NCBI RefSeq assembly: GCF_018350175.1
Contig: NC_058374.1
Span: 141,856,001 to 141,920,000, forward strand
Length of the DNA stretch: 64,000 nt
Direction: 5' to 3'
Origin: Felis catus
Taxonomy: Eukaryota
Within the stretch, counting starts at the first letter, position 1; every line of letters starts with the position of its first letter. Shown here piece by piece: positions 1 to 64,000 of the stretch. The position numbers and the translations under genes were made by a program. A model generated the notes under the pieces. That model was not told where the DNA came from, ran no database searches, and worked only from the letters and a program-made list of their open reading frames with translations.

Positions 1-749
1 GTGACATGGGGGAGGGAGCTGAGCACACTGGGGGCTGACCAGAGCATGAGAAGTGGGGGCTGAGGACAGAGTCCGGGCCGGCTGGGCTACAAGTTCTCAT
101 GGAGGGCGGGGACCTCCTGACTGACCACAGAACCCCAAACAGAAACCTGAGTGTTGTCCTCAATACCTGCTTCCACATTTGTCTTCCTGGGTGGTCAGAT
201 GCATTCTCCCTCCTCTGCCCTTGACCCAGGGCCTCCTCCTTTCTTTCCCCACCCACACCCTGTGCCACTCTGCCCGAGGTGTGATGGGTTTTCGTTCTGC
301 TGAATGCTACTCAACACCTCCCTGACCTGGTGCCTGTGGTGCCCGCCCTGCCCCTCCTTCCTTCACCCCTGCCCAAGGGAGGTCCAGGGCTCTGACCCTT
401 CAGCCGTTCCCTGAGATGAGGAAGCAGGACAAGCAAAGAAAGCAGGGCCCAGGTTCTGGTGAGTTCTCGGGCCCTTGGATGCCTCCAGGCCCTACATTGT
501 GCCACTGGCCTTGCAGACTTGATGCGTGGAGCGGATAGGTCGGCCAGGCCGTGCCCGAGCGTGTGCTTATGTCTGTTTCACAGAGGGGAACGTTGAGGGC
601 GGGAGAATGAAGGCATCCACAAAGCCAGGCCAGCTATCAGCTGGACAGCACGAGCTGTGTCCACTACCAGAGGTAGGGGAAGGTCCGCTGTCCTCAGGAC
701 TCCAAAGTGGGAAGAAAACATCCGACGCGTGGTCAAACTTAGAGACACC

Positions 750-755
750 TTTATT
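750..755 (-). terminator. Probable LMF2 polyadenylation signal (AATAAA)
   Basis: tttatt on + strand, about 430 nt downstream of the LMF2 stop. Confidence 0.7.
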
Positions 756-1187
756 GGTTCCTGGACCCAAATGGCAGGAGTCTCAGGACTGTCTTCCCTC
801 TCCCTCGATGCCCCAGCAAGTCAGCCTCAGACCCTCCGGCGCAGGAGCTGTGGCTGGGGCATCAGGCTTGGATCCCTACATAGGGAAAGGGCTTCCCCAG
901 CCCTGGTACAATGTCCCGGCAAAGACCTTGAGCTGGGTCACATGCCTGCCTCGTGGGTCAAGGCCAGGAGATGGCGTGGGGAGGGCACGGTTGGTGTGTG
1001 TCTGGGGAGTGGGCCCTCCGCACAGCAGGGAAGCCAGAGCACCCCCCCCCCCCGGAGGATGGCACCCCATCCTGCATCTGTCACGGCAGTTGGCTAAGGC
1101 ACGCTGGCTGGATCACGTCCTGCGGCAGAAGGCCAGGGACGTGCTGGGGACCCTGACCCTCTCCAGACGTGTGGCTGACAGATGCAG

Positions 1188-4100
1188 CTATTTTTTCCTC
1201 CCTGGAGACTGGGAACTGCTCGTACAGTTGTCAGGGGCTGGGGCAGCTCGTTTGGTGGCAGCTCCAGAGTCCTTCTTCGGGGCCGGCCTGTGCTTCTCCT
1301 CCTTCCCCGGAGGGGAAGACCGGGGGGAATGAGGCCTTGAATGCAGGGCCTGCACGACCCTGATGGCCCCCACTGCGGCGAGGAGCCCCCAGAGCAGGGT
1401 GGAAGGCTCCAGGGGAGACAGCTGTCTCCGGACCCAGTGGAGGGCCTGGGCCAGGGTGTTGCTGGAGCTGCGGGCTCGGGGTGGGCTCTTGTCCTGTGGG
1501 TGTAGGATTGAGGAAGGTCCGTGGGGACCACTCCTGTGGGGGAGGGTCACCCCTGCCACTTCCCCCTCCCTAACGCCTTCCCACCTGAAGGCCAAACTGT
1601 CTGAGCAGCATGTCCAGCGTTGGGTCCCCCAAGGACACTGGTGGGAAGAATTCCTCTACCCACTGGCGTCGCCACCACTGGCTGCAACAGGGCGGGATGT
1701 TCAGGGGCTGCCTGAGCTCAGGCCCCAGCTTCCCACTGGGCACCCTGGCCTTACCTCTGCTCCCCAGGATGTGAGAACCAGTACTTGTAGCGCTGGGCCC
1801 GCAAGTAGGTGGGTGGCTGCTTGTGGAAGGGGTACTTAGTCACGTCGTTCTGGATGAGGCGGATCACTGCCAGGGAGTGGGCTCAGCACAGCCAATGTTC
1901 TCTCGGCCCCACCCTCCCCTTCACACACACCCTGCCCCCACCAGACCCTACCCTTCCCACGAGCCACCCCCAACTCCCCACGGGGTCTCACCAGGCTCCT
2001 TGCCCTGCAGCAGGCGCAGGACCAGGCCCGTGAACCAGGGGCTGTGAGAGTGTGGGCCCAAGGCTGCGAACCACATCTGCCAGTCGAGGCGGGGCTGGTG
2101 GGGTGCCACGATGGGGGGTGGCCGGCTCACGTTCCCGGGCTTGTACATGAACTCGATCTCCTGCCCGGCAGAGCAGGTTAACACAACTCGCTGGACTGGA
2201 TGGACCCTCCCCCTGCCCTCTGCAGGTCCCTCCCTGCCTCGTGGGGCCCGCGGGAGCATTTACCACCCAGCGGTGCCCGTCATAGCTGCCCTCCAGCACC
2301 ACTTCGGGCCGCCCACCCAGACCGGTCATCCGGCGGAAGAGGCCGTAGGAGTTAGCCAGCTGTAGGTGCTCTACGGTGCCGAACAGGCGGTGGGCCCCAG
2401 TCCAGAGTCGCCCGTGGGTTGAGGGTTCCACGTAGGAGTATGGCACCTAGAGGCAGGTGGGCGAGGCTCAGTGCTGCCCCTCCGGACCCCACCCTCCTCC
2501 CCGAGTGCTACCCACCAGGCTGATCACAAACAAGGCCACCGTGGCAGTGCCGAAGATGAGCAGCTGGACTGCAGTGCAGAGCCTCCTCGGCCACCCTCGC
2601 ACCTGGGTCCACCTGGGGGGCGGGGGACCCGAGTGCTGTCAGGCCTGCCCTGCGCGGCTCTGCCCCACCCCCTCGGGCCACGTACCTCCAGAGGGCAGTC
2701 AGCAGTTCCCAGGTGAGGGAGGCCACCCCCAGCCACATGGTGGGCAGGGTCACCATTTTCAGCCACTGGGAAAACTGGTGGAAGGTGAAAGCTGCAGAGG
2801 GAAAGGGGTGTGAGGAGGGACGGTCCAGCTCTGCCCTCTGGTCCCCCCAGCTGGCACTCACTGGTTCTGGAGTGGACAGCATGCTGCTCCCAGTCGACTT
2901 CCAGGCCGAAGTAGTGCACGGTACCATAGGCTAGCAGCCCGTAGATGGTGAATTCCAAGAGCAGAGACAGCACAGCCAGCAGCGTCCTGGGCCAGGCTGT
3001 TGAGCAAGACAGTCAGAGTCTTGGGCTGGGGCGGAACTAGAGCAGGGGTCACTTGGGGGGTGGTGGAGGGAAAGAAACTTGCTGGTGGGTGGTTGGGCTG
3101 AGAGTGTCTGGCCGTCTGGGACAAGCTGACACTCACAACTGGCTGTCTTTTTGCAGTGGCTGTTGCCAGGTGTAGCAGTCAGGTGCCCATCATCCAGAAG
3201 AGCGGTGGTGAGCACCAGCGTGAGCAGGTTGAAGAAGTTATAGTTGCCAGTGATGATAATGAGGACTTGCAGCAAAACCTGGGGGAGGGTTTGCACTGAG
3301 AGTTCCTGAGGCCCACCCCCTTCCTGGCCCTTCAGAGCCTGCTTCAAGCCCCGCGGCACCCTGTGCCTAGGTCTCTCCTGCAGGCATCCCACCCCCTCAT
3401 CATCCCCGGGCCTGTGTTATGTTCTCACTCCACTGTCCTCTACCCCCTGCTCATACCTTCCATGGCTCCCACCACCTGGAAGAAACCCCAGCTCAGCATG
3501 CCTCGTGCAGCCCCTCTGCACCTGCCTCTGCTGACCTCACTGGCGTCTTCTAGGGACGCCACAGCCTTGCCCCACACGCATGCCTTTACATCCTGGATGA
3601 GCCTGTCCCTCCACCCACCGGGCCTTCCGGACTGCTTGCAACAGCCACCCGATCCCAATGGGACCCGCTGGGCAGTGCTGAAGAAGGCCACATCCTACTT
3701 TCCTGACGGCTGAGGTCCCCACCCACCTGAGAGTAGAAAGCTGCCAAACGCAGGCGGCGAACAGGGGCGAAGAACAGGGGGGGCACTGCGATCTCAATGA
3801 GGAAGGTGGCCACCACACATAGTTTGTGCAGCCAGACGGGCAGGTGGTGGGTGAACCAGGAGGCAGGTGTGGGCAGGCACTGTGTCTCGTAGTGGTAGGT
3901 GAGTGCTGCAGGTGATAAATGGGTGGTCAGGGCTGGGCAGAACCCCCAAGACTGCCCCAAAGTCCAGGATAGGACCCTCACCAGTAAGCCCCCACCAAGC
4001 GGGGCAACGGCTGGTGAGCTTGACCACACCCGAGGCAAACATGAGGCGAAACAGCAGCCAGCGGACCAGCCAGAAGGGGAGGTCTTCGTGGGGCAAGGCC

Positions 4101-5377
4101 CCTGCCAGCCCGCCCTGGGGGGCCTGCTTATGGTGGTGGCGCGGTCTCAGGGGGGCCACCAGCACGGCCAGGAAGCCAGTCTCCAGCAGCAGGGAATCCC
4201 TATGGGAAGAAGGAACAGCACAAAGGGCCCCTCCCCATCAAGGCTGTTCCCCTCAGAGGGTCCTCCCTGGAGAGGCAAACATATCCTGCTCCACCCCATC
4301 CCCTGCAGCCCCACACCCAGGAGTCACTCACCACTGGAAATAAAGAAACACCTGGCCCACCTGCAGGGAGAAGGGTTGTCAGGGAGGCGCGGGGGGGGGG
4401 GGGGGCTGGTGTCTGCAGAGGCAGGCAAGGCAGAGACAGGGGTGAGCGGGAGGGTGGACAGGGCTGGAGAGAGTTGGTGACATGGGTCCCAGTGGTGCGG
4501 GGGGGGGGGGGGGAGCGGGCAGCAGGCAGCCCCCACTTGCCTGGTAGGCCGACAGGTAGGCAGCCCAGAGCAGCAGGTAGACGAGGAGGGTGCGCAGCTG
4601 GCGCAGCAGCAGCGCACCCAGGGCCAGCAGGGTGCCCAGCAGGCTCAGCAGCTCCAGGCCCTGCGTGGTGTCTAGCCCGAGCTGCGGAGCCTCCCACAGC
4701 AGGGTCGGGGTCTCCCACAGCTGCTGCCAGCGCCCCTTGCCCTGTGGCCTCAGCGTCTTCCGCGCAGGTAGGATGCCCTCGGCACCATACAGGCCTGTGG
4801 GAGTGCACATCAGGGCCAGGGCCCGGACACTGTCCCCCAAGGCTAGACACCCCCCACCAGTCTGGGCCCACAGGACCCACCCCTTCCCCCAACCTAGGTC
4901 AGGACCTGGAGACTCTTGCAACCGGGTGAGAACCTGATCTCCAGCCCCTCCCAGATCAGGCCCCAGAAAGTCTACCGGAATTCCCAAGTCAGGACCTCCC
5001 GCCCAACGGAGAGAGTTCTCCTCTCTTCCAGGTCATATCTCCTAACTGCCCCACCAGGTCTGCGCCCACCCCCCTCAGAATTCTGCCCCGGCGCCAAGTC
5101 AGAACCTGCACACCCTCAAACGTCCCCAAGCCCCCCCGCGGCCCGCAGGACATGAACCGAAGCCCCTACCCCAGGCACCGAGGCCTGGACGTTACTCCCT
5201 CCCCCAGTCAGCGGAGTGTCGGGCGGAGAGAGGAGGGGACGCAGGGCGCGGGCCGGGAGGTGTCCCACCCTCGGCGCCCTCACCCGGGATCTGCGTGTAG
5301 AGGGACGCGAACGCGAACATGAAGACGGCGGCCACGCCCTGAAGGAAGAGCTGTCGCGGGAGCCGGGAGCCCGCCAT
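1188..5377 (-). CDS. LMF2: Lipase maturation factor 2, 14 coding exons, 706 aa
   Basis: Exons (minus): 5284-5377, 4541-4794, 4332-4360, 3982-4199, 3727-3905, 3137-3278, 2862-2996, 2686-2791, 2516-2612, 2264-2446, 1992-2160, 1755-1866, 1585-1681, 1188-1493. Total 2121 nt with consistent phases. Starts [32 protein letters not shown]; contains LMF-family motifs [53 protein letters not shown]. Intron 2 has a GC donor. Confidence 0.96.
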
Positions 5378-5779
5378 GTCCGCTACGCGGCCGGCCGGAG
5401 AACAGCCCTCGGGCACGCCCGGCCCCGCTCCGCCCCGCCCCGCCGGCCCCGCCCCGCCGGCCCCGCCCCGCCGGCCCCGCCCCGCCGGCCCCGCCCCGCC
5501 GGCCCCGCCCCGCCGGCCCCGCCCCGCCGACCCCGCCCCGCCGACCCCGCCTCCAGCACCAACTGCGGCCCTTCCGGCGCGCTCCTGCAGCGCGGCGTCG
5601 GGGTTCGCTCTCGCCCGCTGCGGCCGCGTGCGTCATAGATGTGCGCGCGGCGTCACGCGCTACGTCCTTACCCTGGGCGGGAACAGCAAAATGGCGCCAG
5701 AACTAGTGGCGGGCTGAGGACGCTGGCTCCCCTCGAAGACGGCCCTGCGGTCCCCGGGCCGCCCCGGCCCCTTCCGGAC
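5378..5779. promoter_or_regulatory. Bidirectional CpG-island promoter shared by LMF2 and NCAPH2
   Basis: 402 bp between divergent ATGs; very GC/CpG rich; many GGGGCGGGG GC boxes; YY1-type CAAAATGGCG at 5687-5696; CGTCA half-sites near 5631 and 5651. Confidence 0.88.
5433..5544. repeat. 14-bp minisatellite (CCCCGCCCCGCCGG) x8
   Basis: Six perfect copies at 5433-5516 plus two copies ending in A (5517-5544). Confidence 0.95.
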
Positions 5780-8455
5780 ATGGAGGACGTGGAGGCGCGC
5801 TTCGCCCATCTACTGCAGCCCATCCGCGACCTCACTAAGAACTGGGAGGTGGACGTGGCGGCCCAGCTGGGAGAATATCTAGAGGAGGTGAGTGCCGTCC
5901 CGGGGAGTGGCGCGGGGCGGGGCGGCGGGCGGGGGGCTGCTGGGCGGCCCCGCCCCGCCTCCTCGTCTGTGTCCGTCTGGCGCTGTCTTCAGGCTCGTTT
6001 CTTTTTTTCCAAATCCATCTCTGCCTCTGGAAGTCATCCCTTATTAAATTAGCCTGGAGTTGTCATCACAGGTCGCTACCTGTTCCAGAGCCGTGAAATG
6101 GATTTCATGGGTGGTGACAAGCATTTTTCTGTAATGTAACAGAATAGACTAGAATTTATGTGCGTGTTTGGGTATTTGAGACAGCTGGATCACGGTGAAA
6201 GAGAGTTTCTTATCTTGGGTTCTGAAACCAGTTTCAAGCTACTGTCATGTTCTACTCGTCAGCATTTGGTCTTTATTTACTTGACAGCCGAGTCTAGTCC
6301 TTGTTAATGTGCTGTCTGCTCCATTTCTGTACTTCGCTTTCACATTGCAGCTCACTTGGACTGCGATCAACAGTGACGTCTATCCTGGCAAATTCAAGGG
6401 ACGCTAGAAGTGTCACCTTATTCAGTTCAGCAGCATTTGTTGGGCTGACCACTCCTTTTTGGATACAGGTTTACGTGCTCTGATTTTTTCTCCCCATGTT
6501 ATTTGCTTACTATTTCTTTGCTATCCAATCTCTTAAGTGTTTAGCGTCTCTGGGCGGGGCCTGGGCCATCTTCTGTATCTCCCTTAAATAATCTCACTTG
6601 TTTCCCTGATTTTAAATATCACCTGTATGAGGACAACTCTCAGATTTATGTCTTCATCCCAGATCTTTTTTCTTTCTTTCTTTTTTTTTCTTTTTAGACA
6701 GCACGAGGTGGGGGGAAAAGCAGAGGGGGAGAGAGAAAGAGAAAGAGAAAGAATGTTAGGCAGGCTCCACACTCAGCATGGAGCCTGACTTTTTGCTCAG
6801 TCACACGACCCTGGGATTATGCCATGAGATGCTCAACCAACTGAGCCCCCCCTGGCCCCCCAGCAGATCTTTTTTTCTGAATTTATTTTGTATATCCAGC
6901 TGCTTACCTTTGACATTCCTCTTAGACATTCCACAGAAGCATCTCAGTTTTTTTTTTTTTTTTTTTTTTTTTAATGTTTACTTATTTTGAGAGCAGGGTA
7001 GGGGCAGAGAGAGAGGGAGAGAGAACCCAAGCAGGCTCTGTGCTGTCGGTGCAGAGCACCATTTGGGGCTCAAACTCAGGAACTGGGAGATCATGACCTG
7101 AACTGAAACTGAGAGTCAGACACTTAACTGAGCCACCCAGGTACCCCAAGCATCTCAAATTTAATACATTAAAGTGGAGCTTTATATTTTTTTGCCCTAA
7201 TCTCGGTCTTCCTGATCTTGCTAAATAGCACTACTGTTCAACTAAAGGTGAGAACTAAAAGCTGTTTTAGTGAAACTCGGTGAATTCTGTCAGTTGCACC
7301 ACCAGAATTTCCCTTGAATTCATCTGTTTTCTACCTGGCTCAGATTCATGTAAAACCTTCCTTCCTAGGCTCTGTAACAGCTTTTTTTGGCCCCATCCGA
7401 TTCACCCTCCATCCAGTAGCAAGTGTGACTGCAGTGGCGCCTCAGAGGCTTCTGTGCTAAGACTAAAGCGCAAACCTCCTTTTCCGAATCTGGCCTTGCT
7501 GACTGTTGTAGCCTCATCTTGAGCTCCTCTCCACCTGTTCTTTAGAGCCAATCAACCTACAACACTGGGGCTTATTTATTTATTTTTAAGTTTATTTATT
7601 TAATTTGAGATAGAGAACCAGCAGGGAAGGGGCAGAGAGAGAGGGCCACTGAGGATCCGAAGCAGGCTCTGTGCTAACAGCAGACACTCAACCGACTGAG
7701 CCGGCCAGGTGCCCTCCCCTCCTTTTTTTTTAATAAGGAACTTTATTTATTTTATTATTATTTTTTAGTTATCTCTACACCAAACCTGGGCTCAATCTCA
7801 GGACCCTGAGATCAGGAGTTGCATGCTCTACCGACTGAGCCAGCTGGGTGCCCCTGGAGCTCATTCCTGACTGAGGGTCTTTGTATTTTCTGTTCCCACT
7901 GGGGAATATTCTTCACCCATTTATTTTTATGATTAACCACCTCTTATCCTCTATGTCTCAGGTTAAACGTCAGGTGAGCAGCCTGTTTAAGATAGTTGTC
8001 ACAGTACCTTATGTTCTTTAGGATGTTTATCACAAGCTCTTCTTTAACTTGTTCACTTGTTTAACTCTGCTAGGGCAGGAATCATGTGTATACTCTGTTC
8101 CCTTTGCATAATAATAATAGAATGCCCGGCATATAGTAGGGGGCATTGCATATAGTAGGGGGCATAGAATAAGTGTTTGTTGGATGAATACTTGATCTAC
8201 TGATCTACCGTCTCAGCTTGGACACCTGGACTGCTGAGAAAATGCAGAGAATTGTGCTGGGTGGGGCTACTGTGAATTCAGGTTTCCACATTGGTCAGGG
8301 TGCCTGGGGATGCTTGGTAGATCTACTTCCTGGCTTGGTCAGCTCCCTTCCTGCTTTTGTTTGCTGTTCCAGACCTTCTCTGCCCTTTAAAGTCCTGATT
8401 CCCTGCTTCTCGTTTTGTCTTTCTCCTCTTTTCCTTTTCCATGCAGCTACCAGAA

Positions 8456-8494
<39 letters not shown>

Positions 8495-11400
8495 ACATCT
8501 TATCACGTTGCCACTCTCGCAGAGCACCATTTGGGGCTCGAACTCAGGAACTGGGAGATCATGACCTGAACTGAAACTGAGAGTCGGACACTTAACTAAC
8601 TGAGCCACCCAGGCTCTTTCATCCATTTATTTTTTTGTTTGTTGTTGTTGAGTGTCTGCTGTATGCCAAGAATCGTGTGAAATCCTAAGAAAATAGTGGC
8701 AAGCAAACAGTAGTCCCTGCTTCACCCTTGTAGGAGAACGGATCCTGAGGAAGTAACGACATAGGGTCGTTGGAACAGGTATTAGTTCTACAGGGAGGTT
8801 AAGAGATAGGCTCACAGTCCTAATAGGTGGCAGAGCAGAGGCCACTGTCCTCGTCACTGTGTCTTTGTGCAATCACAAACATGAGAGGTTCAAAAGAAAA
8901 GTTGAGGGCTCCACGAAGAGTTTATGTGGGGGACTGAACTTTGGGATGAAAGGAGTTGCCTAGTCCAAATGAGCTGAAGAATGTTCCACGTGGAGAGAAG
9001 ATAGGTTCCGAGGTTGTGAGGTGGGAAAGTGCTTGGCTCCATGGGGGACCTGGAAAGGTAGCCCTGTGTGACTGCCGTGCAGCGAGTAGGGGAGGGTGGG
9101 TAGCTGCAGAGGGAAGCTGGTCAGCCTGCGAGGCTCTGTTTGCGATTTGGGTTTTTTCCCTGAGAGTGACAGAAAGCCATTAGGGTTCTGAGTGGAGTGA
9201 GGTGATTCTGCCTTGTGTCTGCAGACAAGCGCTGGCTTGTCAAGAGTAGGCTGGAAGGGAGTGAAGGCGGGGGAGAGCCCAGTTAGTGCCGAGGGCCGGG
9301 CAAGAGGTGGGGCCGGCTGAGCAAGAGCCACAGCCACTGTGGAGAGGAGCAGACAGTTTAGTCGAAGTGGAGCATGGAATTGGCAGGGAACTTGGCATAG
9401 GTTGAATGGGGAAAATGAGAGAAGACAGGAAGGAGCTGAGACTTGCGGGTTTTTGGACGGGTGGTTGGGGGGGGTGGATATCGAGAGCTCAGTGTGGGCC
9501 CGTCCAATACAAATTTTGGTTAAGACATCCAAATGGTGTTTGAAGAAGGCAGCTGGACATACAGATTTAGGCTTAGATGGGAGGTTCAATCTGGAGCATG
9601 CATTTGGGAGTTGTTAGAAGGTGGATGGAGTGTGAGGTCCTGGGAGTGGGTGAGCCAGCCTGGGCTGAGAAGAAGAGGGCCTGGGTGGCCCGGCTACCCT
9701 CTGCTTCATAGTCCCTCCTTTCAGGGAAAGCCCTTCACTTATTTCCAGAATGTTTGCACTCTGTCAGACTCTCATGTTTCACTGACCTGAAAAACTCCCT
9801 CTATCCTTCAGGAACTGGTAGAGGTGGTCCCTAGGTGGTGTCCTCCTAGACTCCCTCTCCATAGTGTCTAACGTCTGACCTTGCTCCCCGACACGCCCTG
9901 TGCTTTGGACATGTTTGCGTGATACTCATTTTCCTAAATAGTGGACTCCCGGGTCAGCTAACTGCCTTTGTGGGAGTGGTTGCTCTTCCTAAAAGGCCTC
10001 TCCTTTCGTCTGCCTGGGGAGTGTGTCTTTCAGGCTTAGCTCTGATGTCAGCACTTGGTTCGTTCATGAGACATTTACTGGACACCAGCGTCAGGCCGTG
10101 AGGTAAAGGCTGCAGTTGCCCTACAGGGAGGGAGAAGTCCCTGGCGTCTGAGCCAGGCGTCCGAGCCACACTGCTGGGTTCCCACGGGGCACAGCTGGGG
10201 GCAGGTGTCCTAGGCACGTGGAAAGCAAAGGCAGAACTTGAAAAAACATGTTGGGCTTCAAAGTGCTGTTTGCTGAGAGACGTGCAGGAGAGGGGCCAGG
10301 TTCTGGGGAGCCCTGGCTTCAGCATGGAGAGAAAAAGTTTGGGGACATTTGGATGCGTCGGGGTTGCTCTAAGCACAGTCCCGCAGCTTAGGGGAGAGTG
10401 TTGCCGCAGATGGGTCTGGGACTTGTTGGCATGTGGTCCGTGGACACTGACATTCAAGGGGTGATAGGAGCTGGGGCTCGGGAGGTTAGGGGTTGCGGAG
10501 GAAGGAGGGGGACTCACTTGTAAGTGTTTCCTTAGTTTCTGCTCAAAGGATTGAGGCCCAGAGTTTTGTCTCTGTCTTCCCCACCCCTGAGGTTCCCCTT
10601 TCCTTCTCGCAGGGTGAGGGATCTTCCCGCCCGATTCTGTCCAACTTGTGCCTTGACTTAGATGGGCTCAGTGTGGAGCATCTCCAGGGAGAGACTCCCG
10701 TGCAGCTCTGGCTGTTTGTGGCTGATACACTCCAGGGGCCTTCCTTTTCTAAACTAGTAGGTCTGAGAGGTTACAGGAGGTAGGAGAAATCACAAAGGCC
10801 CGCCTCCTCACTCCAAGCAGAGCCAGAGTGCCGGGAGGAGGCAGGGGCGCTGGGTGAGCTCTTGGGGAGAAGCGTACCCAGGTTTCGGCTTCCCAACGCC
10901 CTGGTGTTGTGTTTTGCAGCTGGACCAGATCTGCATTTCTTTTGATGAAGGAAAAACCACCATGAACTTCATTGAGGCAGCGCTGCTGATCCAGGGCTCT
11001 GCCTGTGTCTACAGTAAGAAGGTGGGCCCATCTGGCTGCTGCTCTTGCCATTGCAGCGTCGATGGGACTGAGCCTGACTGTCTTGCTGGGGCAGATGGCA
11101 GGCTCACCCCTGTCTCTTACCTTCCCCGCCAGCACCTCCTGTGTCCCTCTTCCTCAGCACCTTTTAATACAGCTTGGATTTATAATTGAACAATTATAAC
11201 TGAGGAACAGTCTTGGATTTATAACTGCAGGGCCTGCTGCTAATGCTAAACATCCAGTGGTATACAGGAGAGCCCCACGCAGCAAAGAACGATCCAGTCC
11301 AAACTGTCAGTAGTCCAATCGTCCAGAACCCCATGTAGAATAAGAGGAAAAGCAGGATGAAGCGAGCATCCTGAGAAAACCAGTGTTTAGGAAGTGCCCA

Positions 11401-13060
11401 CAAGAAGGAAAAGTGAGAGAAAGGTAAACCAAGACAGTGTCCCGGAAGACAGAGCAGTAGAGAATTTTAAGGGGGAAGAAAGAAGACCGTAAGACCCAAA
11501 ATGTTGAGTTCAGTGAATTGACCCACACCGGAAAGGTTTTCAGGTGTCCAGTGGGTATCCTGGAAGGTCACCAGGGGTTTTAGGGAGAGAAGGACCAGAC
11601 TGTGGGCCGGGGAGAGGTGTGGAGACATGGCGTGACCCCTTTGGGGGAGAGGTCACTGGAAGGGGGGACAGCGAGGAAAGCAGCAGTCCTCCGTTCAGGC
11701 TGTGGTCCATCTCATGCCCAGCTCCTGGACACGACCTGCACTGGTGAAATCAGAACTGGGCAGGGGGCAGGTATCAGTGACAGCCAGCGCTGCAGGGTGG
11801 GGGTCGGGTGGCGGATGCAACAGAATCCCAGAAGAGACAGTTGAGGAATGGGTCAGGACCATGGATCGGCAAGCCTGCCTTGAAAAAAAGAAAAGGCACC
11901 TCATCTCAGGATTCTGGAGGAGGAAGTCAGTATTGATGCACAGAAGTTGGACACAGGCATTTGGGGAGTTCCTGCCAAGGGCCCCAGTTTTCGTAATGGA
12001 GAATATAAGTCAGCTGTTAAGAATCAGCTACTACGTAGGAAATTTGGTGAAAGTTCACAATGCTTGCTGAGGGGAATGCAAACGAAAGACTGACAGAAGG
12101 CACAGACGGTCCGCGCATCTTGCTGTCTGCAGGGGCACGTTTGTGCCCTTTTCCTCCAGCAGTGCGTAGCCATCCCCTAGGGGGGAGCACGGAAGAGTGC
12201 TCGGAATTGAGCAGACTCAGCATTGGCGGTGTAGTGGGTGGGAGAAAGACAAAAGGTAAGAGTTCAGAACTGTGTTAAGGAACTTGATAATGGGGTCCAA
12301 ACTAGAGAAGGGCAGTGAGCCATCTACATTCTGTTCTAATGGCACAGGACACGGATTTATCTCTGGGCACCATAAGTTATTAAGACAGTTTAAGATTTCG
12401 CTGGTTATGTCAGATTCCTACGTCCTGTATTTGTCCTGAGAAGGAATGTCTGCAAGTGACTTTGAAAGCATAAACCGTGAGGTGACAGACGGAGAGAAGT
12501 GTGGTAAAGCAAGTGTAGTGAAACGTTGACGAAGTCTGGGAGGTGGGGGGCAGTGCGAGCTCTAGACGAGCACTGCCCAGCAGGACTTCCTGAAATGACG
12601 GACATGGTCTGGGACCTGTGCTGTCAAAGGCGGTAAGTACTTGCCACACGTGACGACGGAGGCCTTGAAAGGTGGCCGGTGTGACTGAGCAATTCTGAGT
12701 TTTACTGACTTTCAGTGAACTTGAATTTAAAATTGGTTGACTCACATGTGGCTAGTGGCAGTGAGAATCATGCATCCCTGGGTACAAATCCCAGACCTAC
12801 CCCTGATCCAGGCGACTTTCTCTCGGTTTATTCTACTATAAAACGGGAACAGCAGTGACACCTAATTCAGACAGACTAGACGGGAAGAAGCACGAACACA
12901 ATCCTGTATGTGAACAAACACTTGAAACGGGTAGTGCTTATTGGTCCTAATAAATGGGGCCCCTGTGATGAGGGGGCACCACCTCTTGTGCTCACCATTG
13001 TGTCCAGTGTCTAGTGCAGAGCCCCGTACATAAGAGAAGCGCAACGAATGTTTGTTGCAT

Positions 13061-13091
<31 letters not shown>

Positions 13092-16000
13092 GGGCCAAGA
13101 AGAGGGGTTGCGTGTGCTCTGGGGTGGTGTCATCCCAGAGGGAAAGACCCAGAGGCGGTACACACACGCCCTGCTGGTCAGCCTCTCGGAAATCCTGACC
13201 GTTTCCCTGCGACGGGGCAGGCAGGGCCTCACGGGCTTCCGGAGATGGGGCGGCGGTGGCCCGAGCCTGCGGGCGGGGCGGGCAGGAGCAGCACGGCGAT
13301 GGGCCGGGGGGCCGCACGCAGGCCGGCGTGCAGGGACTGAAGACGGTCAGAGCTGGGTGACGACGGCCGTTCCTGTGGCTGCATGCGGCGTGGGGACGGA
13401 GGACGAGGAGAGAACCACAATGATAAGACGCGCTCATTTGATTGGAGAGGCCACTCTAGCAGCCGCGTGGGCGGGACTCGTGCCGGAGGGTTTCGAGGGG
13501 ACGGTGGGCTTCTCTGTGCACGCGCTCGTCTCTGCGTCTCTGGTAGGCTGCTCCTTTCCGCGTCCTCACCGTCTGCTTCTGGTCACAGGTGGAGTACCTG
13601 TACTCGCTGGTCTACCAGGCTCTCGATTTCATCTCTGGCAAGAAGTGAGTACTGGTGGTCTGAGCCAGCAGGTGGAGGCCTGAGCGTCTGCCCTGCCTGC
13701 AGCCTCCCAGACACCCATGCACTGATTCTCCCTCAGGCGGGCCAAGCAGCTGTCCTCAGCGCGGGAACAGGGGGCGGATGGGGACACCAGTTCCGAGGCC
13801 CCCCAGGAGGCGGACGACCAGGTGAGATCTATCGGGTGCGTGGCCGCTGCCTGCTGTGCGCTTGCCAGGCGCTGCTCCTGAGCTGTGTCTCCCCACAGTT
13901 CCTGTCGCTAGATGACCTCCCTGACTCCCGTGCTAATGTGGATCTGAGGAACGACCTGCCTCCCCGTGTGAGTCCCCCTCCCTCTGTGGGGCTGCCTTTA
14001 GCTGATGGGGGTGTTGGAAGGTGTCCTCCCATACGGTTTCCCACATGGAGCCCGTGGGGCCTGTGGCTCACCCACTCTTGGCCTCCACGCAGGAGATCCT
14101 CATCGTCCCTCTCCTGCCCATGGCCCTTGTGGCCCCTGATGAGATGGAGAAGAACGTTAGCCCCCTGTACAGGTACTGTCCTCAGCTTGGCTGAGGGGAA
14201 TCAGATAAGGGGAGAGGGCTGCTTGGGAAGGGTCTCTGCAGTGGCTGTGTTTCTGCCAGCACAGCTGTCAGGGGGAGGTCCTGGCCAGCCGGAAGGATTT
14301 TAGGATGAACACATGCACCGCCCACCCCAGAGGAGCCTTCATGTTGGAGCCGGTGGGCATATCCCCAACGGAGACATTGCTGCCAAGGAACCAGAAGGGT
14401 GAGGGCTTGGATGTGGGGGCTGGGTGGGAAGGAAGGGACTTCTGGGCTGGACCCCTTGTCAGGTCCCCTGTGCCTGCCAGCTCTGGTCCTGCCTCCCTCC
14501 CCGGGTACCTGCTGTGAGGATAGGTCTGCCAGGCCACATCCCCTCTGCCCCCTCTTTGCCCATAGCTGGCTCGGCCCCGGGGTGCCCGAGTCCTGTGACG
14601 GGTCTCTGCTCTCCTTCCCCTGCCCTGGCTCTGCTGGGCCCCTGGGAGGGGCCTCCTGGAGGGAGGGGCTGGGCTGACCCTGTCCAGTCCCCCATCTTTC
14701 GCAGAGGCTGAGGGGGCTGAGGAGCAGCCAATGGAAGTCTGTGTGTGCAGTTCCGTCCCTGCGCTCAGCGCCTCCCAGGAGCCAGGTGAGAAGAGAGCAC
14801 CACAGTGGACTTGCGGGGTTGGGGTGGGGAGATGGGGCTCTGCATGGGGCCATGCTCCGCCGCCCCAGGGGTGAGGTGTGGGGAGCAACGAAGCCTGGCT
14901 TCTTTGCACCTGGACCTAGGCCTCCCTCCCCACCTTGGCCTCACTGCGCTGTCTTGGTCTCGGTGACTGCCCTCTGGCCGTTCTCGGGCCTGTGAGGTTT
15001 GGACCTCGCCCTGGGCACACATGGACGGCAGCCTTTCAGGAGGAAAATTGGTAAAACGAGCCAAATGAAACCGTGGCGTGGCGAGAGGCGTGGTCATGCC
15101 ACTCCGGGTCTAATGAGTGGGGCTGAGTGAGGGAATCGGCCTTGCAGGCTCTCCGGGGTGTTGGCCAAGGCCAGCCTCCCATCTGCTGTCTGGCCTTGGG
15201 CTTCTCGGGGCTGACTGGTCTCTCGCTCCCCTGCCCAGGTACCTCTCCGGAAGGCCCGCTGCCTGGAGGTGGTGAGGAGGATGAGGACGCAGATGCGGCA
15301 GTGGAGCTCCCTGAGCCCATGGCCCCCGACGTCCCTCCAGAGCCCCAGGAGCCCAGGAGCCCGCAGCAGGTGGGGGCCCTGCGAGGCCTGCGAAGGCCCC
15401 ACACTCCGGTGGGATAGGTGGGCCCGGGGGCTTTGCCTCTGGTCCTTGCACCCAGCCCTTTCGGGTGGTGCCTTCTACATCTTTCCTCTTTCCGATCAGA
15501 ATAGCTGCTGCTCCTTAGAGAGGTGGCCTAGGGTTCAAGGGTCTGAGCCCTGTGGTCATGCTACCACCTAGGATGGCAGCTGGTCTCCCAGGCTGACTCC
15601 CGAGATCAGGCTGGTGGGAGGGGATGGGCTTTGGAGGCTGTCGCTGCCCCTTCCACCCCCGAGGGTTGGCTTTGTGTTCCTGCCTGGAGCTCCAAAATCT
15701 TTTTATTAGAACAAAAATCCTGATACATACAGGAAAAACGTTAATATTTGTTAATTTTGATTGGTACATACATGGATGTTTATTGCAGTCTTTTTTTTCT
15801 TTCTTGGTATTTTTTAAGGGAAAAAAACAGTACCCCATTTTACTAGTTTACTAGTTTGTGTGTTCTAAAATTTTTCCTAGAGTGTTTGTTTTCCTTAAGA
15901 GGGTCCTTCTGCAGGGTTCTTGGTGTCCGACCCTAGAGCAGACTACTGGGGTGCCCCAGCCTTGGGTGGAGGAGGGGAGAGGCATCCCTGGGGCTGTTTC

Positions 16001-18249
16001 TTTGCAGAGTGCTGCCCAGCCCAGCAGGTGTGTGCTGCGGGAGCGACGGGAGCCTATGTCCCTGCTGAAGGTGAGGGTTAGTGGGGCTCAGACCCTCCCC
16101 GGCAAGGAGGATGTGCTTTGGGGCTCTGCTGCCCGCCCCTCACTCCTGCTAGCTTTCAGAGCTCCGGATGCCTGGGCTCCTAGCTGGAGGCCCTTTGTGC
16201 TGGCTCTCTTTTGCAAGGAATCTTCCTTGCCCCAGGAAACGAATCCCCTCTTCTGCTGCTCTGGGGAACCTCTCTCTCTGGTGGGTCACCCTTGGGTCCT
16301 GGATTGAATGTGGCCAGCCCTTCTCTGTGTCTGGACTTCTGGGGGGAAGATGTACATCCCCTGCTCCCACCCCAGGGTCTGCTTATGCTCTTTGCTCAGG
16401 AGACCCCCGACCCCTGGCAGAGCCTGGACCCCTTTGACTCCCTGGACGCCAAGCCCTTCAAGAAAGGTAATTGGGTGGAGGGACACCTTCACTCGGGCAC
16501 CTGTGGCTGGGTTCTCCGGAGCACTAGTGGTAGATGAGGGTGGGGGCTGTGCTGCCTAGTGCGGTCTGCACTTGCTCCTCGGGCTTGTGGGTGCCATCAT
16601 CCGCCCCAGGGCCTTTAGTTGTGCGCTAAGACGTAGCCATTTGCCCCCAGGTAGGCCCTACTCTGTGCCCCCCTGTGTGGAGGAGGTTCCAGGACAGAAG
16701 CGCAAGAGGAAGGGTGTTGCCAAGCTGCAGGACTTCCACCAGTGGTACCTGGCTGCTTGTGAGTGGGTGTGGTGGGGCCGGGCCAGGGCAGGAGGGTCCG
16801 CGTGCAGCTCACGGGGACTTGGCTCGGTTCCTACTGACCAAATTCTCTCGAAGATGCCGAGCACGCTGACAGCAGGAGGCCCCGGCGAAAGGGCCCGTCC
16901 TTTGCAGGTGAGGTCAGGGTCATGTGCACACTCTGCTGAGGGCCTGCCTCCCCTCGGCCTGGGGGCACCCAAGGCTCTAGGTGGACTGGGGAGGGGGGCT
17001 GGGCAGGGCGTGGGAGCCCCTCTTACAAGGGCTTTGTGTGTAGACATGGAAGTCCTGTACTGGAAGCACGTGAAGGAGCAGCTGGAGACCCTCCGGAAGC
17101 TGCAGAGGAGGGAGGCAAGTACTGGCCACTGTCTGGAGCCCGCGTGGTGCCAGGTGGGAGAGAGCAGTGTGCCTCATAGATGCTGTCTGCACACAGATGG
17201 CGGAGCGGTGGCTGCCGAGGCCTGAGGAGGGGCTGTGGCCTGTGGAAGAGGACCGCCTGGAGGATTCCCTGGAGGATCTGGGGGCGGCAGGTGGGAGCCT
17301 ACTGGGATGGGCCGGGGTGGGGGCTCAGCATCCGCTGCCAGCCAGCCTGCCTCCTCCTGGGCTTCTCTGTCTGCCAACAGATGACTTTCTAGAGCCTGAG
17401 GAGTATGCAGAGCCTCAGGAGGCAAGGCCTGGGGAAGCCGCAGACCTGGGTAGGTCTGAGAGTGAGCTGCTGGCCCGGGGGGGGGGGCCCTGGGGACAGT
17501 GGAGGGGGGAAGGGGTGTGGCCCGTGGCCACAGAAGCTCATAGCTGCCCCTTTCCCAGAAGCAGAGGCCGTGCCGGCATCCCTGAGCTATGAGGAGCTGG
17601 TCCGCAGGAATGTGGTAGGTCCCAGTCAGAGCAGGTGGGGGCGCCGGGTGCGGGGCTCCTGCACAGAAGGTGGCAGCTCCTGGTCCCGCCCTAGGAGCTC
17701 TTCATCGCCACATCTCAGAAGTTCGTGCAGGAGACGGAGCTGAGTGAGCGCATCAGGCACTGGGAGGACACCATCCAGCCGCTGCTCCAGGAGCAGGTGA
17801 GGGAGGGGTTGGGCCAAGCCCTGACTGACAGCTAGGGACTCCCCTGCCACCTGCCTGGGTTTTGCCCCGGGATCTTGCCCCTCTTTCTTGCAGGAACAGC
17901 ACGTGCCCTTTGACATCCACACCTATGGGGACCAGGTGGTCTCAAGGTTCAGCCAGCTCAACCAGTGGTGTCCCTTTGCGGAGCTGGTAGCTGGCCAACC
18001 TGCCTTCGAGGTGTGTCGCTCCATGTTGGCCTCCCTGCAGCTGGTGAGTGGCCTGGGGAGCCTGGGAGGGAAGCGGTCCCCGACTCTGCTGACACCTTAT
18101 CCCTGTAGGCCAACGACCACACAGTGGAGATCACCCAGCAGCCGGGGCTGGAGGCAGCTGTGGACACCATGTCCCTGAGACTACTCACCCACCAGCGGGC
18201 CCACAAGCGCTTCCAGACTTACGCTGCCCCCTCCATGGCCCAGCCTTGA
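5780..18249 (+). CDS. NCAPH2: Condensin-2 complex subunit H2 (kleisin-beta), 20 coding exons, 606 aa
   Basis: Exons: 5780-5887, 10920-11021, 13589-13644, 13737-13821, 13899-13967, 14093-14172, 14265-14398, 14705-14785, 15239-15369, 16008-16070, 16400-16466, 16651-16758, 16854-16907, 17044-17114, 17197-17290, 17381-17449, 17559-17614, 17695-17796, 17894-18043, 18109-18249. Total 1821 nt, phases consistent. N-terminus [36 protein letters not shown], internal [25 protein letters not shown]-terminus [15 protein letters not shown]. Intron 14 has a GC donor. Confidence 0.96.
6300..9650. mobile_element. Cluster of Can-SINEs (about 6660-6860, 7572-7715, 7720-7855, 8457-8615) interspersed with old L2-like fragments in NCAPH2 intron 1
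   Basis: SINEC motifs (tgagccacccaggtgcccc, gagatcatgacctga); L2-like ends such as cggcatatagtagg...aataagtgtttgttggatgaat. Confidence 0.7.
6947..7147 (-). mobile_element. Can-SINE (SINEC) with TSD
   Basis: Poly-T, (GA)n, tRNA-derived head; TSD AAGCATCTCA at 6937-6946 and 7148-7157. Confidence 0.88.
11225..11315 (+). mobile_element. MER20-like hAT DNA transposon fragment
   Basis: gctaaacatccagtggtatacaggagagcccc...caaagaacgatccagtccaaactgtcagtagt resembles the recalled MER20 consensus. Confidence 0.55.
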
Positions 18250-18354
18250 GTGGGGAGCCTTGACGCTGACGGGTGGGCTCTGGAGCTCCGTCCCCCGTGG
18301 GTGCTGGGCGTCGCGTCTGCTCACTCGACCCTTGTTTCCTGGCTGGCCCAGCCC

Positions 18355-18360
18355 AATAAA
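18355..18360 (+). terminator. NCAPH2 polyadenylation signal (AATAAA)
   Basis: aataaa about 105 nt after the NCAPH2 stop. Confidence 0.75.
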
Positions 18361-18492
18361 ATGGTGTTGCCATCCCACTTAGTCTTAAAAAACACTCCTG
18401 CGCTGTGCAGGCAGAGGGCTGCGCTTCCCTGCCGTGGCCTCCTGGGGCCACTGACGACGCAGACCACAGGCACACAGCTCCATCACACCCTC

Positions 18493-18498
18493 TTTAAT
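18493..18498 (-). terminator. SCO2 polyadenylation signal (ATTAAA)
   Basis: tttaat on +, immediately after the SCO2 stop. Confidence 0.65.
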
Positions 18499-18506
18499 GA
18501 CCTGGT

Positions 18507-19307
18507 TCAGTGCAGGACGCTGCGGAAGGCAGCCATGTGGCGCCTCACGCTGTCTGCGATCTGCTCTGCTGATCTGGCCCGGCTGTAGTAGTCCGTGAAG
18601 AGGCCGTCAGGGCTGAGCAGGTAGATGGCAATGGAGTGGTCCACGATGTAATCCTGGTCCTCGTCCTTGGGGCCCGCGCTGTAGTACACGCGGTAGCTGC
18701 GGCTCACTTGGGCCACCTGCTCAGCAGAACCGGTCAGGCCCAGCAACCGTGGGTGGAAGTCCTGAACGTAGCGGGCCATGGCTGCGACAGTGTCCCGCTC
18801 GGGGTCCACAGTAATGAAGACAGGCTGCACCGGGGGCAGGCCGGGCTCAGCCTCCAGCTTCCGTACCACCTGCACCAGCTTCTCCAGCTCGTCTGGGCAG
18901 ATGTCGGGGCAGTGAGTGAACCCAAAGTACATCAGCACCCACTGACCCCGGAAGTCGGCTTTGCAGCGAGCCTGTCCCTGGTGGTCCAGCAGGCTGAAGT
19001 CCCCCTGGCCCACAGCTGCCTGGCGCAGGGCCTCTGTCCGCTGTTGCTGCCGCCGCTGCTCCTTCTCGGCCCTGGCAGCCAGCCAAGCCCCACCCAGCCC
19101 AGCCCCAAACAAGGCGGTGATCAACAGCCTGGTTCCAAGCCCAGGGCCCTGGGGCCGGCTCTGCCTGCCTGTGTCTCCAGGGCCCTGCCTTGACAGGAGC
19201 CGACACCTCACATGTCCGGCCTTGCCTCCCGGGGTCCAAACGAGGGCTGGGGGCTTCAGATGAGAGAGCCTGTGCCAAGCCTTGGGTGCCAGAACCAGCA
19301 GCAGCAT
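18507..19307 (-). CDS. SCO2: Cytochrome c oxidase assembly copper chaperone SCO2, single coding exon, 266 aa
   Basis: MLLLVLAPK... with TM segment [34 protein letters not shown] (CxxxC), YIVDHSI (copper-binding His). AG acceptor at 19321-19322, 13 nt upstream of the ATG. Confidence 0.97.
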
Positions 19308-20299
19308 GGACCTGACGCGCCTAGGAAAGAGCACAGGTGTCAGGGGCCTGCGGTTGCCTCCGCCTCCTGGGTCAGCCCCCGTTGGCTCTGGGGAGACTTG
19401 CCACCATCTGAAGGACCAAGGCTGCACGGCAGCTCACAGCCGCTCACCTAGTGCTCAGGACTGCCTCGCCTATGAAAGGTGTTCTCAAATGCCCATGCTT
19501 GTCACTCCTGTCCTTTAGCTGGAGAGGCTCAGTCTGTCTCCTCCCACCCTGGTCCTGTGCCTGCAGCTCTACGGCCCGGGGAAGCACTCCACACCTCACC
19601 GGGTCAGCTGAGGGGAAGCATTCCGAGTGCATGCCTTGCCTGGGCTCCTGAGCACGTGTGTCGTTTTGCAATAAACCCATTTCTTGAAAGGAGGTGGCCG
19701 AGTCTCTGCCTTTAACCCCCAAAGATGGGCTCCTCCGGCCCTCCTGCGGCCTGCCAGCCTTTCACCACTCTAACTCTGTGTCCCCTCCCCCCGCGCTCAG
19801 CAGCAGCCCTGTGCACCCATGCCGGTCCGCCCACAAGGAGCCCGGGCAAGTACCCACCGACGCCGCTCCAGGCCGAGCTTTCCTGGTGCTCTCACCCCGA
19901 GAGGAATGAGGTTTCCACTGGTCACGAGCGTCCCCACCCCCCTTCACAGCCAGGATCCTGACACCAACTTCGGTGTCCGCCGTGTCCTTCTCACAGGAGC
20001 CCCTGGAAATTTGCTAAGTGGGGGCCTTAAGACTCCCCCTCACCTGTTCGTTCAGCTGCTGAGAAGACCCTCCCGAGGATTCCCAGACTTCAGGTCTCCG
20101 CCCACTTCCGGATGGTTCCTGGGGTTGCGCGCTGGGCTGGATGACCTTTGGCACGTCCCACGGCCTCTCCCCACCAGCTTCCTTCTTTACATACGCGCTC
20201 TAAGCAGTGCACGCGATGTGCCTGGCAAGCGAAGGTAGCCTGTGGCCTTCCTGGGCCCCTTTCTTCTGGGAGCCCCACCTCCAGGGCGCCCTCCCGGAC

Positions 20300-20760
20300 G
20301 CGCACCTGTAAGGTCAGAAAGCTGGACACCGAGCCACACACCGAGCACGACCCAGTCTCCTCGGAACCCAGCGTAAGTACCGCGACTCAGGGGACAGCCC
20401 CGCTCTGCCAGAGCTCGTCACCGCTGTAGACTCAACCACGCTGCACTAGCGGAGCCGACAGATTCCTGCGCCACCGGTGCGCTCAACGCCAGCGCGCACG
20501 CTCATGGGCATGGCGCACGCGCAGACAAGCGTGAACGTCCGCGCTCCCCAGTCCCTGCTTCTCTGCGCGCGTGCGCAAAAGGTGGCGGGCCCAGCGCAGA
20601 GTTGGGCGGGGCGTCTCCCTGGCCCCGCCCCTTCGCGCTCTGTCCCGCGGCGGCCCGGCTTCCCTCGGAGACACTTCCCCCACTTCTTCTCGGTCTCGCC
20701 GGCCTTCCTGCGGTTTCGCCGCGGCCGTCTGTTCCGCAGTGTGTCGATCGGCGCGCGCGG
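20300..20760 (-). promoter_or_regulatory. SCO2 CpG-island promoter / non-coding first exon region
   Basis: CpG-dense; NRF1-like GCGCACGCGCA (20513-20523) and TGCGCGCGTGCGCA (20564-20577); GC boxes at about 20605-20630. Exact exon 1 limits not determined. Confidence 0.7.
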
Positions 20761-21467
20761 GCGGCGGCGGGAAGAGGTCGGCAAAGGACGAGGAGGTGGC
20801 GAAGGGCGCGCGGTCCGAGGGCACGACGACCCCTGCAGGGCCAGCCTCCGGCCCACGCCGACCTACAGTTCAGCTTCCACCTCCCGCCGGAGTGGATGCC
20901 TCGCGTGGCTGCGCCCGGATGAGTTGTGCGGTGCCGGCCGGAGGCGGGGGGCCAGGGGTGAGAATCCGGGCTCGGGGAAGGAAAGGGGATGGGAACTCGG
21001 AGAAGGGAAGGGGCCTGGGTTGGTGGGGAGGGACGGAGGTCTCCCGGCGCCCACTGTCCATGGGCACGTGCAGCTCCTCCTCGGGGCGCGGGGGTCCGGG
21101 AGCATAGGCCTGGAGCCAGGCCCAGGTCCAGGCTCTGCTCCCGGGCATCCACTCGAACCGCCCCTGGGCCGGGCGGTCCTCCAGCTCCCAGGAGGCACAT
21201 GGGACCAGACCGCCAGAGTCATGCAGGGGAAGTTGAGCTCACGTTAGAAGACCTACCCCAAACAGGCCACAGCCACACTGGGATTCCCATAGGACACACG
21301 AACTCCAGCAGGCACAGGTGCTCCCCAGGACTCTTGCCAGCTGCTGGGTGTGACTAGGGAATGCTTCAAGTCCACCACCGGAGGGGATGGGCTGTCCACC
21401 ATCTTCTGACTGAGGATGGAGGGGGTGGTGACGCAGAGGGGTCTGGAGCTTTTTCGGAGATGTGGCG

Positions 21468-21984
21468 TGTGAGAAGTGAGGTGATTCATTTTCAGAAACA
21501 CCAAATAAAAGTTGTGCTGTCTACTTAAGAATAGGTTTATAACCTATTGGAAATATGTATGAACCTCCCCCCCCCCCCCCCCCCCCCCCCCCCCCGCCAG
21601 AGTCCCAAACCCTTAGGCACTTCACTTCCTGGTTCTTCCCCTCTCCTTTTGCGGCCTTATTTTCTTGGGCTTTGCAGTTAGCGTGCACCAAAGAACTGAA
21701 GTCTGCCTCACCTCAGGGAATGTACATTTGTTCCAACCAGACTACTTTGTGCCTTCCGTGGGCAGAGGCGACCTCTGGGGAAGGCTGTAACCTCTGTAGT
21801 ACTCACCAATGAAGAATAAGGGGAGGGACTTCACGCTAGGAGATAAATTGCCTGCCATAACCGCCCTGGGTGTGCCTGTCCCTTAGACACCGCTCTTGCA
21901 AGAACGTTGATTAGAGCCTGGCTTCACTGTGCTCTGAGCCTCCGTGTCCTTCCTTCGAGTGGGTCGGTGGGCTTATTTCTCACA
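21468..21984. mobile_element. Solo LTR of an endogenous retrovirus (probably ERV1 class) in TYMP intron 5
   Basis: 517 bp bounded by 8-bp inverted termini TGTGAGAA...TTCTCACA; flanks GGCG / GGGG look like a decayed 4-bp TSD; TATA-like GATAAAT near 21842; internal C29 tract. Confidence 0.75.
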
Positions 21985-22439
21985 GGGGTATACTGACTCT
22001 TGGGTCAGTCATGAGGGTTTAGGGACCCTGAGTGTTGAGGATCAAGTCCCCTGTTGTACCTGCAACGGGCTTGGTGGGTTGTGCATCAGTCAGGTCACCT
22101 TTCTGAGTTGGTGGTCAGGGATCTTGTGATGGTACGCTGACCCTGGGGTCTATTCAGATCACCAGTGATTGGGGGAAGCCCCATGGTCTCCTGATGAGAG
22201 GACCCTGACTGTGTGGGTCAGAGGTCAGGGGTTTTTAACATGCAGGAAGTAGACCTGGAGTCTGAGGTCAGGTTACCTGTGATGACTAGCAGGGTGTCAA
22301 TGGAGACTGACACTCACTCTGGCTTCATACAGGAGTCCGTCCACAGGAACCAGCTTCTTGCCCTGACCCATAGGACTGCGCCCACTCCCTCCAGCAGCCC
22401 TTACATCCGGCCAGACTACCCTGCATCAGGACTTCCAGG

Positions 22440-22810
22440 GACCCCCTTCACTGACCCTGATCAAGGATTCATCAGCAACCATGACAGGTGTCCAAGACCA
22501 TGACCAGAAACTTCTGAACAATTCTGGTAATTCCTCATTAATGACTGGTCTGACCCATCAGGTATAATGACCAATGTCCTGTGGCCCATTAAGGATTGAT
22601 CAGAGAGCCCAATGGTGATTGTTATCAAGTCCCTATTAATGACTCCAATCAAGGTTTCACTGATGATGTGACCAAAGTTCAATGACCATCAGTGACCCAT
22701 AAATAACTTTGATCAATATCCTCATTAGTGACCCTGATTAATGACCTATCAGTGATTCTTCAGAGATTCTGGCCAATATTACCATCAAGAACCTAGATCA
22801 ATGACCAGTG
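22440..22810. repeat. Degenerate TGACC/TGATC-rich low-complexity repeat in TYMP intron 4
   Basis: Recurrent atgacc, tgatca and ccatca motifs, AT-richer than the flanks. Confidence 0.65.
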
Positions 22811-24232
22811 GCCCACCTGTACCTGCTCTTAACTCTGGATGAGGGTGAATCCAGGAATAGACTCCAGTTTATTGGCGGGGCTTCCTCCCCGGCCCCACCC
22901 CTCCCTTCCCCACCAGGGTACCTCAAACCACATCCGTTGGTCATTGGTACCTGCTGGGCAGGGATGCTGAGTACACCTGCACACCTGCTCCTCCTCTACC
23001 TCCACCATTCTCTCTCACTTTCCCTGGTTAGGGCTTCAGCTGGAGTTAAGCATTTAGTAAGTAGTTGTATGTGCAGCTGGTGGAGAGGGAATGGGAAAGA
23101 AATTGTTTTGATTTGGTATGGGGAGTGACGAGGAGGAGGCTAGTACCTACCCCTAGGAGCACAAGTCTGGGGAACCAAGAGAGAGGAGTACCCAGCTCTC
23201 CCCTTGGGAGTCCTGAGTGGGGTACCCAAGGGGGAGCTGGAGAACTTGGTCCTGTTATGGGGGCTGATGGGGTGGGGGGAACCTAAATTCCATCCTGGGG
23301 GTGAGAAGCCTGGACCCCATCTTTGGGGGACTTTGTCTAGGCCAGGCTTGAAGTTGGAGATTGCCTGTAGGCTGCTAACTGACCTCTTTGAGGTCAGACG
23401 TTCTGGTCTGGAGAGGAGGCATCTTCTAACCTTGTAGCCTATAGCCAGCCGGGTAGGTACCAGGTCCAGGCTGACCTTGTCACCCACTCCCCTTGTAGAA
23501 TCTTGTTCATGAGTTGCAGGCATAAGGCCTCTGGCAGCTCCAGCTGCTGTCCAGACCTGGCCAGGGCCTGGGTCAGCACCACTTTCTTCTTCAGATCTAT
23601 GCCTCCCAGTGGCATGGCCACTAGCACGGCCTCTAGGCATGGAATACGGTGGTGGTGTAGCCATGGGGGGGGGGGGGGGAGGGGGGAGGTGTGTTGTGTT
23701 CTCACAGCGGTGGGTTATCTTGAGGTCACTGACAGTGCTGGGGCACTGTCCCCAGGACAGTTGTGGCGTCCCCAGGGGAAAGCGGTCTCGGGCTGACCTC
23801 AGGGTTAGGGGTGCCCAGAAGTTCCCACGCACCGATTTGCGCGCCCTGCGCCCTCCCCAACATAGCGCACACGAAGCCCCGCAGGTCCCCCTAGCTCAGG
23901 GGGCTTTCGTCTCTCTTCAGGCGGGTCAGACCCGGGAGTTGCTTGAGCTCCCTCCCCCTGAAAGGTCACCAGGCGCCCCTGGGCCGTGGGTCCCTAGGAC
24001 GCCATCGCTCCGAGCCTGCGGGGTGCGAGACCGCCGGAACCTGCGGCCGCCCTGTGTCCGGGTGTCTGCAGCAGGTGTACCTGTCCCGACCCTGATCCCG
24101 GTCTCTCCCTCTCATGTCCGCCCCTCTGTACCGTGTCTGTGGTGCCCGTGTGCGTGTCTCCGTGTCTGGCTCCTACTCGTCGGCCTCACAGCCTGACCCC
24201 GGCCTGTACCTGTCCGGTACGGCGGCCCTCAC

Positions 24233-24420
24233 CTATCCTGCTCCAGACTCCGGGCGGGTGCGGTTTGTCGTCCCGCGGCCACAGGACGGCGGGTGGGCGG
24301 GGTCTCCCGGACAGGCGGGACTCTCGGCCAATGGTCGCCCCAGGCCCTTCTGTCTCGGCCAATCAGGAAGGCCCGCGGGCGCGCCCCTTCCGGGACTTCC
24401 CGGGCCGGCCCGCCCGCGGA
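24233..24420 (-). promoter_or_regulatory. Retained TYMP-position promoter / exon 1
   Basis: Two CCAAT boxes 31 bp apart (24328-24332, 24359-24363), GC boxes, NF-kB-like GGGACTTCCC (24392-24401), intact AG|GTGAGG donor at 24233/24232, CpG-dense. Confidence 0.6.
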
Positions 24421-24561
24421 GCTCCGGGGACCCGTGGACCCCAGCGTCCCGCCGCGCACGCCCCGCGTCCCGCGCGCCCGCCGCGAACACACAGGGGCGG
24501 ACACGCTGCTGGCTCGGGAGGCTTTAAGCAAACGTTTGTGGGGCCACGCCCGCCCAGCGGG

Positions 24562-26466
<1,905 letters not shown>

Positions 26467-26553
26467 TTAGGGGCATCCGGCCAAGACACTGGGGCGAGGA
26501 GGCGACATGGGGAACCTGGTGCCCAGAGGGTGCTCCAGAGTTGATGCACTAAC

Positions 26554-26720
26554 CTGCTCTTGTGGCTCCCGGCGGGGAAGGCAAGGTGGGGTGCCCGGAT
26601 GCCTGCCCCCTCCGGGCCCGACTCTCAGACCCCATTGTGTCCAGGTTCCGCCTCCTGGCAACGGGGCTGACCGCCCCTTACCCCAACCTGGCTCCGCCCC
26701 CCGCAACCCAGCCCTGGAGG
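26554..26720 (-). promoter_or_regulatory. Probable ODF3B non-coding exon 1 / promoter
   Basis: CAG|GTTAG donor at 26554/26553; exon 2 acceptor at 26186; X-box-like GCCTCCTGGCAAC (26650-26662) and GC box near 26693. Confidence 0.45.
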
Positions 26721-27014
26721 CTTCTCCGCGGAGTCGTCGCCGGTGCCGCCGCCCTGCAGGCAGGGCCTTGAGCCAGAGCACTGGCCTGGCTCTTCGCTGG
26801 GCTTCAGTGCCCCCATTCCAGAAGTGTACGGCGCCCTGACAAATTCTCATTTAAAAACCACTGGATCAAAGAGAAACTCAAATGTGAAGTTACACGTTAT
26901 GTAGAAAACATTGCAAAGGTAGATCCCTCATACCCAACTCTACAGGACATAGCTACAGCTGTGTTCAGTGGAAAACGTATAGCCTTAAATAACTCTATTT
27001 AGGCTATACGTTTT

Positions 27015-28154
27015 CATTATTTTTTAAAGTTTATTTATTTTGAGAGAGAGTGCTATCAGGGGATGGGCAGAGAGAGAGGGAGAGAGAGAGAATCCCAAGC
27101 AGGCTCTGCACTGTCAATACAGAACCGATGTGGGGCTTGAACCCAAGAACCCCGAGATCATGACCTGAGCTGAAACCAAGAGTCAGATGCTTAACTGACT
27201 GAGCCACCCAGGTGCCCCTAAATAACTTCATTATTAATGAAGGAAAAATTTAAGTAAAGAAACTTAGTGTTTATCTTACAAACAGAAAAAAAAAGCAGTG
27301 AAGGAAATGAAAAGAATGTGTCCATTTTACCCAGCTCTGCCAGTCACCTGCCTACTCTCGGAAGGGGGCAGGGGATGAGAAGGAGTGCCCAGTGGTTTGT
27401 GGGAATTCTGGTCTTTGCCAAGGGAGCTCTGAGCCCAGTGTGGCATGGAACGTGAGGCAAGCTGGGGATTGCTGGGAGCTGCGCATCTGGGCCCTCCAGG
27501 GGGGACCTGAGGGCCGAAAGGGAGAGGCAGGTAGAGGGTGCATTGTCTAAAGAGAATTTTAAAATAACACTGAGGGTGTGCCAAATTGATCAGCCTTTTA
27601 TTATCCTTATGAGACCAGCAATTCTAAAGAAGGTCAGAGAGAAGATAACTCCTACCCCACAAATCTTCTGTTAGTGGTTTAAAAAGATACTGTGGTTACT
27701 GTTGAATTTTAATAGCATATATGTAAGTTTCAATTTAGCAATTTTTATTACCTTTATTAAATGTTGTATTCTGTATGGAAGTTAATGCAGACTCCCTACA
27801 AGTTGTTCTTAGGGGACTCAGTGCCTCATGCTTGGACATTCGAAACGGCTTTTGGAGCTCAAGGGGCAGTTGTGTCTCCTCTCCCCGAGGTGACACATAT
27901 TTCTCCTTTTAAGCCTTAGATTTGAGATGAGCAATGAGACCAGAGTGATTACAAGAAGGAAGAAGAAACGGAACTCAGTTTTCGCACTTTTGTAATTCTG
28001 TGACCATTTGGAGTTTTTATTTGTGTTTAAGATTTTAAATAGTGAGGGACTCCTGGGTGGCTCAGTTGGTTGTGTCCGATTCTTGATTTCAGCTTAAATT
28101 GGTGAGTTCAAGTCTCGCATCGGCCCCGTTCTGACAGTGCGGAGACTGCTTGGG

Positions 28155-28201
<47 letters not shown>

Positions 28202-28225
28202 AGAAATAAATAAATTTAAAAAATT
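27015..28225. mobile_element. Two Can-SINEs (about 27015-27218 minus; about 28047-28225 plus)
   Basis: SINEC heads, (CT)n and A-rich tails. Confidence 0.8.
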
Positions 28226-29429
28226 AAAATACTGAGATAGGGCAAGGTGTACTATTTTTGTTTGGTTGGTACAAACTTTATTTCATATGTGAAGTATTTT
28301 ACTGAATTACAATATTTCAAAAACAAAAATATTTTAAAATTGCTCATTTTAATTGCTAATTAAAGAATGAGTCAATAAAATCATTATTGCTGCTTATTAG
28401 ATGATGATTTCTGAAAAGCATGTTGCAGGATACCAGAGGGGGTGTTGACAGAAGATCCCCCATAAAATCAGACACACCAGGTTGGTCCACCCAGACGTGG
28501 GATCTGGGGTGCACTGAGCTGTGAGCTGTGGGCTTCCAGGGGCTCGCAGCAGCTTGGCCATCCAGGGCCAGCATTTGAGTGGGAACCGGGAACTGAGTGG
28601 GAAGTTCCAGGACTGGTGTGCACCCCTGTGCCCCAGGACTCCCCATCTGCCCAGGACTCTGCCTGGGCTCAGCAACCAGGTGCAGGAGCAGCGGCTGTAG
28701 AAAGACAGAAAGTCGGGGAAGGATGAGCTCCTAGAATGTGTGGGCAGAAAATGAGGGCTGGGGGCAGGACTAGATTCCTGGGGTTAGTGGACAGTGATGG
28801 GACCTGGTTTTTCCTCGTTTGCCTTTGTTTCTTCAGCCAATGAATCATTTATTTCCCTCCTCCATGGAAATAGCCGAATTTCTACCCAAGATATAAGCGT
28901 GGTGCATCCAGCTGTAAGGAAAAAGCCAACCTATGCAGAAAGACACACAGCCAGAAGCAGAGCACCCTGGATGCTTGTCTTATCCCAGAATGGGCTTGTC
29001 TTGCCCACGTGATTCTGTGCCTTCCTGTATGATGACTTAACCAGTCCTCATTCATAGATATTTGGGTTGGTTCTGCAGCTTAAGATTGTGATCCCAGCTA
29101 CTCTGAATTCTACTAAATTAATCTTCATAAATTTACCCAAATAGTTCTTTGGGATAAACTTCCTAATGTGGGACTGCGGGGTCAAGGGGATGATGATTTG
29201 GCGAATGTTGCCTAATTGCCGTCCTCAGAAGTGCAGCCTCCCTAGAATGCTCGCCAGTGAGGGTGCTGACTGAGCCTCTTGCTTGCTGTTGTGTCTCCAG
29301 TGGGCCATAAATATTTGATGAATAAATAGATTAATTTATACTTTCTTCAGTGAATTGTGTTTCTTTTTCTGTACACACTAACCAGTGAAGGTTAAGATCA
29401 ACCTTTTAAATAGAGCCAAATATATTCAT

Positions 29430-29660
29430 AGAGCATGTATTATGTGTCAGGCACTATACTGAGTACTAATTTGCTGAAATTATTTTATTTAATCCTCACA
29501 GCAAAGTTGGAGTAAAGTGCTATTATTTATTCCAATTTTACAGATTAGGAAACTACATGAAGGCATGAAGGGTTACATGCTTAGAGAGTGGTGGAACTGA
29601 GACTCAGATCCAGACTATCTGGCTCTCACACTCTAGACCCTTAATGAATCACACTACCTC
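29430..29660 (-). mobile_element. MIR SINE
   Basis: tattatgtgtcaggcact...tttaatcctcacagc...attttacagattaggaaact core. Confidence 0.7.
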
Positions 29661-29889
29661 TATACCTTGGCCAGTCTGATGTGAAAATAAGGTCTTGTTT
29701 TGTTGAGATTTGCATTTCATTGGTTCTTAGGAAGAATGAACATATTTCATATATTTATTGGCCATATCTATTTCGTCAAACTGCCTGTTCACGTGTTTCT
29801 ATCAAATTTTCTGTTGTTTTTTTCATATTTTTCTTATTGACTTGTAAGACATTTATTTAAAATATTTTATTTTCTGATTTTTATGTAAA

Positions 29890-30748
29890 CCTTTTTTAAG
29901 GTTTATCTTTGAAAGAGAGAGAGAGAGAGAGAGACAGAGCATGAGTGAGGGCGGGGTAGAGAGAGAAAGACACAGAATCTGAAGCAGGCTCCAGGCTCCG
30001 AACTGTCAGCACAGAGCCCAGTGTGGGGCTTGAACCCACAGACTGTGAGATCATGACCTGAGCCGAAGTCGGAAGCTTAACCACTGAGCCACCTGGGCTC
30101 CCCTAAAAGATTTTATTTTATTTTATTTTTTTATTTTTTTTCAATGTTTATTTATTTTTGGGACAGAGAGAGACAGAGCATGAACGGGGGAGGGGCAGAG
30201 AGAGAGGGAGACACAGAATCGGAAACAGGCTCCAGGCTCTGAGCCATCAGCCCAGAGCCTGACACGGGGCTCGAACTCGCGGACCGCGAGAACGTGACCT
30301 GGCTGAAGTCGGACGCTTAACCACTGCGCCACCCAGGCGCCCCTAAAAGATTTTATTTTTAAGTAATCTCTACACCCAATGTGGGGCTCAAACTCACGAC
30401 CCTGAGATCAAGAGTTGCATGCTTCACCGACTGAGCCAGCCAGCACCCCAAGACATCTTTATGTTACATATTTAACTTTAGGGGTCATATGTTTTCCAGA
30501 TTTGTAGTTTTTCTTTCTATTTTGTTATTGGTAATCTTTTGCTGTACAGAAAAAATATGTTTTTATATAGTCCAATATGTCAAAAGTTTCCTTTTGGGCT
30601 TCTAGCTTTGGGGCCCAGCAGCTCAACACTGGAACACTGTTCTATTGTTTATCCTAGCACACACACTCACACACACAAACCTATGATTTCAAAGTTTTCA
30701 TCATTTGGAATTTATTCTGTGTGTAGTTTTTTTTTAATGTAAATAACT

Positions 30749-30792
<44 letters not shown>

Positions 30793-30977
30793 TGTTTATT
30801 TTTAAGAGACCAAGGGAACATGAGCAGGGGAGGGGCAGAGAGAGACACAGAATCGGAGGCAGCCTCTGGGCTCTGAGCTGACAGCACAGAGTCTGATGTG
30901 GGACTTGAATTTATGAACTGTGAGATCATGACCTGAGCTGAAGTCAGATGCTTAACCAGCTGAGCCACCCAGGTGTT
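29890..30977 (-). mobile_element. Stacked Can-SINEs including a young felid SINEC_Fc (30120-30343)
   Basis: 16-bp TSD TAAAAGATTTTATTTT at 30104-30119 and 30344-30359; further copies at about 29890-30103, 30345-30450, 30748-30977. Confidence 0.88.
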
Positions 30978-32034
30978 CCTATTCTGTGTATAGTATGAGG
31001 GAAGAATATACTTTATTGTCCTGTCTTCCAATACCATTTTTCAAAAAAAACATCATTTCCTTGATTATTTGAATTGCTAACTTGATCATATACTAAACTC
31101 CCCTAGGTTTGTTTCTGGGCTCTAAATTCCTATCTGTCTATCCCTGCACCTACACTGGAATGTTTCGTTATGGGCTTCTAGTGTCTTTTGATTTCTGATA
31201 GGGCAAGTCCCTTCTGTTTTGGCTTCCTCTCCAAAATTACTTGGAACATTTTACACATTTTTTTTTCCCCTACGTGAATTTCTGAATGAGTTGAAATTGA
31301 TTGAAATTGCATTGGCTGCATAGATTACTTTGGGGAGGATGGACTGGATTATGGTTTTGAGTTTACCAGTTTAGGAACAGGTTATATTTCTGTAGGTCCA
31401 GGTTGGATCTGTTGTGACTCTGAGTAAAGCAGTGATGATGGAGAGAGAAGGAGAGAGTGTGGTTGGAGATAGGTTTTGGTGCTAAAACTGACACGCTTTG
31501 GTAATATATTGGATGTAAGCGATAAAGGAAAGGTGGGGATCACTCGTTGCTTCTGCTTTGATGGACGGAGCAGTGTGCCACTTTCACTCCGTCCCCTCCC
31601 AGCACTAAACCCCTCCCCCCTTCTGTTTGCACCGACACTGCCCAGCCCCCCCTACACCTCCCCTTTGCCAGCTGGCATGGTGCTAGGTTTTGTCCATAGG
31701 GGGTGCCGGAGGGACACCGCAAGGACTGGCCTAGAGAAGGGCCTTCATTCCTTGCGGCGCGCTGTTTGGTGCAGAGGCCAGGATCCGATGGCGGGAGGCG
31801 GGAGGCTGTCACCTGAGCAGCCCAGCTAGGCCAGCTGCGTCCTGCCTGCACCCTCTCAAGTTTCTGCACCGTGTGGCAGCTGCTCTTGCCCGCCAGCTCA
31901 GACTCGCGCCCTCTTTTCTTCTCCACCTGTGGAAGCCACACCCTCCAGAGAAGAGGAGCCTCACCCTTGTGGCAGGTGTGGGGCTCTTCCAGGTTCTGGG
32001 TTCTTCTCTCTGTCAGCCCTGGGTGTGCAGCTGG

Positions 32035-32270
32035 GAGCCTTGAACAACACGGGTGTGACCTGCACATCCCCTTATAGGCTGATGTTTTCCATGAATACAG
32101 TACAGTGTTGTAAATACTTTCTTATGACTTTCTGAGTGACACTGTAGCTTTATCGTAAGAATACAGTACATAATACATAAAACATTCAAGATGTGTGTTC
32201 CCCACTGTTTCTGTCATCAGTACTAGGTAAATTTTGGGGGAATCAAACGTCACATGTGGATTTTTTCAGT
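32035..32270 (+). mobile_element. Tigger2-like (TcMar) DNA transposon fragment
   Basis: ccttgaacaacacgggtgtga... terminal motif and tttatcgtaagaatacagtacataatacat internal motif. Confidence 0.6.
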
Positions 32271-33099
32271 GGGGGGGGGTCCCTTGGAACACTCTTCTGT
32301 CTACTTGAGGGGGAATCTCCTTTTCTTAGTTAACACTTCTTCATCGCATTTTCTTCCTGTTTGCATTACTGGTGTGGTTTTGAAGCTTCTGACTGGAACT
32401 CAATTCACAGAAAATGGATAGAGAGGTCATTTCTGAGGTTAAGCTGATGGGGAGCGGGGCAGTTTGGGCGAGTGAATCAATCACGCTCGGTGCAGAAAAC
32501 AGAAACCGCTCTCAAGTAGTTATGGCAGAAATGGATTTATTACAGGGGACACTACAGAATCTTCAGATGGGCTGGTGCGTGTGGACTGAGAGGTGGCCCC
32601 TTGAGTCTGAGAGACTTGGGTAGCCGTGACTGTGAGGCCAGGAACTTGGGGCCTTGTTGTCTCTCTCCTGCCAACCGCACCCCACCCTGCCCTGACAGCC
32701 ATCGCTGTGGCATCGTGTGCCCAGAGACTGCATGGCCACCCTGCCTCCTGTGTCGTCCCATGAGCGTGCATTTGATGCAACCACTCCCTTCGGAAGTCCC
32801 ACCGCAAGGGGGTCTGAAAAATGTGGTTTTTCAGCTTTTAGGTTCTGAAATACAGGAAAATGCATAGAAGCAGCTGATGACAATGGAAGTTGAATGCAAC
32901 TGGCCGTATCCAGAAAGGTGGAAAGATCAAGTCTTGATTTGAGCGTCTGAGGTTCAAGATGGCTATTACGCCCCCAGCCGAAGATGTTGACTGGGGAGAC
33001 GCACGCACCTGGGGCTCAGTGGCGACGTCTAGCTTGGAAACGGGCCTGGAAAGCATCCTCGAGCCCTGGGAATGGATGGGATCCCTTAGAGCAGGGGCC

Positions 33100-33250
33100 A
33101 CTAAGCCAGCCTGCCTCATCTACTGTTTTCTATGGTGGCTTTCATGCTGTAATAGCAAAGCGGAGTAGTTACCGGAGACCATATGACCTGCAGAGGCAAA
33201 AATAGTTATTACCTGGCTCTTTACAAAAGCAGACATTGTGAACCCCTGAC
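33100..33250. mobile_element. MER58-like hAT DNA transposon
   Basis: gagaccatatgacctgcagagg...ttattacctggctctttacaaaag...acccctg. Confidence 0.6.
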
Positions 33251-36200
33251 GTAGAGCGGATGTGGGTGAAGGAAAGGGAAAGCTCTGGGTTCTCGGCCAC
33301 TAGGGCAGTCCCAGGCTAGAGATTTGGCAGAAATGAGCACTCTGACACATAAATCACAAAGAAGCGACAGTCTCCTGGGCTTGGGTCTAAGGCCACATCT
33401 CAGCTATTCCATAAGCCATCAGGTGGTGTGACATTTGCTGAGCACAGCTTCTCAAGGTTCTGTGGTCCTCCTGGGTGATGGTTATGTTGGTAGAGCGATA
33501 TTTTGCCATCTACAGTGAGAGCGGGTCAGATTGCAGGAAGACACGTCCATCCCCAACCACATTACTGTGACAGAAACTCCCCCACAAGTACCTTACATGG
33601 CTGCCAAAGGTGCCATTTTCGACGAACATCATTAGATCGACATCACGGTTCCTGGGGCAATTTCCTCTTACGTTATCGGGCCATCTTGCTGTCCGGCCCA
33701 CATTAGGCATCATTCATGTGGTAGCGCAGCAACCATGTGACAGGAACTACACGACGGTCATTGCCATCCGCAAGGCTTGGGAGGGCCCACAACAGGCCCA
33801 GGCACACTTGTGTCTGGCAAGAAGGGGAGGAACCAGCAACCAGTGAGGCACAAGGAAAACCAAGAGGAATGGCACAGTGAGGGCTGAGCTGAGAAAACAT
33901 TTCAAGAAGCCTGCACTGGCCAGCTGTGTGATATTACTGAGACTGAGGAAGGCCAATTTCCCGAAGCTAGTGAAACGGAATCGTGGACGACGAAGATAGC
34001 TAAACTCCTGAATAAAAAACACTGAGCCCAGAGGAAGGACAAGTGCAATGCGCACAAGTATACGCTCGAAAACAACTCCCTGGCAAACCGAAATTTTCGA
34101 AGGTGAAGGACGCACAATAGAACAATGATGTCAGCCTCAAACTTGCAGTCTCTGAACTACAGCAGAGAATGGTCATGGCTGAAATGTGAACAGGTGGCCT
34201 GGACCACCAGGGAGAAAGCATAGGAAACAAAAGGAGATGGAAACCATGAGGAACAACGATAAGCCTGTTGGAGGAGAGGCACAGATGTATGTGACTAGAC
34301 GCGGGTGTTCCCAAAGGAGAAAAAGGAAAGGGTGGCACAGAGGCCATACTTCAATGAAAAGTAGAAGAGAACTCTGCTCAGCTGGAGACAGACTCAAGTC
34401 TGGGAAGCAAAGAGATCCCTGAATCCCAGGGTGGCCTGCTAAGAAAACATAATGATCTGATTCTAAGAAAAGATGCCCTATAAGCTTCTGGGAAGAAAAC
34501 CCAAATTACCTACAAAAAGAAAAGTCAGAATGGCATCAGGTCTTCCTCTTCAACACCAGGCGCTGGAGAACGGTGGGATAGCAAGACCACGGTAGGAAAA
34601 GACGCAGCCTGGAACCCATGGCCCAGTCGGAACAGCCTCCACCTGCCAGAGCACAGCACAGGGCTGGAATGTTCCAGAAGTCAGGGGCAGAGCATCCAGG
34701 TAGCAGTGAGGAAAATAGTAGGGAAAGATGAAAGACAAACGGCAGATACACCAGAACCAGGCCCTGATACAGCGGCAAGGAAGAAACGTTGTTGAGCAAG
34801 GAATCTCTATCCCTATACAAGCACGCGCATGCACACACGTCCGCAATTCACACATACACGTGTGCACACACACACACACGGTGTGGGGGAGGTTCTAATA
34901 AAGATTAAACTGTTCCAGTAGAACAGATGCTTGGGAGAGGTAAAAATCTTTCCAAACTTCTCATGGAGATGGGGAGACAGGGAGAGAAATGGGAGAGAGA
35001 AATTATTCTAGAGGTTTTATCTTGTGGAGGGATCTTGTTAGGAGAGCATATTAAACTTCTTGTTTGTGACCAGTGGTACAGTCATAAGTGTCTGAATTAA
35101 GAGAGCAGGGAAGGAAAATGAACAGCAGTGGAATAGAAAACTATAGGAGAGTTTCCAAATGAAAAAGCAAGAAAACAGAGAATAGCAAAAACAAAAACCC
35201 CTGACCTCCCCCTCCATGGGGGTGATGGGAGGAGGGAAAAAACACAAAAATTAGAAACAAAATAAAATGTAAAGAATAAAACAAACGAATTCTTACACAA
35301 GCTGATGTGTTCCTGGGTGGGGGCCAGAGAAGGGAAGGGAGGACGCTACTCCTAGATCACACAGCCAGTTGTGCGTGTTGTGCACTTGTATAACGTGCAT
35401 GTCTGTGGGAATATGTGTGTTTCAAGTTACTTGAAATACATGTAAAGAAAACACATTTCTCAGCTGTTACTCCTTGATTTATTTATTAACTACTGGTTGT
35501 TGATAGCAGCTGTCAGCCTAGTGAACCCAACAGAATTTCTAAATTGTTGAGGCAGAAGTCTAGACATCCCTTCACTCTTTAGGAGGCTTTGTTGACAACA
35601 GACCCACCCTGACTGAGCCAGTCTGCCAAGACACAGCAAGGCCTTGGTTGATGTCTGTGTCCCGTTGCTCGGTTCCTCCTACACACACCTTAGTTCTCTA
35701 TATGCACACTGCTGGGGGCTGTTCCTGGGCCTGGACACTTTTCTAAAAGTAGGTTTCACGAGGAGGGCCTGGGTGGTTTAGTCCATTAGGTGTCCGACTT
35801 CAGCTCAGGTCACGATCTCACAGTTGGTGAGTTGGAGCCCCACGTTGGGCTCTGTGCCGAGAGCTCAGAGCCTGGAGCCTGCTTCGGATTCTGTGTCTCC
35901 CTCTCTCTCTGACTTTCCCTGGCTCACACTCTGTCTCTCTCCCTCTCTCAAAAATAAGTAAACATTGAAAAAAGAATTAAAGTAGGCTTCACACCCAGTG
36001 GGGAGCCCAAGGCATGGCTTGAACTCATGACCCTGAGATCAAGTCCTGAGCTGAGATCAAGAGTCAGACGCTTAACCCATTGAGCCACCCAGGTGCCCCT
36101 GGGCCTGGACATTCTTTGATTTATTTCTTGTCACTTGGAGAAACTAGACAGGACTAGTCACTCTTTGGGAAACCTACAAATATATAATGGGATCTGTGTT

Positions 36201-36681
36201 CCTGGTCATCCTTGCTGTTGGAACCTTACATGGGTGCCTTCAGAACATCTATGACCGGTCTATGCTGCAGAATAATGACACTTTGGGGACTGCTTATAAT
36301 ATTTACACTCTTAGCCATTTGTAAGGGCACAATTCAGGGGCATTAAATACATTCACAGTGCTGTGTACTCATCACCACCATCTCTACCCAAAACTTGTTC
36401 ATCATGGCCAACATAAACTCTGTGCTCATTAAAAAAAAAAACTCCTTCTCTTCTCTCAGTCCCTGTTAACCCTAATCTACTTTCTGTCTCTATGAATTTG
36501 ACTATAAGGTACCTCTTATAAGTGAAACACAGAATATTTGTCCTTTTGTGTCTGGCTTATTGCACTCAGCATAATGTTAATTATACATTATGGACATTTG
36601 GGCTGTTTCTTCCTCTTGGCTATTATGAATACTGCTGCTATGAGCATGTATGTACAAATGCTTATTTAAGGGTCTATTTTT

Positions 36682-36897
36682 TTTTAATTTTTTTCAACGT
36701 TTATTTATTTTTGGGACAGAGAGAGACAGAGCATGAACGGGGGAGGGGCAGAGAGAGAGGGAGACACAGAATCTGAAACAGGCTCCAGGCTCTGAGCCAT
36801 CAGCCCAGAGCCCGACGCGGGGCTCGAACTCATGGACCGCGAGATCGTGACCTGGCTGAAGTCAGACGCTTAACCGACTGCGCCACCCAGGCGCCCC
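36682..36897 (-). mobile_element. Young SINEC_Fc
   Basis: Near-consensus felid SINE; TSD TAAGGGTCTATTTTT on both sides. Confidence 0.92.
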
Positions 36898-37003
36898 TAA
36901 GGGTCTATTTTTAATTCTGTTAGGTATATGCCTAAAATTGGTGGGTCATACGGTAATTGTATGTTTAATTTTTTTTAGCAGGATTTTTTAAAAGTTTATT
37001 TAT

Positions 37004-37043
<40 letters not shown>

Positions 37044-37572
37044 CATGCATGAGCAGGGGAGGGACAGAGAGAATCCTGAGCAGGCTCCATACTGCCAGCA
37101 TGGAGCCTGACGCGGGGCTCAAACTCATTAACTGTGAGATTATGACCTGAGCCAAAACCAAGATTTGGATGATTAACCGATTGAGCCACCCAGGAGCTCC
37201 TACTTTCTAACTCTTTAATTTGTAACCATCCTAGTGGATGTGAAGTGGTACCTCACTGCAGTCTTGATTAGCATTTCCCTAATGATGTTGAGCATCTTTT
37301 CATGTGCTTGCTGGTCATTTATGTATCTTCTTTAGAGCAATGCCTATTCAGGATCTTTGCCTATTAAAAAAAAAAATGGGTTGTTGGGCGCCTAGGTGGC
37401 TCAGTCGGTTAAGTGTCTGACTTCGGCTCAGGTCATAATCTCAAGGTTCGTGAGTTCGAGCCCCGCATCGGGGCTCTGTGCTGACAGCTCAGAGCCTGGA
37501 GCCTGCTTCAGATTCTATGTCTCCCTCTCTCTCTGAACCTCCCAGCTCACACTCTGCCTCTCAAAAATAAAC

Positions 37573-37725
37573 NNNNNNNNNNNNNNNNNNNNNNNNNNNN
37601 NNNNNNNNNNNNNNNNNNNNNNNNNNNNNNNNNNNNNNNNNNNNNNNNNNNNNNNNNNNNNNNNNNNNNNNNNNNNNNNNNNNNNNNNNNNNNNNNNNNN
37701 NNNNNNNNNNNNNNNNNNNNNNNNN
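37573..37725. other. Assembly gap (N)
   Basis: Run of N. Confidence 0.99.
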
Positions 37726-38332
37726 TATGTTTCATTGCAATCTAGTTTATCTATTTTTTTCTTATTTTGTTCATTTTTATTGCTGTCATATCTAAGAATC
37801 CATTGTTAAATCCAAGGTCATGAATGTTTATCCTTATGCTTTTCTTCTAAGAGTTTTATGGTTTTATCTCTTATAACTTAGATTGTTGTTCCATTTTAAT
37901 TTTTTTTTTTTATACAGCATGAGGTAGGGGTCCAACTTATTCTTTTGCATGTGGATATCCAGCTATCCCGGCACCATTTATCAAGGAGACCATTGTCTCT
38001 CCATTGAAAAGCCCTTGCACCCTTGCCAAAAATCAACTGGCCACAGATGCATGGATTTATTTCTGGACTTTCACTTCTATTCCATTGGTCTATATGTTTG
38101 TCCTTGTGCCAATACCACACTGTTTTGAATACTGTAGATTTGTACTAAGTTTGGAGTTGAGAAGTGTGAGCTCTTTAATTTTATTCTTTTCAAGATTGTT
38201 TTGGTTATTTGAGGCCTCTTGCAATTCCATATGAATCTGAGGGTTGGTTTTTCCATTTCTACAAAAGTGAGCATTGGAATTTTGATAGAGGTTGCATTGA
38301 ATCTATAGGTCACTGTAGGTAGTATCGACATC

Positions 38333-38368
<36 letters not shown>

Positions 38369-41300
38369 TTATTTTAGAGAGAGAGTGCATGCATGAGTTG
38401 GGGAGAGGGGCAGAGTGAGAGACAGAGAATCCCAAGCAGACCCCACACTCAAGTGTGGGGCCTGACATTGGGCTTGATCCCATGAACTGCGAGATCATGA
38501 CCCAAGCTGAAATCAAGAATCAGATGCTTAACTGACTGAGCCACCCAGGCGCCCTGGTAGTACTGACATCTTAGCAATAGTAAGTCCTCCAATCCATGAG
38601 TATGGGATGGCCTTCCATTTACTTAGGTCTTTAATTTCTTTCAGCAAAATGTTTGTAGTTTTCAGCATACAAGTCTTTCACTTCCTTGGTTAGATTTATT
38701 ACCAAGTATTTAATTCTTTTATTTAAAAAAATTTTTTTAAGTTATTTACTTTGAGTGACAGAGAGAGCAGAGGAGGGGGAGAGAGAGAGAGAGACAGAGA
38801 GAGAGAGACAGAGAGAATCCCAGAAGGCTCCATGCTGACAGCGCGGAGCCCATTGTGGGGCTCAAACCCACGAACTGCGAGATCATGACCCAAGCTGAAA
38901 CTAAGTCAGATGCTTAACCGACTGAACTACCCAGGCACCTCTAAATCTGGGACTTATATCTTCTAAGCCTTAAAACTTATTCTAGGTTTATTTATACATA
39001 CATAAAAATACATGTATACTTTTAACTTATAAATATTATATAATGTTGTATTCTCTTTTATATAATTTCTGATGATAAATATTTCCTGCTTTTACAAAAT
39101 TCCAATGATAGAGAAACGCTACATTTGGTGAGGTTTGCTGCTCTCCACCATCTCATGTATTCTCCATTTGGAATTATGTCATCATGTCACTGTGCTTTTC
39201 TTCCACTAAATGTTTTACAAAGGGCACCCTGGTGGCCAGGGCGCTGTCCAGCTTTGTTCAGGCTCAGTGACCAGGCAGTGCTGGGGTTTTCTATGAGCAG
39301 CTACAGTGGATCAGCTCATATGTGGATGCATTTTCTGCTCCCAGGCGCCCAGTGCACGGATAGTGGTGACAGCTGATAGGAAGGAGACCCCTCCATTCCC
39401 GTTTTGTACCGTCTGAGGAAACAAGCTTCAGGTACCAGGCATGAAGCCGTCTCTCTTCCTTTTGTAGACTGGAGAAGGGTTTCTGCCTCAACAGGAGGCC
39501 ACTAAAGGTCAGACCTTCTAGGGATCTACTTTGTTCATGTTTGCTTTTTACCTTGATGGTAATTTTGATACTCACTCTGTCTCATAGTACAACTATAACA
39601 ATTACTTTCATTTCACAATTTGTGTAGGTGACTTCATGTTCTGTCACCTTTCCGGTGGTACTACATTTTTACTCTCTCTGGGAAGTTAGGAGGGCAAATC
39701 TCCCCCAACTTAGGGAGGGAACATTTCCTCAGTCACCTTCCCAACAGGGAGTTTCTCCATGCCACAGAGTTTTGCCTTCCACCTGGATTTTGACAAAGGG
39801 AGGTGTTTTCTTTTCGCAGAGGATGGGACTAGACCCTTCCTTGGTCACCTGTGTGCCACCAAGACCCATCATGGTCCTTGACACCTTGTGAAACTGATTG
39901 GGATGACTTTCTGTGCTGGTTCCTCCCCACCACGGCACCCTAAGGTATCACTTGGTGGACACTTCTGTTCTCTGGCAGCAGCCTGGGGCCCTGACTAACA
40001 ACGGGTGTCTTCAGAAGCTAGGCAGAAATGCCTGATGAGGTGCTGTGGCCTGTAAGGTGCAGGTGGGTATTCCATCTCCATTCTTTCTAGGTCTCTGGAC
40101 CCCAAACAACCAAGAGGTAGAGCCTAGGACTGGGACAGGAATAAGGGCAGTGCCCATAAAGCCTGACACCAAACTGAGGTCCACCTTAAGGCATGGGCAC
40201 ACCTTCCACCCTCTTACTGTCATCTAATATGCTCAGGGGAGCTGGGAAGCGATCAGATGGGTGAGGTACCTGAGTTCTAGCAGAGCGCAGGCTGGGTGCC
40301 AGGGATGCTCCTTGGCCATCTCACTGCCTGAGGGAGAAGTCCTGTGTCCTGGAGGAAGGAACAAGTACATGTTATGAGGGCCCTGCCTTTGTCCCAGAGG
40401 CTCCTGGCTCTTATTCATATCTGGGTTCTACCTGTCCCAAGACTTATTCCTGAGATCAGCTTAAGTGTGAAGCAGACGGAGGAGACATGGCTCCTTAGCT
40501 GAGAAACCAAACTGAAGGAGGCCAGGCACATGCCCGAGGGGGCTGAGTTTCAGTGAAGAGGCTGGGGCGGAGTGATTTGGCGAAGATGACGGAAGGCCAA
40601 GGAATGAGATGGGACACCCAGAAATCAGGTTGATAGAGTACCTGGGTTCAGACGAGGGTCTCTGAGTGATCCTGGTGGCTGGCTGATGATGTACCAGGGG
40701 TAACAGCAGTCTGAGCTTAGGGTTCTGTGGGGGCACCAGGAGAGAGGTGTTGGAGCAGTCAAGATGGCCCACAGGGTGCAGGGGGAGGCCTAGGAGGCTC
40801 CAGAAAGGGCAGGTGGGTTCTAATAAGACAGGCTAATAAAGAGAAAAATACAACTTTTGGATTTTCTTTATTTTGTTCATTTTCCCCCCTCTCGACAGCT
40901 TAGAAAATTCCTTTGGAAAACTATCCCATCTCTGCTGAACTCAGGGTAAGGGAGGTCCAGAGGCTGCCGGAGGAGGGGAGGCGGGGCCTTCAGCCTTGGC
41001 CCCTCTCACGCACCCCTATACATCCTGGGAGACAATAGTGCAAATCTCTACTTCACACCTGAGGTGACAGGAGGTTGCACTTTCTAAGGCAGAGCTTCCT
41101 GTCAGGACACCATGCCCTCCGTGGTCTCTCTCAGAGGCCAGCCTGCAGGGTTGGCACCGTGGAGTATGTGCCCGACCACCCCTCCCCCACTGGCCCACAG
41201 TGGAATTGTCTTCTTGGGTTTCTGGTAATTTCATCAGGGCTGCATCATGTTGCCAAAGCTACAGATAGCATCTCACTATGCTCTTCCCTAACAGAGCCTC

Positions 41301-41752
41301 TGAGGCTGGACACAGGCTGAGAGTTGGAACAATAGGGTGGAGATCTGGGGGGCTGTGAGGGTCTGTGAGGGTCTGGGATACCGGAACAGCTTTGGGGAAC
41401 GGTGTCACTCGCCACTGGAACCTGTGGAAAAAGGAGAAGGGGCGGGTTTGCCTGCAGAGGCCCCTGAGCTCCTGGAGCTCTTGTGCATTATGTTGTCTCC
41501 GGACAGCTCCACCTAGACAAACCCCCAATCTGGGTGTGGGCGAAGAGACACCCCCCCGCCCCGCTCAGGCCAGGCAGAGAGACTGTCCCCCAGCACAGGT
41601 CCACCTTAACTGGGCAGCCCTGTGGGCGGGGCGCATTGTTGATGCCTGTGCAGACAGCAGTCCAGGCCCGAGTGTGGGACAGACTTACAGGCAGCACTCC
41701 AAGCTTCCAGCCTGCGACCCAGCTCCTCACGCTGAGTCTGCAGCCCCGCACC

Positions 41753-44700
41753 ATGGTCCAGGGGGCCTCGGAGCCTGATGGCCCCGGCTGGGGCTGGGAT
41801 GGGGAGGATGACTGGGACAGCGCTGTCCTCACCCTGCTGGCGCTGGCTGTGGTGGCTGCCACGGCACTGGCTTTGCACTGGTTTGGCTCTGGGCAGGACC
41901 AGGAGGCGGCAGGACCTGCATCCACGACCCCCGGGGCCCAGCCTTCTCAGGCTGGAGGAGCCAGCCCAGCCCTGCCCCTGCAGCCCAAGGTCAGTGGTGG
42001 CGTCGAGGGACACAGCTCAGGGCAGGGGCAGCCAGACCCTCCAGGACGTGGCCAGGGGAGTCCAGCTGCAGCAGGGGCCCAAGATCAGGAGCTCCGGGGA
42101 GGTGGCCTGGCTGCCACAGCGGCACCTCCACTCAAGACACCCGGCGAGGTGGCCAGTGGAGGGGCCTTGGAACGGCAGCACGACAGTGCCACTCCGGAAG
42201 CCCTGCGAGGTAAAGGAAGGGAGCCTCTCAGGCCAGATACTGCCTTCCTGGGTCGGAGCAAAGTAGGGGGGACATCCGGCCCCCTCCTGATACACTTCAC
42301 CCCTCGGAGTCCTGGCAGAGAGACTGAAGGGCAAGTGGAGGCAGGAGGTGTTCGAGCCAAGGTGCCAGCTCACCAGGCCCTGGTCCACACAGCAGAACAG
42401 GACACCAGCCCCTGGCAACAAGGTGTAGGGCCACCTGGCTCGCTAGAGAGAGGCCGAAGAAGCCGGCGGTGGCAGGTGGACCAAGGCTCGGAAGATAGAC
42501 ACCGCCGCCTCCCAAAGCTGGACCCCCTCCGCCTGGGCTCTGTGGTGAGTGTGTGGGATGCCGTGGATGCAGCCAGCAGCCTCTCCACAGGCTCCCAGAG
42601 GCCTCCTCTCCCCTTGGAGCTGCCTCCACCACGTGCCACGCAGACTGGGCCCTTGACAGAGGGCACAGTGAAGGGGCACAGGGAGAGCAGCCTCCATCCA
42701 GCCTCAGTCCTAGCTCTGGAGAGCAGGGAGGCTGGGCCCCAGGCTCCCAGGGAGTCTCAGGGACCCCCAGCCTCCGTGGAAGGCTGGCCGTGGGAGAGGA
42801 GCTTCGTCCAGACCCCAGACTCCATGGGCCCATGGCCAGAGGGGTCGCAATGCGGACATCCACTCTTGTCTCAAGGACGGGGGACCGCAGACGCCAGCAA
42901 TGCGGTAAAGGCTGGGGCTCAAGGCTCTGGAGACCGCTCTTTCTTCAGCTCAGGGCCGGGTGGGGCAGAGCAGCAACGGGGCCATGGCCTCCTAGAAGGG
43001 AGACCATCTTGGCAAGGCCAGCGCGGGCAGAGCATCGGGCAGGAGGCAGGCAGTCTGGACACAGAAAAGCGCCCCCCAGACACCCCTGGCTCAGCCACGC
43101 TCTCCCCGCGCATCCCTAAACCCCTCCCGCCCTTGGCTTCCCCGCCCACAGCACATCCCCACGGAGGCCTCTTACCTGCAGGCTCAACCCTTCCGACCTC
43201 CTCTCCTTCAGACTCTTTGTCCCTCAGAGTTAGTCAGGGTTCTGCCGAGGATGAAACTCTCAGGGCAGTGTCAGCCCCAGCCCCAGCCCCAGCCCCAGCC
43301 CCTGCCCCTGCCCCTGCTCCAACTCCGCCCTCCTCCCCAGCCCCAGCCCCAGCCCCTGCCCCTGCCCCTGCTCCAACTCCGCCCTCCTCCCCAGCCCCTG
43401 CCCCAGCCCCAGCCCCAGTTCCGACCCCTGTCCGGAGTAGTGAGTCAAGGCCTATGTCCCAGGAGCCCAGTGTGGCTCTCTGCAAGGACAACCAGGAAGG
43501 GCAGATCTCATCTAGCTGGGAAAACCTTATTTCGATGGTTCTTAGGAGTCACCCTTTCCCCAGGCAAGAGAGGCGCCAAGGGAGAGCCCCAAGGGCAGCT
43601 CCCAGGAGCCCTAGAGATCCCAGCACTGATGCACCCTCTGAGAACAGAGAGTCTGGTTCTCCCCCCGAAGGGGCCGCCACCAGCCTGGAGGTCAGGAATG
43701 GCTCCGCCGTTGGAATGGTCACAGAAGCTGGCACAGGGGGCCTGCCTGAGGCTGGGTGTCCGCAACAGCAGAGAAGCTCGGATACCAGGGAGGCTCCTAC
43801 TCCAGACCCTCCCTCAGGCCCAAGGCCAGATGCAGTGGATGAGAGACATCCAGACTCCCCACTGCCTGGAGCCGCAATGCCTGGGGCCCCATCACGGTCC
43901 CCTGGGCAGAGGCAACCCAGCCCTGTACCCTCCCCCACCGCTAGGGGGGTCTCACAGCCTGTCCCACGGCCCCGGAAACGCAGCATGTGTGAAATAGCAG
44001 AGAGCTCTGAGCGGGAGGTCAGCCAGATGGTACCACTGAGGCAGGAGGGAGAGGCTCCAGGGGAGAGGCCCCGCCCTGCAGGCAGCGGGGCAGTCCTCAC
44101 AGAAAAGCAGGAGGCCCGAAAACTCAAGGTGCTTCTGCAGAGGCCCGGGAGCCGGGGGGTGGCGGAGGGGCCTCGGAAGCCCAGCTCCCTAGCCCGGGAG
44201 CCCACTCTGGCCGCGGCTCGACGACAGCGGCTGGACCTGGGCAGCTGCCTGGATGTACTGGCCTTTGCCCAGCAGCACGGGCAGCCTGGCCTGGTGCAGG
44301 AGACCTATGCGCTGATGAGCGACAATCTGCTGCACGTGCTAGGAGACCCGGGCCTCTACCGGCAGCTGAGCGGGGCCGAGCGGGAGCGCATCCTGAGCCT
44401 TCGGACGGGCCGGGGCCAGGCGGTGGTGGGGGTCCTTGTGCTGCCCAGCCTCTACCCGCTGAGCCGCTCGGGGCTCACAAGGGGCCCTTGTGGGGAGGAG
44501 GCCCCTACGGCGGGACCCGCACCCCTGCCTCCTCGCACGCACCTGCACGTGTTCAACCCCCAAGAAAACACATGGCGGCCCCTGACACAGGTGCCGGAGG
44601 AGGCCCCGCTGCGGGGCTGTGGCCTCTGCACCATGCACAACTACCTGTTCCTGGCGGGGGGCATCCGCGGCTCCGGTGCCAAGGCTGTCTGCTCCAACGA

Positions 44701-45364
44701 GGTCTTCTGCTACAACCCACTGACCAACATCTGGAGCCAGGTGCGGCCCATGCAGCAGGCCCGTGCCCAGCTCAAGCTGGTGGCCCTGGATGGGCTTCTT
44801 TACGCCATCGGTGGAGAGTGCCTGTACAGCATGGAGCGCTATGACCCGCGCACGGATGCCTGGACCTCGCGCGCGCCCCTCCCTGCGGGCACCTTCCCTG
44901 TGGCACACGAGGCTGTGGCCTGCCGTGGGGACATCTATGTCACTGGGGGCCACCTCTTCTACCGCTTGCTCAGGTACAGCCCTGCGAAGGATGCGTGGGA
45001 TGAGTGCCCCTACAGTGCCAGCCACCGGCGTCCCAGCGACATGGTGGCATTGGGAGGTTTCCTGTACCGCTTCGACCTGCTGCGGGGTGTGGGCGCTGCG
45101 GTGATGCGCTACAACACTGTAACGGGCTCCTGGAGCCGGGCTGCCTCCCTGCCCCTGCCCGACCCGGCCCCCCTGCACTGCACCGCACTGGGCAACACCA
45201 TTTACTGCCTCAACCACCAGGTCACCGCCACCTTTACGGTCTCTGAGGGGACTGCCCAGTTCCAGGCCAGGGAGTTGCAACCCTTTCCTCTGGGGAGTAA
45301 GGGGGTCCTCTGTCCATTCATCTTGACTCTGCCTGCCACCGACCGGCTGCAAACAGCCCTCTGA
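41753..45364 (+). CDS. KLHDC7B: Kelch domain-containing protein 7B, intronless long isoform (1203 aa); a short isoform could start at ATG 43535 (MVLRSHPFPRQ, 609 aa)
   Basis: Strong Kozak gcaccATGG; N-terminal hydrophobic segment SAVLTLLALAVVAATALALHWF; long low-complexity middle; C-terminal kelch repeats (YLFLAGG, LYAIGG, IYVTGG); syntenic position. Confidence 0.93.
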   Translation: MVQGASEPDGPGWGWDGEDDWDSAVLTLLALAVVAATALALHWFGSGQDQEAAGPASTTPGAQPSQAGGASPALPLQPKVSGGVEGHSSGQGQPDPPGRGQGSPAAAGAQDQELRGGGLAATAAPPLKTPGEVASGGALERQHDSATPEALRGKGREPLRPDTAFLGRSKVGGTSGPLLIHFTPRSPGRETEGQVEAGGVRAKVPAHQALVHTAEQDTSPWQQGVGPPGSLERGRRSRRWQVDQGSEDRHRRLPKLDPLRLGSVVSVWDAVDAASSLSTGSQRPPLPLELPPPRATQTGPLTEGTVKGHRESSLHPASVLALESREAGPQAPRESQGPPASVEGWPWERSFVQTPDSMGPWPEGSQCGHPLLSQGRGTADASNAVKAGAQGSGDRSFFSSGPGGAEQQRGHGLLEGRPSWQGQRGQSIGQEAGSLDTEKRPPDTPGSATLSPRIPKPLPPLASPPTAHPHGGLLPAGSTLPTSSPSDSLSLRVSQGSAEDETLRAVSAPAPAPAPAPAPAPAPTPPSSPAPAPAPAPAPAPTPPSSPAPAPAPAPVPTPVRSSESRPMSQEPSVALCKDNQEGQISSSWENLISMVLRSHPFPRQERRQGRAPRAAPRSPRDPSTDAPSENRESGSPPEGAATSLEVRNGSAVGMVTEAGTGGLPEAGCPQQQRSSDTREAPTPDPPSGPRPDAVDERHPDSPLPGAAMPGAPSRSPGQRQPSPVPSPTARGVSQPVPRPRKRSMCEIAESSEREVSQMVPLRQEGEAPGERPRPAGSGAVLTEKQEARKLKVLLQRPGSRGVAEGPRKPSSLAREPTLAAARRQRLDLGSCLDVLAFAQQHGQPGLVQETYALMSDNLLHVLGDPGLYRQLSGAERERILSLRTGRGQAVVGVLVLPSLYPLSRSGLTRGPCGEEAPTAGPAPLPPRTHLHVFNPQENTWRPLTQVPEEAPLRGCGLCTMHNYLFLAGGIRGSGAKAVCSNEVFCYNPLTNIWSQVRPMQQARAQLKLVALDGLLYAIGGECLYSMERYDPRTDAWTSRAPLPAGTFPVAHEAVACRGDIYVTGGHLFYRLLRYSPAKDAWDECPYSASHRRPSDMVALGGFLYRFDLLRGVGAAVMRYNTVTGSWSRAASLPLPDPAPLHCTALGNTIYCLNHQVTATFTVSEGTAQFQARELQPFPLGSKGVLCPFILTLPATDRLQTAL
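43273..43420 (+). repeat. Coding Pro-Ala repeat with a 54-bp tandem duplication in KLHDC7B
   Basis: (GCCCCA/T)n hexamers; CTCCAACTCC recurs at 43317 and 43371. Confidence 0.9.
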
Positions 45365-45677
45365 GCTGCTGCTCTCTAGGGAGACCCTGGGCCTGGGGGT
45401 CTGAGGGCAAGCGGAGCACAGGAGGTGGCTGGCAGAACCTTCTGCTGTTGTTTCTGGGACAGCTTTGTTTTTCTGTTCTAATAAGGCTCGTGATCTCCCC
45501 CTTCCCTACCCCCTTCCCTGAAAGAGCCCTCTCCCCCTGGAGCTCAGGCTCCTTGCATCTGGTTAGAAGCCGGCTTCTAACCTTCCCACCACAGCATGCT
45601 GTTTACTGCCTTTTCCGCTTAGTTCTTGCCCTGACGCCTCAGCTGGCTCACACAGCCCAGCCCCTCCTCCAGGGGGC

Positions 45678-45715
45678 TCCTCCTCCTCCTCCTCCTCCTC
45701 CTCCTCCTCCTCCTC
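45678..45715. repeat. (CCT)n microsatellite in the KLHDC7B 3' region
   Basis: About 12 CCT units. Confidence 0.9.
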
Positions 45716-46677
45716 CCCTTCTCTGGGCTCCCAGGAGCCAGGTTCCCTCTTGCAGCACTGCACTGCCTGGAAAAATCTGTGTGGGGGTCCCTCTGGTGCT
45801 TTGAGAGCCAGGGACCGATGCGTCCTTGAAGACCAGGATTTGGCCTGCAGAGGGGCTGAATGACTGCTGAGCCAAGGAAGGAGGTGGCTAGAGAGATAGT
45901 CATACTTCTCCGTTCTGTCCCTAGGGCTCCAAGCTGGGCAAGAGGTCTGTAGGGGAATGGGACAGGGGAACAAGGAACAGAGAGTCCCCAGAAAAATGTT
46001 CTTGCCTCAGGCCTTGGGAGCCTGGTTTGGGTCTTCCTGGGAAAAACTCTGTAGCCCTCCTTTGTCCGATTGGTCCCCAGAGGCCTGGAACCCTTGCCTG
46101 TGAAACTGTTCTGCTGACTGTAGCCCCTGCCTGTAACCACTTGGGCTCATGCCCCTCTACAGCCTGTGGGGTCTCTCCCCCCCGCTTTGCCCCTCCAGAA
46201 GCAGCCTCACTTCCCACCACCCCCTGTTCTTACGTGAGACCCAGGTTTCACCTGAGCTCTTTCCCTTGTTAGCTGCGGACTTAGCCGAGACATCTGATTC
46301 CATTCTTCTCATCTGTGTAGTGGGGAAAATGAACATCTGTTACTCAGGAGAGCTATGAGGGCATAAGGACACATGTGAGCGCCTAGCGCAGTGCCCAGGA
46401 TGAATAGATCATGTTCCCCTTTACTCATTTTGGAATCCATCACAGGAAGGTAAATAAATCTGACTGAACACTGCTGCCTGTCCCACCGTGTGCCCTGGTT
46501 TGCCCCATCTGGCCCTTTTCGTTTTGCTTTTTATTCCATCCTTGGTACTACTGGCACTAAATACGTTTAATTCATTGAAAGCATCTACATCTTACGATTC
46601 TCATTTTTTTGCTCACAAGGCTCGCTATGCTGCTGGGTAGGACAGAAAGGGGTCCTCAGGTTGCTCTTAAAAATAAG

Positions 46678-46683
46678 TTTATT
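46678..46683 (-). terminator. SYCE3 polyadenylation signal (AATAAA)
   Basis: tttatt on +, about 130 nt beyond the stop. Confidence 0.7.
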
Positions 46684-46815
46684 GAAAAACAAGTACAGTT
46701 CATACAGCTATATATTACGGTTGCTGTTACTCTGCCAAGCAGAGAGGGCTCTGTGTCCCCGGGGCTTCTCCACACTGGCAGGCAGAAGCACGGTGGCCGT
46801 GGGTGGGCAGGGGGC

Positions 46816-46973
46816 CTACTGTTTGTGCTTGGTCTCAGTGAGCAGCTCTTGCCAGTTCTTCTCCATCTCCTCCTTACAGTTGAGGAAGGCATCCTCCAGC
46901 CGGCGCATGGACTCCGCCAGTGTGGGGTTGGTGCGCATCACCACCATGTCGTAGGCCATCCATGTGGCTTGCA
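46816..46973 (-). CDS. SYCE3: Synaptonemal complex central element protein 3, last coding exon only
   Basis: After ttgttgcag acceptor: (V)QATWMAYDMVVMRTNPTLAESMRRLEDAFLNCKEEMEKNWQELLTETKHKQ*; 158 nt, phase 1. Confidence 0.93.
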
Positions 46974-48722
46974 CTGCAACAACCAGATGGGCCCTGATCA
47001 GGCTACCGAATGGGGCTGTGGCTCTGAGCACTCCAGGGAGGGCCAGATGCCTCCAGCCATGCTAAGCATCCCAGGGACCAGATCCTGCTGAGTTGCTGGT
47101 AGGCTACACGTTATAGGGTTCATAAAAACCACTATTAAAACTTCTTCCTACACAGAGCACTACTGACACTTCCCTGATCTCACACAAGTCTTAACTTCTG
47201 GATACATCAGCCCGTGATGCTAAGACTGGAGGCCTGTCTGATATAAAATATTAGGACCATTTAGAGCAAACTCAGGTCCTTACCTATCTGCAGTTTACAG
47301 CTAGTGGTTGCAGGGTGAACCCTGAGGGGTCGTAACACCCATCCAAGCTCACATGCTCAAGTAGGACTGATTATTCCTACTCCTGCAAAGCCCTGAGCCT
47401 CATGTTACCTTACGCAGAGTGGCCTGGGATGCCTGCCCACTTCTGTCTGGGTACCTCTGTGCTTTCATTAAGGCCAGCCCAGGGACTCCTCCTTCTGGAA
47501 AGGTTTGCTGCATCCCATGTTAGGTGTCCTTTGGTGCTCGCCACTGCACTGAGTTTCTTGCTGTTTCCCATCAAGAGCTACTCGAGGGCTTATAGGTGAA
47601 CACGTGCTTCTTATACAAATTCAACGGAAGTCTGCAGAAACCTCATCTCTCTGCAGCACCCACCACACTGGTGTGGTCCTACCCTCTATAATTACAAAGA
47701 ACAAAGGTCATCTCCCTTCCACATGACAGCCAACCACAGTACATATATCTCCCCCTTAAAACTGCTCTTTGCTGGGCTAAAACATACTGGACACTTTGGG
47801 GAACTATGTCCTCAAGGAAATTAACCAAAGAGGAGATAAGCAAATAATAATAACACATGAATATCTACATACAACCAAGGTCAGCAGCAATGACAGACTT
47901 GATGTTTTACAGAAAGTAACATGTTTGGTTAAGGAAAAATTGTTAGAAAAGCTATGTGCGGTATCTTAACAGAGGGCATATAGTTATATGGCGTGTACAG
48001 GAATTCTTGAACTTTTGGATGTATGAGAGTCACTTGGGACACCTTTTAAAATGTAGATCACTGGCCGCTCCCACAACTCAGAGGGTCTTGTCTAACATGT
48101 TGTGAATGGTGCCCAGGAACCTGAATTTTAACAAGGAGACCACCCTTATAGGCTGCCTGGACAGCAGGTGCAGCATGTACCTGGGAGTCAGAACAGTTTG
48201 CTTTCTGGCTCTCTCTACTTGCTACCTGTGTGCCCACAAACAAGTGACTTAAGTTCACCAACCTCATTTGTAAAGGAGAGACAACATCCCAGTCTCACAG
48301 CTGGCTATGATTAAATGGACGATATGTAAAATGCCTAGCACATATTATGGTGTTCAAGACAGGAGAAACCCTTACCGTAAAATAAATAAGAGGTATTCAG
48401 GGCAAAGAGAGTGGGTAAGAAATAAAAATTCAGAAGGAAAAAAGAGCTTGCAGAAATGAGTCTCATACGGTTCCACACAGCAGTTGGAATTCTAGCTCTG
48501 AATTTCCTAAGGCGAAAGCAGGGGAAACATGCTCAGATTTGAAACTCGGTGGCCATAAAATAAAAACAAACCCATGAAGGACACCTGGGTGGCTCAGTCA
48601 GTTGAGCAGTTGAGTGTTCAACTGCGGCTCAGGTCATGACCTCACGGTTCCTGAGTTCAAGCCCCACATTGGGCTCGTTGCTGTCAGCGTGGAGCCCGCT
48701 TTGGATCCTGTGTCTCCCTCTC

Positions 48723-48861
48723 NNNNNNNNNNNNNNNNNNNNNNNNNNNNNNNNNNNNNNNNNNNNNNNNNNNNNNNNNNNNNNNNNNNNNNNNNNNNNN
48801 NNNNNNNNNNNNNNNNNNNNNNNNNNNNNNNNNNNNNNNNNNNNNNNNNNNNNNNNNNNNN
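48723..48861. other. Assembly gap (N)
   Basis: Run of N. Confidence 0.99.
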
Positions 48862-49997
48862 TCGGTTAACTCAGCTCAGCGTCTGACTTCCACTCAGGTC
48901 ATGATCTTGTGGTTCATGGGTTCAAGCCCCACATCAGGCTCTGTGCTGACAGCTCAGAGTCTGGAGCCTGCTTCTGTGTCTCCCTCTCTCTCTGCCCCTC
49001 CCTCACTTGTGCTTTTTCTCTCTCTCAAAAATAAATAAACAAAACAACCATTAGATGCTTTTATCCTAAGAAAAAAAGTTCTTATAGGTATATTCTATGA
49101 GAAGCATATAATATAGTTGAAAATGTCCTTGACAACATCTCTACTTGAAATACAAAGTGATTCTTCTATGGCTATTTTTGTAATCACTGGTAAAAGAAAG
49201 CTGTTGGCATATTGCCAAAGCACAGTCCAGAAAAGGCAATTCAATGAGACACCAAAACACTATATCAAGAGCAAAGCCCTTTTTAATTTGATCCAAGGAA
49301 GAAAATTCAGAATGCATAGAAAAGAAAGAACTCATGATCATCAGAAGATCCTCGAGAAATGCACATCTCTTGAGTTTTTCATTCATTCAATATTTATTGA
49401 GCACCTTTGTGTTGGCATTTTGCTAAGGCACTCCTGCTCTCCTGGCAATATAGCAATATGCAAGATAGACACACCCCACCTTCAGGAAGTGTCTATAGGG
49501 GCCATGGGAGGTAGAATAAACACACAAGACAATCACAGGTTGGGAAGGGTGCTGTACGGCAATAAGCAGCATGTGTTGGGACAGAGAAATGGAGTAGGAG
49601 GAGTCTTTAAACCAGATGGTAAGGGCAGGCTCTCTCTCAGAGCTTTTGGTAAGGCCTGCACTTTAGCAAAGCCAAGGTCATAATCTCTGGAAAAGCCTGA
49701 ACAGCAGATATTCTAAGAAGCCAACTAGGGCTCACCTGATACACTACCTGCTGGGTAGGACTAAAATCCTCATACAGAAATCAAGAAAAAACAGCCAAGA
49801 TGTGGGGCACCTGGGTGGCTCAGTCGGTTAAGTGCCTGACTCTTGATTTCAATTTAGGTCATGATCTCAGGGTTCATGGGTTTAAGCCCTGCTTCGGGCT
49901 CTGTGATGCTGGTATGGAGCCTGCCTGGGATCCCCTCCCCGCCCTCCCCTTCCCTGTTCATACATGTATGCACTCTCTCTCTCTCAAAATAAATGAG

Positions 49998-50028
<31 letters not shown>

Positions 50029-50733
50029 CCAGTCAAGCTGTACACCTAAATGCAGGGTTCAAAGGATGAAGATAAAGAGTTCCAAAATTCTGTTGTAGGA
50101 GAGGGGAGGACATCACTTAGGGATGTAGTAAGTGAATTTGCTTTGAGGGCCTAGAAGGTAGACAGGGAGTACAGGAATGATGACAAAGGGCAGGCTCAGC
50201 CATGTGATAAAGGGACAAAGATGGGCCTGGACTTTATAGCCACGGGCTAATTCCCACCTTTGGCAAAACAGACCAATCAACATTTTAAATGTAATTGGTG
50301 AAGTTATGTCTCCCAAATCTCAGGCCCCAGATGGTCTTACAGATGAATTCTACCAAAATTTGAAAGAACAGTTAATTCTTACATAATACGATTCCAGAAA
50401 TTAGAAAAAGAAGAGTGATAACCTCACTGTATGGATATAGGAGCATTCCATTTATGTTCTAGAAAATTTGAGTACAGAGATAAACAAAAATAAATACATA
50501 ATTTTCCCTTAGTTTGTTCCAAAATCAAAGATTATATGAAAAAATATAGTTCTATTTTATATCAATATAGATATAAAACTCTAAACATAACATGAACTAA
50601 CCAAACCTAACAATGTGTTAAAATAGCATGTTATGATGTAGAATTTGTAACAGAAATTCAGCCCTGGGGGCTGAGCGCGGGTGCCATCAGGATGCTGCGC
50701 ACAGGCTCTGCTCTGCTCTCTGTGCATAAATTC

Positions 50734-51027
50734 NNNNNNNNNNNNNNNNNNNNNNNNNNNNNNNNNNNNNNNNNNNNNNNNNNNNNNNNNNNNNNNNNNN
50801 NNNNNNNNNNNNNNNNNNNNNNNNNNNNNNNNNNNNNNNNNNNNNNNNNNNNNNNNNNNNNNNNNNNNNNNNNNNNNNNNNNNNNNNNNNNNNNNNNNNN
50901 NNNNNNNNNNNNNNNNNNNNNNNNNNNNNNNNNNNNNNNNNNNNNNNNNNNNNNNNNNNNNNNNNNNNNNNNNNNNNNNNNNNNNNNNNNNNNNNNNNNN
51001 NNNNNNNNNNNNNNNNNNNNNNNNNNN
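50734..51027. other. Assembly gap (N)
   Basis: Run of N. Confidence 0.99.
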
Positions 51028-52319
51028 CTTCAGAACTGGATGAATTAATGTGTGAAGAAGCATATGAGAAATACATAAAACCTATTGACAAGTGAAAATG
51101 GAACCCCTAAATAAACTAGTATGAAACAATTTAATGTAGCATAATTGTCTTAAATTAGTGGTGCATGGAGGATTTAAAATAGCAACTTTTGGGGCACCTG
51201 GGTGGCTCAGTCGTTGAGCCTGGGACTTTGGCTCAGGTCATGATCTCCGGTTTGTGGGTTGGAGCCCCCCATTGGGCTCTGTGCTGACAGTTCAGAGCCT
51301 GGAGCCTGTTTCGGATTCTATGTCCTCCTCTCTCTCTGCCCCTCCCCCTCTCATGCTCTCTCTTTCTCTCAAAAATAAATAAACATTAAAAAATTAAAAA
51401 TGAATAAATAAATAAAATAGCAACTTTTAGCAATACTAGTGCAAAAAGAAATCACTCGCAACAACATTAATGAAAGAAAACACCCCTTAACTTTCTAATG
51501 ATTGCAGATAAACATAGCATGTATCTTTTTTGCCATACCTTATGATTTTTAGGCTAGGCTCTAGTTATAATATTCAGAATCCTGTAATTATTTGTGGTTA
51601 AAAACTAGTTATAAAAATTATGTAATTCAAGGATAACGCTGTCATCTTAAGTCTTAGGGAATATCGTAACTTGTTTGCATCTCTCCCTGGATTGGAGTCA
51701 AAATACTTAAATGATCTATCCATTGGAAATAACTGGCCGTGGAGAAAGGTTTGTTAGTTCTGTAGTGTCAGATAAAGAATACTACCTTAATTTTGCAATA
51801 TACTGTGCTTCCAAAATAGCTGGTGCTATTTTTAATATGGTGAAGCAACAGCCTTGCAGGAAGATAAATAGTTTAATAATACATTCAACTTCGTTAAAAA
51901 AATAAAAATAAATAAAAAGGGGGAAATCATAGGAATAGCTCAATTAATGCCCAAAAAAAGGGCAGTTAACAAAATATAATACCTATTTGTGGTTTAAAAA
52001 AATCAACTCTAACAAATTAGAAATAATGGGAGACATCTTAAGCTTACTAAAAGTGATATACCAAAACTTACAACATATATACTTAATGGAGAAGCTATGT
52101 ATATATTCCCCTTTTATTTATTTATTTATTCATTTTTACTTAAAAAATTTTTTTTAACGTTTATTTATTTTTGAGACAGAGAGAGAGAGACAGCATGAAC
52201 AGGGGAGGGTCAGAGAAAGAGGGAGCCACAGAATCTGAAACAGGCTCCAGGCTCCGAGCTGTCAGCACAGAGCCCGATGCGGGGCTCAAACTCATAGACT
52301 GTGAGTACCAGTATACCCT

Positions 52320-53135
52320 GGTATACTGTTGGTAGGATTGTAAAATGGTGCATCATTGTGTAAAACAGTTTGGCCTTCTTCAGAAAGCTAGACATAAATT
52401 CCACTTCTAGGTAATTCTCCAAACAATTGAGAACAGGTACTCAAACACATACTTGCATATAGATGTTCACAACAGTGCTATTCACAATAGCTAAAAGGTG
52501 GACACAACCCAAATATCAATCAAAGGATGAATGAATAAAGAAAATGTGATATATCCATACAATGGGATAATTATTCAACCATAGAGAGGAATAAAGTACT
52601 AACATATTCTGTAATATTGATGAACCTTGAAAATATGCTAAGTAAAAGAATCCAGAAACAAATTGTATTCACATACCATATGATTCATTTATATGAAATA
52701 TCCAGAATGGGTAAATCCATAGAGACTGAAAACAGATTGGTGGTTGCCAAAGGCTGAGGATAGAGGCATATGGGGGTGACTGCTTAGGGGTACAAAGTGT
52801 CTTTTTTTAAAAAGTTTACTTGTTTACTTTGTGAGAGAGAGAGCATGAGCCCACAGGTGGGAGGGGCAGAGAAAGAGGGAAAGAGAGAATCCCAACCAGC
52901 CTCCATGCTGTCAGCGCAGAGCCCGATTCAGGGCTTGAACTCATGAAACCTGAGATCGTGACCTGAGCTGAAACCAAGAGTCAGAAACTTAACTGAGCCA
53001 CCCAGGTGCCCCCACATAGTGTCTTTTTTGAATGATGAAAACATTTTGAACTGGATAGACTTGGTGGCTGTATGACATTGTGAATGCATTAAATGCTACT
53101 GAATGTATACTTTAAAATGGTTAATTATATGGTAT
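52320..53135 (+). mobile_element. Old LINE-1 3' end
   Basis: tgttggtaggattgtaaaatggtgca...ttcacaatagctaaaaggtgg...atgaaccttgaaaatatgctaagt...tatactttaaaatggttaat. Confidence 0.8.
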
Positions 53136-53209
53136 GTGGATTTCACCTAAGTTGTTTTTTTTAAGCTTATTTATTTTTGAGAGACACAGAGACAGCGTGA
53201 GTTGGGGAG

Positions 53210-53258
<49 letters not shown>

Positions 53259-56200
53259 CCCAAGCAGGCTCTGCACTGTCAGAATAGAGCCCCATGCGGG
53301 GCTCAAACTCACAAAACTGTGAGATCATGACTTGAGCCTAAACCAAGAGTTGGATGCTTAACCAACAGACCTACCTAGGAACCCCTCACCTAAACTTTTC
53401 TGTTTAAATTTAAGATGTTTCTATCTTTTATATTTAAATTTAAACTTTTCTCTAAAAGAGAGAGAATGAGTCCGGGAGAGGGGCAAAGGGAGACAGAGAG
53501 GAGAATCTTAAGCAGGCTCCACACTCAGCGTGGAGCCTGACATGGGGCTCGATCCCACAACCCTGGGATCATGAGCTGAGTTGAAATCAAGAGCTGGTCA
53601 GTCAACTGATTGAGCCACCCAGGTGCCCCTCACCTAAAATTTTTCAATTTAAGATGTAGGGGGACACCTGGGTGGCTCAGTTGGTTAAGCATCTGACTCT
53701 TGGTTTCAGCTCAGGTCATAATCTCATGGTTCTTGAGTTCAAGCCCTGCTGACACTCACAGCCTGGTTGAGAATTTCTCCCTCTCTCTCTGCCCCTCCCC
53801 CACTCCCTCTTCTCTCTTTCTCTCAAAATAAATAAACTTAAAAAAATAAAAGCAGAAACTTTATACATAATATAAAAAAAAGTGACATACAAAAAAAAGA
53901 AATGGAAATAAAAGAATGTAAACAAAAAAGGGAAGATTCTTATATGGATTAATGATGATAACAAGCTGTGAGCTGAAAAGTATGCCAACTCTCTGCCAGA
54001 GAACTCTAAAGAAAAACAAACCAACAAAACCAAAATAATTAGAAAACAACAAACGAGGGACCCACGATGGTAGAAAGGGTATTATCTATTATCAATTACA
54101 AATTAAAAACATACCACACTGTCCTCATTTTGCCACGCAAGTAGGTACCATGGAAATTATCATATTACAATATCTATTTCACTGTTAGTACTAGGAAAGG
54201 ATGATGTCAGGAAGCTTAAGATACAGCTTTATTAAAATGCATAAAAAATCAGGGAGCTAAGACACATTCATTCACTTAAAAAATATCTATTAGGGGCGCC
54301 TGGGTGGCTCAGTTGGTTAGGCGATCGACTTCGGCTCAGGTCAAGATCTCAGAGTTCGTGAATTCGAGCCCTGCGTTGGGCTCTGTGCTGACAGCTCAGA
54401 GCCTGGAGCCTACTTCGGATTCTGTGTCTCCCCCTGTCTCTCCCCCTCCTCTGCTCACACTCTGTATCTCTCTATCAATAACAAATAAACGTTAAAAAAA
54501 TTAAAAAAATATATCTATTAAACATCTATTATGGGTCAGCATCTATTCTGGGGACAGAGCAGTGAGAAAGAATGTCAAAAAGTCTTGGCCTCATGACCAT
54601 TATATAATAAATAACAGTAAGTAGGGGCGCCTGGGTGACTCAGTTGGTTAAGCTTCCAACTCTTGATCAGCTCAGATCATGATCTCCCGGGTCGTAAGAT
54701 CTCCCAGTTCGTGAGATAGAGCCCCCAGTCGGGCTCTGCACTGACAACATGGAGCTGGGATTCCCTCTCTCCCTCTCTCTCTGCCCCTCCTCTATTTGCA
54801 TGCTTGTGCACATGTGCACTCTCTCTCTCAAAATAAATAAACATTAAAAAAATAACAATAAGTAAACTTATATAGTATGTTAGAAAGTAATAAGTGCTGG
54901 GGCGCCTGGGTGGCTCAGTAGGTTAAACAGCTGATTTTGGCCCAGGTCATGATCTTGAGGTTTGTGGGTTCGAGCCTTGCACTGGGCTCTGTGCTGAAAG
55001 CTCAGAGCTTGGAGCCTGCTTCAGCCCTCTCTCTCTGCTCCTCCCCTGCTTGTTCTCTCTCTTTGTCTCTCAAAAGATGAATAAAAACGTTAAAAAAAAA
55101 AAAAAAAGAAAGTAATAAGTGCTGAGGAGAAAAATAAATCCATGAAGGAGGGTTGAGAGTGCCAGGGAAAAAGGATTTGCAATTTCAAGAAGAGCACTTG
55201 GGGGGCGCCTGGGTGGCTCAGTTGGTTGGGCGGCCGACCTCGGCTCAGGTCATGATCTGGCGGTCCGTGAGTTCGAGCCCCGCGTCGGGCTCTGTGCTGA
55301 CGGCTCAGAGCCTGGGGCCTGTTTCGGATTCTGTGTCTCCCTCTCTCTGCCCCTCCCCCGTTCATGCTCTGTCTCTCTCTGTCTCAAAAATAAATAAACG
55401 TTAAAAAAAAAATTAAAAAAAAAAAGAAGAGCACTTGGGAAACACTTCACGGAGAAGGTGACATTTTTATTTATTTATTAAATTTTTAATGTTTATTTAT
55501 TTTTGAGAGACAGTGAGTGGGGCAGGGGTAAAGAGAGAAGGAGACAGAGAATCCGAAGCAGGCGCTGGGCTGTCAGCAGAAAGTCCAATGTGGGACAAGA
55601 ACCCACGAACCTCAAGATCACGATCTGAGCTAAAGTTGGATGCTCAACTGACTGAGCCACCCAGGTGCCCCAAGAAGGTGACATTTAAATTACCTTTTTT
55701 TTTTTTTAATTTTTTTTTTCAACGTTTATTTATTTTTGGGACAGAGAGAGACAGAACATGAATGGGGGAGGGGGCAGAGAGAGAGGGAGACACAGAATCG
55801 GAAACAGGCTCCAGGCTCTGAGCCATCAGCCCAGAGCCTGACGCGGGGCTCGAACTCACGGACCGCGAGATCGTGACCTGGCTGAAGTCGGACGCTTAAC
55901 CGACTGCGCCACCCAGGCGCCCCTTAAATTACCTTTTGATGAATAGAAGTTCTTCATGTTAATGTAGTTCAACGTATCAATCTTTTATTCTGTGTTTAGC
56001 ATTTTTGCCTCTTGTTTAGGAAATTCTACTCCACCCCCAAAGTCACAAGATATTCTCCCCTATTTTCTTTCCAAGTTTTAAACATTTTTGATACCTAAGC
56101 CCTTATTGTTCTGAAGCTATTGTGTGTATGTGTGGGTAGGGATGCATTTGTAATTTTTATTCTTATGGATAACCAATTTCTCCAGCTTACTTATTAAATA

Positions 56201-56274
56201 GTTCCTTCTTTAAAAATAAATGGTTTATTCTTTCCTTCACTGATCTGTCATTTCACCTATTATATATAAAAATT

Positions 56275-56482
56275 CCTGTGAGTGTGTATGTATGTACACA
56301 TGTGCATGTTTGTGTATATGAGCATGTTATGTGTGTACATGTGTGTGAGAGTGTGTGTGTTCACGTGTGTATGTGTGTGTATGAGAGTGTGTTATGTGTG
56401 CACATATCCATGTGTGTGTGTTTATGTGTGAGTGTGTGAGCGTGTGTGTGTGATGTGTGTGTGTGTGAGCGTGTGTGTGTGT
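56275..56482. repeat. Imperfect (TG)n microsatellite
   Basis: About 200 bp of alternating TG/TA. Confidence 0.9.
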
Positions 56483-57071
56483 CTGTTTCTGGGCTCTCTG
56501 TTGCATTCTGTTGCTCAATTTGTCTATTTCTAAGTCAATATGACACTATATTAACTATATAGTTTTATAATAAGTCCTGGTAATGGTAGGGTGAATCCTC
56601 TGTCCTTGTCTTTCTCAGAAATATCTTAGCTATTTTTGGGTTGTAAGTCTCTCATAAATGTTTTAGAATAAACTTGTCAAGTTCCATGATAAACCCTATT
56701 AGGATTTTCACTAAAACTACTTTAAAGCAAATGATGAACTCTGGGGAGAACAGACATATTACTTTAAGTCTTTCTATTCATAAATGTAGCTACAGCTCCA
56801 TTTATTTTGATCTTTAGTATCTGTTAGTCAAGTTTTATAATTTTCTGCATATAAGCCTTGCACATTTCTTGTTACATTTCTTCCAGGGGAATTAATAGAT
56901 GTGTCTATGCACGTGCATGTGTATGTTTGTGTGTTACTGTTGTAAATGCCTTTAAAAAATGTGTTCTAATTCCTTGTTGCTGGCATATATAAATGCAATT
57001 AACTTTTGTACACTTATCTTTCATGTATCATATTATCTCCAATTACATGTGTTTTAGATGTTCTGCATAAG

Positions 57072-57900
57072 TGTGGTAGCCAGCTTCCAAGTTGAGCCCT
57101 GTAGTAGTCCCGGCCTTCTGCTAATCACACCCTTATGTAGTTCTCTCTCACGCTGTACTAGAGTAGATCCATGTGACAAGTAAAATATGACAGAAGTGAT
57201 GGTATGTCACTTCTAAGCTGAGCTTATAAAAGATCGTACCTTCTGTCTCTGGTTCTTTCATGTGTGTATGTAGTATTATACTATATTATATATTACATGT
57301 AATTGCTCTGGGGTAAGTTACGTCATGAACAGCCTTCTGGTGAGGCCACATAGAAAGTGGCCTGCCAACAGCTATGTGAGCTCAGAAGGAGATTCTCCAG
57401 CCTCTGGTCAAACATCTGGAGATTGAAACCACAGCCAACAGTTTGACTGCAAACTCATAAAATACATATCCAGAGCCCAGCTTAGCTACTCCTAGATTCC
57501 TGATCTTCAGAAACTGTGTGATAATAGATATTTTTTGTTTTCAGTTGCTAAATTTGGGTTAACTTGTTATGAAGCAATAGATAACTAACACAGATTTTGG
57601 TACTTGAGTAAGTGCTCCTGTAACAAAACTGTGAAATGTGGGAGTGGCTTTGGAGTGTTTCAGGGGATGGGAGCTGGAAAAGCTGTAAGGATTTTGAGGA
57701 AAGCATTAGTGAAAGATTAAAGTACCTTGAGCACACTGTTCATAGGATTTGGAGTTTGAGGAGGCTGCCAATGAGGATTTACAGAAAAGGGAGGAAACTC
57801 TTATTGGAAACTAGGGGAGAGGAGATACTTGCTATGTGGTGGCAGACGATTTAGCAACACTGTCACAGGAAGTAATGTGGAAGGGAGAAAATGTACTTAA
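57072..57900 (+). mobile_element. MaLR (MLT1-like) LTR followed by internal sequence
   Basis: LTR ends ttgttatgaagcaatagataactaacaca, then gattttggtact...aaatgtgggagtggctttgga, typical of MaLR-int. Confidence 0.7.
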
Positions 57901-60261
57901 TGAACTATTCATAGGATTTACCTTCATGTTTAATATTTTATTTGTTTTCCATTGCCCTGTGCATTTCAGACCTTCCTTCTGAGATCATATTCCCTTTACT
58001 TAAGTAAAACTTTTAGTAGTTCCTTTAAAGCAGGTCTCTTTGTGACAAATATTGTAAGTTTTTATTCATTTGCAAATGTCTTTATTTTTTCCTCATTACT
58101 GAAAGATAATTTTGTTGGATGCATAATTCTGCATCAATAGTGTTTTTATGACATTTAGATATTATTCCACTAAGTTCTGGTTCTCACAATTATTGTTCAA
58201 AGTTCACTCCGTTCTGATACCCTATGTCTTTTGGTTGGCACATTTAGTCCATTTATCAAAGTTCACTCCAATTGTTACTCCTTTGATCTCTCTCTCTGGT
58301 TTCCTGTAGTTTTTCTCTTTGTCTTTGGTGTTCTGAAGTTTCACTTTTATGTGTCTAGGTATGGATATAATTTTATTTTACTTAATGTATTTTGTTTCTT
58401 GGATCTATGATTCAATTTTTCATTAGTTCTGGAAAATTCACAGACATTATATTATTAGGTATTGCCATTATTCCATTGTCTCTAATGTCTTTTTTCCTGA
58501 GATGCTAATGAGGTATATATTAGAACTTCTTGGTCTATATCACAAGTCTCTTAATCTCTTCATACTTTTACTTTCTTTATCTCTTTTTGATGCATTATCC
58601 TGCAATTAATCATCTCTTCAACTATTGTTGATTTCGTTTTTATCTCACAATTATATTTTTCTTTTTAAGAGACTCCATTTGTTCTTTTCAAAAATGTCTA
58701 TCCTTGAGTTTCTTTTATTTAAAAAAATTTTTTTTTAACGTTTATTTATTTTTGAGACAGAGAGAGACAGAGCATGAACAGGGGAGGGGCAGAGAGAGAG
58801 GGAGACACAGAATCTGAAACAGGCTCCAGGCTCTGAGCTGTCAGCACAGAGTCCGACGTGGGGCTCGAACTCCCGGACCGTGAGATCATGACCTGAGCCA
58901 AAGTCGGACACTTAACCGAGTGAGCCACCCAGGCGCCCCCCTTGAGTTTCTTTTATACTCATCTTTGTAACTGCATCCATTACTTCTGTAGCCACTTTAT
59001 ACACAGCTATTTGCATTCTGCATCTGACATCACCTATAGTCCTTGGAGATCTAAATATGTTGGCTCTTGCTTCTGTGGACTTTCACTCACAGTGGCTTAT
59101 CATTTCATGTATTTGGAAGGCAGCTTTGCTCGCCACTATACCACCAATGCTGTATCTGGTAATATTTATCTGTGAGGTCATTGCTGAGGTAGCTTCCAAT
59201 TTCTTCCACACCGCTATATAATCTTTCTAAAACCTTTCTGTAAATCTTTATGTTTTTCCTCTGCTTAGCTTTCTTCAATTATTCCCCTGTTGACTACAGA
59301 ATGACTCCTTAGTGTGGTACACAAAGTCGTTCATGATTTGACCCCAAATGATTCATTTAGATTTATTCTCTACCACTTCCACTTTTAGTTTATTCTATAG
59401 AAGTTTAACATTAAATCCAACCAACTTTCTTATACTTTTGTTCCTTGGCACAAATTGTTCTTTCTATTTGAAAGCCTTGCCCATCACTTGTCTATTTGAG
59501 AAACTCCTAACAACTCCTACTTCAGAGAAATGCTTCATGCCTCCTCTTAAAAATTTCCATAATTTAGGGGCACCTGAGTGGCTCAGTCGGTAAGCGTCCG
59601 ACTTCAGCTCGGGTCATGATCTTGTGGTTTGTGAGTTCGAGCCCTGCATCGGGCTCTGTGCTCACAGCTCAGAGCCTGGAGCCCGCTTTGGATTCTGTGT
59701 CTCCTTCTCTCTCTGCTCCTCCCCCACTCACACTCTGTCTCTCTCTCAAAAAAAATTTCCATAATTTACCAGACAGATTTCAGCCATCGATTCCAAATCT
59801 CACTGGAACTTTACTATCCTTTTATTATACCAATTAACATAGTATACTGCATTTCTTAATCGTTTATTTATTTATTAAATGTTTATTTTATTTTGAGAGA
59901 GAGAGAGGGTGGTGGGGAGGGACAGAGAGAGAAGGAGAGAGAGAGAGAATCCCAAGCAGGCTCCATGCTCAGCACAGATCCCGACACAGGGCTCATCATG
60001 ACTATGAGATCATGACCTGACCGGAAATCAAGAATCAGATGCTTAGTTGACTGAGCCATCCAGGCACCCCTGTATACTGCATTTATATGTCTATACATTT
60101 ATTTCCCCCATTAGATTATAAGCAATTAAAGTGCAGGGCTTGGCATGTGTTCATTCAGGAAGTACTTGTTGAGTGAATGAATGAATGAATGAATGGTGCT
60201 TTAACCCTGCCCCCAAGTCATGATATTTCTTTGGCTCTGAGATTATATTTTTCCAGCTTTT

Positions 60262-60397
60262 NNNNNNNNNNNNNNNNNNNNNNNNNNNNNNNNNNNNNNN
60301 NNNNNNNNNNNNNNNNNNNNNNNNNNNNNNNNNNNNNNNNNNNNNNNNNNNNNNNNNNNNNNNNNNNNNNNNNNNNNNNNNNNNNNNNNNNNNNNNN
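60262..60397. other. Assembly gap (N)
   Basis: Run of N. Confidence 0.99.
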
Positions 60398-61622
60398 TGT
60401 GTGGTAAGAACACTCAAGATCTATATACTAAGTACATTTATTTTTTTCGGAGAGAGGGGGAGAGCATGCATGCAAGCAGGGAAGGGGCAGAAAGAGGGAG
60501 AGAGAGAATCCCAAGCAGGCTCCACTCTGTCAGCACAGAGCCTGACACGGGGCTTGAACCCACAAATTGTAAGATCATGACCTGAGCTGAAATTAAGTTG
60601 GACACTTAACCAACTGAGCCATTCAGGCGCCTCAAGAAATTTCTACAAAGACTTATATTACCCCCAAATCAGACTACTGTGCAGAACATTTATATAAAAA
60701 TAGAATTATAAAAAAGAGGAAAATATGTGAAATTAAAACTAAGGAAAGAATCAGCTAAAGAACAAATAATGGACCTTATATCAATTCAAGGGGTGTGATG
60801 TGGAAAAAGCACCAAGCGGAGAGGGTGTGGAATTGCGCATGATAAAAGCCTCATTTATGCCAAGTGTACATAGGCTAAACCTTTTTCATTCCTGTGAGAA
60901 AAGAATTGCACAAGCCTTTCAAGAAGTGTAGCTGCTTAAATATAATAGTTGCAAGTATCAGACAACTTTAATTTTACTCACATTTAAAAAATTGTCAAAG
61001 CTGAGTGTTTTATGTGACTTCTTTCAATATAAATACCTGTCAACCTTATCTTGAAAGGAGAGAGTATTTTTTTTTAAATTTTTTTTTCAACGTTTATTTA
61101 TTTTTGGGACAGAGAGAGACAGAGCATGAACGGGGGAGGGGCAGAGAGAGAGGGAGACACAGAATCAGAAACAGGCTCCAGGCTCTGAGCCATCGGCCCA
61201 GAGCCTCACACGGGGCTCGAACTCACGGACCGCAAGATCGTGACCTGGCTGAAGTCGGACGCTTAACCGACTGCGCCACCCAGGCGCCCCTAGAGAGAGT
61301 ATTTTTAATAACACTATTACTTTAGCAACATTAACTGACTTAACTATTGTTACTTAATAACTTACTTAGCTACTACCTTAATTATTATTGGAATATTTGC
61401 TGAAAAAAGAGTCGCTAGCAGATCTAAATAAAAATGCAATATGCTGTTTGGTTCCTCTGGCACACCAGGTGGTTTGGAAGTAAATGTTAAAAAGGAACAC
61501 AAAGACGGGTGCCTGGGTAGCTCAGTCGGTCCAATTCTTGGTTTCGGCTCAGGTCATGATCTCACGGTTTGTGGGTTCGAGCCCTGCACTGGGCTCTGTG
61601 CTGGCAGTGTAGAGCCTGCTTG

Positions 61623-61663
<41 letters not shown>

Positions 61664-64000
61664 CTCGCTCTCGCTCTCGCTCTCTCTCGCTCTTTGCCTC
61701 TCCCCCACTCACACTGTCTCTGTCTCTCTCAAAATAATAAATAAAAATTTTAAAAATTTTAAAAAGAGGAACACAAAGTAAAGTAGGAGAAAATATAAGT
61801 AAATATTTCACTAATCTCAGATTAGGGAAAGATTTTCTTTTTTTTTAAATCCTTTTTTTAAAGTTTTTTTTAAAGTTTATTTATTTTGAGAGACTGAGCA
61901 AGCATCTGAAAGCAGGGGAGGGGCAGAGAGAGAGGGGAGCAGAGGATTCAAAAGTGGGCTCCACGCTGACAGCAGTAGGCCAACTTGGGACTTGAACTCA
62001 CAAACCTGAGAGATCATGACCTGAGCCGAAGTCAGAGGCTCAACCAACTGAGACACCCAGGTGCCCCAGACTTTATAGTCTTAATACATAAAGACCTCTT
62101 ACAAATCAAGAGATTCTATCACAGAAGTCTGCTATTTCTGTCTTGTTCTCAGTGCCAAGCCAGAGTTAAGGCTAGTTCCTTTTTAGCTTTTAGTTTTGCA
62201 AAGCTTCATAATTGATCCTTCCACTAGTCATCCCTCTCCAAACCATCCCTCCTTGGTTACCAGAGGTATCTTTCTAAAACACAAGTGTCTTCCTTGAAAT
62301 CCCAGTGGCTATCTATTACCTAAATAAGAAAAGAAACAAAAGAAAAGAAAAGAAAAGTCAAATTCCTTAGGCTGATGTTGAAGACCCTTCTTCTCACCTT
62401 TTCAGCCTCTTCTTTGGCCTGCCCTCTTGTGGTTCTCATGCGCTAATCTTGCTCCCTATGCCCAGCTTTCCCTCACTGGCACACACACATTTGGCTATTT
62501 CTTCTACAGGACTGCCCCTCCTCTCTACCTCCAGCATCCCTACCTCATCTGTCCAATCTGAATTCCTTCCCTAATGCGCTGTTCAGAGCCTCACTTGCCT
62601 CCCCAAGCAGTCAGCCTCTCTTTCTTCTCTGCTCCCTCCCCAGTAGTTGGTATACACCATTATCAGCATTTACTAGATTACAGTTTTAATAGAAAATTAA
62701 AATGTTTTAATTTATATATTTAAATTATAATTAGTCATCTTGATGTCTGTTTCTGGCCCCCTACCTACTTCTTTTAATGAAGGAGCATCTCTATTTGATA
62801 TCTCTATTCCATCCTAATCCTACAATAGCATATAGTAAGTACTAAGTGAATACTGTTAGATAGGAGAATATTTTATTAGATTGAAGGAATTATATAACTT
62901 TTGGTAGAAAACAAATTATAGGACTTTTTAATTAATTAATTATTCATTGGTTTATTTATTTATTTTTAAAGTTTATTTATTTTGAGAGAGATAGAGAAAG
63001 TGAGAGACTGCATAAGCAGGGGAAGGGCAGAGAGAGAGAGAGACAGAACCCCAAGCGGGGCTTGAACCCATGGACCATGAGATTATGACCTGGGCTGAAA
63101 TCAGGAGTTGGACGCTGAACTGACTGAGTCATCCAGGTGCCCCCTAGAACATTTTAAAAAGACAGTTTACAAAATATAAAAAACTTTCAAGTACATAGGC
63201 AAAAAAATTGCCAACATTTCAAGTAGAAATTTTCTAATTTTTTTTTAAAGTTTATTCATTATTGAGAGATAGAGCGAGACAGAGCATGAGCAGGGGAGGG
63301 GCAGAGAGAGGGGGAGACACAGAATCCGAAGTAGGCTCCAGGCTCCAAGCTGTCAGCACAGAGCCTGACGCGGGGCTTGAACTCACAAACTGTGAGATCA
63401 TGACCTAAGCTGAAGTTGGACGCTTACCAACTGAGCCACCCAGGCACCACTCAAGTAGAAATTTTCTAAAGCCTGTTGTAATAAATGGAGATTGTTTGCA
63501 AACTAAAAATGTCCTTAAAAAAAGGTTGTTTCTCATTTTGAGTATGCACACTTTCTAAAATTTGTTTTACATTATTATTTTCTCTAATAAAACTTAGGCT
63601 TATAAATTAAAGAATTATACATATTCTGAATTAGTAAAGAACAAATTAAAGAAATTATAATGGTGGGGGGATGCCTGGCTGACTCAGTCAGTAGGCCACG
63701 TGACTCTTGATCTCAGGGCTGTGAGTTCAAACCCCACACTGGGTGTAGAGATCACTTAAAAATAAAGCCTTTTTTGTTTAGGTTTATTTATTTATTTAGA
63801 CAGAGAGAGAGAGAAAGAGCACATGGGAGGGGCAGAGAGAGGTAAGAGAGAGAATCTGAAGTAGGTTCCACACTGTCATCACAGAGCCTGACTGGGGGCT
63901 TGATCTAACGAACTGTGAGATCATGTTCTGAGCCAAACCCAAGAGTTGGATGCTTAACTGACTGAGCCACCCAGGTGTCCCCAAAATAAAGTCTTAAAAA

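Follow-up and report, generated by a model that had tools for sequence, protein, structure and literature searches.

The locus between ODF3B and SCO2 in this cat sequence raises the question of whether TYMP, the gene for thymidine phosphorylase (TP), still exists there as a functional gene. The TYMP product activates capecitabine/5′-DFUR and degrades trifluridine, and its loss in humans results in MNGIE. A preliminary description had proposed that the gene is dead at its orthologous position. We analysed the whole stretch of DNA, 64 kb in length and referred to below as the window. Three-frame translation of the minus strand revealed no long open frame between 20.5 and 24.3 kb, where short TP-like stretches hop among the three frames. 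This interval is free of N gaps, of which the window has four, at 37.5, 48.7, 50.7 and 60.3 kb. The following genes surround the locus:

About 1.9–5.6 kb, minus strand: LMF2, placed by Pfam matches on exon pieces.
About 10.8–17.6 kb, plus strand: NCAPH2, placed by Pfam matches on exon pieces.
18507–19307, minus strand: SCO2, the downstream neighbour, an intact single-exon CDS of 266 aa (Pfam SCO1-SenC, E 4e-49).
24582–26148, minus strand: coding exons of ODF3B, the upstream neighbour (tblastn with the Puma ODF3B model, P0022, and Pfam SHIPPO-rpt).
41483–45364, plus strand: an intact Kelch ORF of 1293 aa, KLHDC7B-like (Pfam/tblastn placement).

The Puma ODF3B model matched the window by tblastn at 26148–26038, 25895–25656 and 25517–25284. 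The SCO2 protein clusters at 90% with its felid counterparts. It shows 2 to 5 residue differences from Lynx, Prionailurus/Neofelis, Panthera and Leopardus, against 15 to 24 from hyaena and pinnipeds, which places the sequence among the felids, probably in Felis or a close relative. The reading frames of LMF2, NCAPH2, SCO2 and KLHDC7B had all been described as intact; this holds for SCO2 and the 1293-aa Kelch ORF, while LMF2 and NCAPH2 were sampled through Pfam matches on exon pieces only. The gene order ODF3B, TYMP remnant, SCO2, flanked by NCAPH2/LMF2 and, at the other end, by the KLHDC7B-like gene, matches the expected order, and the ODF3B–TYMP–SCO2 arrangement is conserved in mammals, as at human 22q13.33. 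Conservation of the gene order around the lost TYMP has also been reported (Sharma & Hiller 2019, NAR Genom Bioinform, PMC7671337).

To establish the identity of the remnant, each stop-free exon piece was searched separately, rather than as part of a joined or spliced pseudogene model, against a PDB set of 177,635 distinct sequences. TP was the top match for seven separate stop-free pieces, in colinear order, and was the sole match in every case except the piece at 23508–23425. Six ranges of TP residues were matched:

23887–23825, minus strand: TP residues 53–74.
23633–23496, minus strand: TP residues 72–117 (E 1e-7).
23508–23425, minus strand: TP residues 114–141, in a different frame.
22924–22832, minus strand: TP residues 139–169.
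22380–22318, minus strand: TP residues 182–202.
20833–20768, minus strand: TP residues 457–478, the only match of this piece.

Apart from the E value of 1e-7 for residues 72–117, the single PDB E values are weak (0.06 to 1); since the same family recurs in order on one strand, chance is excluded. The pieces of exon 6 and of exons 8/9 gave no PDB match. For exon 10, the PDB match of the long frame-2 piece was weak and irrelevant until the piece was trimmed to 35 aa, when it matched TP.

A tblastn comparison of the window, which had been proposed as a check with human TYMP, was run with a colobine TYMP N-terminus and with E. coli DeoA (from the annotated record of MG1655), and both queries matched this locus. 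The colobine sequence (P0021/P0032, named thymidine phosphorylase by UniRef) matched exon 2 and exon 3 with E values of 4e-10 and 2e-9; the Logan members P0033–P0035 of the same primate cluster were left out of the comparisons. The best DeoA matches of the whole 64 kb fall in the TYMP locus, the top one being exon 4. The score of exon 3 against DeoA residues 83–106 was reached by 0 of 2000 shuffled sequences, as was that of exon 4 against residues 125–135. Exon 5 showed two colinear matches, to residues 154–171 (13 of 2000 shuffles) and 173–184 (138 of 2000), and the first 19 codons of exon 6 matched residues 186–204 (12 of 2000).

In profile searches, none of the Pfam TP domains (Glycos_trans_3N, Glycos_transf_3 and PYNP_C) was found in ten stop-free pieces at E values up to 1, and the NCBIfam thymidine phosphorylase family NF004490 gave a 28-residue match in exon 3 with an E value of 0.015, the curated cut-off of the family being 269 bits. 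With Pfam silent and NCBIfam matching 28 residues only, the decay of the gene is evidently far advanced. A search of protein representatives with the exon-3 piece returned six short ORFs only and no full-length TYMP.

For the second half of exon 6 and for exons 7 to 9, comparison was made by eye. The human TP reference consisted of the short stretches that appear in the PDB alignments, which for exons 6 to 9 were residues 337–386, 380–389 and 405–416. The exon remnants, all on the minus strand, could be placed as follows:

23825–24005, minus strand: exon 2, the first coding exon (colobine tblastn, PDB TP 53–74, codon check).
23431–23632, minus strand: exon 3 (PDB TP 72–117 and 114–141, NF004490, DeoA 83–106).
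22823–22950, minus strand: exon 4 (PDB TP 139–169, DeoA 125–135).
22277–22406, minus strand: exon 5 (PDB TP 182–202, DeoA 154–171 and 173–184).
21256–21422, minus strand: exon 6 (first 19 codons, DeoA 186–204; second half by eye).
21052–21187, minus strand: exon 8 (by eye against human TP 337–386).
20841–20934, minus strand: exon 9 (by eye against TP 405–416).
20765–20840, minus strand: exon 10, the last exon, second half only (PDB TP 457–478).

Every stop codon named in the preliminary description was recovered in its place by a codon check of the minus strand. In exon 2, the ancestral ATG (24003–24005) is followed by a TAG at codon 4 (23994–23996), and a second TAG occurs at 23891–23893; both were read directly. 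The indels reported for this exon were borne out by the frame changes seen with tblastn: residues 7–23 and 34–73 of colobine TYMP lie in different frames and are separated by a gap of about 10 residues, and a single codon is deleted as well.

Exon 3 has preserved its AG acceptor and GT donor. The 1-bp deletion described for it was reproduced, in that the TP match changes frame inside the His codon (about 23499–23501) of the HSTGG phosphate-binding motif, as a 1-bp deletion would produce, and the shifted frame then stops at a TAG (23439–23441). Exon 4 also retains AG and GT. Here 53 nt stand in place of 8 codons (24 nt), a net gain of 29 nt, and a TAA at 22829–22831 occupies the position of the Pro after IQS; nucleotide count and codon check thus agree with the insertion and stop described before. 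The SGRGLGHTGGT motif is destroyed, reading T-N-G-C-G-L and then running into the 29-nt insertion.

Direct reading of the codons and the upstream bases of exon 5 likewise upheld the early stop and the lost acceptor: a TAA is present at codon 2 (22401–22403) and the acceptor dinucleotide is GG (22407–22408) instead of AG, while the GT donor is preserved. Three further lesions of this exon were absent from the preliminary description, namely two frameshifts (−1, then +1) and a TGA at 22314–22316. The start of exon 6 is preceded by CCACCC, with no AG, in keeping with the acceptor loss already noted; its match switches frame at least twice and is followed by stop codons, the second half having been read by eye. 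Exon 7 had been called unrecognisable. By eye no clear exon 7 could indeed be made out, but a short vestige at most may remain near 21195–21245.

Exon 8, for which there was no significant tool match, consists by eye of three frame segments with an internal deletion, so that two frameshifts account for the frameshifts previously reported. In exon 9 the bases read at the acceptor are CG in place of AG and a TAG is found at 20863–20865, both as described, and by eye an internal deletion and a change of frame were seen. Two lesions at the 3′ end are new: a deletion has removed intron 9 together with about 20 codons, so that exon 9 at its end runs straight into mid-exon 10, and the terminal TYMP stop codon is lost.

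Taken as a coding sequence, the remnant contains no uninterrupted TP frame of about 480 codons from the start codon. Both phosphate-binding motifs (K-H-S-T-G-G and S-G-R-G-L-G-H-T-G-G-T) are disrupted. Translation from the old start codon would end at codon 4, and with frameshifts, stops, deletions or lost splice sites in most exons no enzyme would be produced. We conclude that the locus almost certainly holds a unitary pseudogene of felid TYMP, lying where the gene ancestrally stood, between ODF3B and SCO2, and incapable of giving rise to the enzyme. The central claim, that TYMP is dead at its orthologous locus, therefore stands, with colinear remnants on the minus strand from about 20,765 to 24,005 between ODF3B and an intact SCO2.

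Could the lesions be errors of sequencing or assembly in a gene that is really intact? The locus does contain long homopolymers, one of 29 nt at 21567–21595 and a C-run near 23665–23686, but both are intronic, and more than 15 lesions of mixed kinds were counted, including stops, the 29-nt insertion, multi-codon deletions and lost splice sites, next to SCO2 and Kelch ORFs that are clean. Related sequences bear on the same point. Two ENA contigs hold an ORF (P0016) identical to the frame-shifted exon-3 reading of the window, a Logan contig has one that is nearly the same (P0023), and XP_025782273.1 of Puma concolor contains this shifted reading as well. As it is present in the Puma model and in independent ENA contigs, the exon-3 frameshift is not an assembly error, and the Logan contig agrees. 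The published TYMP mutations were moreover confirmed in reads or in sister species (PMC7671337). An intact gene hidden by such errors has thus a negligible probability.

A functional TYMP duplicate or retrocopy elsewhere in the genome, in an animal that would then not be TP-null, is also very unlikely, though somewhat less so than such errors. A functional duplicated copy has been ruled out for all gene-loss species (PMC7671337), and tblastn with the N-terminus of TYMP gave no other locus in the 64-kb window.

Among the related ORFs, exon 3 is still in frame in P0020, and P0018 and P0019 carry other exon-3 deletions. Because these three differ in exon 3, some of the lesions appear to be lineage-specific additions to an older loss. 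The data support the view that the loss at this orthologous locus is old, and is neither recent nor an artefact, given many independent inactivating lesions of differing kinds and decay beyond detection by Pfam. The same reading had been offered before, and it is sustained by the variety of lesions, by the absence of any remaining Pfam domain and by the carnivoran-wide loss in PMC7671337. The amount and variety of decay, together with its occurrence in other felids and the published data, suggest that inactivation took place in the carnivoran ancestor, with neutral erosion thereafter.

One feature may have limited this erosion at the 3′ end. The last TYMP exons fall in a CpG island at 20400–20900 (observed/expected 1.08), just upstream of SCO2. 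This island is probably the promoter region of SCO2, which may have spared the 3′ end of TYMP from outright deletion.

The Puma model raises a further question, whether the enzyme gene is dead while its exon-3 remnant has been reused as an alternative 3′ coding exon of felid ODF3B read-through transcripts. XP_025782273.1, an NCBI model, joins ODF3B residues 1–148 to the frame-shifted exon-3 remnant, and the ODF3B donor of the window (GT 25280–25281, phase 1) is phase-compatible with the preserved TYMP exon-3 AG acceptor. The junction is, however, carried by one predicted model only; a search of 5.8 billion proteins for the C-terminal part of the chimera, covering proteins of 120–381 aa, gave no match; the added tail is shorter in the window, which has a TAG where Puma has Gln; and the differences between cat and Puma in the exon-3 stretch look neutral. 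Such reuse is accordingly improbable, and exaptation of the pseudogene exon, giving felids an ODF3B isoform in testis whose new C-terminal tail comes from the frame-shifted remnant, is slightly less probable again. As no other protein with an ODF3B–TYMP exon-3 junction was found in the database search, the Puma junction is most likely an annotation curiosity.

The loss of TYMP in the cat is correct yet already known. Sharma & Hiller reported in 2019 (NAR Genom Bioinform, PMC7671337) that six lineages had lost TYMP, 21 species out of 62 mammals, and that shared mutations support a single loss common to the Carnivora; the carnivoran-wide loss is therefore published. Their data set included the cat (felCat8) among seven carnivorans, with the cheetah as a sister species. 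By our own arithmetic, 10 cetartiodactyls, 7 carnivorans and 3 afrotherians make up 20 of the 21 loss species, which implies that all the carnivorans were counted as losses. The same study called the loss species "natural knockouts" and proposed UPP1 with a broader substrate range as the compensating enzyme, so that the idea of an alternative thymidine route has no novelty. Beyond PMC7671337, the present analysis adds coordinates for each exon and the observation of the ODF3B chimera in Puma; otherwise there is no difference of substance.

How the animal would deal with thymidine follows from the literature and not from the window. Thymidine and deoxyuridine would then be cleaved by uridine phosphorylase (UPP1/UPP2), which would explain why loss of TYMP does not lead to an MNGIE-like disease. 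For cats, compensation by UPP1 may apply as a published hypothesis. In the literature searched, no paper specific to TP enzyme data for cats or dogs was found. The absence of TP in cats and carnivorans matters for the interpretation of nucleoside-drug data obtained in cats and dogs, and for the question of why carnivorans tolerate or avoid thymidine accumulation.

Compared with known systems, the locus agrees with the Carnivora loss of PMC7671337 in the gene, the clade, the syntenic stops, frameshifts, splice-site mutations and exon deletions, the knockout framing and the UPP1 idea, and differs in the assembly, felCat8 having been used there whereas the window probably comes from a newer felid assembly. 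It resembles human TYMP/MNGIE in that the gene is orthologous and biallelic loss abolishes thymidine phosphorylase, but the loss is pathogenic in humans and is fixed, and evidently tolerated, in carnivorans. Like the mouse Tymp knockout, it involves no TP and no overt disease; that knockout is benign because murine uridine phosphorylase also cleaves thymidine (cited in PMC7671337), although it was engineered and mouse Tymp is naturally intact. With the TYMP losses in other mammalian lineages it shares the character of an independent unitary loss of one gene (PMC7671337), yet these are separate events with different lesions, and in the tenrec the whole gene is deleted.

The former TYMP introns hold repeats and long homopolymer runs. 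Most of former intron 4 is occupied by a degenerate array (22440-22815) of units of about 30 nt that are 60-80% alike, with the unit motifs TGACC..ATCAG / CATTAATGAC. Long homopolymer runs are sites prone to length errors; the two runs found here both lie outside the TYMP exon remnants:
21567-21595, plus strand, homopolymer of 29 C in a former TYMP intron
about 23665-23686, minus strand, homopolymer C6-T-C15 in a former TYMP intron

CpG content was determined at both ends of the dead gene. A CpG island at 20400-20900 (GC 0.71, CpG observed/expected 1.08) covers the last TYMP exon remnants directly upstream of SCO2. This island probably represents the promoter of SCO2 or the region of its 5′ exon, and in that role may keep the 3′ end of the TYMP remnant from being deleted. 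At 23700-24300, where TYMP once had its 5′ end and promoter, CpG observed/expected is 0.71 and GC is 0.68, so CpG remains raised despite the loss of TYMP; this stretch adjoins the 3′ end of ODF3B.

An uninterrupted ORF of 1293 aa at 41483-45364 is KLHDC7B-like: its Kelch repeats are confined to the C-terminal end (about residues 1020-1220), preceded by a long, low-complexity N-terminal region rich in proline and alanine.

Three ORFs on Logan contigs (P0018, P0019 and P0020) derive from the TYMP pseudogenes of other relatives. The AIRL-to-AMPL substitutions are common to these ORFs and the window, but their exon-3 lesions differ from those of the window: exon 3 is in frame in one of the three, and two carry a large deletion past SGQQL.

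In the NCBI protein model XP_025782273.1 (P0022) of Puma concolor, which bears the label 'outer dense fiber protein 3B', residues 1-148 of ODF3B are followed by the frame-shifted TYMP exon-3 remnant. The corresponding parts in the window are:
25280-25330, minus strand, ODF3B donor region
23431-23632, minus strand, TYMP exon-3 remnant

The phase-1 ODF3B donor (GT at 25280-25281) is compatible with the kept acceptor of the exon-3 remnant. The tail of such a chimera would end in the window at a TAG (23439-23441), whereas Puma has Gln there.
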